A program made the position numbers and the translations under genes. A stretch of DNA of 64,000 nucleotides from Wickerhamiella versatilis (Eukaryota), in NCBI GenBank assembly GCA_030867685.1, contig JAQOWU010000008.1:3658001-3722000 (forward strand). The letters run 5' to 3'. This document shows, piece after piece, positions 1 to 64,000 of this stretch. The notes under the pieces are model-generated. The model was not told the DNA's origin, did not search any database, and saw only the letters and a list, made by a program, of their open reading frames with translations. Positions within the stretch are counted from its first letter, which is position 1. Each line of letters starts with the position of its first letter.

Positions 1-2146
1 CTGCAATGCCTACATTCCGTTGATGCGTCTCACTCGAAGCATCTTGTGATGGCCGCTCACCAGATTCCGACGAAGTAGATACGTTTACCTGTGTTCCAGA
101 GGAGCGCGCTGTTAAGAGAGTTTCGATTTGTTCTTGGAAGTCGGCACGATCCTTGTCAGATTTAGCAACATGCTGTGATAATTGATCCACCAGATCACGG
201 ATCTTCTCCTCTGCCGTAAACTTCGCTATTTCGTTAGATTGAAGTTGTAACTCTTCAAGATCCTTGAGACGCCGCTGCACTTGATTGCGCCTTGCAGATG
301 TCTCTTCCTCTTCGTCGGACTGTAACTCAAGCTCGCGTGCTTCTAGTTGTACCGACTCGATGCGATCCTGAAGCTTTTTCAAACTACCGCTAGGTTGTCG
401 AGAGTGACCAGTAGCACCTCCCAACGCGCCCTGCAACCTTTGCAAGAGCGCACGCCTGTCGATCCTACCGTATTCGACATTGACAGCAGCACCATCTCTT
501 GCCTGTTCCTGAACAATGGCAAAAAGTTCTCTCATATCGAGATTACTAGATGTCTTCTCATACTGAAGGCGTTCTTCGTTCTCTCGAGCCTCTTCCTCGA
601 ATTCGACTATCCGCTGCCGAAGAATACCATTAGCCTCAGTGAGCTCAGTTACTTTATCTTGTAACCGGGCAATATTACCATCGGCGCCTAATCGAAGCAA
701 TTGTTCCATTCGTCGGCGTTCCGCTTCAGCGGCTTCTGCACGCCGAAGTGCTTGAGTCCGGTCTAGGTAGGCTTGTCGGGCTTGATCATCAGTGGTAAGT
801 CGATCTATTAAATGCTGGACTGTGAATGTCGCACCAGCTCCAGAAGCTGAGCCATCACTTACCACGTATTCTGCAAGTGCGTTTACGAGCCTGAACTTCG
901 CAGCACGATCTGTTTGAATGCGATTCAACGAAGACATAATATTTTTGAAATGGTCTTCGACCTCCTTATCCGCCTCGAGCTTTTTAACGGTAGCATCCAC
1001 AGGGGGAGCTGGAAGATCTCTGTGCGATAGCACTGACGGGGGACGCCTAATTAAGAAAAGATCCGCCTGCTCAAGCTCTCGATACTCATTGATTTTCTCA
1101 TCTATCCTTTCATGTCTCAATGTATGCATATTGTCGAAAAGCTTCGAAAGACCAGCTTTCTCTAAATCTTTACGCACGTCACATCGCTGTACTGGGGAGA
1201 GTTCTGAGTGTTCAGGGTTCACCAGCATGCAAGCTAAGGCGACAGTACCTAGAGAATAATCCAATAGCGTAGCCTCCGCACTAACACCAGCAGTTTTAAA
1301 CTGGTGCGTGGCACCTACGTGCGACCCAAACCGTCCCCTACTTTCAACTGCCAATTGCACCCTACGAATCCACTCAGAGAATACAGGGCCCTTAAGAGAT
1401 CCAAAGGCCCGCATTACTGCCGCATGTCCCTTGGGAATAAAATGTTCGTTGTAGACGAAAAATGTTAAAATGTCTGTAATAATCCGACAAGTCTCAATAT
1501 CTTCAGAAATCAACGGCCGAATCAATCTCTGAAGAATGCGTGGATTTTGAAGAGCCTCCTGAACGGCATCTGTGACATTGTACATGGATTTAAAGCATTT
1601 AACAAGGAGCCTTTTGCGCTCAACATTCGCTGGACCTTTCAGATGACCCAAAACTTCGCTCATAGCCACCTGTCCTTGCATCACCACGAAACGCTCAACC
1701 CAATGCACTGGTTTACTACGAAGTTGAACTTGGAGAGTGGTTAAAAATTCCCTACTGAGATTAGCCTCCATGATCCTTTGCACAAACCAGTCGGGACTCT
1801 CCTCCTTCGGGGTGGGCGCCAGCTTTGGAGGTGCCTGGTCCTGTGTCCGCTCCTCTGCGATTAAATGCTGCTTCAAAAGAAGCCTCTTTTTTTCAACTGG
1901 TAGCGCTGCCATAGTTGCTTGGCCCTGAACTGGCAGATTAGGGTAGTTTCGAGACTCGACCATATCAATAAAGAGCCTATTCACGTCTGCCTCAGAGGCG
2001 GTATCAATGCGCCCTTTTGCCGATTCAGCATCAAAACTGCTCCGCGAAGAGCTACTAGTCATTGAATCCGTACGTCGCAGCCTTCGCAGCGACGGTATAC
2101 CGCTCGGTCGCCGTTCCGGCCGGCGCATTGCTGAATAAACTGCCAT
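1..2146 (-). CDS. BNI1: Formin (Bni1/Bnr1-like), N-terminal GBD/FH3 part; runs off the window start
   Basis: Missing from the ORF track because its stop lies outside the window. Manual translation from ATG 2146 (in-frame TAA just upstream) gives ...RLFIDMVESRNYPNLP...EKKRLLLKQH...ESPDWFVQRIMEANLSREFLTTLQVQLRSKPVHWVERFVVMQGQVAM, typical of the formin GTPase-binding domain. The same frame is open at the window's first codons. Confidence 0.85.
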   Translation of the reverse strand, partial: MAVYSAMRRPERRPSGIPSLRRLRRTDSMTSSSSRSSFDAESAKGRIDTASEADVNRLFIDMVESRNYPNLPVQGQATMAALPVEKKRLLLKQHLIAEERTQDQAPPKLAPTPKEESPDWFVQRIMEANLSREFLTTLQVQLRSKPVHWVERFVVMQGQVAMSEVLGHLKGPANVERKRLLVKCFKSMYNVTDAVQEALQNPRILQRLIRPLISEDIETCRIITDILTFFVYNEHFIPKGHAAVMRAFGSLKGPVFSEWIRRVQLAVESRGRFGSHVGATHQFKTAGVSAEATLLDYSLGTVALACMLVNPEHSELSPVQRCDVRKDLEKAGLSKLFDNMHTLRHERIDEKINEYRELEQADLFLIRRPPSVLSHRDLPAPPVDATVKKLEADKEVEDHFKNIMSSLNRIQTDRAAKFRLVNALAEYVVSDGSASGAGATFTVQHLIDRLTTDDQARQAYLDRTQALRRAEAAEAERRRMEQLLRLGADGNIARLQDKVTELTEANGILRQRIVEFEEEARENEERLQYEKTSSNLDMRELFAIVQEQARDGAAVNVEYGRIDRRALLQRLQGALGGATGHSRQPSGSLKKLQDRIESVQLEARELELQSDEEEETSARRNQVQRRLKDLEELQLQSNEIAKFTAEEKIRDLVDQLSQHVAKSDKDRADFQEQIETLLTARSSGTQVNVSTSSESGERPSQDASSETHQRNVGIA

Positions 2147-2724
2147 CGCGCTCAGCCTTTAACGTACATAAACAACCCGCAGTTCTCAGTGGCAGAATAA
2201 GGTACTATTTTGTCTGGAGGCAGCTTTCTCTGTACTACCTATGATTAATGTCTAGTTTAGATCTTAGTTTGTTTTTTTCATTGGTGCCAAATATGTTTCC
2301 AATTTTAACGCAACCTTCATGTGCACATAGCATAAGTCGCATATATGAATCTTAGGATCATACAGAAACAGCTTGTATGATTTGTATAGCAGTTCTATAT
2401 CGTAAAGCGGCTTTTTTCTAGGATATTGTGACCAGCTAACGCCACTATGTATGGATGGTGCAAGAGCACCCAGGTCAATTCGAACATGTAGAGAAAAGAA
2501 GAGAGCAAATAGTGGAATAAAAACGGGAGAGCCGCATTATTAGGTCAATTCTATAAAAGTATAAGATACTGAATTCCTGCTAAGACCCTTTCCGGAACCA
2601 TGTAATTCAGAATTATAAAATTAAATCATCCATCCCTTTACGCATACGCATAAAGAAAATAATCAAGACTTTTTTCCGAAACACAGAAGTTTCTAATTAT
2701 TCTGTTGAAGCTGCTTTTAGGAAC

Positions 2725-4319
2725 ATGCATGCGTCATATCAAGCTCGTAAGTAAGTAATAAAATCCGGATCTGTGGGGATCATTCGGTGTTAATTATTTA
2801 TGAAAAGGAGTTTTTATGGATACCTATTTCGAGGATTGTTGAATTAATATCCTTAGCTAGACGTAATACAAACCAGGGCCGTCTGTAACTAACAGTGGCT
2901 GTAGTTGTGACTAACCCGGACCGCGGTATGGACGACACCGCTGCGGTGTCATTTTACTTGCTATGTGCTGGGTCAATGTTCCTGTTGACCCAGGGAATAG
3001 CCTTTTTTTGTGCGGGCCTCACATCACCTCGTTCCGCACTGGCACAGCTGTCTTATTCCCTGTTCGCAAATATGGTGACTCTTCTCCAACACTTTGTAGT
3101 GGGGTATTCTCTAATTGCTAGCTCATCTGATGGAATACTTGGCTGGTTTGTGGGAAATCTGAAGTTCTCGTTTTTCCAAAACATTCCAAGCGATTGGAGT
3201 CGGGACACCATTAAAATGCTTGGTTCTGTGCTGTTGTGCATATCTCTCGCTAGTGTGGCTTCAAGCTTACTAGCGAGTGGAGCTTCGCAAAGGGCGCATA
3301 TTATTTCGCTAATAGTTTTTCTAGCTGTTTGGCTAACCGTGGTTTATTGCCCAATAGCCTACTGGTGTTGGAACCCAAACGGATGGAGTAATAGATTGGG
3401 GGCACTGGACTACGCTGGTGGAACTGCTATACATTGCACGGCAGGGTTTTCGGCTCTTGTATATTCTCTAGTACTTGGGCAGCGAATAAGTTATGGGACA
3501 CAGGATAGCAAGGAAGAGCCATATAGCCTTCCAATTTTAATATTTGGGACAGTGCTTTCGTGGATAGGCTGGCTAGGATTTAATGGCGGTGCATCATTTG
3601 AACCATCTAGTCAAGCCCTGCATGCTGTGATCAATACCAATTTGTCGGCATCATCGGGAAGCCTTTCCTGGATGATCTTAGATCACTTTATGACTGGAGA
3701 GTGGTCGATTGTAGGTTTCTGCTCTGGAATTGTCTCTGGCCTAGTCACTATCACCCCAGGTGCGGGATATGTCCCATTTTGGAGCGCTATTCTGTTTGGT
3801 GCCTGCGGTGGGGTGCTGTGCAACTTGGGAACCAACATTAAATTCCAACTCAGCGTTGATGATCCATTGGATATCTTTGCTGTACATGGAATTGGGGGCC
3901 TGGTGGGAACTATACTTACCGGTGTATTTGCTCCTAACACCGGTCTCATATATGGCTCTTTCTGGCAGCTCAGTATGCAATTAGCTAGTGTGGGTGCAAC
4001 AATTGTTTACACCCTTGGCACTACTCTCATTATCCTCATTGGAATTGATTCAATACCTGCTCTCAGACTTAGAGTTACTCCTCAGCAAGAAATCCTGGGA
4101 ATAGATATAAGCGAGCATGGAGAGACGGCTGGTTTTGGTTCGCTCGAATCTCCTATGAATAGATACTCAAGCAAAGGAGATTCGCGTGATAGCCATTTGT
4201 TACACCGATTCCGTCAGACAAACCTGAATATCTCCATGGCCCCAGGAACCACTGAATCCCCCCTACTCCAGCATTTACCTCAAAGCTATGGTGTTCTGTC
4301 CTCTCGAGAAAGCATCTAG
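2725..4319 (+). CDS. Ammonium transporter (Amt/Mep family); probable exons 2725-2746 + 2896-4319 (alternative start ATG 2928)
   Basis: Motifs YCPIAYWCW, GALDYAGGTAIH, WIGWLGFNGG, DDPLDIFAVHG and EILGID. Candidate intron GTAAGT (2747) ... AACTAACAG (2895) restores an ATG start in frame. Confidence 0.9.
2747..2895 (+). other. Putative spliceosomal intron (149 nt) in the Mep gene
   Basis: GTAAGT donor, ACTAAC branch point directly followed by AG; phase-1 splice is in frame. Confidence 0.6.
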
Positions 4320-4424
4320 CTTCAACCTCCACGCGAAAACTATAGATTGGGAGATAAAAACGATTTTTTTGTTTAATAGTTATTTAATTCCACTTCTGAC
4401 GGGCTAGGGTTACCCGTCGATTGT

Positions 4425-4823
4425 ATGCTACCTCAAACAGCGCACTTAATTGAGATCGCGGTGAACCTGGAAAAATTGAAATTTAATGAAACTGGAAAAT
4501 ACTCTGAACTCCTGGGTGACTTTCGATTACCGGACTCTTTGCCATTATCGAGCGAGAAGTTAAGCCAGCTACCAAGTCTTGATCAGGAAGTCACTCCCCA
4601 CGAATTATGTATTAGATTACAGGCACATTGCAACTTTCTTGGGCTTTATGAATATTCTAACACTGTTTCTGTATTGGAGCGACGGTTAAGACAGGCAGAA
4701 GCAACCTTTAAAAAATTTCGGGAGTACATGGCTCCCGATAGCAACCGTTTGATGACTTATGATGGTGCCAATGCTGAAATTGAGAGGCTCACGGAAGCAG
4801 TTAATGCTAGCAACAGATCCTAG
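4425..4823 (+). CDS. Small coiled-coil protein, possibly a highly reduced DASH-complex Spc34-like protein
   Basis: 132-aa ATG ORF filling the gap between genes. Weak recalled resemblance of the N-terminus (HLIEIAVNLEKLKF) and C-terminal helices to Spc34; identity uncertain. Confidence 0.55.
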   Translation: MLPQTAHLIEIAVNLEKLKFNETGKYSELLGDFRLPDSLPLSSEKLSQLPSLDQEVTPHELCIRLQAHCNFLGLYEYSNTVSVLERRLRQAEATFKKFREYMAPDSNRLMTYDGANAEIERLTEAVNASNRS

Positions 4824-4884
4824 ATATACTGAAGACCTACACTAGAAATGCTTCGGGTTAGGATTAGTAAAAGAGGTATGATCT

Positions 4885-6225
4885 ATGCTTAAACGTTTTA
4901 TTCGTCAAGCACATTGTTTGAGCTGTGGCTCTACTTTTCACAGGCATACGCCTGCTGTTCCTGGCTTTCAAGAAGCGTCAGTCCAGCCACCAAAAAAGGC
5001 TATTGCTTCGTTTCAGGATAACCATTTTGAAAAACTCGTAAAGACCATGAGTGGACATCAGAAGACTGCATTGAATCTGCCGCATATTTCTGCTGATAAA
5101 ATTACCACGAGGCAGGATTTGACTCAAGCTAAAAGGCAAAATAAAATGATCAAGCAGATGACATTTTGTCGCCCTTGTCTTGATTCTCGGGATGGTAGAA
5201 ATGCCATTCTAAGACCTGTATATTCTAGTCCCCTTGAATGTTTATCCCAAATTCCACAGGATTCGACAATTTTTTATGTGTGCGATGCTATGGACTTCCC
5301 CATGACTTTGTCTCCACAACTTTTAAAAAACATTCCCCAAGCTCATTTTGTTGTGTCTCGCATAGATCTTGTTATAAGTCACCCCAATCAGGAAAAGAAA
5401 TTCAAAGAGTACGTTATGGATATTTTTTTTGGCAACCTTGGTGTTTCTCCTTCCCGTGTTCACACTGTCAGTACATTTAGGGGATGGGGGTTAACAAAAG
5501 TCGCTGAATGTTTGGGATGGAGCAATTACTTTATCGGACAAGCAAATACAGGTAAAACGCGACTGGTTCAATCACTTTCAGGTATCAGTGCAACCAACTC
5601 CACGTGGCCGGTGCCTTTTGTAACCCAGAATGCGACAAACTACAATTTGGGGCGCAAGGAGTTAATTGATATGCCCTCAATGCCTGAGGCCCAATCCAAG
5701 AAGGGTATTTTTGACATTGTTTCAACCAAGTATCTCCGCAAAATATGCTCAGGAAGACGACTATTCACTAATTCTAACTCACATTTGGCTACACCAAAAG
5801 TCACGGGTAAGTCAGGACAGACAATCTCTATATGTGGAGTCGTAGCATTGGAATTGCCTTCACTATATGATGATTCGAAAGCTTTCGTGCATATCTATCC
5901 GTTAGTGGGAGGTTTTAATCCTTCACAGGGCCGGGCACACTCGAGTATAAACGTTATAGACAAAATCAATTCGAGTAGTAACCCAAACTACACAAATTGG
6001 TCAATTGCCAAGAAAGATGGTATCAATAACTTGAAGTACGTTCGTGACTTTGACTTGAAATCCGGAAGAGAACTCGTAGTACGTGGATTGGGAGTTCTTG
6101 TTCCTATGATCACTGGTACTCCATTAGACAGCTATACTTGTCGTGTTTATGCACTTCCTGGGGTAGAAATTGGTGAACGTCCAAAAATTATGCCCGCGCT
6201 TTTCCCTAGACATACGGCTCGATAA
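4885..6225 (+). CDS. GEP3: Mitochondrial circularly permuted GTPase (Gep3/Mtg3, YqeH-like)
   Basis: Presequence-like N-terminus, CxxC...CxxC zinc motif, DAMDFP, P-loop GQANTGKT. Confidence 0.75.
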   Translation: MLKRFIRQAHCLSCGSTFHRHTPAVPGFQEASVQPPKKAIASFQDNHFEKLVKTMSGHQKTALNLPHISADKITTRQDLTQAKRQNKMIKQMTFCRPCLDSRDGRNAILRPVYSSPLECLSQIPQDSTIFYVCDAMDFPMTLSPQLLKNIPQAHFVVSRIDLVISHPNQEKKFKEYVMDIFFGNLGVSPSRVHTVSTFRGWGLTKVAECLGWSNYFIGQANTGKTRLVQSLSGISATNSTWPVPFVTQNATNYNLGRKELIDMPSMPEAQSKKGIFDIVSTKYLRKICSGRRLFTNSNSHLATPKVTGKSGQTISICGVVALELPSLYDDSKAFVHIYPLVGGFNPSQGRAHSSINVIDKINSSSNPNYTNWSIAKKDGINNLKYVRDFDLKSGRELVVRGLGVLVPMITGTPLDSYTCRVYALPGVEIGERPKIMPALFPRHTAR

Positions 6226-6279
6226 CTTACTACTTTACAAATTTCGATTGGAGTGGATTGGAACCTTTCTTTATTCAGC

Positions 6280-7530
6280 ATGCAGTGCCAACGCTGCAGA
6301 CTTCCATTGGCAGCACATCGAACACTGGCTTCTTTAAGCGAGCCTCAGGCAGCTCTTCTTATCAAAGACGAACATGAGACTGCTGGCAATACCACGTGGC
6401 CCGTCCACCCCAGCGAGGACGCATCATTCATCGTTCTCACTGAGTCTCTTGCAGGACCAAATCCCCTAAGAACACAAACGTCTGTGCAACCAACACAACA
6501 ACTTATCTCACGAGACTCCGAAGCATTGGAACGTTTTTTTGACTTTCTGAGTGCCCGCACTGATATTGATCTCCCGCTATGTGGAGAGTGTGCGGAGGCG
6601 GTACGAGCTGGACTAAAAGTCGCATATGAGGAAGCTTGTGCTGAACGCGACGCTTATATTGCTTTTCTTAATAAAATTAAGGATGAACCGGCAGTTGATG
6701 GCGATGAAATGCGCTCTTTGGAAAAGCAACTTCGGCAGCTGGAGAAGGACAACGAAGTCGCGTTAAAGGATCTTAAGTACGCAGAAGATGAAAATCGAAA
6801 AGCACAGAGAGAACTCGAACAGGTGCACCAAGAAGTTGAGAAGTCCTCAGTGGCAGACAATGAGCTGTATGTGAAGCGTAATGAGCAGGAGATTGAAGGC
6901 CAGCAACAAGTGACTGAGCGCAGAAGACTCGAGGCCTTGAAAGACTATCAGCAATTGCAGCTTCAGCGTCTACAGAGAACAAATGTCTATAATGATGTTT
7001 TCTGTATAGGATACGATGGAAATTTTGGCACAATCAATGGTCTTCGGCTCGGAAGGTTACGGGATAAAAAGGTTGAATGGACAGAGATAAATGGAGCTTG
7101 GGGGCAAACGCTTCTTTTGGTAGCGACAATGATAAACAAGCTGGGAATTAGACTCCCGGAATATCGCCTTCGACCTCTTGGCTCTATGTCACGAATAGAC
7201 CGGTATGAGTTAGACGAAGACGGAAATCCAACGGGAAAATCGCAAAGCTTTGAGCTATATTCCTCGGGGGATTATTCAATCGAGCGCCTTCTTAACCATA
7301 AGCGTATAGATTCTGCGATGGTTGCCTTCCTGGACGTCCTTCGGCAAGTAGGGGAATTTGTTGAAAATGCAGACCCAACCCTCAAGCTTCCGTACGCAAT
7401 TGAGGGCGATAAGATTGGAGGGTGTAGTATCCGTTTGTCGTTAAATACATCAAATGAAACTTGGACGGCAGCGTGTAAATATGTTTTGACGAACGCTAAG
7501 TGGATATTAGCGTACGTGGTATCGCATTGA
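6280..7530 (+). CDS. VPS30: Beclin-1 homolog Vps30/Atg6
   Basis: CQRC N-terminus, coiled coil, FGTINGLRLGRL, EWTEINGAWGQ, WTAACKYVLTNAKW. First ATG is at 6280. Confidence 0.95.
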   Translation: MQCQRCRLPLAAHRTLASLSEPQAALLIKDEHETAGNTTWPVHPSEDASFIVLTESLAGPNPLRTQTSVQPTQQLISRDSEALERFFDFLSARTDIDLPLCGECAEAVRAGLKVAYEEACAERDAYIAFLNKIKDEPAVDGDEMRSLEKQLRQLEKDNEVALKDLKYAEDENRKAQRELEQVHQEVEKSSVADNELYVKRNEQEIEGQQQVTERRRLEALKDYQQLQLQRLQRTNVYNDVFCIGYDGNFGTINGLRLGRLRDKKVEWTEINGAWGQTLLLVATMINKLGIRLPEYRLRPLGSMSRIDRYELDEDGNPTGKSQSFELYSSGDYSIERLLNHKRIDSAMVAFLDVLRQVGEFVENADPTLKLPYAIEGDKIGGCSIRLSLNTSNETWTAACKYVLTNAKWILAYVVSH

Positions 7531-7667
7531 ATAGAATATTTATTTCTAGTAATAATTGAAAGGCATCATCTCACTACTAATATTTGTGCCCATTAAGCGC
7601 AGTTTGACAGATTGGACGTTGTTATATAAATCAATTAAGGATCCATTACGTCATATAGGTCATAGAG

Positions 7668-9974
7668 ATGTTGGAGGATGAATTGAATCTAACTATTGAC
7701 ACGCTACCGAAGTGGCTTGCACTCAAGTCTTTGGGATTGAATGTGGATAGTCTAATTCTTGCTGAAAAGGTTCAAGCAGGGACATATCATGGAATCACCA
7801 CGGAAGACCTTTTTCAGCTCGCATCGGAAACTGCTGCTACGTTGATAACATGGCACCCAGACTGGTCCAAGCTTGGAGCAAGAATTCTCTTGGAAAAACT
7901 CTACAGATCGATACCACTACGTTTCAGTGAGGCTGCTCATCTTCTGTACGAAGAGGACCCAAGTACGAAGCGAAAAAGTTTATTGAGTGATGAAGTATAT
8001 GACATTGTTAACCAGAATAGACATGTGATTGACAACGCAATTAAGCATGAAAATGATCGTAGATGGGATTACTTCGGACTTCAAACACTAATGAAGTCTT
8101 ATCTTCTTCGTTGTAACGGTCAGATTGCAGAACTTCCACAGCATTTACTTATGCGTGTTGCACTTGGAATACATGGTAATAACATTCCAGACGTATTGAA
8201 AACCTATAATTTGATGTCAGAAGGATATTTCATACATGCGACACCGACCTTGTTCAATGCTGGTACTCGAAATGCACAAATGGCATCGTGCTATATTTTA
8301 TGCCTTAAAGAGGACTCTGTAGAGGGAATATTTGACACTCTAAAGCAATGTGCGCTAATATCGAAGTATTCAGGGGGGATTGGATTGCATATCTCGAACG
8401 TGCGTTCAGTACATTCATATATTGCTGGTACTGGAGGATTCAGCGGTGGCGTTGTTCCCATGCTGCGTATGTTTAACAATGCTGCACGATTTATTGATCA
8501 GGGTGGAGCCAAGCGTCCAGGAGCATTATCTATCACCTTGGAACCGTGGCATGCAGACATATTGGACTTCTTAGATCTTAGAAAAAATCATGGTAAAGAA
8601 GAGCTCCGTGCTCGTGATTTATTCTATGCATTATGGGTCCCAGATTTGTTCATGAAAAAAGTTGATGCAGATGAGGAGTGGTACTTATTTAGTCCAGACA
8701 CTGCCCCATATCTAAATGATTGTGTTGGTGAAGAGTTTGATTCACTCTACTCGAAATATGTTGCGGAAAAGCGATTTAGATCGAAAATTCCGGCTAGAAA
8801 ACTCTGGTATGCTATTCTTGATGCTCAGATAGAGACAGGAAATCCGTCAATACTTTACAAGGATGCAGCAAATGAGAGATCCAATCAAAAGAATTTGGGA
8901 GTAATCAAATCCTCAAACTTGTGTACTGAAATCATCGAATACTCTTCGCCAGGAGAAATAGCAGTCTGCAATCTTGCATCTATAGCTCTCCCACGCTGTA
9001 TAAACAACGGTGTATTCGATTATGAGAAGCTTCATGATATTACGAGAGTCATAACCCGGAACTTGAATATTATCATTGACAAGAATCTTTATCCCCTTCC
9101 TGAAGCAGAATCATCCAACAAAAAGCATCGGCCAATTGCGATTGGTGTGCAAGGACTCTCTGATGCATACCAGCAATTGGGGTTCAGTTTTGATTCTGTT
9201 GATGCTTCAAAGCTCAATACACAAATTTTCGAGACTATATATCATGGGGCTATTACTGAGTCACTAGAACTGGCCAAGTGCTCGCGCGCCTATTCTAGCT
9301 TTCAAGGCTCCCCGATGTCCGAGGGGAAATTTCAATTTGATCTTTGGGGCGTCACACCAACCCAGTGGGACTGGGAGACGCTCAGAAAAGAAGTAAAAAA
9401 ATATGGACTAGCGAACTCATTGCTTACTGCAGTAATGCCTACTGCATCTACATCCCAAATACTAGGTAATACGGAAAGTGTGGAGCCACTGACCTCGAAT
9501 ATATTCTCTCGGCGGACCCTCAGTGGTGAATACCAGATACTTAATTCCCTCCTTGTATCTAAGCTCGAGGCCCTAAATCTGTGGAATTCTGATATGCGGC
9601 AGCGTATCATGGCTGCAGGAGGTTCAATTCAGGAAATTCCTGAAATACCGGAAGATGTTCGGCGGGTGTTTAGGACCGCTTGGGAGATAAGTCAAAAGCA
9701 TGTTATAGATCAGGCAAAACAACGAGCGCCGTTTGTTGACCAATCCCAGAGCATGAACATTTTTATGGCTACCCCTACGAAACGTAAACTCTCCTCAATG
9801 CATTTCTATGGATGGAAAGCTGGGCTCAAGACTGGGTTATACTACTTGAGAACTCAGCCAGCAGCTTTGCCGATCCCATTCACTTTAGATCATCAGCTGA
9901 GGAAACGTGAGCGATCCAGTAGCACCGATGATGATTCTGATTCTAAGCGCATGTGCGATATGTGTGCTGCTTAA
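7668..9974 (+). CDS. RNR1: Ribonucleotide reductase class Ia large subunit
   Basis: HATPTLFNAG, QMASC, SNLCTEI, VCNLAS, MPTASTSQ, TGLYYLR and C-terminal CxxC (CDMC). Could be an RNR3-like paralog. Confidence 0.95.
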   Translation: MLEDELNLTIDTLPKWLALKSLGLNVDSLILAEKVQAGTYHGITTEDLFQLASETAATLITWHPDWSKLGARILLEKLYRSIPLRFSEAAHLLYEEDPSTKRKSLLSDEVYDIVNQNRHVIDNAIKHENDRRWDYFGLQTLMKSYLLRCNGQIAELPQHLLMRVALGIHGNNIPDVLKTYNLMSEGYFIHATPTLFNAGTRNAQMASCYILCLKEDSVEGIFDTLKQCALISKYSGGIGLHISNVRSVHSYIAGTGGFSGGVVPMLRMFNNAARFIDQGGAKRPGALSITLEPWHADILDFLDLRKNHGKEELRARDLFYALWVPDLFMKKVDADEEWYLFSPDTAPYLNDCVGEEFDSLYSKYVAEKRFRSKIPARKLWYAILDAQIETGNPSILYKDAANERSNQKNLGVIKSSNLCTEIIEYSSPGEIAVCNLASIALPRCINNGVFDYEKLHDITRVITRNLNIIIDKNLYPLPEAESSNKKHRPIAIGVQGLSDAYQQLGFSFDSVDASKLNTQIFETIYHGAITESLELAKCSRAYSSFQGSPMSEGKFQFDLWGVTPTQWDWETLRKEVKKYGLANSLLTAVMPTASTSQILGNTESVEPLTSNIFSRRTLSGEYQILNSLLVSKLEALNLWNSDMRQRIMAAGGSIQEIPEIPEDVRRVFRTAWEISQKHVIDQAKQRAPFVDQSQSMNIFMATPTKRKLSSMHFYGWKAGLKTGLYYLRTQPAALPIPFTLDHQLRKRERSSSTDDDSDSKRMCDMCAA

Positions 9975-10289
9975 GTTTGTTATTGTATATATAACCATTT
10001 GCCATTAATTAAAGTACTTAATGCGAAGAAAGTTTCTATACTATACCTTTCATTATGGGATCAGTTGCTTGCTTGCTTTGGCACGTTAAGAGGGTGAAAT
10101 TGCCGTTGTAAGAAAGGTAATTAAGATTCATAAATGAACATTTATTCAAGGCAACTATGTTACAGCAATAATTGCTCAGTTTTATATATTCAATTTCTTT
10201 CGCTACCTGCTTGCACACCACGCGAATCTCCCACGCAATAGTGTTGTTTCTATATATCTATTCGCGTCTGACATAACCGACTATATCTC

Positions 10290-12092
10290 ATGAACGCGGG
10301 CTCCGAATCCCTGCTTCCACATGGTGAAGACGTTCGCAGAAGAAACCAAAGATCACGATTGAGTTGTATCTGGGGACCGGAAAATGCTGTTGATCCAAGT
10401 TTGACCTTGTGGCCTCGGAAAGTACAGGAATGGCCTTATCACGTGCATCGGAAGCTACCTTCATGGTTTCAAAAATCGTGCTTAATTGCTACCCTTATAC
10501 TTTGCTTTTTCACAAATGTTCTTATCTCGAGTAAGGGATACTATTCAGCTGCTATTATCGATGGTAACGATGATGTGGATGTCTTAAAATGCGGTATGGA
10601 AAAGCAGGTTTGGAAGGGACCAGATACCCATTGTGGACTAAACGCCAGTGATTGCATTGGCGCTCATGAGAAGGAGCCTATATACAGATTCAAATGCCCT
10701 GCTGATTGTTTGAGGGAGAGTTGGACGTATCAACCGATGCCTGTTGGCGATCAAATTGCTATGAGAGAGTCTTTCGTTGTTGGAGGTGATAACTTATATA
10801 GAGCAGACTCTTTCCCTTGTGCTGCTGCACTTCATCGGGGGCTTTTGTCGAACAAGCGAGGTGGTTGTGCAGTGATCAAATTTAAAGGTTCCCAGAGGTC
10901 ATTTCCAGCAGAGGAAGGACAGTACGGCCTAAAAAGCCTGCAATTTGATACTGAGTTTCCGGAGAGTTATACTTTTGAAGAGACAAGTACCCTAGAGCAT
11001 TGTTATGACTTCAGATATTTACAGATGACTCTTAACTTTTTGTTTATTCTGGCGTTCGGTTATTTTGTGGAATCACCTCTTCTTTTCTTGTTGATTGAGG
11101 TTACTATAGGATTTTGGACCGTTTTCCTTGCCTCAAACCCTGTGCTTTCCGGTGGTAACCCCGAAAAGAACGCTGAGGTCGTTTCCATGGGATTTCGCCG
11201 GTTTCTTCCCTGTATTCTAGGAGCACTATCCATATACTATGTGGCATGTAAACGCGCACTGGGATCTGGTGGGAAAATGCGAGCGTACTTAACGCGTAGC
11301 CTTCTATGGGGAGGAGCCTTCTATTGTGGTATCTGTGAAAATTATGTATTCGGTGCAATTCCCATTGACAGACTCACTGTCAGTGATCTGAACAGCCAGG
11401 CAGGTGCCTGGACAGCCCTTATTATTATTTTAGTGTGCGTATTGGTCATAGCAGTGGGCCAGGCATATGTCATATGGAGAATGGGTAAGTTTTGGCCATA
11501 TCTGCTATCTTATTTGGCAGCAATTGCATCTCTTACTATATTGGCATGCTGGCCGAATGAGACTTTACGCATACATCATTATATATTAGCTCTTTTCCTA
11601 CTTCCTGGTACCAACTTTCAAACCACGCCGAGTCTTGTGTATAACGGTATTTTGGTAGGCCTTTATGTCGCTGGAGTTTCTAGATGGGGATTCGACTCTA
11701 TACTACAGACATCTACCCAGCTTGCTCGGGGCGGGCCACTTGGGGGATCAAGCGTCCCTACCTTTTTGGATCCTGTGATCAATGGGACAGTTGGTGATAT
11801 TGTACAGAATTATACTCTTCAATGGAAAGGCCTTGCTGAATCAAACATTAGTACCCATTTTGATGGGTTTTCGCTAATCATTAATGATGTTGAAAGGTAT
11901 CGTGGACCTGATACAAGTTTCAACCTTATCGACTGGGTCTTAGGCTCATTTGCTGATCCTGTACCCACGAAGTTTTATGTTCGCTTGGCATTTGCAGCTT
12001 TAGATGATTTGCATAGCACTGGTGCTTTCACACGTGCGGCCACAGTCTTTTTGAATGGAAATTGGACTATGCCCCTCCCAGGGACAACATGA
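10290..12092 (+). CDS. LCCL-domain multi-pass membrane protein
   Basis: CPADC, YRADSFPCAAALHRG, GGC (LCCL domain); RIHHYIL; multiple transmembrane segments. Confidence 0.85.
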   Translation: MNAGSESLLPHGEDVRRRNQRSRLSCIWGPENAVDPSLTLWPRKVQEWPYHVHRKLPSWFQKSCLIATLILCFFTNVLISSKGYYSAAIIDGNDDVDVLKCGMEKQVWKGPDTHCGLNASDCIGAHEKEPIYRFKCPADCLRESWTYQPMPVGDQIAMRESFVVGGDNLYRADSFPCAAALHRGLLSNKRGGCAVIKFKGSQRSFPAEEGQYGLKSLQFDTEFPESYTFEETSTLEHCYDFRYLQMTLNFLFILAFGYFVESPLLFLLIEVTIGFWTVFLASNPVLSGGNPEKNAEVVSMGFRRFLPCILGALSIYYVACKRALGSGGKMRAYLTRSLLWGGAFYCGICENYVFGAIPIDRLTVSDLNSQAGAWTALIIILVCVLVIAVGQAYVIWRMGKFWPYLLSYLAAIASLTILACWPNETLRIHHYILALFLLPGTNFQTTPSLVYNGILVGLYVAGVSRWGFDSILQTSTQLARGGPLGGSSVPTFLDPVINGTVGDIVQNYTLQWKGLAESNISTHFDGFSLIINDVERYRGPDTSFNLIDWVLGSFADPVPTKFYVRLAFAALDDLHSTGAFTRAATVFLNGNWTMPLPGTT

Positions 12093-12208
12093 ATCTGCAT
12101 TTATTACTTACGTTTAATTAGCAAAAAAATAAATATAATAAAGCTATATGCTATATCGTCGCTAGCTTGCCTCGGGCATGCCAAGCACTATTATTACCCT
12201 CAGTAAGA

Positions 12209-12529
12209 CTATGAATGTTGGCCAAGTCTCCTGGTCTTCACGTCAAGCTCGGCAGTCCATTCAGCTATTTCTTGTGCTGTCCGTTCAAGGTGACGTACGA
12301 GCTCCTCGACGTCATCAAGCTGTGTCACGGAATCAGCAAGCCTTCTCTGAGCCGCAGCATTGGCGTCTGCGATGGACTTAGCCGATCGCAAGTCTTGAGC
12401 GAGAGCATCGTAATTTTGAGAAGTATTCTCGGTGATGCGTTCTAGAAGCTCAATTTGTCCCACCGTAATATCAGTCTCATTCTCGAGAGCGTACCGAGCC
12501 GCCTCAATAGCCAGAGATACCCTGCGCAT
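12209..12529 (-). CDS. BLOC-1 subunit (Bli1/BLOS2-like)
   Basis: 106-aa helical protein with the pattern ELLE...Y...LDDVEELVRHLE...EIAEWTAELDVK. Confidence 0.65.
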   Translation of the reverse strand: MRRVSLAIEAARYALENETDITVGQIELLERITENTSQNYDALAQDLRSAKSIADANAAAQRRLADSVTQLDDVEELVRHLERTAQEIAEWTAELDVKTRRLGQHS

Positions 12530-12881
12530 CTCCTAATACCACTTAGCAGACCTAACCTAACCGCCGTGAAGTACGCAGCAAAATCAAGCTATACTATTTA
12601 CGCTAAACCTCATTCATTTAAAAATATAAGCAATATAAAGCTAGCTTTTTCTTCTTCAGACGTGCTGGAGGAATTTCTTGTATATATAATTGACAGCTTG
12701 GCGCACAAACGAAATACAGCGACTACTGCACGAAATTAATCTCTAGGGATTTATTCTCATTAGAAGCGTATTTCAATGAGCTTCGAGCATTTCTACACCT
12801 AATATTTCACATACATTATTTTTTTTTCCGATAGACATTCTGTCTATATAAACACTCGGTCGCGCCAAGCTAGCTGCTGAC

Positions 12882-14000
12882 ATGAGCCTTCCCCAGCTCA
12901 GACCACCGAGGGGTAGGCCGCCACCCAGGCGGCTCCGTCTGGCAACCGATATGAGAATACCCGAGGAGTCAGCTATTCCAGGGCCACCGCCAGTTCCGGT
13001 GCCAGTTCCAGCACCAATTCCCGTTCCGGTGCCAGTGTCAGCAACACCGCCTCATGCAGAATTTGCTCCAGAAATTATGCGATCAAAGGCAACCCATGAG
13101 TTCAGCCATATGACAGAAGAAAAATGGCTTCAGGCTTCGCACGAGGGTCGAATTTTGGCTCTAAAGAGGTTAGGTGAGGGCTCAAGTGGCTCCGTCCAAC
13201 TCTGCCAGTTAAAGGGCGTTCCTCGTGTGTTCGCTCTTAAGGAGATTGCGGCAGATCCAGACCCTAAGGTGCGCAAGCAGGTTTTGCGGGAGCTTCAATT
13301 CAATTCTACTTGTGATTCTCCCTACATAGTCAAGTACTATGGTGCCTTTCTAGTTGAAGAAGTCGGGAGTATTTTCATTGCAATGGAGTACTGCGAGGGT
13401 GGTTCTTTGGATGCCATTCTTAGGCGAGTGACAGCAAGAGGAGGTCGGATTGGTGAACGGGTACTGGCCCAAATTGCCGAGTCTGTTCTCCAAGGTATCG
13501 GCTACCTCTATGATAGGCAAATCATACATCGTGACATCAAGCCCCAGAATCTTCTACTTACATTAAATGGTGATATAAAGTTATGTGACTTTGGAGTTTC
13601 GGGCCAGGTAGTCAATTCATTGGCAACCACATTCACAGGAACATCGTATTATATGGCGCCTGAGCGCATCCGAGGGCAACCTTACACGGTAACGTCTGAC
13701 GTGTGGTCACTCGGAGTAACATTATTGGAAGTTGCGCAGGCGCGATTTCCATTCAACACAGGAGTAAGTCTGACCCCTATCGAGTTGCTCACGCAAATCG
13801 TCAATTCGCCAACACCTGAGCTTAAAGATGAGGGTGATATCAAATGGTCGGCGTCTTTCCGGCATTTCCTCAAATGCTGCTTAGAAAAGGACTTGAAAGT
13901 TCGTCCGTCGCCTAAAAAGTTGTTAACTCATCCCTGGATCACAGGAATGCGCAGTCGGCCCATAGACATGGCTCGCTTCGTTCAGGAGTGTCAAAGATAA
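12882..14000 (+). CDS. MKK1: MAP kinase kinase of the cell-wall-integrity pathway (Mkk1/2)
   Basis: LGEGSSGSV, RELQFN, IIHRDIKPQN, DFGVSGQVVNSLATTFTGTSYYMAPERI; N-terminal docking site and PV repeat. Confidence 0.93.
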   Translation: MSLPQLRPPRGRPPPRRLRLATDMRIPEESAIPGPPPVPVPVPAPIPVPVPVSATPPHAEFAPEIMRSKATHEFSHMTEEKWLQASHEGRILALKRLGEGSSGSVQLCQLKGVPRVFALKEIAADPDPKVRKQVLRELQFNSTCDSPYIVKYYGAFLVEEVGSIFIAMEYCEGGSLDAILRRVTARGGRIGERVLAQIAESVLQGIGYLYDRQIIHRDIKPQNLLLTLNGDIKLCDFGVSGQVVNSLATTFTGTSYYMAPERIRGQPYTVTSDVWSLGVTLLEVAQARFPFNTGVSLTPIELLTQIVNSPTPELKDEGDIKWSASFRHFLKCCLEKDLKVRPSPKKLLTHPWITGMRSRPIDMARFVQECQR

Positions 14001-14040
14001 CAAAATTAAAAAGGAATAGTGACATTATTGCTACGTAAAT

Positions 14041-15735
14041 CTACCAAGTTTCTTGTATATATAATCCCTGTTTTTCTTTTGCGCGGACAACTGCTTCCGC
14101 ATTCTCACTGATATAGCCATTTTTACACAATGCATCCGCGATGGCTGCTCTCACCGCATTTGGCATCTGCCCAGATGATCCGCAGACATAGATTAAAGCA
14201 TTTGGAAAAATTTCTGACACCTTTTTGTGAGATTCAGTAATTTTTTGCTGCACGTATCCTCCACCCTGCCGGGAAAATGCTGGATACATATGTATTTTCA
14301 AATTGAGATTTTCTAATTCATCGTGATATAGCCAGTCTTTATCTTTGGCCCTGCAACCAAAGAAAAGAAGAATTTCATTCGAAGAATTTGCTGTCAACAA
14401 AAGTGAGCGAATAGGCGCAATTCCCGTACCAGTGGCAATTAAAATAGCTGGACGGGTTTCAAGCAAATTCTTCAAATGTGATTGATTATGTTGGAGTGTG
14501 AAGTTAATGCTATCACCTGGTTTTTTTGATTCGAGCCATGCCGTGCAAAGCCCTCTCCTGATCCGTCTTAGTATTGTACGGTAGCGTACAATGGCTACAC
14601 ACAGTTCAATATAAGGTGAATTGGCCCGAGATGCAATTGAAAATTGGCGCCTGCGAAGGGGTGGCAAAAGGTCTAATATATACGTTACTGGTATCTTCAG
14701 TGACGAAAATTCTAGTATGGTTTCGACGATGGATCTCCGTGGGCGGTTTGCATAGTCATAAAGGTCTTGGAGGGCGTCACCAGTGCCATACCCGAATTCT
14801 GCCAAACGCTCTTGTTCCATTGGATCAGATGCAAAGTGAGAAGCGAGGGCAAAAAAATGGCGTCGAGGGATAGCATTAAGATCCAAATGGTATTTAAGCA
14901 AAGTTCGAAGCGTTGGGGGTGCTACTACTTGTGTGTCCTGCAAGGATATCCAATCCTCATCGACGTGAAGAACAGTTTCAGCTGGCCAATCTTGGTTTTT
15001 TAAAAGGGCATCAACAACCTCATCTGCATTGGCTGGATAAAGTGACAAAATATCCCCGGGGCCATAGTTGGTATCGTGTGCTTCAATTACTACATGGCGG
15101 ACATCTTGGAAGTGATCTGATGCAGTGATACGCGAATTTTTCACCACAGTGCCAGATAAATATCGAGGGCCTTTGGGGTATTGGTCCTCAGCATATTCTC
15201 CTTTCTCTTTTGAATATAATAGAGGATATCTTGGCTCTAGCAGAGCTGAAGTAGGTAGCACCTGTGTGACTTTAACCCGCTGGTCGAAGGATTCTAGAGC
15301 AAGTTCAAGCCATCGGTCAAACACAATCTCATAGCCCTCTGAACTTTGTTCATCACCCTCTCCGCGTCCTATGAGGTCACTGGCGCCTAGCTGTGCAAGG
15401 CGTGCGTGCACCTTTCTCACTGCCCAGTTGAATCTCGGATAAGAAGAATCACCAAGCCCGAAAAGAGCAACTTCGCAATTCGACAGTAAATTATTTGGAG
15501 TACTTTTTCGTAAAAGTTGTGGCCATGTAGGCTGTGCATTTGAAGGAAGCGCTCCCTGGCCAGTCGTAGAAATCGTTGCAAATAAGATATCTGTTGCTGC
15601 CAGATCTGACAATCTCAACGCCCCCAGGGGCTGGCAAGGAGCTTCAAAACTTCTACGTCGTAGTCTATCACTCACTATGTCCGCAAGTTCTGCCGCATTT
15701 CCCGACTCAGAGACATAGACGACTCTCACTCGCAT
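14041..15735 (-). CDS. TAH18: NADPH-dependent diflavin reductase (Tah18/NDOR1)
   Basis: Flavodoxin motifs SESGNA, STTGQG, GLGDSSYPRFN; RQFSIAS; TGTGIAP; C-terminal QETW. Confidence 0.92.
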   Translation of the reverse strand: MRVRVVYVSESGNAAELADIVSDRLRRRSFEAPCQPLGALRLSDLAATDILFATISTTGQGALPSNAQPTWPQLLRKSTPNNLLSNCEVALFGLGDSSYPRFNWAVRKVHARLAQLGASDLIGRGEGDEQSSEGYEIVFDRWLELALESFDQRVKVTQVLPTSALLEPRYPLLYSKEKGEYAEDQYPKGPRYLSGTVVKNSRITASDHFQDVRHVVIEAHDTNYGPGDILSLYPANADEVVDALLKNQDWPAETVLHVDEDWISLQDTQVVAPPTLRTLLKYHLDLNAIPRRHFFALASHFASDPMEQERLAEFGYGTGDALQDLYDYANRPRRSIVETILEFSSLKIPVTYILDLLPPLRRRQFSIASRANSPYIELCVAIVRYRTILRRIRRGLCTAWLESKKPGDSINFTLQHNQSHLKNLLETRPAILIATGTGIAPIRSLLLTANSSNEILLFFGCRAKDKDWLYHDELENLNLKIHMYPAFSRQGGGYVQQKITESHKKVSEIFPNALIYVCGSSGQMPNAVRAAIADALCKNGYISENAEAVVRAKEKQGLYIQETW

Positions 15736-15921
15736 GACTTAATCATGTGAGAAAGATGAAAACAGTATAAGAAGAAAGTCTTAGACATTTGAGGCATTAA
15801 GGCTGTGTATATACATATAAATATATCTTAAGAAATTTGCTATGTCGTCGAATACACAATACCCACTTGGTTGGATGTTTCGCATTTTTCGAAACGCGAT
15901 CTTACTTAATTTCTTGTCATA

Positions 15922-16572
15922 ATGCTACGACGAACTTTGGTGGCGAGACCTTCCTTGCGCTTAGCACAAGCTCTTCCACGTACCGGGACGCTCAGACCGA
16001 TCCGTTTTTATTCTGATGAGACAGCAAAAGCGGAGCCACAGGCGGCGAACGAGTCTCAAGCTGAACCATCAGAACTTGAGACATTACGGGCGAAATTTGA
16101 GGCTAAGGATAAAGAAGCCGCTCAATATAAAGAGCGCTGGCAACATTCAGTAGCAGATTTCCGTAATCTCCAAAAAACAGCTGCTGGTGAGATGGAGAAG
16201 GCCAAGTCGTTTGCACTACAAAAGTTTGCTAAGGACCTGATCGAGTCTGTGGACAACTTCGATCTTGCGATGAAGGCAGTTGACGAGTCACATCTGAAAG
16301 GTGATCACAACAAGGAATTTGCGGAGTTTCACAAGGGTATTCACATGGTCCAGCAGGTTCTTGAGCGTACCCTCGACAAGCATGGGGTAAGTAAGATGGT
16401 GCCAATTGGGGAAAAGTACGACCCTAATCTGCACGAGGCGCTCTTCCAAGTTCCCCAGGAAGGAAAGGAACCAGGAACTATATTCCATGTCGACCGGACT
16501 GGCTTCCAACTGAATGGACGTGTTCTTCGGGCTCCTAAGGTAGGAATTGTAGCCGATCAAGATAACAATTGA
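15922..16572 (+). CDS. MGE1: Mitochondrial GrpE nucleotide exchange factor
   Basis: Presequence; ADFRNLQ, FAKDLIESVDNF, DPNLHEA, GRVLRAPKVGI. Confidence 0.95.
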   Translation: MLRRTLVARPSLRLAQALPRTGTLRPIRFYSDETAKAEPQAANESQAEPSELETLRAKFEAKDKEAAQYKERWQHSVADFRNLQKTAAGEMEKAKSFALQKFAKDLIESVDNFDLAMKAVDESHLKGDHNKEFAEFHKGIHMVQQVLERTLDKHGVSKMVPIGEKYDPNLHEALFQVPQEGKEPGTIFHVDRTGFQLNGRVLRAPKVGIVADQDNN

Positions 16573-16602
16573 GGTAGCTTATGTACATAGTTTTTTTGTG
16601 AT

Positions 16603-17904
16603 CTATCTGATCTCTACTCCTTTTTCTCCCAACGCGTTTAGTACTTTGCCTTGTATGGCATTAATCTCATCGTTGGTCAATGTGCGCTCCATGCTCTGGT
16701 AATTTATCCTAAAACACCAACTTCTCCGTTTTGTTTTGGGATGAACAAAGTCATCCAAAAGTGTCACTGATTCCACCAGATCACCTCCTTGAGTCCGGAT
16801 CAGCTCCATTATATCGTTTTCATGTAATTCCTTTTCTGGGAGCCAGAATGTAACATCTCGGTGGGAACCAGGAAACTTGGACCAGGGTTGAAATGTTGTG
16901 ACCTCTCCCTCGTGAAACTGTTGTAAAAACTTGGGGTCCCTTGACCAAAATAGGCGAATATCGGGTATACCAAATAGAATCATAGCTGATCGTTCCAGTC
17001 CTACACCAAACGCCCATCCCACGCAGTCTCCCATTCCAGCACGTTCATACAGGTGGTGCTGTACTATACCGCAGCCACACATTTCGAGCCAGTCACCTTT
17101 CCACCATATCTCGATTTCCCAAGAGGGTCCAGTCCAGGGGAAGTACGCCTCAACCCAACGTGCTTTCAAAGGCTGCTCCAGGTCAGGATCTCTGCTTCCG
17201 GCTTCTATAGCAGCCTTCTTTGCTCTAGCAAATAAATCAACCATAATGAGCTCCACTGTTCTCTTCAAGTGTTTGCCTAGCAATTCACACTCTCCAGCCG
17301 ACTGCACATCTTGTTTTGGATTAGATGCCTGGAAAGGAGGATTCGAATCTTCAACTATCATATCAGCCTCAGGCAAACTGGCGAGATCATCCTTTAGCGT
17401 CTGTATAAGATCAGGACTGCGTTTCCATGTGCGAGCACCTTCCATTTGATGAAATACTGGATAATGTGTACGATCTATAGTGTCCCGGCGATAAACATCG
17501 GCACAAATAAGGTACCCTGGGGTTGGGCATGTCTTGAAGCATTGCAGCTCATGGGCTGAGGTATGCGTTCGGAGTAGAGTATCACGGTTGATGTAGTACG
17601 TATCAGTTTTAGACCGACCTGAATGATCATCAGGAAAGCCTAATGCATCAAAATTCTCATATTTAGAAACCACCGGCGGGAACTTATTGTAGCATGTAAA
17701 GCCCAATCCCGATAGACGGTTCTCAATAATAGTACTAATAATTCCAATAGGGTGGTTCGGTTCACGATGGAGATCTCGGCCAACCATCTCAATAATTGAT
17801 GGTGGTATATTTGTCCACTCATCAGTTGGATAGGAGCTCTTACCTATTTTAAGAGTCGAAAAAAACTTTATCCTTCGGCTTGACTTCAACAAGCGGTGAA
17901 GCAT
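16603..17904 (-). CDS. MSF1: Mitochondrial phenylalanyl-tRNA synthetase
   Basis: LRTHTSAH, VYRRDTIDRTHYPVFHQMEG, YFPWTGPSWE, GWAFGVGLER, FDX-ACB tail. Confidence 0.95.
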   Translation of the reverse strand: MLHRLLKSSRRIKFFSTLKIGKSSYPTDEWTNIPPSIIEMVGRDLHREPNHPIGIISTIIENRLSGLGFTCYNKFPPVVSKYENFDALGFPDDHSGRSKTDTYYINRDTLLRTHTSAHELQCFKTCPTPGYLICADVYRRDTIDRTHYPVFHQMEGARTWKRSPDLIQTLKDDLASLPEADMIVEDSNPPFQASNPKQDVQSAGECELLGKHLKRTVELIMVDLFARAKKAAIEAGSRDPDLEQPLKARWVEAYFPWTGPSWEIEIWWKGDWLEMCGCGIVQHHLYERAGMGDCVGWAFGVGLERSAMILFGIPDIRLFWSRDPKFLQQFHEGEVTTFQPWSKFPGSHRDVTFWLPEKELHENDIMELIRTQGGDLVESVTLLDDFVHPKTKRRSWCFRINYQSMERTLTNDEINAIQGKVLNALGEKGVEIR

Positions 17905-17968
17905 TATTAGTGGCAGTCAGTACTACACACCTTCGGCGTGATCAGTTGTTAGTCATCTGATTTGGACT

Positions 17969-18643
17969 ATGTTTAAACCGAACACAGGTCCTCTTATTGG
18001 TGGTCTTGCCCCAGTATTTGCCAGTTTTCGGACTGCACTACGTGGACAGGTAAGACTCAAGCATCAGTATGAACCGAGGTTAGCCCCTCGGGCTCGAAAA
18101 TTTAAGGGTCGTGTACCGGTGCGAACAGGCGGTAGTATAAAAGGCTCAACCTTGGAGTTCGGCATATACGGGCTTCGGCTTAAATCTGAAGGTGTGAGGT
18201 TGAAGGCTATCCAGCTGAAAGAGGCTGATAATTCGATTATGAGGGCGTTGAGACCTCTTGGTGGTAAGTTAATCCGCCGTCTACATACAAATTTATCTGT
18301 GTGTATAAAAGGAAACGAGACCCGTATGGGTAAAGGTAAAGGGTCGTTTGAGTACTGGGCTGTTCGTGTGCCCACAGGAAAGGTTATATTTGAGATTGAC
18401 GGGAAAGGAGTTCCCGAGCAAGTTGCAAAGGAAGCATTGCGGATTGCCAAAGATAAGCTGCCTGGAAACTACGAATTCATTACGCGGGAGAGTCTTCCTA
18501 AGGCAGGTTTTAAATCAGTCTCGAAGCCTGAGGACAGGCCAGTGATCGACTGGTTCGCAGAGGTCGCAAAGCACCCCAGTAGAAAATGGGCTAATTGGCA
18601 ACAGGCTCGAAACCCCGAAATTCGGAAGTTTTTGAGAAGATAG
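17969..18643 (+). CDS. MRPL16: Mitochondrial ribosomal protein uL16m
   Basis: [32 protein letters not shown]. Confidence 0.95.
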
Positions 18644-18668
18644 TTACATTCTGTACATAATTTTAAAG

Positions 18669-19715
18669 CTACTTAGCAAGCTCTAGTATACGCATTACCC
18701 CTGCCACAAATGCCTCAATATGAAATATTGCTTTAGACCCAAGTCTGAGCCGATGGTCGAACTTTGCAGCTATTTCAATAATCTGTGGTGCCACATTAGA
18801 GCTAACTTTTCGCAAAATCATAAGCGTCAGCGTTTTCAAAATTATCGCTGGAGGCACACAGCGGGCTATAAGCTCGTATGTCGTACCGCGGATATCAGAG
18901 ATCTTTTGTACTGTATGAACTCGCACAATATCACCCGCCATGCGATCGATTACCTGCTCCCAATCAGCGACCGGTACCGGAGACGACGATGTAAGCTGCG
19001 GATTTTGAGCATACATGGCTTCAAGCATTAGTATTGCTCGTCTAAGGTTTCTTTGTGATGCATCGGCTATGTTAGCCAGGACAGCTTCCCGATCCTGAAT
19101 TTCAACATCTTCCGCTGATGCGATTTCTCCAAGCACTTTGATGATACTATCGATAGACGGTGAGGGAACCCGTATAAGTAGAGTTCGGCTCTGGATAGGA
19201 CCCATAATGGATGAAATGGAGGTGGCCAGCAGTATTAGCCGCAGGTTTGGGGAGTATATTTCCATGGTTCTTCGCAGAGCGGCTTGTGCATCCCGGCTTA
19301 AGAAATCAGCCTCATTGATTACCACCACCTTGAAACGAGTTTTAGCACCGAAGTCTACCTGTTGCGTCTGCGCGATTTCCTTCAGCAGATCCTGTATCAC
19401 AAATCTGTCCTGATTCCCCGCCTCTGAGGGAGTGATTTCCACATGATGGACACTGGACACTAAATTAATTTCAATCTTGCGGGTACCAGCTTCCAACATA
19501 CGTGATTCAATTTTCACCTTCAAGGCTCCCGGGCCATATAGTTCGCGTAGAATGCAGGCCACTCGCGTCTGCTTTCCTGCACCAGGGGGTCCATAAACAA
19601 GAATATGCGGGAAGTCTTCCTCAGATGAGAGTTTTCGTAACGATGCAGTTAGCTTCTCATGGAAGTCGAGTTCATCAAGGCTTTTGGGGCGATACTTATG
19701 GACCCACAATGCCAT
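18669..19715 (-). CDS. RFC5: Replication factor C subunit 5
   Basis: LWVHKYRP, GPPGAGK, INEAD, AQAALRRTME, GSKAIFHIEAF. Confidence 0.95.
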   Translation of the reverse strand: MALWVHKYRPKSLDELDFHEKLTASLRKLSSEEDFPHILVYGPPGAGKQTRVACILRELYGPGALKVKIESRMLEAGTRKIEINLVSSVHHVEITPSEAGNQDRFVIQDLLKEIAQTQQVDFGAKTRFKVVVINEADFLSRDAQAALRRTMEIYSPNLRLILLATSISSIMGPIQSRTLLIRVPSPSIDSIIKVLGEIASAEDVEIQDREAVLANIADASQRNLRRAILMLEAMYAQNPQLTSSSPVPVADWEQVIDRMAGDIVRVHTVQKISDIRGTTYELIARCVPPAIILKTLTLMILRKVSSNVAPQIIEIAAKFDHRLRLGSKAIFHIEAFVAGVMRILELAK

Positions 19716-19740
19716 TATTTGATGACTAACAAATATTATG

Positions 19741-19746
19741 ACGCGT
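19741..19746. promoter_or_regulatory. MCB box (ACGCGT) upstream of RFC5
   Basis: Exact MluI cell-cycle box about 25 bp upstream of a replication gene's ATG. Confidence 0.5.
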
Positions 19747-20435
19747 TCGCACCACCAGAGACAAAAGCCGTTAAAGGTACCTAATATTAGTGGAAGTAAT
19801 ACGACCCCATTTAGGAAATAATCTCACGAGATTGCTTGTAAGTTTACCTATCTAAACGTGATTTCCTTAGCCAATCATATGGCTCTCAAATATTAATTCC
19901 ACCATCGTAGAGCACTGGCCGTGTATCGATCCACTCATTGAAGAAGTTGAAAACCTTCAACCATACAAGCGCAAGCGCAGCCTTACCTCAACAAGAAAAA
20001 AATCATCAATGCACCAGGAGGCTTGTCACTAAGATGAACGGTTCTAGCCTAAATATTCTAGCACCTAGATAAGCCAATGCATACTGTGTACGGTGGATAC
20101 GTGGGGCATTTCCAATTCGAATAGCGACGTAATCATTTACCCGAAAAGTTCTTGAGACAGGCCGCTTGCTTACAGCAGACAAAACGCATGTCTGCTGATG
20201 CTCCACCAGCAGCTAATTTTTAAGCAAAAATGACCAGATCTTTAATCAGAACAGTTTTACTGGACTTAATTCTGAATCAGAAGCAAGGGAATTCCATTGC
20301 TAGGGACGGGGATTTGCAAAATAGGTAGTATAACCTAACCGCGTGCAGGCTGTGTGATATGTTAGTCACAAATTACTGTGAATAAACACTGGGAGCACTG
20401 ACAGCTATTTCGAGGACCACCACCCGGAACTGAAT

Positions 20436-22265
20436 ATGGAGCCACCGCGTGTAAACCCGCGGCTTAGCAGTGTTACTCGGCGTAGTCGGGTACAAGGTGA
20501 GCTCCGGCGTTTCGGAGAGTATCATCTCGTCCGGACGCTCGGCGAGGGTGAATTCGGCTTGGTTAAGCTTGGGGTTCGGCGCGCTGCTGCGGGACCGGGG
20601 GCTAATCAGGTTGCCATAAAGCTCATCCGTAAGGAAACGGTACCACAAGGGAGTGCAAGGTTGGTGAAAGTGTACCGTGAGATTAACGCCCTGAAGCGAT
20701 GTCACCATCCTAACATTGTCACCCTTGAGGATGTACTGCAAGATCAGCATCACATTGGAATAATATTGGATTTTGCATCTGGTGGAGAGATGTATAATTA
20801 TTTGCAGGCTAGACGGCACCTTGATGAGACTGAGGGTTCGCGTCTGTTTGCCCAGCTGGTATCTGGCGTTCACTACCTTCACAGCAAAGGCATTGTCCAC
20901 CGCGACCTTAAGTTGGAGAACTTGCTGCTAGATAACAAGAGAAATATCGTCATTACCGACTTTGGGTTCGCCAATAGTTTTACGAAGGGGCGTCGTGGAG
21001 AGCACTACTTAATGCAAACGAGCTGCGGCTCTCCTTGCTACGCTGCACCAGAGTTGGTACTTAGTGACAAGCCTTATGACGGACGCACGGTCGATGTTTG
21101 GTCTTCTGGAGTGATTCTCTACGCCATGCTGTCCGGCTATTTGCCATGGGATGATGACCCTAATAATCCTGAGTCGGAAGATGTTTCCCGCCTGTATCGT
21201 TATATTACCAACACTCCGCTTAAGTTTGAAAGTTATGTCTCCCCCCAAGCCCGGGATCTTTTACGACAAATTCTTGTACCTAATCCGTCGCGCCGATTGC
21301 CACTTAGCAATGTAAGGCGTCATCCATGGCTCAGTGGGCAAGTAGCATTCCTGTCGATGACACCCCGTGAGTTTGACGAAATGGCATTGCGGGAGAAGAA
21401 GGCTCCACAAGTGGCTACACCCCAGTCAGCTTCCAGCGCAGCAGCTGCTGCAGGCGCGGCTCACTCGCGAAGGCAGTCAATTCAAGTGGTCCAGTCCCCT
21501 TCAGCGGTCCAATATGGTCATTCACGCCGGGTTAGTGCGGCACCAGCGCCCCTAGATGCTGTCTCGAAGGAAGTGTCAGGCCTAAATATTCATGCACCAC
21601 CACGTCCTGTCCAGTCTCGGAATCGAGGGCCCGCTAAACCGCGACCGGTTTCTTTCCAGCCCACAGGTAATATGTCACTTGAGCTTGCCACTAGCAACTC
21701 ACTGTATACACCACGAGCCGCTGCACCTCGTGTAGAACTCTCGCACGTGCCATCCAAATCTGGTGAAATAAGCCGTCCAAATTCATTCGTCGAGGTTGAA
21801 AAGCCAAGACACCAGCGCACTCTCAGTAAAGCCAGTGAAGAGTCAGAGCTTGTTGTAAGCCCACCGGTGAGACCCGCGCGCCAGCCTCCTGTCTCAGAGT
21901 CGACTAACTCCCTGTCGACCTTGAAGGCACAGTCAACACAGCCTTCTGTCTCGCAGACCAGCCAGAATGCAACATCTGGCGACATATCTCGGCCTGAGAG
22001 CAAGAGGAAAATACCCTGGTCCTCAAGCTTTCGACTTCTTGGTGACCAGAAGCGGCAGTCTGCGATGCCTGTCGATACCCGGAGACATTCGGCAGTCCCT
22101 GTCTCAGTTAAAGCAATACCCTCTAATGCAAATAGCCGTTCCAAGCGGCATAGTTTGGCATTTGTTCCTGAAGCACCCCCTGCAAAGGCTAAAGAAAATG
22201 CACCAAAGCCAAGAAACAAGTTTTTCGATTTCTTCAAGCGCCGCTCGATGGTTGCAGGAAACTAG
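20436..22265 (+). CDS. KIN4: Ser/Thr kinase of the Kin4/Frk1 family
   Basis: TLGEGEFGLVKLG, REINALK, LMQTSCGSPCYAAPEL, GYLPWDDDP, C-terminal FDFFKRRS. Confidence 0.85.
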   Translation: MEPPRVNPRLSSVTRRSRVQGELRRFGEYHLVRTLGEGEFGLVKLGVRRAAAGPGANQVAIKLIRKETVPQGSARLVKVYREINALKRCHHPNIVTLEDVLQDQHHIGIILDFASGGEMYNYLQARRHLDETEGSRLFAQLVSGVHYLHSKGIVHRDLKLENLLLDNKRNIVITDFGFANSFTKGRRGEHYLMQTSCGSPCYAAPELVLSDKPYDGRTVDVWSSGVILYAMLSGYLPWDDDPNNPESEDVSRLYRYITNTPLKFESYVSPQARDLLRQILVPNPSRRLPLSNVRRHPWLSGQVAFLSMTPREFDEMALREKKAPQVATPQSASSAAAAAGAAHSRRQSIQVVQSPSAVQYGHSRRVSAAPAPLDAVSKEVSGLNIHAPPRPVQSRNRGPAKPRPVSFQPTGNMSLELATSNSLYTPRAAAPRVELSHVPSKSGEISRPNSFVEVEKPRHQRTLSKASEESELVVSPPVRPARQPPVSESTNSLSTLKAQSTQPSVSQTSQNATSGDISRPESKRKIPWSSSFRLLGDQKRQSAMPVDTRRHSAVPVSVKAIPSNANSRSKRHSLAFVPEAPPAKAKENAPKPRNKFFDFFKRRSMVAGN

Positions 22266-22497
22266 ATACCATTTGCACAGCATTATATCACCATATAACT
22301 TTCGTTTTATATTAGATTAAGTTGGAGCCTAACTAAAGCAATTATATTTATTTTGCAAGTATGTGCACGCATGGAATGCGTGACTGTCCTCCTTTATATA
22401 TGCCCTTATACTGTGTATGTGATTGAGAAGGACGGTGCTAAGGCCCATCAATGTGTATGTATATGTGCGTATGATGCCTATAGCTTTTGTTTTCGGC

Positions 22498-22824
22498 TCA
22501 CTTATTAGATATTTCATGCTGTCCCAAAGTAGGAAGGACAGCCATGGACGGGGACAGCAAATCCGTTGAGATATTTGCCTCACCCAAGTATTTCCCGATA
22601 ATAATGTTAGCGGTGAAGAACTTGGAAGTGCACCTGTCAACGCAGCACATTTCACCTTTTGAAAGTTCGCCCTCCGCGTAGTGATGAGAGAAGCACTTCT
22701 TCTTGCAAGTATCTATGATGTCCCTATGCAGCTCAGTTAACATTTCAAGTTGCTGATCCGCTGCCTCTATCTTCTCTGGGTCACTAGGAAGGGCGCTTGT
22801 AGCGGCCCCCATGAAGAACGACAT
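22498..22824 (-). CDS. Small Tim chaperone (Tim10/Tim12 family)
   Basis: Twin CX3C motif (CKKKC...GEMCCVDRC). Length and MSFF start are Tim12-like, other parts Tim10-like. Confidence 0.85.
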   Translation of the reverse strand: MSFFMGAATSALPSDPEKIEAADQQLEMLTELHRDIIDTCKKKCFSHHYAEGELSKGEMCCVDRCTSKFFTANIIIGKYLGEANISTDLLSPSMAVLPTLGQHEISNK

Positions 22825-23166
22825 CTTGCTGACTGGTTTGGGAATCGGTGGAGAAGAAGTACAGAATGAAAGATGTGATAATAGGTAGTTTGGCAGTTTT
22901 GAATTTGCTTATGCTTTTATAATTTATTTCTCAGGTGATAAGAAACCATTGTAGGAAGTATTCCTGTCGCACCTTTGAAATACCTCACCATTTACCCAAG
23001 TCTCCTCTGGTTGAAAACAAGCAACATTGGAGAAGTCAGGGGCGTCACAATGTTCTAACTCTAGAGAGAAAAAAATAATAACTAAGTATCACCACCCTTT
23101 ATCTAGCTATTTAGCGACATGGTGCAAATCCTCATGACAGCAAATTCTGGTCCTCGCTATATCAGC

Positions 23167-23427
23167 CTACGATGTTGAAGGCTTCTGCAGCTTCCATATC
23201 GAGTTGTACTTGAATATCTCAGGTGCGATAGGGCTATCGGACTGATCCCGCGGTTTGTTTACAAGCCGAATATCGCGCTCCTGCAATGCCCGATCGAATG
23301 CATCGACATTCCACAGGTCACGACGGCCACCACCTCTAATGTAATGCAAAGCACTCATACCACCACCACACACAGTGAGAAGGCCCAACATGACCCCATA
23401 GGGCAAGAGTGCCTCGAAAGGAATCAT
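23167..23427 (-). CDS. Complex I accessory subunit NDUFA1/MWFE (NIMM-like)
   Basis: PFEALLPY, single transmembrane segment, D.FDR...ERD.RL motif. ATG at 23427. Confidence 0.85.
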   Translation of the reverse strand: MIPFEALLPYGVMLGLLTVCGGGMSALHYIRGGGRRDLWNVDAFDRALQERDIRLVNKPRDQSDSPIAPEIFKYNSIWKLQKPSTS

Positions 23428-23735
23428 AGTCAATCAGAGACTGCGATTGGTTTAGACTTACGTAAGTCCCTACTACGAACTTGGCCAACTCTTCTGTTGA
23501 AGCGAGTGTTAGTTAAAGCGTTAACACGAACGTCAGATGCCTAAATCCCTATGAGGTGCGCAAACATATGGCTACAGGATTCCTATGTAAATTCCTATGT
23601 CCAAACAATTGACACTCTTGTTAACACGACCAACATCCAATTAATTCCATCATGACCGATCGTCATTTGATGAATTCTTATTTTGTGGTTTAAAAAACTA
23701 CTGGTCATTTATATTAGCACATTCCAGCACTCATT

Positions 23736-24059
23736 TTAAATGTTAGAGGGGTAGAGCATAACACGAACCGATGCACCGAAAGTCTTGGGAGGCAGATTCT
23801 TGCGGAAGTTGGCACGTACAGCACCTGTGTTGCCGTGCGGGCGAACGATCTTGCCCCAGATTACACGAAGCTTGGTTCCACGCTTCTCCTTTGATGCACG
23901 GTAAACGTATGCGACCTTCTTACCGTTGTACCAAGCCGCTTCATCCTTGTTCTGAACACCATCTATGTGAAGCAACGAGATGTTTGGGTTGTTCTGGCGC
24001 TTAGAGCGCTGGTAAGATACATGCCGCGCCTTCTGGTACAGTCTGTTGTTGGCAGCCAT
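23736..24059 (-). CDS. RPL33: 60S ribosomal protein eL33, intronless
   Basis: [16 protein letters not shown]...[13 protein letters not shown]...MLYPSNI; 107 aa from ATG 24059. Confidence 0.96.
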
Positions 24060-24125
24060 CTGGTCTGTGGAAGGGAGAGACAACGACGGACGTGGTGAGT
24101 TGGGTGACCGCTGAGTCGGTTACGC

Positions 24126-24142
24126 TTAGGGCTAAGCCCTAA
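24126..24142. promoter_or_regulatory. Tbf1-type palindrome TTAGGG-N5-CCCTAA in the RPL33 promoter
   Basis: TTAGGGCTAAGCCCTAA about 67 bp upstream of the ATG. Confidence 0.6.
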
Positions 24143-24461
24143 AACCTTACCCTGCAATATAGGCATTTCATCAACTCCTGAATTCGGAGTAGGAGGCAGA
24201 AATAAATAGCTGTAAATCAGCAGATAGTTTCAAATTGGTGCCTCATGTTCGTATTTGGTTCGGCAAACAGTCTTTAGGAGGCCAATAAGTAGCTACTTGA
24301 AAAATGCTATCATTTTAACCATTATTATACTCTTCGCATAAATTGATCTTATATTTTGTCAAATCTGTGTTTTTTCGCGCTGCAAAAGTGGATTAAGACT
24401 AAGTTTTAACAATACGGAGCTTGTAAACACCTGATTGGGTTAGTCATCACAAAGACTACGG

Positions 24462-26414
24462 ATGCACGTGTTCCTAACTAACGATGATGGTCCCCCTAAT
24501 GAGACTTCATCGCCTTATATATTGGATTTCGCTAACACTATAACCGAGGAAACTGATTGGGATTTGAGTATCGGTGTTCCCATTCAGCAGCGCTCTTGGA
24601 TTGGGAAGGCGCACATAATCGGTGAAGATGTGCATGCCTCTTACTTGTATACCACGAAGGATGGTCAAAAGGAAGGACCGGTAAGTGCACCAGAACCAAA
24701 TAACAAGAATCTTGAGTGGACACTATTGACGGGAACTCCTGCATCCTGTGCCAATATTGGTTGCACGTACCTCTACAAAGAGAAGGGACCTGTAGATCTG
24801 GTGATCAGCGGTCCCAATTATGGCAGAAATACCTCTGCTGCTTATATTTTGAGCAGTGGCACAGTGGGAGCAGCGCTTGAGGCAAATCTGTCGGGCCGGC
24901 GCTCGATTGCCTTATCATTCAGTTATACACAGGTAAAACATCCTAAAGAGCATGTCAAAATGGCAAGTCGACTTTCCATTCGGCTAATAAATTGGTTGCT
25001 ACATCACTGGCAACCGAATGTCCGGACTTATGCCGTCAATGTCCCACTTTTCCCAGGACTTAGTTTGCAAACACCAATAAAATGGACTCCTATACTCGAG
25101 AACGAGTGGTCTTCAATATTTAAGGAAACGAAACCTGGAGTATTCAAGTGGTCTCCTGACTACAGCTTGTGCGATGAGACTGTCTTTGCTGCAGGTCCTG
25201 GATCCGATGCATGGACCATAATGCATAATGAAGTATCTGTGTCACCAATCCGTGCTATATTTCAAAATGTACCTCCTCCTGATGAAGAAATTAAGCTTGA
25301 GTAAGTATTATTCGATCCGCTAAAAAGCTCAAATACTCACCAATGTAGAAGTGCATATATAGACCCCAAGGACCCCTATGTTTATCATGCGTGGGCGAAT
25401 GGTTTGGCCGCATTTGGAATTAGGCCTGATGCGTTGCTAGAAGATAACCCTATCTTCATTTATCAAGACTACGATAATATCGACTTCGAACGTCGTAAGC
25501 ACGATGGAAGACATATTGAGTATGCGTTTGCATACAGAAAGGCTCTCACTCGCAAAATGTATTTAGCACGTACAATTGCTCATTACTGTGCGAAGCGTCC
25601 AGGATCAATACTGGTCCGTGCTTTTCCTGAAAGTTACGACCTCGAGCTAGATTATGCAGAGTTCTTGGACGATGCACTGGACGAATCATACGAGCTCCGT
25701 CAGGAGATAGAAAAAGAACAAAAACTATGGATTCTTAAACCATCTTTGGGTGAGCGTGCTGAAGGTATTCGCGTTTTTCGCGACATGTCGGAGTTACAAG
25801 ACGTCTGCAATGAGTTAGAGAATGTTAAAACTCCCGATGACGAAGGTTTGCTAAATTTATTCCGCCACTTTACAGTACAGGAATACATATCGAATCCAAT
25901 GCTTCTTCTTGGTGGTCGCAAATTCCATCTTCGAGTATATGTCCTATGTACTGGTGATCTCAAGGTCTGGGTGTGGCGGGAAATATTAGCGCTGTTTGCA
26001 GGTTCCAAGTATTCAGAAGACCTTTCAAATCTTAGTGGTCACCTCACCAATACTTGTTATCAGGGAGAAAACGCCATTGTGCAACTTTTGTCTCAGTTGG
26101 ACCTGGATCACCATGCAGTAATAAAAGAAATTGAGGAGGTTGTGCGAGATGTATTTTTGGCAGCTAGTGGTGAAACAATTTACTTCCAGCCTCGTCCAGA
26201 TGAATTCGAATTCTTTGGTGTTGATTTCTTGGTTGATTCCAACTCACATGTACATCTGCTTGAGGTTAACGCCTACCCAGATTTCAAGCAGACAGGATCT
26301 GAATTACAGTTTGTAGTTAGTGATCTTTTCAAGGCTACGGTGAGTGCTATTATCGCGCCCCTTTATGGTATGAAATCTATACCTGACAAGCGGCTTCACC
26401 AGGTTCTGGGGTAA
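24462..26414 (+). CDS. PBY1: Pby1: SurE-like domain plus tubulin-tyrosine-ligase-like domain; exons 24462-25300 + 25349-26414 (634 aa)
   Basis: TNDDG, GTPASC, SGPNYGRN (SurE); ESYDLELDYAEFLDDAL, WILKPS, RKFHLRVY, LLEVNAYPDF (TTL). A 48-nt intron joins the two ORFs in frame. Confidence 0.9.
25301..25348 (+). other. Spliceosomal intron (48 nt) in PBY1
   Basis: GTAAGT ... TACTCAC ... TGTAG. Removal joins GA|A (Glu) and opens the frame into the TTL ORF. Confidence 0.85.
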
Positions 26415-26484
26415 AACTGGTTATTCGCCTCCATTATAGCTAGCTCTATGCATAGATACTCATTAAATATACTAGTCTGTAGTT

Positions 26485-27354
26485 TTAATCTGACCTTTCT
26501 TCTGCAGTCTCCTCGACGTGGGAATCTCCGCGGGCAGCCTCTTCCTCTAGTGCCTGTTGCTCGCGCATTTGCTCTCCCCATTCATCTACACCATTCTCAA
26601 TCTCAACATAATCCTCGTTGTTCATTTCATGACACCACATACGCACACGCCGGCGTCGTCTCATGGTACGCTCAATGCCAGAACGAACGACATAAATGCA
26701 CCGCACGAATTCCTGCATTCGTTGGCTGGCAACTTGAAGGAGCTGGCGAAGCTCCTCGGCATGATCAGGATCCAAGTTGAGGTTTCGGTCCACATCGACA
26801 TGAGGGATTGTAAAAAACCGATCTATATCAGTGCCATTACCCTCAGGGAGAACCATCTTTCGAGCATCAAGCATATTAGCGTCATCTCCAAGAAATGCTG
26901 ACAATAAGTTTTGTATCTTAGACAAACGGCATTTTTCAGTATGCAGTATATCCATGAGTCCAAAAGACATTTTATCAAGCTGAGTCGAGCTGAAAGTCTT
27001 TGATAAGGCCGGATGACCAGGAACTTCTGCAGGGTCACTTATTGGCCGAAGTATCTTGTCCACATCGATATTGTCTAACACGTTATCATTGTCCGGGTCG
27101 TCTAAAAATATTTTGCGCCTCTTAGCAACCAGCGCATGTTTTTTCCCACCTTGCTCAACCAGCCTCACCGAAACGTCGCTGGACGGTATATCAAGAGAGC
27201 TCCGGGATACAAATCGCGCACCACGTTTAAGCTTGTTGCCTAAATTCGTGCGTGCCTCACCAATTTCTTCCGCATCTGAATCGGAAGCATCATCATTTAG
27301 CTCCAGAGTTTCCTTTAGCTTTTTGACGCAGTCCACGATATCTGTATCTGCCAT
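26485..27354 (-). CDS. RXT2: Rpd3L histone deacetylase complex subunit Rxt2
   Basis: TNLGNKLKRGARFV, IDVDKILRPIS.P.E...HP.LS..F, EELRQLLQVASQRMQEFVR. Confidence 0.85.
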   Translation of the reverse strand: MADTDIVDCVKKLKETLELNDDASDSDAEEIGEARTNLGNKLKRGARFVSRSSLDIPSSDVSVRLVEQGGKKHALVAKRRKIFLDDPDNDNVLDNIDVDKILRPISDPAEVPGHPALSKTFSSTQLDKMSFGLMDILHTEKCRLSKIQNLLSAFLGDDANMLDARKMVLPEGNGTDIDRFFTIPHVDVDRNLNLDPDHAEELRQLLQVASQRMQEFVRCIYVVRSGIERTMRRRRRVRMWCHEMNNEDYVEIENGVDEWGEQMREQQALEEEAARGDSHVEETAEERSD

Positions 27355-27420
27355 GATGACAAATAACAGTTAGAGGACGCCTACAACAAGTTCGTAAATA
27401 CTTAATTACTTTAATTTATT

Positions 27421-27966
27421 TTAAAACGCATCTGCTCTCACTTGCTCTTGTGGAGTAAGTGGGGGCAGAAATTCTAAAGGTCTCAAGCTACGCGGAGAAA
27501 TGGGTAGGACAAGGCGGAAGGCATCGCTCGTATCAGAGTAATATCGATGCATGCGTCGAGTCCTTAAGAACCCCTGACTCTCATAGAGATTTACAGCAGC
27601 ATTATTTGCACACTCGGCTTCGAGTACAACTTCATCTGCTTTAAGCTGCTTGAATGCTTCCACCTGACGCTGAATCAATAGCTTGGCAATACCCCGCCCG
27701 CGGTAACTCTTCTGCACTGCGACAATAGCTACATATCCCCTCCGTTTACGCTCATGATGTGAAACAAGGTTTCCTACTATCGTACCGATGATCTCGCCTG
27801 AACTATCATCAACTGCAAACATTGCCAGCTCCGGCCAGTTCTTGATAAAGTAGAAATATATACTCAAGCTGTATGGCTCACTGAGGTCATCTGCCACTAA
27901 TCGGTGTACAGCAGAAATGTCTCTATATTCTTCTTTGGGGTCAAAGTTCCGAAAACTCACGCCCAT
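27421..27966 (-). CDS. MAK3: NatC catalytic N-terminal acetyltransferase
   Basis: DLSEPYS, RGYVAIVAV...YRGRGIA, LYE..GF.R.RRMHRYY. Confidence 0.92.
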   Translation of the reverse strand: MGVSFRNFDPKEEYRDISAVHRLVADDLSEPYSLSIYFYFIKNWPELAMFAVDDSSGEIIGTIVGNLVSHHERKRRGYVAIVAVQKSYRGRGIAKLLIQRQVEAFKQLKADEVVLEAECANNAAVNLYESQGFLRTRRMHRYYSDTSDAFRLVLPISPRSLRPLEFLPPLTPQEQVRADAF

Positions 27967-28456
27967 CGTCGACTGCTTAGCAATAAAAGAGGGAAGTTTT
28001 AGGCCGTACAGATTTCCTTTGGAAATGAGAAGAGCTTTCTCTAAAAAGATTGTTTAATAGAGTTACTTTTGTCCATGTAACAAATTTTTTTTATTTTTTA
28101 CATAGCTCTTTTTGTGTTATCACAGGCCTAAATTTGAATTGCGTACCAAAGCTCTCCACGTCCGTATATCGTATCAATGGGTTGACTTCTGATTACTTTC
28201 GAATTGTCCAACCCGCTAAAATAAATCCGGGCCTCTGACTTATGATACTCCAGTGATTCGGATCTGCACTTTGACTTAGCTTGTTAGCCTGTCACATCAC
28301 GACTTTACATCTAAGCATATGTGGGAATGAATCCCTACATCAGAACTACTGGACTCGGCATTGACGAAGTTTGATACCTTCCAAATGTAGTACCTTTATC
28401 CCAACACCGACACAATATATGATTAAGACACACACCGGTTACAATAGCTGTGCGGC

Positions 28457-30640
28457 ATGAATGTTTACAATTCATATACTGGGTCTTGCACAGTACTAGA
28501 TCCAGAAAATGTCGCCAGCATTGATGAATTGAAAAGCTATCTAGCGGAAAAGTATAATATGGCGGAAAGTCATGTCCTGCTCCTTGTGGCGCCCGGAGGT
28601 TCGCAGCTAAAGCTAGAGCACATCAAGCCGGGAGTCGAGGTATATGTATATGATCGGGAGCTTATATTTGATCGTGATTTGGCAGCCTCAAGGCTTGAGT
28701 CGTCCCGAATGGTCCTTCAGACGACACCAGAGGCAAGTACACATTTATCACAGATGGGAGGGTCCAGGGATCAATGGCAAACAGGTTTAAGTATCGCAGC
28801 CAAGTATGAGAAGGTTCAAAAAGAGGTTCAAGTCATTAATAAAGGAATACAGCTGGCTCTTGCACATATGAGCAGTAATTTAAGGGCTTTGAGGCATCAC
28901 CTGCGAGGCGCTCTAAAGATCTCTCGAGAGCTTGGTGAAGACTACAAGGCCGTTTCTCACTGGGAACCTACTTGGAATAAAATACTTCTACTGCCCAAAA
29001 TTGGGGAGTTGCTCCCTACCCTTTTTGACAAAAAAGATGTCCAAGACAGTTACCAGAAATTGCAGCATCAATGGAAAAGTGTAGCTGACAACTTAAGGAG
29101 AGCAGAAAATGAACTTGAATCAATTCGTGTCGATTCTGGAGAATTATTGGTGTCTGGATCGGTTTCCACCCTTCCAAAGGCCGCAGAGACAGGAAGGTTT
29201 GATAACATGGCGCGGGGGTCTGAGGAAGCCAAAGGTAAACCTGCAGAGGAGGGTAATGAAGAAAACAATCCTGCGGATAGTCTGGCTGTAAATGAATTGG
29301 AACGAATTAAGAATACTTGGACCGTTGAGAAGCATGCAGCCCAGACCCGCTTGATCACCATTTCCCAAAAAATTTCAGGCATCCAGAGACGTTCTGCACA
29401 ACTGCGAGTTTTGATAAATGATATCAACAAGGAGTTTAGAGAGGTAGACGACTTGAAAAGTCACGTTGCCAAAGTTATCGATCTACCCTTTGTATTTGGG
29501 GCGTATTTGGCTGAAAGTGAGCAGCGATCTCGTTGGACGGACCAGTTTCGGTATAGGGCCGAGGAAAATGCTTCAAATCTTCGAGAGTCGTATTTAGTGG
29601 AATCAGAAAGGATCGAAAGGTGGACGGATCACTACAAAAAAACAGAGCTAATAACTATGTTACCACCGTTACCGGCTCTACCCAAATTACAAGGGTTCGA
29701 ATTTGACAACGGGGAGGAATCTCACTTACCCAAATTGCCATCCCTTCATGACTACATGCTGGAACTAAAACGTTCAGGCCTGACGGAAATTTATGACGAT
29801 CTTAAAGATGAGATACAAGGCATGACCGCGATGAGCACCAGCCAGGTTAAAAGCATTCGACCTAATCAGCAATATGAGTCAAGGATTCGGCGGCTAGAAA
29901 ATATGCTATTACAGGTCAGGCTGGAGAATAGCAAGTCGAAAGACAGTGATGGTCTCCAAGAGGAAAACAACCGGTTGAGAGCACAAAACAATGCCATTAA
30001 GGCTCGTGTTCGTGACGTTGGCACGAGACTCTACGAACAGACAAATCGGCTTGATAATATCCTGCAGCTTACCGGGCTGAAGGCTACCCGTGACGACGAC
30101 AATTACGAGGTTAGCCGTGTCAAGGGGTTAGACCGCACGCCCGTAGACCCACCACCAATTGATCCAGAATTATTGGAATGGGATACCAAGGATAATTTTG
30201 CAAAGTTCATGCAGCAAACGAATGTGAATATGCCCGTCCTTCGAGATTCTCTAGCGCGACGCTTTGGCGACGTAGAGCGGCTTGCCCGCAAATTACAATC
30301 AGAATCTCGTGGTCTTCGAGAACGTGCACGCAAGGCAGAGCATGAATCTTTGCAGCGACTCGCTCTATCTTCATTTAAACCAGGAGACTTAATTTTATTT
30401 TTGCCTACTCGGGATCCGTCGCGATTGCCTAACCCCTGGGCAGCTTTCAACGCGGGTGCACCCCATTGTTTCTTACATCCGTCACATGTGCAGCAGCTGC
30501 AGGGTCGCGAATACTTAATAGCTCGTGCGGCACGGGTGGAAGCCCGACAGGTGAAGCCGGGTGATGGTGAGAATGAGAATCCATTTGGCCTTGCTGAGGG
30601 ACTGAAATGGAGCTTAATCACAGTACATGGTCACTGGTAA
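28457..30640 (+). CDS. ATG11: Selective autophagy scaffold Atg11 (short form)
   Basis: YESRIRRLENML; claw domain FKPGDLILFLPTR, WAAFN, NPFGL. Confidence 0.85.
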   Translation: MNVYNSYTGSCTVLDPENVASIDELKSYLAEKYNMAESHVLLLVAPGGSQLKLEHIKPGVEVYVYDRELIFDRDLAASRLESSRMVLQTTPEASTHLSQMGGSRDQWQTGLSIAAKYEKVQKEVQVINKGIQLALAHMSSNLRALRHHLRGALKISRELGEDYKAVSHWEPTWNKILLLPKIGELLPTLFDKKDVQDSYQKLQHQWKSVADNLRRAENELESIRVDSGELLVSGSVSTLPKAAETGRFDNMARGSEEAKGKPAEEGNEENNPADSLAVNELERIKNTWTVEKHAAQTRLITISQKISGIQRRSAQLRVLINDINKEFREVDDLKSHVAKVIDLPFVFGAYLAESEQRSRWTDQFRYRAEENASNLRESYLVESERIERWTDHYKKTELITMLPPLPALPKLQGFEFDNGEESHLPKLPSLHDYMLELKRSGLTEIYDDLKDEIQGMTAMSTSQVKSIRPNQQYESRIRRLENMLLQVRLENSKSKDSDGLQEENNRLRAQNNAIKARVRDVGTRLYEQTNRLDNILQLTGLKATRDDDNYEVSRVKGLDRTPVDPPPIDPELLEWDTKDNFAKFMQQTNVNMPVLRDSLARRFGDVERLARKLQSESRGLRERARKAEHESLQRLALSSFKPGDLILFLPTRDPSRLPNPWAAFNAGAPHCFLHPSHVQQLQGREYLIARAARVEARQVKPGDGENENPFGLAEGLKWSLITVHGHW

Positions 30641-30758
30641 GTAGCATTGCATATTATAGAAAAAATAAATAAAAGATTAAGATCCCACCCGTCTTAAGTG
30701 TGACATTTAACTAAGCTAAGCCAGGAATCTGTGTATCTGTATTACGAAATCATAGAGG

Positions 30759-31868
30759 ATGTCGGTGGCCAGTGCTGGTTCTTGGCGTGCTCTCATTCAG
30801 TCGGTGGCCTCTTTTCGTGGTGACTTGTCGAGCCTTACTGCACCACCCTTCATTCTTGCCCCGGCATCTCTGTTGGAATATTCGCGATATTGGTTTCCGG
30901 GTGTTGATGATTTCACTGCACCCGAAAAGATAGAGGATCCTGAACAGCGTTTTCTTGCCGTTTTGCACTTGTTTTTGGGCCTGATGAAAGGTCAGTACAC
31001 TCAGCGTAATATTGGTGGGGGGTTTGAGAAAAAGCCTCTAAACCCATTCTTAGGCGAACTGTTCGTTGGTACCTTTGATGATGGTAAAGCAAAAATACAG
31101 GCTGAGCAGGTAAGCCATCATCCACCAATCTATGCCTACCGGCTCACCTGTGCTGATAGCACGGTGGAACAGGAAGGGTTCGTGGGTATCAAGGCATGGT
31201 TCTCAACTTCGATCTGTGTCAAGCAAGAGGGGCACACCGTCTACAAGTTACCCAAATTTGGCGAGGAATACGTGGAGACCCTTCCAAGTCTCCATCTGGA
31301 GGGTTTCCTATCCGGAAGTCCATATATCGAGCTAGATGGCGGCTCATCAATTGTAGGATCCAACGGCTACAGGTGTGACCTTCAGTACAGTGGTGCGGGA
31401 TACTTTAGAGGTAAAAGTCATACGCTCGCTGGAACGATAAAGAAGGACGATCAGGTCCTCTATACGCTTTCTGGCCAGTGGAATGAACGGCTATTCATAA
31501 AGAACGAACAGACGGGTAAGGTTGATGTGTTCATTGAACACCAGCCTGATGCACCAGTACCAGCTATGCATGTGCGTCCAGTTGAAGAACAGCATCCCCT
31601 TGAAAGCCAGAAGGCCTGGATTAAGGTAATCGAGGCGATTCGGAAAAACGATACTGAAGCAACGTGGCGGGAAAAGTCGGCTATAGAAGATGCCCAGCGG
31701 CAGCTTCGTCGCGAGGAAGCGGAGAAGAATATTGAGTGGACCCGCCGCTGGTTCGATTCCGTCCCTTCAGAGGAGGATCCCCTCGTCTCCACTCTAAAGG
31801 TTGATGCACCCCCTACTGTATGGAGATGGTCCAGTGAGAAGTTTAGCAAGGATAAGGACTTCCATTGA
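30759..31868 (+). CDS. KES1: Oxysterol-binding protein (Kes1/Osh4 family)
   Basis: GDLSSLTAPPFIL, EKKPLNPFLGELF, EQVSHHPP. Confidence 0.9.
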   Translation: MSVASAGSWRALIQSVASFRGDLSSLTAPPFILAPASLLEYSRYWFPGVDDFTAPEKIEDPEQRFLAVLHLFLGLMKGQYTQRNIGGGFEKKPLNPFLGELFVGTFDDGKAKIQAEQVSHHPPIYAYRLTCADSTVEQEGFVGIKAWFSTSICVKQEGHTVYKLPKFGEEYVETLPSLHLEGFLSGSPYIELDGGSSIVGSNGYRCDLQYSGAGYFRGKSHTLAGTIKKDDQVLYTLSGQWNERLFIKNEQTGKVDVFIEHQPDAPVPAMHVRPVEEQHPLESQKAWIKVIEAIRKNDTEATWREKSAIEDAQRQLRREEAEKNIEWTRRWFDSVPSEEDPLVSTLKVDAPPTVWRWSSEKFSKDKDFH

Positions 31869-32687
31869 GCCATGCTGCCAATGCCACAGCGGCACACAGT
31901 TGATGTAACGTTTGATAACCTATTGTTACAGAACATATAAATATAGTCCTCCTAAATTCACCTCTAGTTATACAAAATTGCGTCTAGAACCGAGGCTGGC
32001 TCATCATCGAAAGATCCACTAAGCCCATACTATTGCATGCCACCTGCCGAGCCTATTGTATTAACAACATTCGAAGGAACACCATCTATGATGATCCTAG
32101 CCCTGATGTGTAAGCCGCAAATAGGTTGGTTGCTAAGAAGCCAGAGAGGAGGAGAAAGGTAGGGGCCCATGCTGGCAACTAATCGAGGTCACTGAAGGGG
32201 AACCCCTATCACATTATGGGCCTATCATCACAATTACCCAATTTCTGAAATATGTATCGATCCTAAATATCATCTAGCAACTACAGCAGCCCCAATGCCC
32301 CGGGGTCTCTGCGTGCAATAACCTGGCGGGGACGGTCCAATACAGGGTTAGGGTGATTAACAAGTAGTTCAGCGCCCCAAGTAAAAACAACATCATATCT
32401 ATGGCCGTACCCCCTGTAGTGCCACTGCTGAAGGGCTCTTTTTAAACATTAACTCGTGGAATAATAATATGATGAAATCCGTGTCAAATTGACGTATACC
32501 AAGGGTGCATTATCCTCTCTATAGTCTATCCCTCACATTCGTATCGCTTACTAGCCGGGTGTATTATATAATATAGTGTACTAAGTGATACTTAATCGTA
32601 CTTGTAAGGCCTTCTCACCTACTCTCAGTACGTCAACGAGAGCGTGTAATTGGCAACCAAGAGTTTTCATTAACCACCAAGAAAGAT

Positions 32688-33197
32688 ATGCCTAAGGAAC
32701 CGTCTTCCCGTACCCCTCGTGCTGCGACGAAAAAGAAGACTAAGGACCCAAATGCCCCGAAGCGCCCCATGACGGCGTACATGTGGTACGCAACTGAGCA
32801 CCGCGAGGAAGTTCGTAAAGCTCATCCTGATGCAAAATTTGGTGATGTTGGGAAGCTTATAGGTGAACAGTGGCGGTCTCTTTCGGAAAAAGACAAGGAA
32901 AAGTATGGAGAGAGGGCTGCTAAAGACAAGGAGCGCTATGAGGGAGAGAAGGCTCAATACCAGAAAGGTGAGTTCAAGAAGGAGGATAAGCCCGAGGCTA
33001 AGCCCAGCAAGAGCAAGAGCAAGCCCAAGGATGATGACGAGGACAAAAAAGAGGAGGCCCTCAAGGATGAAACTGAGGAGCCCGAGCAACCCGAGCAGCC
33101 TGAGCAGCCTGAGAAGTCTGAGAAGTCTGAGAAGCCTGAGAAGTCTGAGGATGCCGAGGATGCCGAGGAAGATGATAGTGAAGAAGATGAAGAGTAG
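32688..33197 (+). CDS. NHP6: HMG-box protein, Nhp6-like, with long acidic tail
   Basis: KDPNAPKR..TAYM, FGDVGKLIGEQW, DKERYE.EK. Confidence 0.85.
   Translation: MPKEPSSRTPRAATKKKTKDPNAPKRPMTAYMWYATEHREEVRKAHPDAKFGDVGKLIGEQWRSLSEKDKEKYGERAAKDKERYEGEKAQYQKGEFKKEDKPEAKPSKSKSKPKDDDEDKKEEALKDETEEPEQPEQPEQPEKSEKSEKPEKSEDAEDAEEDDSEEDEE
33081..33170 (+). repeat. Degenerate 9-bp coding tandem repeat, 10 units (PEQ/PEK/SEK/SED/AED)
   Basis: CCCGAGCAA CCCGAGCAG CCTGAGCAG CCTGAGAAG TCTGAGAAG TCTGAGAAG CCTGAGAAG TCTGAGGAT GCCGAGGAT GCCGAGGAA. Confidence 0.9.
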
Positions 33198-33259
33198 AAT
33201 TATAGCCCTAGATCTTGTAATTTAGAAATCTCGTGATTTAACCCCATTAATTACCAGCC

Positions 33260-34591
33260 TTAGCCTACCTTGGCATAAAACAACAGGTAGACGCTTGATT
33301 TTTGACTTAAAACTTGCGATAGCGATATTTCATTAACCTTTTGGTCGCTCACAGACCAAAAGGGATATTTCGGGGGCTTATTTTTGGAAATCGGTAGCGT
33401 TGATATGGACCCTGCCTTGGGACTCACGGTCGAGACATCGACCGATGGAATTTGCACTTGTGGGAACGGGAGCGAATCTCTTCCTTGGCTTGGTATACTT
33501 TCTTCGGACAGTTCGCGGGACCCCGAATGCGTGTCTGTAGGCTGTGCCTCACCCGTCTCATGCATGACCGGTCTAACATATTTCCAAATGTCTTGATCCT
33601 TCCGGCGAAGGCACTCATAGTGACCCTGGTAGTGAGTGCCGCTGTGTTTTACCAAAGCCTGAAGTTTATATTTACCCATTGCAAAGTTCAAATATTCTTT
33701 AATGCCCACCTGGCATGAATTGCGAGCAGCACCGTTATACCCAAATATCGACCTCGACAAATGTATGCAGAGTATGTCTGGAAGAGACTTTAGTCTTGCC
33801 TGCTTCTTGATCGTACTGTATATGCGAGGTAAGCCGCTTTCAACGTCTTCGCTCACTTTGTCCGGATCAATGTCCGTGATCCCTGCCGCCCGCAGACGGC
33901 ATTGAACGCAAGCATAATCTTGAATGACCTCTGCTTCTGGACACAATAATGATTCGACTCCAATACGATTTACTTGGGGTACATTCAAGGACATGACAAG
34001 AAAAGAGGAGGACCGCGTAGTGACATAGCCACACGACTGACACTCAATTACATCTTGAGACTGACCCCCACTAAATGGGAACTTAGGCACCGACTTACGG
34101 TCCTTGGCCCTCTCATATTCGGTCTCCAGGGTTTCCAAGATCAAATGGAGCAATTCATGGGCATCATTCTGTCTTCGAGAAATGCGGCAATTATGAATCC
34201 TTTCGAGTACATGCAAACAAGGCCAAGGTGACAGCGACTTTGGCGATTTTATTGGCTCATTCAGTGCTGTGAGAAGATCAAGAAGGGCCAAAGACAAGGG
34301 CACTAGACTCTGGTCCGATACAGGGAGAACAAAATACAGCTGTAGTAGATAGGTATATAGCCACGGTAATGCTGCAAGACTCTGGAAAATAGAATTTGCG
34401 AAGCAGTCGAATGCAGGATTGATAAGTCCCACCGTATATTTGCCTGGCCTGGCTAACCGCTGAGAACGGAACAGCATTTTGCCCACCCCAAAGGGTAATG
34501 ATTCACGTAAGTACTCACGAATCGATGGCCAACTGACGTACACAAGTAGTCCTCCTGCTGTGTACCCGGCTATCGCCCACCGGCTGACCAT
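33260..34591 (-). CDS. UBP16: Membrane-anchored ubiquitin-specific protease (Ubp16/USP30-like)
   Basis: N-terminal transmembrane segment; Cys box GLINPAFDCFANS; QNDAHE; His box HSGTHYQGHY. Confidence 0.8.
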   Translation of the reverse strand: MVSRWAIAGYTAGGLLVYVSWPSIREYLRESLPFGVGKMLFRSQRLARPGKYTVGLINPAFDCFANSIFQSLAALPWLYTYLLQLYFVLPVSDQSLVPLSLALLDLLTALNEPIKSPKSLSPWPCLHVLERIHNCRISRRQNDAHELLHLILETLETEYERAKDRKSVPKFPFSGGQSQDVIECQSCGYVTTRSSSFLVMSLNVPQVNRIGVESLLCPEAEVIQDYACVQCRLRAAGITDIDPDKVSEDVESGLPRIYSTIKKQARLKSLPDILCIHLSRSIFGYNGAARNSCQVGIKEYLNFAMGKYKLQALVKHSGTHYQGHYECLRRKDQDIWKYVRPVMHETGEAQPTDTHSGSRELSEESIPSQGRDSLPFPQVQIPSVDVSTVSPKAGSISTLPISKNKPPKYPFWSVSDQKVNEISLSQVLSQKSSVYLLFYAKVG

Positions 34592-34944
34592 ATACACCTT
34601 AAACCCTCACGTAATAAGAAGGTTGCCTGGTAAAGGATAAGCTGCTATATTGCACTACTGTCAGTAATTAGAAGAAATGGTATGCGCCAAGATAATGGAA
34701 AACAAGGCACAGAAAAATATTTACAACCTGATTTCGAGAACGCATATCTATCACAAGTCCGTAAGTCACTAAACTCGACTATTTATTTAACTGTTTGAAA
34801 TCTATACAGAAATCTATGCAGTGCTATCGACTAGAATCCTACATATAGACATCACCGATAATGGTCAAAAGTGCCACTTGATGAGTAATTGATTACGGTT
34901 GCACTAGATCTTTTGTTGTCCTCGTTGCAAGACTAACTAAAAGG

Positions 34945-35358
34945 ATGCCGAGCAGCAGAAACCTTGTGCTTCCTCCCACTAGACCACCAACCAGACCAAC
35001 GACGGGTGATTCGCCGCCGCTCAAGGCCTTAAGGATCAACCTGCCCCCCGGCAGGTCACAACTTGATTGGGCCAGACTAGAAAAGAGTGGGCAAAATCTT
35101 CGTGGTATAGAGGATTGCGGCATTATTCGCATAACGAAGAATGAACTTTTTAAACACAATACACATGACGACTGTTGGATTGCATTGCGAGGGCGGGTCT
35201 ATAACATCACAGCTTACCTCGAGTTCCACCCGGGTGGGGTCGACGTTTTAATGGAGTATGCTGGGAAGGAAGCTACCGCAGCCTTTCTTCAAATTCATCC
35301 ATGGGTAAATAGTGAACACATGTTACAGGCCTGCTTTATCGGCTTTTTGATTCGCTAG
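34945..35358 (+). CDS. IRC21: Cytochrome b5-like heme-binding protein (Irc21-like)
   Basis: PGRSQLDW, DCWI...VYNIT.YLEFHPGG, HPWVN. Confidence 0.85.
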   Translation: MPSSRNLVLPPTRPPTRPTTGDSPPLKALRINLPPGRSQLDWARLEKSGQNLRGIEDCGIIRITKNELFKHNTHDDCWIALRGRVYNITAYLEFHPGGVDVLMEYAGKEATAAFLQIHPWVNSEHMLQACFIGFLIR

Positions 35359-35534
35359 CATAATATAAACATAGAGTTACGAAAGTTAGAATAATGATTT
35401 TTTTTTCTCCATTATATTTTTTCTTGTTATTTTATGACAATAAGTCTGTTTAGACGGGCAATGGCTATGGCAGTTGTGTGCCCCAGACTAGTAGATACGC
35501 TGACGTAAAGTGAAAAAAGAAACTACGACTATCA

Positions 35535-37232
35535 ATGTCAGAGCCGAGAAAAGAGCGAGCTGCTCGACCTCGTCGGCGAGGGGGTGGCCGTCCTCGGGAT
35601 ACTAGGCCACCAAAAGGGTCTGATAATGATATACAGGCTAACATTAATCCGAAAGTTGCGCTAAAGGAGCTATTCCCTGACTGGGGGGATGACGATCTCG
35701 AGACAGTTCTGGCAGATTCACAAGGAGAACTGGACGAGGCGGTCCAGCGTATAACCGATGGCCGTGCCCAACAGTGGGGACGAGTTACCACCCGTAAGCA
35801 AAGAAAAGAAGAGCAGAGTTCTGCTGCGGCACCAGATGTACCTGCGAAAGATCACTCGAAACGAGACCATGACCAGGAACGTCGACAAAAGCCTAAGAAG
35901 AAGGTTGTGGCAAATGGCGCTCCGAAAAATCTTCCGAATACTACGTCCGCTCCGAAGCAAGTACCTCCTTCAGGGCCAGCACCAAAACCGGCACCCACCA
36001 CCAGCGTTCCAAAACCGTCACAGAAGCCATCTGCTGGAGGTAGTATGTCATGGGCAGAGATGCTCTCTCGTCCAAAGGTGCCAGAGCCAGAAGTTGAACA
36101 ATATCCTGCACCAGAAAAAGCTGCCCCCGCTGTAGCTGACGAGCCTATTTACGAACAAAAGCAACCGGAGGTGCAACCTGTACAACCTTCGCAACCCACA
36201 AAACCTGCACAGCCTCCCACGAATCCGAAGGGCCATACTGAGGAGCCAAAGAAGTCTAGCGTTCCCAATGGAGCCGTATCATGGGTGGCAGCACTATCTG
36301 CACAAAAGCAAAATAAGCCTGCAGAGAAAAAGGAGGAAGCAGAGCCAGTTGTAAATGCTGCTAAATCTGCTCCTTCGGAGATCCAGTCTTTGGAAAATGC
36401 ATCAAGTGAGAATGAGGGGACAAAGAACAGGCGCCGCCGTGGTGGGCAGCGTCAGAAAAAGCCTATAGAGCCGGAAAATCAGAACGGAGATATTGAAACT
36501 GAACAAGTTAATATCCAGTTTGGTTCGTTCGGTTTATCAGAAGAAACACCGCACCCTGCTGTTGGTGGACCCGTTGAGATCAAGACACAGCCAAGGATTC
36601 CAGAAGTTCCTGTAGGACCTCGGGGTAGTTCTATTAGAAGGTCTCAGGTCTCAGGTAAGATTCCCACAGCCCCCGCGGTACCACCATCAATTGTCCCTCA
36701 AGTACCCCAAGTACCGCCTGCTGTACCGCCTGCCGTGCCTCAAGTTCCGCTGGCCTCCTTTTCACATCCTACTCCCCATGCTGACCCGGCTACAACTGCC
36801 GAATCAGTACCGCAGGCATCCTATGGGGAGGTCCCATTCGAGGCACCTTCGCCATATGGTTATGGTATGGGATATCCTCCCCGTTATAATTATGGCGAAT
36901 ACGGTGGATACGATCTAGCAGCACAGCAGTTTTATTATCCAGCACAAATCCCTCAGGTGCCGCAAGCACCAGCTGCCGGTGCGAAGTCTGGCTCGAGTAC
37001 CACCTCACCAATGCCGTTTGCTCATCCTGCCCCTTACTTTATGGCCCCATCAGCATACTATTATGGGTATCCCGGTTATGGAAATGGTATGATGCTACCT
37101 GCACAGGCACAATCTCCGGCTCCTGGCCACCCACAACAGCAGCCTATCCCACAGGCACAAGCACAGGCTCCAGGTCATGGCCAGGGACAACCGAACAAAA
37201 ACTCACCATATTTTTGGCAATATGGGCAATAG
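35535..37232 (+). CDS. DEF1: RNA Pol II degradation factor Def1-like (CUE domain plus P/Q/Y-rich low-complexity region)
   Basis: LKELFPDW.DDDL..VL....G.LD.AV.RITDG.A.QW. Confidence 0.8.
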   Translation: MSEPRKERAARPRRRGGGRPRDTRPPKGSDNDIQANINPKVALKELFPDWGDDDLETVLADSQGELDEAVQRITDGRAQQWGRVTTRKQRKEEQSSAAAPDVPAKDHSKRDHDQERRQKPKKKVVANGAPKNLPNTTSAPKQVPPSGPAPKPAPTTSVPKPSQKPSAGGSMSWAEMLSRPKVPEPEVEQYPAPEKAAPAVADEPIYEQKQPEVQPVQPSQPTKPAQPPTNPKGHTEEPKKSSVPNGAVSWVAALSAQKQNKPAEKKEEAEPVVNAAKSAPSEIQSLENASSENEGTKNRRRRGGQRQKKPIEPENQNGDIETEQVNIQFGSFGLSEETPHPAVGGPVEIKTQPRIPEVPVGPRGSSIRRSQVSGKIPTAPAVPPSIVPQVPQVPPAVPPAVPQVPLASFSHPTPHADPATTAESVPQASYGEVPFEAPSPYGYGMGYPPRYNYGEYGGYDLAAQQFYYPAQIPQVPQAPAAGAKSGSSTTSPMPFAHPAPYFMAPSAYYYGYPGYGNGMMLPAQAQSPAPGHPQQQPIPQAQAQAPGHGQGQPNKNSPYFWQYGQ

Positions 37233-37291
37233 AGGATGTACATTCGAAGGTTTAATCTAAGTTTTATAGAAAATAAGCCTAGGCTAATACC

Positions 37292-38605
37292 TCAAGCCTG
37301 AGGATCATGCACAACGCCTACTCTTTCCTTAGCAAGTACATCAACGAAAAGCGGGGACATGGGTGTATCAGGAATACCACGTTCACGCTTCGATTCTTTG
37401 TATGCACGCACGTTGTCCAAGTATTTATCGAAAAGGAAAGCGCTGTCTAGAGGGCCACCCTTAGCCTCTGGATGAAATTGAGTCGAAAAAATCGGCCTCG
37501 ACTCGTGATAAATACCTTCATTACTCTGGTCGTTCAGATTGATGAAATAAGGCTTCCAGTTAGATGGCAACGTGTTTACATCCACTGCATAGCCGTGATT
37601 TTGAGATGTGATGTGACAAAGTCCGCTCTGTAAGTCTAAAGCCGGGATGTTATGAGCACGGTTACCGTACTTCAACTTGACTGTTCGGGCACCCGCCGCT
37701 AGTGCAAGTAGCTGATGGCCAAGACAGATACCAAAAATAGGCCCGTCGTAAGTGTCCATCGTTTCACGCAGATTCTCCACAGTTGACAGGCAGTGAGTAG
37801 GGTCGCCGGGTCCATTAGACAGGAATATGCCGTCAAAATGGTGCGCTATCTTCTGGATGGGATAATCATAGGGGAACACCGTAATAGCAGCCCCTCGTGT
37901 TACAAGAGAGCGGAATATATTTTCCTTACATCCGCAATCAATTACAGCGAGATGTATTCCTTCAGGATTTTGTGAAGGGCTAACATGGAATGGTGCTTTA
38001 GTGCTTACCTTGTGTACCAAGTTGATCGATTCAGGATCGACAAAAGCATCGTCCTCATCGGCATCGTATTCCTCTCCAATAGTCACTCTTGCCAGACTTG
38101 AGCCCCTCTCACGCAAAAATTGTACAATTGAACGCGTGTCCACATCAGTTATTGCTGCAACTCCCTCTCTCTTGCACCAGTCTCCAAGAGACTCAACAGC
38201 AGTCCAGTGCGAATATTCCATCGCAGCGTCACTAACCACGATTCCCTTACATTGAATATCTGGGCTTTCAAAATACTTTAACAAGTTGAAACTATCACGC
38301 GCTTCACCACTCGGTACACCATAATTGCCAATTAGGGGTTGAGTGAACACAAGGATTTGTCCACGATAAGATGGATCTGTCATAGACTCCGGATATCCTA
38401 CCATACCTGTGGTGAATACAGCCTCTCCGCTGATATTTGTGTTGGCACCAAATGATTTACCGTGGAATACAGGACCATCCCTGATTGTGAGGGTAGCACG
38501 GTCTAATCCTGTACTAGTAGACGCAAATCTGCGAAATGCTTGCCGAGATTTCCATAAGGTTGTTGCAAGGTAATCTTGCGAAATTCTGGTGCTAAAGAAT
38601 CTCAT
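37292..38605 (-). CDS. CPA1: Arginine-specific carbamoyl-phosphate synthetase small subunit with presequence and in-frame AAP-like N-terminus
   Basis: [46 protein letters not shown]. Confidence 0.96.
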
Positions 38606-38892
38606 GATAGGAAGGTTATGTTTTGAGCAAAAAATTCAAGCCAGAGCCAATTAGTCAAAGGACAAGTGAAGATAACCCTAGCCTTTATCTCGACAAGGCA
38701 GTCAAGAAAACAATTAATTCACTGGTGATCAGGAAAAAAATTTTGTGGAAACCAATATTTCTTTTTTCTTTCCCGTGTTTCGTCCTGCTTTGCAATCCGC
38801 TGTCGGCATAGGGCATCCGTAATAATAATAATAATAGCTAGTTGAGCTATTGAACCGTTCCGCCAATTAAGAACCGATTATCACTCAAGACT

Positions 38893-38910
38893 TGACTCAT
38901 TATATGACTC
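38893..38910. promoter_or_regulatory. Tandem Gcn4-type sites upstream of CPA1
   Basis: TGACTCA at 38893 and TGACTC at 38905, about 290 bp upstream of an amino-acid biosynthesis gene. Confidence 0.6.
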
Positions 38911-39602
38911 TTCTCAATGGGATACAGCAATGCCGATCAAAGTACTAGTGATTTAAGGCGCTCTAGGACCCACTTCAAAGAGGATGCAAATACAGAATCC
39001 AAATAGAAAAAGACTCGCATTCGGAGAAATTAAGCCTTATAACAAAGGAGAAAATCCTATTCTTGTAGCAGTTTTAGACATTCGCAATTCAAGTGCCATA
39101 TATCTACTACAGGTCTTTATAGTCATACAAAAAATCTTTGGTGTTCTCTTCAAGGCTCAAACTTAATATCATCGATAATCCTCTCTAAACTTGGACAGTT
39201 AGAAAGAGTTTGTAATTTATTAGGCTTCACAACTCGTTAACCAATGCACTAAACAACCTAGAGCTTTTCGAAAGATAACTTTAGTCCAAGGCTAGCTGGT
39301 AAGTATGTTTTCTTAAACAAGACTAAGAACCAAGCGAGAAAGTTTCAAGTTTTAATGTACATGTTGACAGTAGAGTGCTTAATATATAGAAGGCTTCAGT
39401 GTTAGTAGGATCAGTGTAACTATGACATTAAAAAGATCATCGCGGCTAATGTTCAATACGAACACCTTGAATACCGCTGGGGTAAACGATTTATGTTGTC
39501 CTCATCTCCAACTTACCGATTATTGCAAACAAGCAGATTTCTTCGTCTTAGTAAGTTTGTGTGAGTTTGGTTCATACCAAGAGAAAAATTTAAAAAAACC
39601 GT

Positions 39603-40616
39603 ATGAGAGATGTAAAAAATCACCCGCTCAAGGTCTTTGCCCGAGCTAAATCCCAGGGAAAACCCGTACTCGTGAGTGGTCCCATGGTTAGATACTCAAA
39701 GCTCCCATTTCGACAGACCGTTAGAGAATTCAGCCCTGAGGCCCTTGTCTATTCACCTATGATGCTAGCAAGGGAATTTGTTCGAAATAGCAGAGCCCGC
39801 GACTCAGACTTTAGCACTTTGCCAGATGACTCTCCCTTGATCATTCAATTTGGGACAAATAGTGAGATTGACATAAAAAGAGCAGCTAAGTTGGTGGCCC
39901 CTTATTGCGATGGTATTAGCATCAATTGTGGTTGCCCTATAAAGGAACAGACTCGTGAAGGAATTGGTGCAGCACTTATGGCAGACCCTTATAAAGTGGC
40001 GCGACTTGTGAATGCGGTGAAGCAAGAGCTCGGTAGTGATTTTTGCGTCGAGGTTAAAATTCGCATACACAGGGACGTTGAGGAGACTGTCAAATTTGCC
40101 CAGTTAGTGGAAGCTGCTGGTGCAGATTATATATCTGTGCATGGCAGGCTGAAGTCGGACAGGTCGAGTGTTCCTGTATGCCTTGAGGCCATCAAGTCCG
40201 TCAAGCTTGGTGTAACATGTCCTGTTGTTGCTAACGGCGATTACTTCACTCAGCAAGATCTTCGAGATATTGTAAAGGCTACTGGAGTGGACGGAGTCAT
40301 GTCTGCTCGAGGCATTCTGGCTAACCCTGCACTTTTCGCGGGATACAACAAGACACCTTTGCGAGCAATAGAACTCTTTCTTGATTTTGCTACCGCTGAT
40401 GGGCTTCCTTTCAAACTAATTCAGCACCATATCTCTGAAATGACCTCAAATGTGTTGACCAAAGCCGGTCGAAAAGAACTCAATGACTGTAGAAGTTTCC
40501 CTGTGTTACTCAATTGGCTTGATAATAACTTTGATCTGAAACGTCGGAAAGAAACAGGTTTCGCGACTCGAGATGAGTGGGTTCTTCGTCCAGGTTCAAA
40601 ATTGCATCTTCTCTAA
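39603..40616 (+). CDS. DUS4: tRNA dihydrouridine synthase Dus4
   Basis: GPMVRYSKLPFR, SPMMLAREF, INCGCP, VHGR, ANGD, GVMSARG. Confidence 0.92.
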   Translation: MRDVKNHPLKVFARAKSQGKPVLVSGPMVRYSKLPFRQTVREFSPEALVYSPMMLAREFVRNSRARDSDFSTLPDDSPLIIQFGTNSEIDIKRAAKLVAPYCDGISINCGCPIKEQTREGIGAALMADPYKVARLVNAVKQELGSDFCVEVKIRIHRDVEETVKFAQLVEAAGADYISVHGRLKSDRSSVPVCLEAIKSVKLGVTCPVVANGDYFTQQDLRDIVKATGVDGVMSARGILANPALFAGYNKTPLRAIELFLDFATADGLPFKLIQHHISEMTSNVLTKAGRKELNDCRSFPVLLNWLDNNFDLKRRKETGFATRDEWVLRPGSKLHLL

Positions 40617-40825
40617 TTCTAATAGATTCACACGATTTTAAGTAAAGTACATGCTCTAATGCCATACACCATATTTAAATTATATATTCTACCAGCTCCA
40701 AGTAAGATTTAAATTGCCGGATATGAGAGATTCCGACAATGTATCTGCAGAGACTCAGTCTGACGAACAACTACAATCAAGATTTGTCATAGCGATTTTT
40801 TTGTATACAAAAAAGCAGGCCTAAA

Positions 40826-42589
40826 ATGGTAGATGAACCGCAGTCAAAAAGGCCCCGAGTCGAAGAGCGTATTAAAGGAATCGCTATGATAAAGCCGGAG
40901 TATCTCATTAATGACAATGATGAACCTAAGGTTGATCAAGACGCTGCAGATGATGAGGCAGAAGGGGCAGGTCTTCAGTCACGAAGTGGTGATAACAACA
41001 TGGGTAAGAAGGGCAAAAGGGGGCAGAATAAGGCTCGCGATCTTCGGCAAAAGCGCGAGGAAGTACGCTTTTGTATTCGTGATCGAGTAGGCGAGAGTGG
41101 TAAGTGTGAATTTGGAGATAATTGTCGCAACGAGCATGATCTTTCGAAATACCTGAGTACAAAACCACCGGATATTGGATCAGTATGTCCAGTATATGCT
41201 GCGATAGGCTGGTGTCCTTCTGGAGTTTCCTGTAGATGGTTATATTCGCATTTCAAGGACGAAGCTTTGACTGAGGATCCCATTAAAAAAGAGGAATCGC
41301 TGAAAACAAATTACGAGGTGAACCGAATATCAGTAGATGTGCAGCATGACTTGCAAAGAAAGCGGTATGACACGAGCCGGTCTGACAAGTTTATCCAACG
41401 GATGGATTCTCTAGACAAAAGCCAGCCAGATTCCACCAGAAAAGAGAAATATGCAGATTTCTTCGAAGGCACATTGAAACCCTCGGAGAAAAAGCGTTTA
41501 AACTATGATGGAGCCAAGGTTCTTAGTCCCCTCACTACTGTTGGAAATCTTCCTTACCGGCGATTGATGAAAACACTAGGTGCCGATGTTACTTACAGTG
41601 AAATGGCCATGAGTCTCCCGTTATTACAGGGCAGCAAAAGTGAGTGGGCACTTCCCCGAGCCCATTCATCTGAAATACCAGGTTTTGGTGTCCAAATTTC
41701 CGCTTCGAAACCCTGGCAGGCCATCAAGGCTACCCAAGTACTTTCAGAACTCGCGTCGGCATCATCTGAGATTAACCTTAACTGCGGCTGTCCTATAGAT
41801 CTATTATACCGTCAAGGAGCTGGGTCTGCATTGCTTGACCATGGTGCTAAAATTTTGAAGATTCTCCGTGGTATGAATGCAGTCAGTAACGAAATTCCTG
41901 TGACAGTCAAGTTACGCATGGGTGTCAAGGACAATAAGCCCACTGCCAAGAATATTGTTGAGAAGCTACTTGACGAAGAACAAGCAGCGGCAATCGTGCT
42001 CCATGGTAGATCGCGTGCCCAGCGTTACACAAAGGAGGCAAACTGGGATTATATTCGTGAGGTGGCTGAAACGGTTCGCGATAAACGTAGCGAGCTCGAT
42101 TTAAAGCCATGGATTATTGGTAATGGCGATATATTCTCATGGGAGGATTGGTACGACCATCTAGAGAAAACGAAAGTAGATACGTGCATGATTGCACGGG
42201 GTGCATTGATAAAACCCTGGATTTTCGAGGAAATTGATTCCAAGCAATATCTCGATAAATCCGCCTCGGAACGTCTCGAATATATCAAGCAATATGTCAA
42301 TTTTGGTTTGCAACATTGGGGATCTGACTTGTTTGGTGTAAACCAGACCAGGAGATTCCTTTGCGAATGGCTGTCGTTCACACATCGTTACGTTCCCGTT
42401 GGATTACTCGAATATTTACCACCGAAGTTGAATGATAGGCCTCCAGCTTGGAAGGGTCGAAATGACTTAGAAACTCTTCTTGGTAGTCGTGACTACCGGG
42501 ACTGGATTAAAATATCTGAAATGTTCCTAGGTCCTGCCCCTGAAACATTTGTTTTTGAACCCAAACACAAGTCTAATAGCTACAACTAG
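40826..42589 (+). CDS. DUS3: tRNA dihydrouridine(47) synthase Dus3
   Basis: CCCH zinc fingers; SPLTTVGNLPYRR, LNCGCP, HGRSRAQRY, PKHKSNSY. Confidence 0.95.
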   Translation: MVDEPQSKRPRVEERIKGIAMIKPEYLINDNDEPKVDQDAADDEAEGAGLQSRSGDNNMGKKGKRGQNKARDLRQKREEVRFCIRDRVGESGKCEFGDNCRNEHDLSKYLSTKPPDIGSVCPVYAAIGWCPSGVSCRWLYSHFKDEALTEDPIKKEESLKTNYEVNRISVDVQHDLQRKRYDTSRSDKFIQRMDSLDKSQPDSTRKEKYADFFEGTLKPSEKKRLNYDGAKVLSPLTTVGNLPYRRLMKTLGADVTYSEMAMSLPLLQGSKSEWALPRAHSSEIPGFGVQISASKPWQAIKATQVLSELASASSEINLNCGCPIDLLYRQGAGSALLDHGAKILKILRGMNAVSNEIPVTVKLRMGVKDNKPTAKNIVEKLLDEEQAAAIVLHGRSRAQRYTKEANWDYIREVAETVRDKRSELDLKPWIIGNGDIFSWEDWYDHLEKTKVDTCMIARGALIKPWIFEEIDSKQYLDKSASERLEYIKQYVNFGLQHWGSDLFGVNQTRRFLCEWLSFTHRYVPVGLLEYLPPKLNDRPPAWKGRNDLETLLGSRDYRDWIKISEMFLGPAPETFVFEPKHKSNSYN

Positions 42590-42905
42590 AATTAACATCT
42601 AAGAAACCATAGAACAACAACACTTCCTTCCTTTCACCAGCAGACTCAAGATTACCAAGAGGTAAATGATACCTAATTTGGTGTTATAAACTTAGAGGCT
42701 TCAGATGAAAAAAATAGTCTAAGAGTAACATTTAACAAAAGAAGAACCATGTGAAACCGTGTAAAATCTATGTATTGATGTTATTTTTTTCTACAGCGAC
42801 GAGGTTTTTGACCTTAATTTTCATCAGCTCCAGGCATAGCTGTAACGGTTCGCTGCACATTTGGAGCTCCTCAAGTTAATACTATTTATACTTCCTGCTA
42901 GGAAA

Positions 42906-43481
42906 TCATTTAGATTTTGGGTTTTCTTTGGCCTCTTTGGCTTTTAGTTCATCACAGACGCGATAGTACTCTTTTTGGAGACCCTCGCTCTGTTCCTTTA
43001 GCGCCTTGTAGTCGGTCTTCTTCTTCTCGTACTTGGCCCTCAAGTCTGAGAACGCTAAAGAGTCGTCGGGCTTTCCACTCGACTCTCCAGTCATTCTCAA
43101 GCGGAGGTCAGACAATTGACGAACCAGGCTATATGTCCGGTTCAGGACGAGTGACAGGAATAATGTGAATCCACACAGATACATGTTACGCTGAGCATAG
43201 AACTTACGAGCGAGAAGATCGTCTCTATCAAGAGCAGCAAGACTTGCGCTCTGATCGAAGTCTTGCGAAACACGGGATAGACGGTTCACCGAATCCACAA
43301 ACAATACAAGGATAAAGACGAAGGTAAATTTCAAGCAAAGAATGACTTTACTGAACGTCTCTGAGCGAAACACCTGGACGGCCTTGCGATGCACTTTAGC
43401 AGGAAGCGGAGCAACCAAGAAACAGAAAGCCAGAAGCTCTGCCACAAAGACCGCAAATACTAGTGTGTAGTATAGAGTCAT
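42906..43481 (-). CDS. YET3: BAP31-family ER membrane protein (Yet3-like)
   Basis: MTLYYTLVF, LFVDSVNR, ARKFYAQRNMYLCGFTLFL, C-terminal KSK ER-retrieval-like end. Confidence 0.9.
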   Translation of the reverse strand: MTLYYTLVFAVFVAELLAFCFLVAPLPAKVHRKAVQVFRSETFSKVILCLKFTFVFILVLFVDSVNRLSRVSQDFDQSASLAALDRDDLLARKFYAQRNMYLCGFTLFLSLVLNRTYSLVRQLSDLRLRMTGESSGKPDDSLAFSDLRAKYEKKKTDYKALKEQSEGLQKEYYRVCDELKAKEAKENPKSK

Positions 43482-44810
43482 CACTAATACTATATAATCT
43501 ACGTCGTGTGTTGTAATATGTCTTTAATAGTCCACTTAACGTCAGGGTACCATATAACCTAACCCAAATAGCAGTTTGCTGTCGCTGGACCGGGCAAAGC
43601 CACCCAGATATTCTTGTGGTATCGGCTGGATTTTCCTGGTACTTCAAAACCAATGCAGTTTTATATCTCATAATTTGCCATTAGTTTTAAAAAGTCTTGG
43701 AAATTAGCCTCTCAAGGGACGCATGTTGTGGGATGTTTCATGATATGCGAAGTGATAGCTGGACTTATCATTCGTTCATGATTGAGGAGCTCTTTAGGTT
43801 GTCAATTTCTTTCCTGATATTCTATTGGATTGTGTGACATAAGGAAGGGTCTTTGTGATCCATCCGCACTAAAGTAATGAAGTGTGACGTTTAATCGTGG
43901 TAATGACATGTAATTTAGATTGATTCAAGAACTTTGATTGGAGCATGTTGTTCTCACGGACTTCTAGCAATTTTTTAGGCTATTAGAATACAACCAAGTC
44001 TTGAAATAAGAGTGACGACCATAATGTTTTATTATGTCTCTAACTCTTATAGATTTTGTTCAGCATGAAGCTTTTTTAGCAGAACAGCTTCCTAAAATAT
44101 CGCGAACACCCTATTTTTAAGAGTTGCCTCTTGTCTATTATTAGCCATTTAGGTCAGGATGCGCATATTAGAAACGTGCAGGCACAGCTGATACGAAAAC
44201 CTTGGCCAGTGAGCTTCGCACATTAGGTTCGAGAGTTGTATTACCTTAAAATGAGGGTACCTAGAAATACTATAATGTATCCGTTCTTGTCAATGTATAA
44301 TGCGGAACGTTAATGCAGAAACCCCCTTTGATAGAAAGAATGCTTACATGAGTGGAACCGTTGAAGTGGCATACCGCACTACCCCTGAGCTCAGAATAAT
44401 TAGGGGAAATGGTCGGAAATCAGCCAAAAATCAGCACAAAATGTAGATATAACTGTTCAATTTTATAATTTGCACCTTAAAGAGAAACAAGTGGGGCAAA
44501 ACCAAACACTAGAATTTCTCAACCTAGCCCTCAGCTTTCCAAAATATCAGATACGGCGTTGTTTTGTGCGCGCATTTGAGAATCTCTAAAAAAATATATG
44601 CCAATATTCCCTAGAATTCTTTCAGACACATTCCTTTCCTGTCAACACGTCACGTCTAGTCCTACGTACATGGCGCATAACCCAAACCCTAAATTCCATC
44701 CAATTTAGCATAGTAGATATTTTTGTCGCGTCTAAGCGCATCATCCCACACCTTATTGCTTACCAGAACTTCTGGTTCGAAGACATTCTTTTGACCTCCC
44801 GCTAGTCTTT

Positions 44811-45377
44811 ATGGCCCATTCGTTCCTTTATATTTTCTATCTGTTCTTTGTAGTCGCGTTCCGCACGGTAGCGGCGGCTAAGGCTTCTTCGAAGCCTGGT
44901 GTTTCACCGAAGAACGCGACCATCACACCGGCCACACCCATCAAAGACTTGTCTTCCACGCTCATTCCCACTTCTGCTGAAAACAATACCACTATCTTTT
45001 GGACGTCTACTATCTACCTGACTCTAACGAATACACCGGCCGTTGCTTCGAGCACTGAGGCCGCGGCTTCACAGACTCAAGCTGCTGGTGAGCTCAACAA
45101 TGGGGGTGGAAACACTGGGATATTCACCCCAGGAACCACTCATGGCCCATGGTCGAATACTACAACTCCATCAGTCAAGGCGGAGCAAGAATTAGGATCA
45201 AGCTCAGTTGGAATCCAGACAGTCTCTACTAGTGAAGTTACGACTACCGTTACTGCTACAACAACACTTACCGTTACTGCCACTGCTGTGTCAACCCATT
45301 TCGCGACACTTACCCATAGTTGTTTGCCTGGGTCAACTCTGGCACCAATCAAATCTCGATCGCCCAATTCAAGATGA
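44811..45377 (+). CDS. Secreted Ser/Thr-rich protein of unknown function
   Basis: Hydrophobic signal peptide, N-glycosylation sequons (NAT, NNT, NTT), Thr-rich body. Confidence 0.7.
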   Translation: MAHSFLYIFYLFFVVAFRTVAAAKASSKPGVSPKNATITPATPIKDLSSTLIPTSAENNTTIFWTSTIYLTLTNTPAVASSTEAAASQTQAAGELNNGGGNTGIFTPGTTHGPWSNTTTPSVKAEQELGSSSVGIQTVSTSEVTTTVTATTTLTVTATAVSTHFATLTHSCLPGSTLAPIKSRSPNSR

Positions 45378-45562
45378 CCTTCGGTGTTTCCACAGTGAAT
45401 TTATCCAGTAGCTGTATATATATAGTATAAATATATAGACAAGCTCTTATCTCGTTAGATGTTATATATAAATGCTCGTTTTTGTTTCTCAGGCAGGCGG
45501 CCCGTTTTCTACAATCGCCAAATCAATAAGGCATGCGTACGAGTTTTCCTTTTCAGACATAT

Positions 45563-46321
45563 CTATAGATCACGTGGCGTCAATATATACCCGAATACCA
45601 TGCTGCGAAGCTCCTTAGTTGCCTCTTCCTCCTCGAACATTGGCTGCATCTTCCTTTCTATGATCTTGTTGCAGTGGAATCCACGTTGTTCTGCCAAGGT
45701 AAAGAAGTTTAGATCTCGATTGTACAGCTTTGGTCGATGTGGCGTGAACACAACAAGTATGCAGCCATCTGGCTTTATAGTTCTCGCACAAGTCTCCACA
45801 AGGTCTCGATGAACTGCATGATTAAATACAAGATCACTCAGAATTATAAAATCGAAGAGCTCGCCATTCTGTGCCGGACAGTTAAGTAGCGGCTCTACGT
45901 CGTGGCCCCAGATATATCCCATCGATGTCATCGGGAGCGAATGTCCTACATGCTTTTCCAGAAGGGACTTGTTATGCTCAATGTTCTGGATGAGATCAGG
46001 ATCAGGATAGTCTGTGCATACCACGTTACGAGCGACCAGGCTCGCTAGGAGTGATGGTAATGCCGCAGCCGCTCCAAGTTCTAGAACTGTCTTACCCCTA
46101 AGGGTTTCGCGATGACTGTCCACAAACTCTGCAGATACTCTTCCAGCGTTCCAAAGCAAATGACCCCAAAGTGGAGACTTTCCCACAAGGCGAAGGGTCA
46201 ACTCAGCCGGTTCGTCCGCAGCAGGATTTTGCCGCTCATAACTTATGAAGGTTGGGGTTGAATCGGCCTGATAGAAGTCCGCTGGCTCAACGAACATGTC
46301 TTTAAGCCCCAGGTTTTCCAT
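45563..46321 (-). CDS. NNT1: Protein N-methyltransferase Efm7/Nnt1
   Basis: LVGKSPLWGHLLWNAG, VLELGAAAALPS, TDYPD, SDLVFNH, FTPHRP. Confidence 0.92.
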   Translation of the reverse strand: MENLGLKDMFVEPADFYQADSTPTFISYERQNPAADEPAELTLRLVGKSPLWGHLLWNAGRVSAEFVDSHRETLRGKTVLELGAAAALPSLLASLVARNVVCTDYPDPDLIQNIEHNKSLLEKHVGHSLPMTSMGYIWGHDVEPLLNCPAQNGELFDFIILSDLVFNHAVHRDLVETCARTIKPDGCILVVFTPHRPKLYNRDLNFFTLAEQRGFHCNKIIERKMQPMFEEEEATKELRSMVFGYILTPRDL

Positions 46322-46458
46322 TTCCCTTCCTTTTTAGCGAGATAAAAAGACTTGGAAAAAATTACGTACTTTGAAACTACTCGCGTTTAGTCAGCACAGT
46401 GCCTCCGCCAGCTAAATCACAGGGAATCGCGTCATCGCACCGGTAGGTTGGAAATCCT

Positions 46459-46839
46459 ATGGAGCTACAACTAGAGAACCGGGGCTCTCTGGCACGCGAC
46501 CATCTCGCCAATGAGCGTACATATCTAGCTTGGCTGCGTACCTCCATGACATTTACCAGTATTGGCGTGGCCGTGGCTCAATTGTTTCGTATTCCCAGCA
46601 GAACCTATGATTCTGGCTTTTTGCACAAAGTTAGTCTCACCCTAGGCGAAGTATTTGTGTCTGGGGCTATCCTCATGACTATCATCGGTGTCTATCGCTA
46701 TTACAGGGTCCAGACCATGCTGCAGAAGGACTTGTTCCCCGCATCCCGCATATCTATTGCTGTGAGCTTCACACTGGCAACCTTCCTTATTTTTAGTGTC
46801 TTATCAGTGCTGATCAAGGTAGCACTTCACAGCGAGTAG
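46459..46839 (+). CDS. DUF202 (YidH/Vtc1-like) three-transmembrane protein
   Basis: ARDHLANERTYLAWLRTS plus three hydrophobic segments. Confidence 0.85.
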   Translation: MELQLENRGSLARDHLANERTYLAWLRTSMTFTSIGVAVAQLFRIPSRTYDSGFLHKVSLTLGEVFVSGAILMTIIGVYRYYRVQTMLQKDLFPASRISIAVSFTLATFLIFSVLSVLIKVALHSE

Positions 46840-47194
46840 TGGGCTAATTCGTTGTTGGTTTGTCGGTTTGTCGCACAGTACCCAGTTTTTAATGGTTCTC
46901 ATTTAAAAGCTAATTAATTAATTAACTATTTAACTAACTAACCAACCTGTATTTGAACCAGATCAAAAAAAAACCTTGGAATATATGTTTATAAACAATA
47001 TCCGCTGAGAATAAAAAATACTTAACGTATCAATATTGTTGTAGCTAGGCAGTTTCTGTTGAACTGCAAACTAGGTGCGAATATAACTAGGCCACGCGCC
47101 ATCACTACATAGCGATCCACGCAATAAGCACGGGACGCAGCGAACTACAATTATATAGATCAATTCAACGCCGAACAGACCGCCGCTCTTCAGC

Positions 47195-47386
47195 TTACTG
47201 GTTAGAGGGCGAGGGGTTGAAACGACGCTTACCGTTGTAAAGGGTGACGTTCACGAAACGGCGAGTGTAGGCAGCACGCTTCTTCGCGCGGCCAGTAAGT
47301 GGCTTGGGCTTCTCAGTCTTCTCAACCTTGGGGGTACGTGCGCGCACACGACCAGCGTTCGTAAGGGAGCCGTGAACCTTTCCCAT
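47195..47386 (-). CDS. RPS30: 40S ribosomal protein eS30, intronless
   Basis: [19 protein letters not shown]...YTRRFVNV. Confidence 0.96.
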
Positions 47387-47628
47387 ATTGTTGGATACGG
47401 ACCTGCTGCGGCAGTGACTCAGGTGGCGATAGTCCTTCCCGAAATGTGCCCCGAGCCCTTATGACTAATACACAGGTTCATGGATAACCCGTACCCTGGT
47501 CAATACTCGACCATGACTGGTCCCACTTCATATGTGTATACGTAAAAGGCCCAGTCCACCAGGTCATATCTCGACAAAACTCTCTAGTAGTAGTAGTGGA
47601 AGTATATATATAAATCCTAAGTATGACC

Positions 47629-48876
47629 CTAGAGTTTTTCATATTCAATTCTGCCTTCCAGCTTCTTGGTTTCTCCAACCTTGCGCACGGCCTTCATCAA
47701 GTCGTTCTGGATGAGGTAGTCACGCTCATCCCGAATTGCGTTGAAGCCTGCCTCAGTTATGACATTACGGAGATCTGCACCATTGAAACCATCAGACATC
47801 TTTACCAAAGCCTCAAAGTCGATGTCACCCTTCTTTCCAACCTTCTCTGAATGGATTTTAAAAATAGTGAGACGCCCCACCTCATTTGGCAAAGGAATCT
47901 CAATTTTGCGGTCCAGCCGCCCAGGACGAAGCAGTGCGGGATCTAGTGTATCTGGTCTATTGGTTGCCATGATGACCTTAGTCTGGCCCAGCGTGTCAAA
48001 TCCATCCATCTGATTCAAAAGCTCCATCAGCGTACGCTGTATTTCACGATCAGCAGAGGTACCTTCACTAAACCGCCTACCACCGATAGCATCGATTTCA
48101 TCCATGAAAATGATGCACGGCTCATGCTCCTTGGCATAGCTGAACATCTCACGAATCAGCCGGGCACTTTCACCAATGTACTTATCAACAATACCCGAAG
48201 CAGGACTGAAGATGAAATTCGCACCTATTTGCGCAGCCACCGCCTTGGCTAGAAGCGTTTTGCCAGTACCGGGAGGACCATAAAGAAGCACACCCTTCGG
48301 TGGCTTGATTCCTACACGCATGAACAACTCGGGATTTTTTAGCGGTAGCTCTATAACCTCCCTAAGTTCCCGAATCTGCTCCCCAAGACCACCAATGCCG
48401 GCAAACGACATTTCACCAGGGTCGAGTGTTGTCATGTTGTACACCAGTGGGTCCACCTCTCGCGGCAATATACGCATCACTGTCAAAGTGGTAATATCCA
48501 GTGCAACTCTCACTCCCTGCTTAAGCTGCTCAGGCGGAATCCCGTTGCGGAATCCAACCACGTACCTTGGTCCATTACTAGCCTTAACGATAAGACGCTC
48601 GTTGTCAAGCTGTTTCAGGACTTCACCAATGATTTGACCGACAGACTGGAGGGCCTTAATGTCGTTCTCGGTCTTGTCAAAATTCACCTCAAGTGACCGA
48701 ATGTTCATGCGGAGCGACTTCAACTTATCGTCCCACTCACGATGCTCGCGTAGTTTCTGCGTATACTCGGACATCGCGGCAGAACGTTCAGGATCGGCGC
48801 CAGCGCCCCCCTCACTACCGCCTTGAGCTCCCTCATCGGCTGCAAGCGCCTGCAACAGCGCATCCTCTTCTGACAT
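47629..48876 (-). CDS. RPT4: 26S proteasome AAA ATPase Rpt4
   Basis: [39 protein letters not shown]. Confidence 0.96.
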
Positions 48877-48892
48877 CGCGTGATGACAAATA

Positions 48893-48900
48893 TCGCCACC
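48893..48900 (-). promoter_or_regulatory. PACE-like Rpn4 site (GGTGGCGA) upstream of RPT4
   Basis: Matches GGTGGCRA, 16 bp upstream of a proteasome gene's ATG. Confidence 0.6.
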
Positions 48901-49192
48901 AGGCGGAACGTGGTTTCGCTACATTTCTGGATGGAAAAAGTTCATGTTAAGCATCAAACATTTTCGTATGGCACGCTAATTGAGGGGATTGTTTGAAGTA
49001 TTGCTAGGGGAAGTTATAGGAGTATTAATATGGAATATTTCAAGTTAGTTTAGAAGTCCGATCCCGGATCCTCTTGTCCCTCGAAAATATAATATATGTT
49101 GAAAAAAAAATTGTCCTGCCCCATCTATAGGATTTCGAAGCCAGGTGTAAGGGGAGGGCTAAGAAACCGACCGATAGCGATCACGCTTACCA

Positions 49193-50551
49193 ATGGAACT
49201 TGAAGCTGTTGTTCTGTGTGGTGAAGGGCAACAGCTTGAGCCCTTATCGACAGGTGTAGCCAAGGCTATGCTTCCTGTTGCTAATAAGCCACTCATCGAA
49301 TATGCCTTGGACTTCTGCCAGCGTGCGATGTTTCGTCGGGTGACAGTGGCTGTTGTCGATCATGACTATGAGGAAGTGGCAGCGTATGTCTCAGAAAAAT
49401 ACCCCAAAGTCAGATTAATCGAGACATCGCACGAAAAATCTAGCGGTGATGTGGTAGTCAAGCTCAGCTCTGAACTTACGGGAGATTTTGTCGTCATACC
49501 TTGTGACATGTTGACCAACGCTGATCCAAATGACTTTGTAGCGGCATATAGGTCTCGCGATGATGATGCACTAGTGGTTGGCTTCTACCATGCTCTCAAT
49601 AGTGAATCTATTGATATCAAGACACTTAACCCGGATATTCTACTTCATAGCCGGCCTCGCAAGGAAGATGGCCGATCGTTGCTGCTGGACAGCTATTCAC
49701 GACAACAAATCAAAAACAAAAAGCGTTTGGCAGTACGCATGGCAATGCTTTGGAAATACGACTCTGTTTTGGCGTCAACCCAACTTTTGACTGCCGGCAT
49801 TTACTTTTGCTCGCATAAGGTATTGAGCCTGCTCCTGCAAACCCCCCAGGACAAGTGGGAAGGTAAAAGTATCCATGAGCTTGTTAGAGACTTGGCTCGG
49901 CGTTCCTGGCAGCATAGTCAACGGCTGGATGAAGTTCTAATGGCATATGTGCCCAAATCTGCCAGCTATCTCCGCACAAACAAGCTGATCACCTACCTGG
50001 AGGCGAACAGAAATGAAATGAAGCTTCGAGCCCGAAGTGCTCCGCGTCCGGTAGCTGCAAATGATAAGAAAGAAAAAGGCTCTGCTGTAATTGGTAATGA
50101 TTCTTTGCTCGGAGAAAATACTAATGTTGGAGAACGCAGTAGCGTCAAGAGAACGGTCGTTGGCTCTAATTGTACAATTGGCAAAAAGTGCAAACTCACG
50201 GGTTGCGTCTTACTAGATGGTGTCACCGTAGGTGATGATGTGGTTTTAGAAAACTGTTTACTGGGTAAAGGGGCAATAGTGCAAACGAAGACCCGACTCG
50301 TAAACTGTAGCGTGGAAGGTAACTACGAAGTCGTTGCTGAGACAGAGGCAAAGGATGAAATACTCAAGGGAATGGGTCTAGCTGGGGACGTTGATGAGGA
50401 ATACGATGGTGTTCTAGAGTCCATGAGTGACTTTGAAGAAGAAGTGGAGCGATCGTCGGAGAGCGAGAGCGACTCTCAGTCACTCGATTATGATGGAGAC
50501 GAAGTGGCTGTGAGCGACTATGACGAAGATGAATTATTTGATCGATCTTAA
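49193..50551 (+). CDS. GCD1: Translation initiation factor eIF2B gamma subunit
   Basis: AVVLCG.G, KAMLPVANKPLI.Y, IPCD, left-handed beta-helix repeats, acidic tail ending LFDR. Confidence 0.9.
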   Translation: MELEAVVLCGEGQQLEPLSTGVAKAMLPVANKPLIEYALDFCQRAMFRRVTVAVVDHDYEEVAAYVSEKYPKVRLIETSHEKSSGDVVVKLSSELTGDFVVIPCDMLTNADPNDFVAAYRSRDDDALVVGFYHALNSESIDIKTLNPDILLHSRPRKEDGRSLLLDSYSRQQIKNKKRLAVRMAMLWKYDSVLASTQLLTAGIYFCSHKVLSLLLQTPQDKWEGKSIHELVRDLARRSWQHSQRLDEVLMAYVPKSASYLRTNKLITYLEANRNEMKLRARSAPRPVAANDKKEKGSAVIGNDSLLGENTNVGERSSVKRTVVGSNCTIGKKCKLTGCVLLDGVTVGDDVVLENCLLGKGAIVQTKTRLVNCSVEGNYEVVAETEAKDEILKGMGLAGDVDEEYDGVLESMSDFEEEVERSSESESDSQSLDYDGDEVAVSDYDEDELFDRS

Positions 50552-50649
50552 AATTCAATTTAAAAACTTCCTAGGTGTTTTCTTTCGCATAGATAGATAG
50601 TTATAAGCGCTTCCGGCCTGATTTGATGAGTCATAATTTCCACAAAGTT

Positions 50650-53600
50650 ATGCCTTCTGAGAAGAGTGGATCGCTTGTGTTGGAGAATACCACACGCCGT
50701 GATGCACTTATTGCCATAGAGCAAAAGTATCAGGCTCTTTGGGGTGAAGAAAAAATTTTTGAGCAAAATGCGCCTGAGGCGGATGATCTAACCCTTGAGG
50801 AGCTGCATGAAAAATATCCAAAGTTCATGGCCTGTATGGCTTACCCTTATATGAATGGTGTCCTTCATGCAGGACATGCTTTTACCCTGTCAAAAGCGGA
50901 GTTTGCTATCGGTTACGAACGTATGCTAGGGAAAAGAGCTTTGTTCCCTATGGGCTTTCACTGCACCGGACTACCTATTAAAGCATGTGCAGATAAACTC
51001 AAGCGAGAAATTGATCTATTTGGTGTGAATTTTGACAAAGATCCTGAATCGCAGGAAGAAGAAGCACCACAGGAGAAGGAAGCGCGCGAGCGGGACCCAA
51101 CAAAATTTCAGTCGAATAAGTCAAAAGCCGCAGCCAAGCAAGGTACAGGAAAGTACCAATGGCAGATCATGCTTCAACTTGGAATTCCTCGGGAGGATAT
51201 CCATAAATTCTCTGATGCAAATTACTGGATTGATTATTTCCCTCCTCTATGCGAAGCTGACTGCAAGCTTCTAGGAGCACGTATTGATTGGAGACGTTCA
51301 TTTGTGACCACAGATGTGAATCCATATTACGACGCTTTCGTCAAATGGCAGATGAAGGCCCTGAAGGCTGCAGGAAAAATTAAATTCGGAAAGCGCTATT
51401 CCATTTTTAGCCCTAAGGACAATCAGCCTTGTATGGACCATGACCGTGCAAGTGGTGAGGGTGTAGGCCCTCAGGAGTATGTTGGAATTAAAATCACGCT
51501 TCAACATATTCCTGATGTCTTAAAGAGCAAACTTACCCCTGGCAAGCCAGTCCATCTTGTGGCCGCCACCCTTCGCCCTGAGACCATGTATGGCCAGACA
51601 TGTTGCTTTGTTTCTCCCAAGATAAACTATGGCGTATATGACAGAGGGGACGAATATGTTGTGTGCACTGAGCGGGCTTATCGTAACATGTGCTTCCAGG
51701 ACTTGACACCGCGATGGGGAGATTACACTGCAACGGCTCATGTGAATGGATCTGAGCTCGTTGGTCTTCCTATTCGCGCGCCTTTGGCCGCGTACGATAC
51801 CTTGTATGTCTTACCAATGGAAACTATTCTACCTACTAAAGGCACGGGCGTGGTTACTTGCGTGCCTTCTGATTCTCCAGATGACTATATCACGACATTT
51901 GACCTTAAAAAGAAACCAGAATTCTACGGTATCAAGCCGGAATGGGTTCTGGAGCCGGTCTCAGTGTTGCGTCTTCCATCATATGGGGACTTCGCTGCTA
52001 AGACTCTTGTAGAGAAATTCAAGATCCAGAGTCCAAAGGATAAGGACCGTCTTGCCCAAGCTAAGGAAGCTGCCTATAAGGAAGGCTTCTATCAGGGTAT
52101 CATGAATGTTGGACCTTACAAGGGTGAGAAGGTCGATGTCGCGAAGCCTAAGATCCGAGATGCTCTTGTTTCTGCAGGAAATGCATTCGTATATTCGGAA
52201 CCCGAAGGACAGGTGGTTTCTCGTAGTGGAGACCAGTGTGTTGTATCTCTCCAGGACCAATGGTTTACCAATTATGGTGAAGACGAGTGGAAGGAGAAGA
52301 CGATTAAACTCCTCTCTCGTCTTGAGACCTATAGTCAAGAGACTCGCAACGGGTTTGAACATGTCCTTGGATGGATGCATGAATGGGCCCTTTCACGGAC
52401 GTATGGTCTTGGAACCCATATTCCGTGGGATCCTCAATACCTAGTGGAATCTCTCAGTGATTCTACAGTATACATGGCTTATTACACTATTTGCCATCTT
52501 CTCCACAGTGATATCAAGGGTCAGACGCCTGGTGTGCTAGGTATCTCTGCTGAGGACATGACTGATGAAGTATGGAACTATGTTTTCCACATCAAACAGG
52601 ATGTTTCGGCTGATTGCCGTATTCCGAAGGACAAACTTGAGCGGATGAGAAGAGAGTTCCGCTACTTCTATCCTTTGGACCTTCGTGTCTCTGCTAAGGA
52701 TCTCATTCCGAACCACCTTACTATGTTTTTGTACTGTCACACGGCGTTGTTCCCCGAAGAATTCTGGCCACGTAGCATTCGCGCCAACGGCCATCTTCTT
52801 CTCAATAACGAGAAGATGTCAAAATCGACTGGTAATTTTATGACCCTGCGCCAAATGCTTCAGAAGTTCGGTACTGATGCATCTAGGATTGCTCTTGCTG
52901 ATGCAGGTGATACAATGGAAGATGCTAATTTCGATGAACAATCCGCTAATGCTGCCATTCTTCGTTTGTATACGTTGAAGGAATGGCTCGAATTTGTCGC
53001 TGCCAATCCCCAAGATCTACGAACTACGGGTCCTTTCAATTTTTATGATAAGGTATTCGAGGCTGAGCTAGATAAGCTTATTTGCGATGCCCGTGCTGCG
53101 TACGAAGCTGCAAATTACAAGCAAGCTCTCAAGTCTGGTCTTTTTGACCTTCAAATCACTCGTGACTACTATCGTGATGTCACCAATTCACTGGGCCTAA
53201 AGATGCACCATGATTTGGCACTGAGATATGCCGAAGTCCAGTCATTGTTGATTCTTCCTATTGCTCCGCACTTCGCCGAACATGTCTGGTCCGAAGTTTT
53301 GAAGAAGGGTAGTAGTATCCAGAATGCTAAGTTCCCGGAGCCTAAAGCGCCTCTTAATGAGGAGCTTTTAGGGGCCATCACATACATCCGCGAATTGTCA
53401 AGATCTATTCGGGAGGCAGAGGGTCAGCTACACCGTAAAACAAAGAAGGGTAAGGCACCTTCTGTTGATACGAAAAAGCCATGCCTCCTTCAGATTTTTA
53501 TCGCTGACTCTTTCCCATCATGGCAGGACCCATATGTTGATCTGGTTCAGCAGCAGCTTGAAACCCTTGATTTTAAGGACATGACAGGAAACTTCAAACG

Positions 53601-53925
53601 TGAAGTGTCTAAGCTTGGAGATCCGAAACGTGGATTGCAATTCGTCAATACACTTAGACAGCACATTCTTGCAGGAACACCAGCCTCTACCGTGCTAGAT
53701 CGTAAGCTTCACTTCGATGAATACGAGACGGCTAAGAATGCAATTGATGTTTTCCGTCGCAGTGCGCAGGGTGTTGATATCGCTAAAGTTCAGCTCATAG
53801 TAGTTGAACAAGGCACCAACACTGGCCACGACCTTCTCACTTCCGAGAAAGTTGAGGTTCCTGCCACTAAGGTGGTTACGGAAGCTACTCCAGGTAACCC
53901 AGGCGTGCAAATATCAAACATTTAA
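50650..53925 (+). CDS. CDC60: Cytosolic leucyl-tRNA synthetase (alternative upstream in-frame ATG at 50626)
   Basis: YPYMNGVLHAGH, ATLRPET, GTGVVTCVPSDSPDD, KMSKS. Confidence 0.96.
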   Translation: MPSEKSGSLVLENTTRRDALIAIEQKYQALWGEEKIFEQNAPEADDLTLEELHEKYPKFMACMAYPYMNGVLHAGHAFTLSKAEFAIGYERMLGKRALFPMGFHCTGLPIKACADKLKREIDLFGVNFDKDPESQEEEAPQEKEARERDPTKFQSNKSKAAAKQGTGKYQWQIMLQLGIPREDIHKFSDANYWIDYFPPLCEADCKLLGARIDWRRSFVTTDVNPYYDAFVKWQMKALKAAGKIKFGKRYSIFSPKDNQPCMDHDRASGEGVGPQEYVGIKITLQHIPDVLKSKLTPGKPVHLVAATLRPETMYGQTCCFVSPKINYGVYDRGDEYVVCTERAYRNMCFQDLTPRWGDYTATAHVNGSELVGLPIRAPLAAYDTLYVLPMETILPTKGTGVVTCVPSDSPDDYITTFDLKKKPEFYGIKPEWVLEPVSVLRLPSYGDFAAKTLVEKFKIQSPKDKDRLAQAKEAAYKEGFYQGIMNVGPYKGEKVDVAKPKIRDALVSAGNAFVYSEPEGQVVSRSGDQCVVSLQDQWFTNYGEDEWKEKTIKLLSRLETYSQETRNGFEHVLGWMHEWALSRTYGLGTHIPWDPQYLVESLSDSTVYMAYYTICHLLHSDIKGQTPGVLGISAEDMTDEVWNYVFHIKQDVSADCRIPKDKLERMRREFRYFYPLDLRVSAKDLIPNHLTMFLYCHTALFPEEFWPRSIRANGHLLLNNEKMSKSTGNFMTLRQMLQKFGTDASRIALADAGDTMEDANFDEQSANAAILRLYTLKEWLEFVAANPQDLRTTGPFNFYDKVFEAELDKLICDARAAYEAANYKQALKSGLFDLQITRDYYRDVTNSLGLKMHHDLALRYAEVQSLLILPIAPHFAEHVWSEVLKKGSSIQNAKFPEPKAPLNEELLGAITYIRELSRSIREAEGQLHRKTKKGKAPSVDTKKPCLLQIFIADSFPSWQDPYVDLVQQQLETLDFKDMTGNFKREVSKLGDPKRGLQFVNTLRQHILAGTPASTVLDRKLHFDEYETAKNAIDVFRRSAQGVDIAKVQLIVVEQGTNTGHDLLTSEKVEVPATKVVTEATPGNPGVQISNI

Positions 53926-53955
53926 TTTCTAAGAGTATAATAAATAGGATCTTTA

Positions 53956-55677
53956 TTATTCTTCCTCAATACGGGATGCAAAGCGATGACGCAATGAGGC
54001 CAGGCGTGAAGAATGTGCTGCCGCCTCTTCGCTAGCGGTCGAAGGCCGCTTTGCTATAGGAGATTGCTGCTTCCGCGCTCTTATGCGTGCCTCTGTCTTT
54101 CCAGCAAATTCAGGTGAAGATTCCATCAACAGTTGAGATGCATGTGATATTTGAGACTTTTGAGAGAGCAGAGACGCATCTGAGTAGGACGACTTTGGTC
54201 TTGAGAGAGATGAAGAGTTTCTTGGAGATCCACTACTGGCACTCATAAAACTCATTTGTTGACCTTGACCACCAGATTTGCTCCAAGTTGTATTAGAGGG
54301 CCGTAATACTTTTTTTTGGGTGCTGGTCTCTGAACCCAACACAGGTGATGCTGGAGCAGAAGGGTATGGTGTATGCTCTTGTTTAACGTTCGAAATTTCT
54401 TTTCGGCCAGTCCTACGAAAAGCAGCCAGTAAACGGTTTAATGGCTTGACTTGAGGGCGCTTCTCGTATATATCGCTGTCCAGAGATATGCTTTGCTCTA
54501 CCTTGTCACCAGTTACTGCAGAGAGCGTGGGCGACGTAAATGATTTTCGAACACGGGACAGCGACCTTTCGCTCCGGCCGCCGCGCATCCTTTCTTTATC
54601 AAGCTGCCGGTCCAAAGCTGTATACCAAAGACCATAAAGTGAGTCGCATTTATGCGATGCCACTGCCTGGGCCACGGAACGTATGTCAATATTCATTCCT
54701 TGCATATTTTTTAAAATACGTTTCTCTGCCCTGGTGGTAAACAACTTGGGTTGAGGCATCTCTAGTATTGCTAGCTGGTAGGAACCATAGTCACCAAGAG
54801 ATGGGTGTTTTAATATTTCGACAGCTTTGGGTCTTCTACGAGGGTCTTTTTGGAGCATCGACTGGACAAGCTCGATCATTTGCGTATACTCTTCACTTTG
54901 CGAGTGATCACCAGGCGTGAATGGCAAATCCCAAGATGGCTCGCCTTCAACAACTCTAGTTGCTGTTGCGACAGCTCCTATATCATCGTCAAAAGGAAGC
55001 TGTCCATACATTACAGCATAGAAGATGACACCAAGCGACCATATATCTGCAGGTTCAGGATGATACTTCTGATGTAGCAATAGCTCGGGCGCCATATAGG
55101 ACTCAGTGCCACAGACAGTTTCAAGCATTGCTCTAGGCAAGTAGCTGCGCGTGAAGCCAAAGTCTCCAAGCTTGACATCACCGTCGCCATCTAAAAGAAC
55201 ATTCTCGAGCTTCAGGTCACGATGTGCTACATTACGCGAGTGAACATATGCTACAGCACCTGCCAGCTGAGCCCATAATTTCTGTACACGTGGAGGTCTT
55301 AAGTGCCCGTGTGCCACAAGGTGTGAGTAAAGTTCATAGCCTCCACAATACTCTAATACTAGCCACACGTTATCCCCCAAGATGATGTACTCATATAGCC
55401 TAGCAATATGAGGATGGTGGAACATGCGCAAGTTAGCTATTTCTGCCGCAAGGTTCAGCTGTGACTTGTTGGCACTTTTCAGAACAACCTCCTGTCTGGT
55501 CATCACATGTATGGCCAAAAAGACACTGGAAAACGACCCTTCACCAATTTTACGAACAATTTCATAGTTTCCAACTCGGTTTGAGCTTGCTGAGCCATTT
55601 AACTCCTGCTGCACACGTTGAAGGCCCAGGTCCATCCATGCACGATTACTCAACCGGTGGTCCCTACCGCGGTCCAT
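53956..55677 (-). CDS. CAMK-like Ser/Thr kinase (fungal Ppk16-like)
   Basis: VGNY..IGEGSFSSV, VVLKS, HRDLKLEN, DFGFTR, CGTESYMAPE. Confidence 0.88.
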   Translation of the reverse strand: MDRGRDHRLSNRAWMDLGLQRVQQELNGSASSNRVGNYEIVRKIGEGSFSSVFLAIHVMTRQEVVLKSANKSQLNLAAEIANLRMFHHPHIARLYEYIILGDNVWLVLEYCGGYELYSHLVAHGHLRPPRVQKLWAQLAGAVAYVHSRNVAHRDLKLENVLLDGDGDVKLGDFGFTRSYLPRAMLETVCGTESYMAPELLLHQKYHPEPADIWSLGVIFYAVMYGQLPFDDDIGAVATATRVVEGEPSWDLPFTPGDHSQSEEYTQMIELVQSMLQKDPRRRPKAVEILKHPSLGDYGSYQLAILEMPQPKLFTTRAEKRILKNMQGMNIDIRSVAQAVASHKCDSLYGLWYTALDRQLDKERMRGGRSERSLSRVRKSFTSPTLSAVTGDKVEQSISLDSDIYEKRPQVKPLNRLLAAFRRTGRKEISNVKQEHTPYPSAPASPVLGSETSTQKKVLRPSNTTWSKSGGQGQQMSFMSASSGSPRNSSSLSRPKSSYSDASLLSQKSQISHASQLLMESSPEFAGKTEARIRARKQQSPIAKRPSTASEEAAAHSSRLASLRHRFASRIEEE

Positions 55678-56472
55678 ATGTCCATTGGCAAACGTGTCTG
55701 GGCCGGCAGTTTATTAGTGCAGATCGATGTATCTGAGCCGGAAGCTGTAGTAAAGCGGTATTATCTTGCCGAAATGCATAGAATTTCGTACTGGCCTCAG
55801 TATCTCCCCGAGATATTGGCATATTTCAAAAGATACCTATCTCAATCCACTGATCAACCCTGGAGCTGGTGGCTAGAATATGAGAATCGTCCTATTCCGT
55901 GGCATGAGCCTATGGGGCTGATATTCGACAAATTGTGTCGCTCTCCTGATCTTCCATGGCAGCTGACTTTACGAGGATCCGCTAACGGTTCTACGTATCC
56001 ATCAGGCCTACTTGCGCTTGAAAACGAACTAACTGCGCGCAATTACTGGCTTAATCAAGCCAAAGAAGCATGCTACATCCGTAATGGCAACTCTAATGCC
56101 ATAATGAATTTGAGCCTAGAAAATATCCAGGAATTATGGAAAGCAATACGAAATGGCTCTTTTGAAACATTTTGGAGCATATGTGGGCCTTTTATACGCG
56201 AGCAAACTATGAGGCATGTCCCTTTAAAGATATATTGTGATGGCAGTAATGAAGTCATTCAAAGATTGGTGCGTTCGAGATTGCAAGATGGTAGACAACA
56301 ACTTTTTGAGAACTTGCTTAGATCTCTCAAGGTGGACCTAGATGGTAAGGAGTTGTACCTTCATGGTGCGAAATTACCTCTAAACGCACCTCTGTGTGAT
56401 GTCTATCTTGAGGCGATGTATCCTGATGGGTTTTTACATGTAATAATAAAGGATAAAAAATGCATAGACTAA
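55678..56472 (+). CDS. ATG5: Autophagy protein Atg5
   Basis: VWAGSL N-terminus, RISYWP, W.E...IPWHEPMGLIFD, NQAKEACYIRNG, YPDGFLHV. First ATG is at 55678. Confidence 0.92.
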   Translation: MSIGKRVWAGSLLVQIDVSEPEAVVKRYYLAEMHRISYWPQYLPEILAYFKRYLSQSTDQPWSWWLEYENRPIPWHEPMGLIFDKLCRSPDLPWQLTLRGSANGSTYPSGLLALENELTARNYWLNQAKEACYIRNGNSNAIMNLSLENIQELWKAIRNGSFETFWSICGPFIREQTMRHVPLKIYCDGSNEVIQRLVRSRLQDGRQQLFENLLRSLKVDLDGKELYLHGAKLPLNAPLCDVYLEAMYPDGFLHVIIKDKKCID

Positions 56473-56562
56473 GAACTTTTGTTTTTAGCTTGAAATAATA
56501 TTACAGCTTTATCGGATCGGATTTTTTTTTGTGACTACTGATTACTACTAGCCCATTCAGGG

Positions 56563-57963
56563 ATGGGTCATAGAGACTACCGCGCAGCTGTAGATGTTCT
56601 CAATAAGCTACAGACAAATTGGAGCGTTATAGAGGAGTTAAGAAGGGCTGGAAGACCTTTGAGAAATGAAGAACTCGTACCTGAAATGATTGAATGGACT
56701 AGGAGGATTGGGTACTCTCCCGCTGACCTTGATCGCCTAAATGTGATTCATGTAACTGGTACAAAGGGAAAGGGATCGACCTGTGCATTTACGCAGTCGA
56801 TTTTGATGCGATATCCAGGGAGGGTTGGGCTTTACTCCTCGCCGCACCTAAAGTGCTTGCGTGAACGTATCATGATCGATGGTGAGCCCATTTCAGAACA
56901 AAAGTTTGCGAAGTACTTTTTTCAGGTGTACGATAGCATTGAAAGTACATCCAGTGATCCTATCAAGTTCCCACGTCTGGGACCTGGAGTAAAACCTAAT
57001 TACTTTCGATACTTAACACTTGTGTCCTTTCATGCTTTTATACAAGAAAAGGTTGACGCTGCTGTATATGAAGTTGGTATTGGTGGCGAATATGATTCTA
57101 CTAATGTGTTCGATAAGCCATCCGCCACGGCGATTACAGCACTTGGCATAGATCACATCAACGTACTTGGTTCCACCATTGAGAGCATTGCGTGGAATAA
57201 AGCTGGTATTTTTAAGGAAAATGTTCCTGCTTTCACATTGTCGGATCAACCCGAGGCTGCTATGAAAGTTCTCGAAGATCGCGCTATAGAAAGAGGGGCC
57301 CAACTACATAAAGTACAGATACCAAAAGAAGTCGCCACTTTGAAGCTTGGTCTAGGTGGTGAATTCCAGAAAGGTAATGCGGCTTTGGCTGTTTACCTTG
57401 CCGCTACACGTCTTGGTATTGATTTAAATTCTCTGTCGAAACTTCCAGATGAATTTACTGTTGGACTAGAATCCGTAAAATGGCCTGGACGCTGCCAAAT
57501 ACTTGAAGCAGTCAACAAGAAATGGTTCATCGATGGTGCGCATACCCACGATAGCCTGGAGCAAGCAGCTAAGTGGTTTGCTAGTGTGTGTGACCCTACT
57601 GAAGTCTCATTAGTTTTCAATCAGCAAAAACGTGAAAATGTAGAGGATCTCCTTTCACACTTATATTCGGGCTTGAAGAGTAAAAATATGAAGGTAAAGG
57701 CTGCCTTTTTCACGACAAATCAAGGTCAAAGCTCGGGCTATAGAGCAGATATGATAAGCCATAATGTGTCCAAAGCCCAAGTTGATTCTCTACATGTGCA
57801 AAAATTGCTTGCTGAACGTTGGAAAAAGCTTTCACCAGAAACAGCAGATGTGCAAGTATGCTCCAGTCTTGAGGAAGTGGTGAGCAAAATAGACACCCCA
57901 CAGGTATTTGTGACCGGTTCTTTACTCATGATAGGAGCACTACTGACTGTAATAGATCCCTGA
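56563..57963 (+). CDS. MET7: Folylpolyglutamate synthetase
   Basis: LNVIHVTGTKGKGSTC, YEVGIGGEYDSTN, WPGRCQ, DGAHT, VTGSL. Confidence 0.92.
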   Translation: MGHRDYRAAVDVLNKLQTNWSVIEELRRAGRPLRNEELVPEMIEWTRRIGYSPADLDRLNVIHVTGTKGKGSTCAFTQSILMRYPGRVGLYSSPHLKCLRERIMIDGEPISEQKFAKYFFQVYDSIESTSSDPIKFPRLGPGVKPNYFRYLTLVSFHAFIQEKVDAAVYEVGIGGEYDSTNVFDKPSATAITALGIDHINVLGSTIESIAWNKAGIFKENVPAFTLSDQPEAAMKVLEDRAIERGAQLHKVQIPKEVATLKLGLGGEFQKGNAALAVYLAATRLGIDLNSLSKLPDEFTVGLESVKWPGRCQILEAVNKKWFIDGAHTHDSLEQAAKWFASVCDPTEVSLVFNQQKRENVEDLLSHLYSGLKSKNMKVKAAFFTTNQGQSSGYRADMISHNVSKAQVDSLHVQKLLAERWKKLSPETADVQVCSSLEEVVSKIDTPQVFVTGSLLMIGALLTVIDP

Positions 57964-58054
57964 GATGTAATTACGAGACTTTAATGCTTATTATAATAAT
58001 ATAGTTTAAGAACCAGAACTCGCAAAAAGGCTTACTTTATCTCTTCTAGCTAAG

Positions 58055-58945
58055 TCAAGAAGGAGCTCTCATTTGGGCTTGCAACCAAATTCGATACATT
58101 TTCAAGCGTCTTTGGCGATTTACAATAAGCCTTCTATCAGTGGCCACTTTGACGTCTTCATACCCCTTAAATATATCTGAAATTTCGTCTTCTGAAAAAA
58201 AGTATACCCGAGTGCCATCACCACGAATATAAAAATTCTCGTCCAATAGTCTGCCTTTCTTAAATCTGATCTGTGTGAGATCGAAACGGCCATAGTCCCG
58301 GAATAGTACGGTACCTCCTGGCTTGAGTATCCTACGTATGTTCATTACCGCCTGGGCCCATTGATCGGGAGATAATGCAGAGAGAACAAAAATGAGCACA
58401 ACAATGTCAACACTATGTTCAATAATACCCTCAGGCAATGTATCTGATGATAGATCCCATACCGTGGCAGAAGCATATTGTGAATTATAACTTGGCGACT
58501 GTCTAACGATTTCAACAGCACGCGGAGAGAAATCAACTCCTGTGATATGGAGCTGAGGATTCTCATTAGCCTCTAAAACAGGAAACAGTGTGTTTCCTGC
58601 ACCGCATCCAACTTCAAGAATATGTACCGGCCCATGTTCGGGTTTTGTAGCCTCGTACAAAATTGGAAACTCTACACGAAGCCACTTTCTGTCCTTGAAA
58701 AATTTCTCTCTATTATTGCGATAGAAAATATCCCAATATCTCGCTGGATTAGCCATGTATTGCTTCTTATCGAAATCATTGACAGGTGCCAGTTTCTGGT
58801 CAGCTATTTTTTTTTCTGCTTCTAGCTTTTGCTCTTCTCCCCATTCCACATGATCCCAGGCATTATGGCTCCAAACATCATCCTCATTATTTAAATATCG
58901 TTGACCGAATTCAAATGGCCGGTCATTGCGCTCACTACGCTCCAT
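58055..58945 (-). CDS. TRM140: tRNA m3C32 methyltransferase (Trm140/METTL2 family)
   Basis: FGQRYL, HNAWDHVEW, FFKDRKWL, EVGCGAGNT, RDYGRFD, YIRGDGTRVYFF. Confidence 0.9.
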   Translation of the reverse strand: MERSERNDRPFEFGQRYLNNEDDVWSHNAWDHVEWGEEQKLEAEKKIADQKLAPVNDFDKKQYMANPARYWDIFYRNNREKFFKDRKWLRVEFPILYEATKPEHGPVHILEVGCGAGNTLFPVLEANENPQLHITGVDFSPRAVEIVRQSPSYNSQYASATVWDLSSDTLPEGIIEHSVDIVVLIFVLSALSPDQWAQAVMNIRRILKPGGTVLFRDYGRFDLTQIRFKKGRLLDENFYIRGDGTRVYFFSEDEISDIFKGYEDVKVATDRRLIVNRQRRLKMYRIWLQAQMRAPS

Positions 58946-59154
58946 TTAACGTGGTGGGACCAGATTTTTCACTTGGATGGGCCTAATATATTACTCATAC
59001 AATTTAGAATTGATCGCAGCTCCTAAGCAAACACTATATCTGCAGAGAGAACAGAAACATTATCAGTGACAGTTGTATTACGATAAGTGTTAACACTGAT
59101 GTTTCGGTCTCCTGAAAAGTATCTGTGGTATGATACTGTGATGAGAAAAAAAAA

Positions 59155-59238
59155 TGAGGCCGACAGGAATCGAACCTGCAACCCTTTGAAATCCGGCTAT
59201 CGCTGGAGTCAAAAGCTCTACCATTGAGCCACAGCCCC
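59155..59238 (-). tRNA. tRNA-Trp(CCA) with 12-nt intron (59191-59202)
   Basis: Acceptor stem GGGGCTG/CGGCCTC, D-arm GCTCAATGGTAGAGC, anticodon stem TTTGA/TCAAA with CT-CCA-G, T-loop TTCGATT, followed by a T9 terminator. Confidence 0.95.
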
Positions 59239-59445
59239 TACTGTGTGTTATATAAGGCTGGTCTAAAACCTAAGTGTCCATCAAGTAAAGTTCACCCACG
59301 TTTATCCAGTCAACGCGATGTAGGAAAGTGCTTATGGATATTTGGCAACCTGAATGAACACTGGGCCTAGGTTGTGTTATAGAATACGTTTGTCTCAGTA
59401 GTTTATGTGTATATATGTTTGGTGCTCTGAGTTTACAGATTCGCG

Positions 59446-59517
59446 TTCCCAATGGCCCAATGGCAAGGCGTCTGACTACGAATCAGAAGATTCCAGGTTC
59501 GACCCCTGGTTGGGAAG
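59446..59517 (+). tRNA. tRNA-Arg(ACG)
   Basis: Acceptor stem TTCCCAA/TTGGGAA, anticodon arm TCTGA-CTACGAA-TCAGA, T-arm CCAGG-TTCGACC-CCTGG. Confidence 0.95.
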
Positions 59518-59620
59518 TAGAATGATGGTTGAACTCCATTAACTTTACTGATTTTTAGGGTGAAGCGTTATCTTTTAAAATTAATTTGGTAGATCAACGA
59601 ATTCTACTGTTGTTTTACCG

Positions 59621-60655
59621 TTACGCATGTTCCGTTTCGACGTCTACGCGCTCTCCATCTTTGTTAGCGGAATCCACAATTGCATTTATTATGGCAAAGT
59701 GGTGGAAGCCCTTTGCTGGTGTCGAAAGTATAAGTTTCTTATTGTTTTCAGCAACGGCATTCCTGAAATTCGCAAACTCAGGTACAAGTCCATTAACCTG
59801 TTCAGGTTCAATTTCGACATATGTACTGCTGGTATCCTTGATACCTAAGCCGCGATATATGCTTAACGAAGGTGTCTCGCCAAAAGCGGCGCTCAATAAG
59901 ATAGATCCTTTAGTACCAAATATTTCCAGTTTGAATGTTGGTTTACAGGAAGCAAGGTCACGGCTACAAATAAAATTGCCAAATACACCAGACTCCATGT
60001 TAAATTGGGCGCTTACTACATCGATAGCATTTGATGCAGGTTGGAGCTGTCTGGCTCTTGCAGACAACGTCTTGACTGGTCCAAGCACCTCCGTTAGAAG
60101 ACCCATATCATGTACACAAGCGTCTGCTATTGGTCCACCTACATGCTTAGGAAACTGTCGCCACTTTGTCGAAGCATATTTTGATACGATAAAGCCATTT
60201 GTGCGCTGATAAACAAACGTGACTACTTCCCCTATCTCATTGAGCCTCCGCTTGAGCTCCTTTGTCCTATTCTGGTAACACCAATTTTCGAGGATCATCA
60301 CAGGTAAATTGGTTGAGTTTGAAAGATTCACAATCTTCCTGGCGTCCCCTAGATCAGCTGCTATTGGCTTTTCGAAACAGACAGGTTTACCAGCTGCTAT
60401 CACTTTCGATATGGCAGCCCAATTATCACACACAGGCAGAAGCACATCTACAGCCTCAACGTTTGGATCATTTAAGAGTTCCTCCAGCGTATCGTATACT
60501 TTCGGAACTCCAAACTCTGCAGCAAACCTTTCCGCCTTTTCTCTTGTACGATTAGTGCAGGCAACAACATTATATCCTCCTGTTGCTTTCAATGCAGCCA
60601 TATGTGAGTCGCGTGCAAAGATGCCAGTCCCCACTATACCTACGTTTACAACCAT
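59621..60655 (-). CDS. Gfo/Idh/MocA-family NAD(P)-dependent oxidoreductase (YMR315W-like)
   Basis: VGIVGTGIFARDSH, EKPIA, ILENW, WRQ.P.H.GG...D..VH. Start taken at MVVNVG (60655); an upstream ATG exists at 60709. Confidence 0.88.
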   Translation of the reverse strand: MVVNVGIVGTGIFARDSHMAALKATGGYNVVACTNRTREKAERFAAEFGVPKVYDTLEELLNDPNVEAVDVLLPVCDNWAAISKVIAAGKPVCFEKPIAADLGDARKIVNLSNSTNLPVMILENWCYQNRTKELKRRLNEIGEVVTFVYQRTNGFIVSKYASTKWRQFPKHVGGPIADACVHDMGLLTEVLGPVKTLSARARQLQPASNAIDVVSAQFNMESGVFGNFICSRDLASCKPTFKLEIFGTKGSILLSAAFGETPSLSIYRGLGIKDTSSTYVEIEPEQVNGLVPEFANFRNAVAENNKKLILSTPAKGFHHFAIINAIVDSANKDGERVDVETEHA

Positions 60656-60852
60656 CCTGATTACGTGTTGTTGATTACTTCCGGATTGCAAGTAGACATT
60701 GCATATCATACTTAAGGTTTGATCATATAATGGAATAGATTAATGGACTCAACAGAAAAATACGGTGAATATCACAGTTTAGGCTTACAACAACTAAGTC
60801 GAAGTGGTAGAATTGTCACCTTAATAAATTAGTGGAGATTCAAGATAAGGAG

Positions 60853-63843
60853 TTACTGTTGAGTCTCAGGTATTTCATTCGGCTCATCAACTGATTGCCT
60901 TAACTCTATAAGTCTTTCAGAACTCGGTTGATGTAGTAAGAGAGAAATAGAACTTACAAGGCTGTGTAATACGCGTCGGTTCAATAAGCTTGCCTCCATC
61001 TCCGCAGACTTCTTCTCAGCCTCTTCCAAGATTGGGAGCGGAATACCGGCCAATCTAGCCACATTCAGGCCATAAGATCTACTGGCAGGTCTGTTGACAA
61101 GCTTGTAAAGGAATGTCACAATTCTCGTAGTCTCATCCTCTAAACATTCCATACTGTGGATTGTCACTATTTTAGGGAACTCAAAGGAAAGCTCGTTTAG
61201 CAGGGGGTAGTGTGTAATAAACAGGGTGAAAGCACCAAGATCCGCCACTATCTCGCGCAAAACAGAATATGCCAGAACGACACCATCCAAAGTACTAGTA
61301 CCACGACCTACCTCGTCCATTAAAATTAGACTGTTTTCTGTGGACTTTGCTAGAATCTCACTACACTGTTTCATTTCCACCATAAAAGTTGACTCCCCCT
61401 TGATCATGTTGTCATTCGCACCCATCCTGGTGTATATGGCATCTACAGGCGAAAAACGGGCTTTTTTTGCCGGCACAAAACACCCAATTTGCCCCAAAAT
61501 TACGATGAGCGCAATTTGACGAACCACTGAACTTTTGCCACCCATATTAGGGCCAGTAATAACTAGAGCTCGAGAATGATTAGGAGTCATGTGAACTGAA
61601 TTCGGTATGTAGCCAAAATTTTCCTGCCCTGCCATAAGGGCTTCGATCATAGGGTGTCTCCCATCTTCTATGTCAATGCAGCGATCCTTCATTAATTCAG
61701 GTTTTGAATAGCCGGGACGCGATGAGACCGTCGCCAACGCCCACAATGCATCCAATTTTGCTGCAGCGGTAGCAGCTTCCCTCAGAACTTCATAGTTTTC
61801 ATATGCTATACTCTCTAGGAACCGAGAGTAACACTGGGCTGCTACGATATCAAGACGCTCAACTGCCAATCTATACCCTTTCAAGAGTTGTAGAGTTTCT
61901 GCAGACCTCATTTTGACTTTCAATTTTGTATCATTGACTTTGACCCAGTTTTTAGGCAGAGTTTTCGCATCCTTTTTATCAACATCTATAACCAGTGCCT
62001 CAGTTGTGCCCGGGAGAATTTCAAGTGGTGTCAGCGACACGTTGAGCTCTAAAGCCTTTTCTTTGACATGCTCGACAAACTCAGCATAAACTTCTCTTTT
62101 CTGAAGTTGCAGGTTTATTAGTTCATCCAACTCAGGTACTTTACTGTCTTCCAATCTTTTGAAATTAAAGTAGTCTTCGATTTTCACTTTCTCCGCTGTT
62201 GCTGCGTCTCTATTAATTTTTGTAAGGATTTCACTCACCACGTCACCCATGATTTTGGTGCTAGACATTAGCTGTTCCAAAAGTGGGGATCGAGATGCCG
62301 CATCACGGATATCTGAGGTTGTAAAAATAGAGGCAAGTGACTTAAACGACTGTAAAACGTAATAAAGCTGTTTGGGCGCGATACGACCATGATATATTTG
62401 CAGAAGACGCTGCTCCAAGTCGGGACCTGATTTGAGAACATGGGAAAATTTGCTCCAATTCTCCTCCTCGCTGATATCCATCAACGTTTCCACTGCGCAC
62501 AGTCTTTCTTCGATAATGTTGTGATCAAGAAGGGGGCATGCTAACCATTTACGAAGTTGTCGAGCCCCTTGGTGAGATCTAGTGCAATTAACCATCCAGA
62601 ACAAAGATCCTACTTCTTTGAAATTAGTTTGGTTTTGGAATACCTCAAGAGCTTCTAAAGTATCACCCTTGAGATACATATGCGATTGAAGCGAGAATGG
62701 TTTTAGGGTTTTTAAGGAAAATACCCTTGAGAGGTCGAATTCTTCGAGATATTCAACCAATGAACCAAAGCATCTTCTACACCCTTCAGGAAGCTCGACA
62801 TCCTGGGGGTATCTTTTCAGCGCCTCCTCAGAGTTTTCGTGTACATTGAACTCGAGTGTCCTAATATTATTCTTGGTAGATATAGAATTGAGGAGACTAT
62901 TCGTAGCAAGACTGAACGTCCCCACCTTCAAAATTTCTCCTGGTTGAATATGAACTAGTCGAGTTTCTAACTCAGTAAGAATATCCGAGTCTGAAAATTC
63001 ATCATAGACACCATCCCCTGTTGCTAATTGGATTGCGACGAGTGCAAATCGAGGTCCACTTAGTTCCAACAGTGATAAAATATGCCCACTCACACTACTA
63101 GCTGCAAGATCATTAGATGACCCGACTTCCTCAACTAGCGTGCCTTTTGTAAATACTCGATTAACCTTACGAGTGAAAGGGCCTTTCGATTTGCCTTCTG
63201 ATGCTCGAACTGCGGCTGTTTCAACCTGGTCAGCAACAGCTACCTTCAAATTTTTAGCAACTAACCGCTGGACATAGGTCATTAACGAAACGGTCGGAAA
63301 AACCATTGATGCCCATCTTGAGTAGAGGGAATCCTCGGGATCAAGTCCTTCGTCTAGTTCTTTCCAACCAGCAAAACAGTGAGTACCTAATGCCGAAGAA
63401 GCAACATACGCGTCCTTGCCCAAAATGCAATACCTATAACCATTCATAACCACAAGAATAGCATCCATGTGCTGTTTTTTAAGTTCAATATACTGTAAGT
63501 CGAAAGGCTTCAGCTCACGCTTATGAGGTACGCGTTCCCTTTTTCCAAGAACAGCAGCGAACGCCTCCTTGCGCTTTTGCGATTCATGAGAAGCTAAAAA
63601 ATTGGGTTCTGGCTTGTTTCCACGTGAAAATCCTTCGAGAGTCGGTGTATGAGCTTGCAATCCTGTTTTGATGGATACCACGCTAGTATTCTGACTTGAA
63701 TCCTTTTTTTCTACGGGAGTGGGCTCTATATCGCATCCAACTTTTTGTTTCTTGGCCACGTGTTTGGTATTTTTATTATTTTCAGGCCGCTTGTTTTTTG
63801 CAACCTGAAAAAAGCTTGTTATGTCTGGCTGGCTAGGAGCCAT
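60853..63843 (-). CDS. MSH3: MutS-beta subunit Msh3
   Basis: PIP box QPDITSFF, GYRY (no Phe-X-Glu), TGPNMGGKSS, ESTFMVEM, DEVGRGTST, FITHY, SYGLNVA. Confidence 0.92.
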   Translation of the reverse strand: MAPSQPDITSFFQVAKNKRPENNKNTKHVAKKQKVGCDIEPTPVEKKDSSQNTSVVSIKTGLQAHTPTLEGFSRGNKPEPNFLASHESQKRKEAFAAVLGKRERVPHKRELKPFDLQYIELKKQHMDAILVVMNGYRYCILGKDAYVASSALGTHCFAGWKELDEGLDPEDSLYSRWASMVFPTVSLMTYVQRLVAKNLKVAVADQVETAAVRASEGKSKGPFTRKVNRVFTKGTLVEEVGSSNDLAASSVSGHILSLLELSGPRFALVAIQLATGDGVYDEFSDSDILTELETRLVHIQPGEILKVGTFSLATNSLLNSISTKNNIRTLEFNVHENSEEALKRYPQDVELPEGCRRCFGSLVEYLEEFDLSRVFSLKTLKPFSLQSHMYLKGDTLEALEVFQNQTNFKEVGSLFWMVNCTRSHQGARQLRKWLACPLLDHNIIEERLCAVETLMDISEEENWSKFSHVLKSGPDLEQRLLQIYHGRIAPKQLYYVLQSFKSLASIFTTSDIRDAASRSPLLEQLMSSTKIMGDVVSEILTKINRDAATAEKVKIEDYFNFKRLEDSKVPELDELINLQLQKREVYAEFVEHVKEKALELNVSLTPLEILPGTTEALVIDVDKKDAKTLPKNWVKVNDTKLKVKMRSAETLQLLKGYRLAVERLDIVAAQCYSRFLESIAYENYEVLREAATAAAKLDALWALATVSSRPGYSKPELMKDRCIDIEDGRHPMIEALMAGQENFGYIPNSVHMTPNHSRALVITGPNMGGKSSVVRQIALIVILGQIGCFVPAKKARFSPVDAIYTRMGANDNMIKGESTFMVEMKQCSEILAKSTENSLILMDEVGRGTSTLDGVVLAYSVLREIVADLGAFTLFITHYPLLNELSFEFPKIVTIHSMECLEDETTRIVTFLYKLVNRPASRSYGLNVARLAGIPLPILEEAEKKSAEMEASLLNRRVLHSLVSSISLLLHQPSSERLIELRQSVDEPNEIPETQQ

Positions 63844-64000
63844 GGCCTCTGACAATACCGTTTGTCAGACAGTATATAACTCAGTAAATTTATTGTCCAC
63901 TAATTGCGTCATGGGTCTTCTATATACGTTATGTGCCTTAAAGTTTAGAAACATTAAGGGATGAAATTATATAGGCACAGTCTTGAATCAGTTTGTGTGT

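Follow-up and report, generated by a model that had tools for sequence, protein, structure and literature searches.

A probable natural fusion of the arginine attenuator peptide to the carbamoyl-phosphate synthase small subunit CPA1, with possible retention of arginine sensing

At the CPA1 locus of Wickerhamiella versatilis, the upstream open reading frame (uORF) that encodes the arginine attenuator peptide (AAP) has very probably been joined in nature to the coding sequence (CDS), so that the peptide now forms the N-terminus of the enzyme. The AAP is the best-studied metabolite-sensing arrest peptide of eukaryotes and is described as the product of a uORF; the fused CPA1 is a variant of this known system. 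An earlier note on this DNA, made from the sequence alone, had proposed that the uORF merged with the main ORF, and the proposal now has behind it the AAP likeness of the N-terminus in a profile search, its position at the gene that carries the AAP, the separate uORFs of related fungi and RNA-seq. The complete statement, in which the fused peptide would also still sense arginine, we put forward on sequence comparisons as a possibility to be taken seriously, short of an expectation. Throughout, the window is the whole 64,000-nucleotide stretch of DNA that was analysed.

The CPA1 CDS lies at 37292..38605 on the minus strand and is a single ORF of 437 aa (437 codons plus stop), assigned to the arginine-specific carbamoyl-phosphate synthase small (glutaminase) subunit from the ORF itself, from Pfam and from its nearest named relative, Starmerella bacillaris CPA1, to which it is 71% identical over the first 120 aa. 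The domain order is that of a small subunit, a CPSase small chain (PF00988 CPSase_sm_chain, residues 39-173, 1.7e-44, 151 bits) and then a class-I glutamine amidotransferase domain (PF00117 GATase, residues 221-396, 4.1e-51, 174 bits). As had been read from the letters before, the start of CPA1 runs on into the conserved domain: the continuous frame has 0 stops between the N-terminal peptide and the carbamoyl-phosphate synthase small-subunit domain, and positions 38534-38605 are exactly codons 1-24. The second in-frame Met, M68 (in TTGMVGYPE), also falls where the earlier note had placed it, inside the catalytic domain, since the CPSase_sm_chain match spans this residue.

To describe the transcript, two raw-read RNA runs labelled as the same species were aligned to the locus, giving 1,799 and 1,911 reads, of which 1,647 and 1,748 align at an identity of at least 99%. 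Depth over the CPA1 CDS is ~230-330 per mate orientation and ~5 above 38660, and fragment ends cluster at 38637, 38644 and 38651, marking the 5' ends of the CPA1 mRNA. Together with the depth profile and an ATG scan, these ends give the main mRNA an AUG-free 5' UTR of ~32-46 nt (38606..38651, minus strand). An indel or intron splitting the peptide from CPA1 had been named in advance as speaking against a fusion; the two RNA runs show no joints (splices), no indels and no base differences of at least 10%, and on these reads we reject that splicing, an indel or RNA editing divides the peptide from the enzyme. Because the RNA-seq contains no intron, indel or upstream AUG, the AUG at 38605 is the first on the main transcript; its context is CCTATCATGAG, with an A at -3. 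In the ATG scan, the sense strand has no ATG between 38606 and 38808, which agrees with the ~200 nt reported earlier as free of ATG. The nearest ones, at 38809 and 38816, open two overlapping small ORFs of 26 aa (38729-38809) and 43 aa, which together occupy 38685..38816 on the minus strand, upstream of the main transcription start, at an RNA depth of ~2% of that of the CDS. A hidden AAP in this region is rejected, as the translations are not AAP-like, just as had been judged before, and give no signal with the AAP profile described below.

AAP likeness was measured with a profile HMM built from 30 natural AAPs encoded upstream of fungal CPA1 genes. The CPA1 N-terminus scores 13.7 bits (E 1.9e-4 among 125 CPA1 N-termini, ~1.5e-6 per sequence), and the next-best presequence of the 125 reaches 0.3 bits. 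A score of 14.2 bits is obtained for the N-terminus of P0001, the only one to pass of the three candidates from a protein database search with residues 1-40 within the whole protein. The background was made of 23,950 six-frame 70-aa pieces from the 64-kb window and 80 loci; presented as such a piece the CPA1 N-terminus scores 13.8 bits, the best unrelated piece 7.6 bits, and all pieces above 7.6 bits are either the CPA1 N-terminus or coding-strand CPA1 5' regions of the loci. Natural AAPs in equal 70-aa pieces reach ~32-52 bits, so that the CPA1 N-terminus scores about one third as much, and with the Pfam family PF08252 Leader_CPA1 residues 1-40 give no match even at E <= 10, the curated score of 18.5 bits not being reached. 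In tblastn, CPA1 from residue 7 aligns co-linearly across the uORF, the stop and the main ORF of one fungal locus, L079. Finally, the segment is in keeping with natural AAPs (18-27 aa) in its length (23 aa) and in where its Asp is placed, and its end coincides with theirs. Judged by profile and alignment, residues 1-23 (codons 1-23, 38537..38605, minus strand), the N-terminal part of the pre-protein, are AAP-derived.

How does this arrangement compare with the AAP uORFs of other fungi? Of 80 fungal CPA1 loci, 31 have the AAP uORF intact and separate, and a further 29 contain a half-profile match that is apparently split by an intron. With the AAP uORF of S. cerevisiae CPA1 and of N. crassa arg-2 (PF08252), the fused segment shares the gene family, the location at the mRNA's 5' end, the length class, and the letters and spacing of Q-D-Y-L...L-W-K. 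It differs in that the peptide runs on without a stop and so forms no separate uORF, whereas natural AAPs terminate 4-5 codons past the Trp (W[KR]) in all 31 intact cases. It differs also in having Ala-Thr-Thr instead of Ser-Asp-His, in staying below the Pfam threshold and in having an A at -3 rather than a weak start context; only 2 of 21 natural AAP uORF starts have an A at this position. The available part of one paper describes the start context of the S. cerevisiae CPA1 uORF as weak and places natural AAP stalling at the stop codon of the uORF (PMC7969011).

The separate uORFs lie close to the gene that they precede. In 29 of the 31 loci the distance from AAP uORF to CPA1 is 12-106 nt (median 63 nt), and in 6 of the 31 (five from the scan and L079 by inspection) the uORF is in frame with CPA1 with a single stop between them. 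Capture of the uORF would be mutationally trivial, because a single stop codon is all that keeps these six natural loci from fusion. One yeast locus (L001) with 81% identity to this CPA1 has its AAP uORF in frame, 11 codons ahead of the main ATG. Four yeast-type loci were without any AAP in upstream sequence of at least 1.2 kb each, from which we conclude that AAP loss is tolerated.

The core of the segment (codons 9-19, 38549..38581, minus strand) keeps D11, Y12, L13, L17, W18 and K19. The earlier note had seen the D/Y/W spacing of the AAP in SQDYL-x3-LWK and a change of SDH to ATT, and the alignment of 30 unique natural AAPs bears out both: D11-Y12-L13-x3-L17-W18-K19 is the pattern common to all 30, with identical spacing, and A14-T15-T16 stand in place of a Ser-Asp-His whose residues are conserved in 28-29 of the 30 (Ser is changed in 2/30, Asp in 1/30, His in 1/30). 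The Ser-Asp-His positions are the only core sites that vary among the three known fused sequences, P0001 having T16S and the X17 contig T15A (38563 T>C), and this variation suggests that they are under relaxed constraint. D11 and W18 are shared by all three; among other CPA1 presequences, 12 of 119 carry an acidic residue within their first 25 aa and 10 of 119 a Trp.

Between this CPA1 and P0001, 1 of 14 residues differs in the core (residues 9-22), 6 of 19 N-terminal residues on its flanks and 27 of 404 in the mature enzyme. For selective conservation of the D/Y/W residues, suggested earlier as a check, the case is weak: D11 and W18 persist in 3/3 fused sequences, and the comparison of core and flanks, between two species at 92% identity, gives a binomial P of 0.037 and a one-sided Fisher p = 0.10. 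The accessible text of a review, crediting Spevak 2010, names Asp12, Tyr13, residue 14 and Trp19 of the AAP as critical, and the four are all intact in this CPA1 with the correct spacing. According to the available portion of a further paper, stalling is lost in D12N, and Asp12 makes contact with uL4 (PMC7038982). In addition, the AAP is stated to work irrespective of its position within the polypeptide, in the accessible section of a review citing Fang 2004.

Residues 1-33 apparently act as a mitochondrial presequence, as assessed by feature counts without a trained predictor. They contain 6-7 basic residues (median 7 in relatives) and one acidic residue, with a net charge of +5, and their maximum hydrophobic moment, 0.65, lies above the median of 119 relatives (0.59); taken by themselves, residues 1-23 have a moment of 0.37, which is low. 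R25-R26-F27/A28 fits the R-2/R-3 cleavage motif R.[FYL][AS], which occurs at residue 25 in P0001 as well, and in relatives R-F/L-S/A-S-T-like tails stand directly before LDRATL. The features of a matrix-targeting presequence (charge, richness in Ser/Thr, few acidic residues, an amphipathic stretch, Arg at -2/-3) are thus all present. By the motif and the tails of relatives, codons 24-33 (38507..38536, minus strand) are a remnant of the old mitochondrial presequence, retained with its RRF/AST processing site. The import-signal role claimed earlier finds its support in sequence features, namely the charge of +5 and the RRF/AST tail shared with relatives.

The fused form is limited to one 3-member protein cluster among 5.8 billion, plus a 98%-identical strain. 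Given this confinement to a narrow lineage, the fusion may be young, with too little time so far for the motif to erode. The presequence of S. bacillaris (P0002) has M-R/K-F/L-F as its first residues and a Trp at a similar position, and is otherwise like those of relatives. In a quick IQ-TREE tree, S. bacillaris groups with sequences of the S. bombicola type, whose presequences are ordinary, and this position favours a fusion specific to the lineage of the present CPA1, rather than P0002 being a decayed copy.

Does the fused peptide still sense arginine? It is quite conceivable that the fusion is real and the sensor dead, the AAP uORF having been absorbed to serve as presequence material only, with arginine control lost or moved and the leftover D-Y-L...L-W-K either a young relic or retained for import. 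Such an outcome would fit the replacement of Ser-Asp-His by Ala-Thr-Thr at positions that go on drifting (T15A, T16S), an HMM score of about one third of that of a natural AAP without a PF08252 match, and the narrow lineage. It would also fit the gain of Arg2, Arg7 and Arg21, which shifts the charge in the direction of a presequence, and the four yeast-type loci in which loss of the device is tolerated (at least 1.2 kb upstream, no AAP). A dead sensor sits less easily with the four critical residues named in the accessible review text, which are intact and correctly spaced, and with an Asp and a Trp that are uncommon in CPA1 presequences (12/119 and 10/119) yet persist in 3/3 sequences. Moreover, the core has changed no faster (1/14) than the catalytic domain (27/404), with 6/19 changes in the flanks.

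The fusion itself would have to be given up if peptide and enzyme were still made separately, through a minor longer transcript, a downstream non-AUG start or a rare splice. Reads at ~2% of the CDS depth do reach upstream of 38660, and five reads in run X23 have a 22-nt non-matching extension at 38635. Nevertheless, no AG precedes 38635, several hundred reads per bin show neither joints nor indels, no stop codon separates the peptide from the domain and the next in-frame AUG is within the catalytic domain. In addition, only 10 residues lie between the peptide and the conserved LDRATL, which leaves no room for a separate presequence, and we regard separate products as improbable. More improbable still is an ordinary presequence that came to contain SQDYLxxxLWK by chance or convergence, without AAP ancestry. 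For this speak the M-R/K-F/L-F start and similarly placed Trp of the S. bacillaris presequence P0002 and, again, the missing PF08252 match. Against it stand the HMM E-value (1.9e-4 among 125 N-termini, ~1.5e-6 per sequence), the place of the match at the 5' end of the sole AAP-bearing gene family, at the usual AAP distance from the AUG, and the coincidence of the segment end with natural AAP ends. With 13.7-13.8 bits for the N-terminus against a maximum of 7.6 among the 23,950 unrelated pieces, we reject chance resemblance to the AAP.

What would a fusion with retained arginine sensing look like in operation? In an ancestor in the Starmerella clade, an AAP uORF ahead of CPA1 would have lost its stop and a short spacer, probably through a small in-frame deletion, and so have joined the CPA1 frame. 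The gene makes a single mRNA whose 5' UTR measures ~40 nt, and one polypeptide starts at its first AUG, which is in good context. The AAP-derived part would have been reshaped into a presequence, gaining Arg2, Arg7 and Arg21 and losing the second Asp and the His, and may now provide most of the targeting signal. Arginine-dependent stalling by the fused peptide is plausible, although we would not call it probable. If the peptide works, the nascent chain would most likely still slow or arrest its own ribosome near codons 23-26 at high arginine, because the D11/Y12/L13/W18 spacing is kept and AAPs are reported to be position-independent; the predicted pause site (38528..38539, minus strand) is placed from the end positions of natural uORFs. 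Since every ribosome on the mRNA must translate the peptide, control would act directly on CPA1 elongation, and through ribosomes queuing as far back as the AUG, 70 nt upstream, and would replace the leaky scanning of a uORF together with nonsense-mediated decay. Somewhat more tentatively, the 33-residue segment could be doubly used, as an arginine-sensing arrest peptide in the tunnel and afterwards as the presequence of the same enzyme. With such dual use, arginine feedback would no longer lie in a uORF subject to leaky scanning, where it blocks initiation and brings on nonsense-mediated decay, but in a checkpoint of elongation within the CDS that every ribosome is obliged to pass. Coupling of the stall to import or to no-go decay is speculation.

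Parallels to the proposed arrangement are known from the laboratory and from plants. Wang, Fang and Sachs in 1998 and Fang et al. in 2004 are said to have engineered AAP-reporter fusions in which arginine stalled elongating ribosomes just past the AAP codons. There the AAP likewise was in frame and N-terminal in a longer polypeptide; however, these were laboratory constructs with a wild-type AAP, whereas in the present case the gene is natural, its AAP has diverged and the peptide has to perform a targeting role too. The MTO1 region of Arabidopsis CGS1 is an arrest peptide inside the main ORF of an enzyme, with S-adenosylmethionine as its effector, as described in the available part of PMC7038982. 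The proposed logic is the same, an N-terminal nascent segment of an enzyme's CDS arresting elongation on the pathway product, but sequence and effector are unrelated, and arrest is demonstrated for CGS1 while we infer it for this CPA1. A gene model from Pseudogymnoascus sp. (P0061, 475 aa) likewise begins with an AAP (PF08252 at residues 1-22, 48.3 bits), followed by a presequence and the CPSase domain. This AAP is canonical, and the model probably arises from a predicted intron, because a stop follows the AAP at L003, a related locus; the present CPA1, in contrast, has a continuous genomic frame and no splice in RNA-seq.

A survey of fungal CPA1 uORFs was reportedly published by Hood in 2007. 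In the portions of the literature searched we found no description of a natural AAP-CPA1 fusion; that survey may mention fused forms. The AAP literature, including PMC7038982, PMC3299997, PMC3130931, PMC11550727, PMC5487733, PMC7049704 and PMC7969011, is without a natural fusion in the parts of the texts available, and a literature search for the AAP together with Starmerella found no papers. A natural fusion would be a counterpart to the laboratory constructs in which the AAP arrests elongation anywhere in the chain, and would document a route of regulatory evolution in which a uORF is captured into a CDS. It would also serve as a natural mutagenesis test of which AAP residues are needed and of the coexistence of an arrest signal with an import signal. 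If the dual-use reading is true, the near-invariant Ser-Asp-His of AAPs would be dispensable for sensing; if the sensor is dead, the locus would still be a clear example of a regulatory uORF lost by absorption, not deletion.

Finally, a pattern scan found TGAGTCA at -294 and GAGTCA at -305 in the divergent promoter (38893..38910, minus strand), boxes that we take, by consensus, to be Gcn4-type sites.

On the minus strand, an ORF of 437 codons from 38605 to 37292 encodes a protein in which Pfam recognizes a CPSase small-chain domain (residues 39-173) and a class-I glutamine amidotransferase domain (residues 221-396), and the gene is therefore CPA1/arg-2; the closest named protein is the Starmerella bacillaris CPA1, with 71% identity across the first 120 residues. 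The earlier note had described an N-terminus that resembles the arginine attenuator peptide (AAP) and runs on into the enzyme, and the frame is indeed open into the small-chain domain as a single ORF. Its description of the surroundings also holds: the second in-frame Met, M68, lies within this first domain, an ATG scan of 38606-38808 finds no sense-strand ATG, and the frames that start at the ATGs at 38809 and 38816, of 26 and 43 codons, are not AAP-like. Directly upstream of these two small ORFs, the promoter carries a short (TAT/ATT)n microsatellite at 38820-38836 (minus strand). A pattern scan places a TGAGTCA box at -294 and a GAGTCA box at -305 from the CPA1 start, which we take to fit general amino-acid control.

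Are peptide and enzyme made from the same message? Raw reads from two RNA-seq runs, both labelled as this species, were mapped onto 38150-39150, giving 1,799 and 1,911 reads (1,647 and 1,748 with an identity of 99% or more). Within the CDS each mate orientation reaches a depth of about 230-330, which falls 5'-ward to about 115 at 38592-38625, about 30-46 at 38626-38659 and about 5 beyond, with fragment ends piling up at 38637, 38644 and 38651. Together, the depth profile and fragment ends define an AUG-free 5' UTR of about 32-46 nt for the main mRNA; about 2% of the depth extends further upstream. The first AUG on the main mRNA is at 38605, and peptide and enzyme are translated as one frame. 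Neither run reported joints, indels or base differences of at least 10% over the mapped interval, which removes a sequencing error as well as the intron or indel that the note had allowed might separate the peptide from CPA1. An A stands at -3 of the start codon, as in just 2 of 21 natural AAP uORF starts, so it looks like a main start rather than a leaky one; a passage of PMC7969011 describes the S. cerevisiae uORF start as being in weak context. At 38635, at the mRNA 5' end, five reads of RNA-seq run X23 carry a 22-nt non-matching extension. It has no match in the 1-kb stretch mapped and AG does not precede 38635; it could be an artefact of the library or else a rare 5' end, chimeric or alternative.

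For comparison, fungal CPA1 loci were drawn from metagenome contigs: of 341 stretches that matched the search pattern, 139 coded for a relative, of which the best 80 were kept. An intact upstream AAP ORF with the core pattern is present in 31 of the 80 (30 different peptides; an extra match in L005 was left out because no stop follows it), and in all 31 the uORF stops 4-5 codons past W[KR]. Another 29 loci match the second half of the profile only, at 13.3-17.8 bits just upstream of CPA1 (L014-L016, L018, L021-L023, L027, L030, L035, L036, L038-L043, L045, L046, L049, L050, L057, L061, L062, L067, L071 and L076-L078). These matches cover profile positions 10/11-19 in one frame, and since in L023 the first half lies about 20 codons upstream in a different frame, the 29 loci look like intron-split AAP uORFs.

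An HMM built from the 30 natural peptides and run on 125 CPA1 N-termini scores this N-terminus at 13.7 bits (E 1.9e-4), its database relative P0001 at 14.2 bits, P0061, a gene model with a canonical AAP joined on, at 44.6 bits, and the best ordinary presequence at 0.3 bits. As background, six-frame translations of the window and all loci were divided into 70-aa pieces, 23,950 in all. Here the N-terminus reaches 13.8 bits, against 7.6 for the runner-up among 3,654 window pieces and 6.5 for the top minus-strand piece of the loci, and every higher-scoring piece belongs to the CPA1 5' region of one of the loci, on its coding strand; chance resemblance is therefore not credible, and we reject it. 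The score is about one third of that of natural AAPs in equal pieces (about 32-52 bits), and Pfam PF08252 (cut-off 18.5 bits) does not match this N-terminus. The replacement of Ser-Asp-His by Ala-Thr-Thr, already pointed out, is a real departure, as natural AAPs change these residues only rarely (Ser in 2, Asp in 1 and His in 1 of 30).

Natural uORFs suggest how the fusion could have arisen. The spacer from uORF stop to main ATG has a median of 63 nt and is 12-106 nt in 29 of 31 loci (outlying values in L064, L065 and L079 stem from crude start-codon assignment). The uORF is in the main frame in 11 of 31, and one stop codon alone separates AAP from enzyme in six (five computed, and L079 by inspection because its tblastn match starts inside the uORF). 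Yeast locus L001, 81% identical to this protein, has MNGFTCQDYLSDHIWKTNQH, a stop, ten more sense codons and an ATG, all in frame. These separate in-frame uORFs in relatives, with the HMM scores of 13.7-13.8 bits and the continuous frame, bear out the proposed merger of uORF and CPA1 ORF. Because only ten residues here lie between the AAP-like part and the conserved LDRATL, the simplest route would be a small in-frame deletion that took out the stop and spacer along with the first part of the earlier presequence.

The cluster of this protein (P0121) has three members, the others being P0001, with 34 differences in 437 residues, and P0122, with one; against 5.8 billion clusters, residues 1-40 found P0001 alone among 3 candidates. 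A contig from another run (X17, about 98% identical DNA) carries T15A. In a tree from a quick search only, this pair (support 99) stands beside a group (support 97) of S. bacillaris, S. bombicola-type and two other proteins, all with ordinary presequences. With the fused form confined to its own cluster, the fusion looks lineage-specific and fairly young. No natural AAP-CPA1 fusion was described in the literature searched, which did not include the survey of Hood 2007 or the mutagenesis paper of Spevak 2010. Unlike the catalogued AAP family, the segment is not a separate uORF, lacks the Ser-Asp-His triplet and falls below the Pfam score. Engineered AAP fusions are among its closest analogues, and Arabidopsis CGS1 is an analogous in-CDS arrest peptide, as a passage of PMC7038982 indicates. 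Database models of the P0061 type are also close, with a canonical AAP linked to the enzyme, a predicted intron being the probable cause. In P0061 itself, a 475-aa Pseudogymnoascus sp. model from a cluster of 29, the N-terminal AAP scores 48.3 bits with PF08252 and leads into a presequence; since a stop follows the AAP in the related locus L003, its joining is probably a gene-prediction splice, the other reading being a real alternative splice.

What would such a fusion do? Every initiating ribosome on the CPA1 mRNA would synthesize the AAP-derived segment. When arginine is high, peptidyl transfer would be slowed by the nascent chain with about 23-26 residues made. The ribosome would then stall 70 nt from the AUG, on an mRNA whose leader is 40 nt long, so that later ribosomes would queue behind it and fresh initiation would be blocked. 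At low arginine, translation would continue and the same residues would emerge to guide import. That the N-terminus both derives from an AAP and acts like one in this manner is a tentative reading, which we place just under even.

Retention of arginine-dependent pausing, judged from sequence comparison, is likewise nearly an even prospect; that the segment is a dead relic no longer sensing arginine is a serious possibility that we hold somewhat below even. Against a relic, D11, Y12, L13 and W18 correspond to the four AAP residues that are called critical in a review passage, with Spevak 2010 as its source. The Asp equivalent to D11 contacts uL4 and its D12N change abolishes stalling, according to a passage of PMC7038982, and AAP reportedly acts irrespective of its position in a peptide (a review passage citing Fang 2004). 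Of 119 other CPA1 presequences, only 12 have an acidic residue among their first 25 aa and only 10 have a Trp, and each of the three known sequences keeps both. A comparison of this protein with P0001 shows differences at 1/14 positions in the core (residues 9-22), at 6/19 in the flanks and at 27/404 in the mature enzyme; the slower change of the core than of the flanks has a binomial P of 0.037, and the one-sided Fisher test for these two proteins gives 0.10. A relic, in turn, would fit the Ala-Thr-Thr replacement, the low profile score, the young lineage and the fact that the sole core changes among the three sequences are T15A and T16S. It would also fit the absence of AAP signal in any frame in the yeast-type loci L005, L007, L019 and L037 (1.2-2.5 kb of upstream sequence), which indicates that AAP loss is tolerated; some yeasts appear to have dropped the attenuator altogether.

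Basic, Ser/Thr-rich extensions of 14-71 residues precede LDRATL in nearly all relatives. Here, residues 1-33 hold six basic residues and one acidic, the highest 11-residue hydrophobic moment is 0.65 (median 0.59 in relatives), and R25-R26-F27|A28 matches an R-2/R-3 type motif, which P0001 shares and which several relatives have at the corresponding position. As ten residues are too few for targeting, an enzyme that is still mitochondrial would need the AAP-derived part as well. This part has 4 basic and 1 acidic residues (natural AAP median: 2 and 2), a shift in the direction expected of a presequence. The suggested doubling as an import signal is thus upheld as regards the charge, moment and motif of a putative presequence. 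P0125, a 449-aa protein that shares a 90% cluster with S. bombicola CPA1, shows that the in-frame region upstream of the annotated S. bombicola-type start MLRF... is open and has extra Met codons (MFKAFARPASLSKH...); the 414-aa S. bombicola-type models may start too late, with a longer presequence.

CPA1 shares a divergent promoter with the gene at 39603-40616, in which poly-T length at 39039-39040 varies among assemblies: contig X6 has 14 additional T, and contig X17 stops or diverges there. On the other side, the convergent neighbour at 35535-37232 (plus strand), whose stop and that of CPA1 are just 59 nt apart, encodes 565 aa with a CUE domain (32.7 bits) spanning residues 43-76 and a long tail rich in Pro and Gln, somewhat like yeast Def1.
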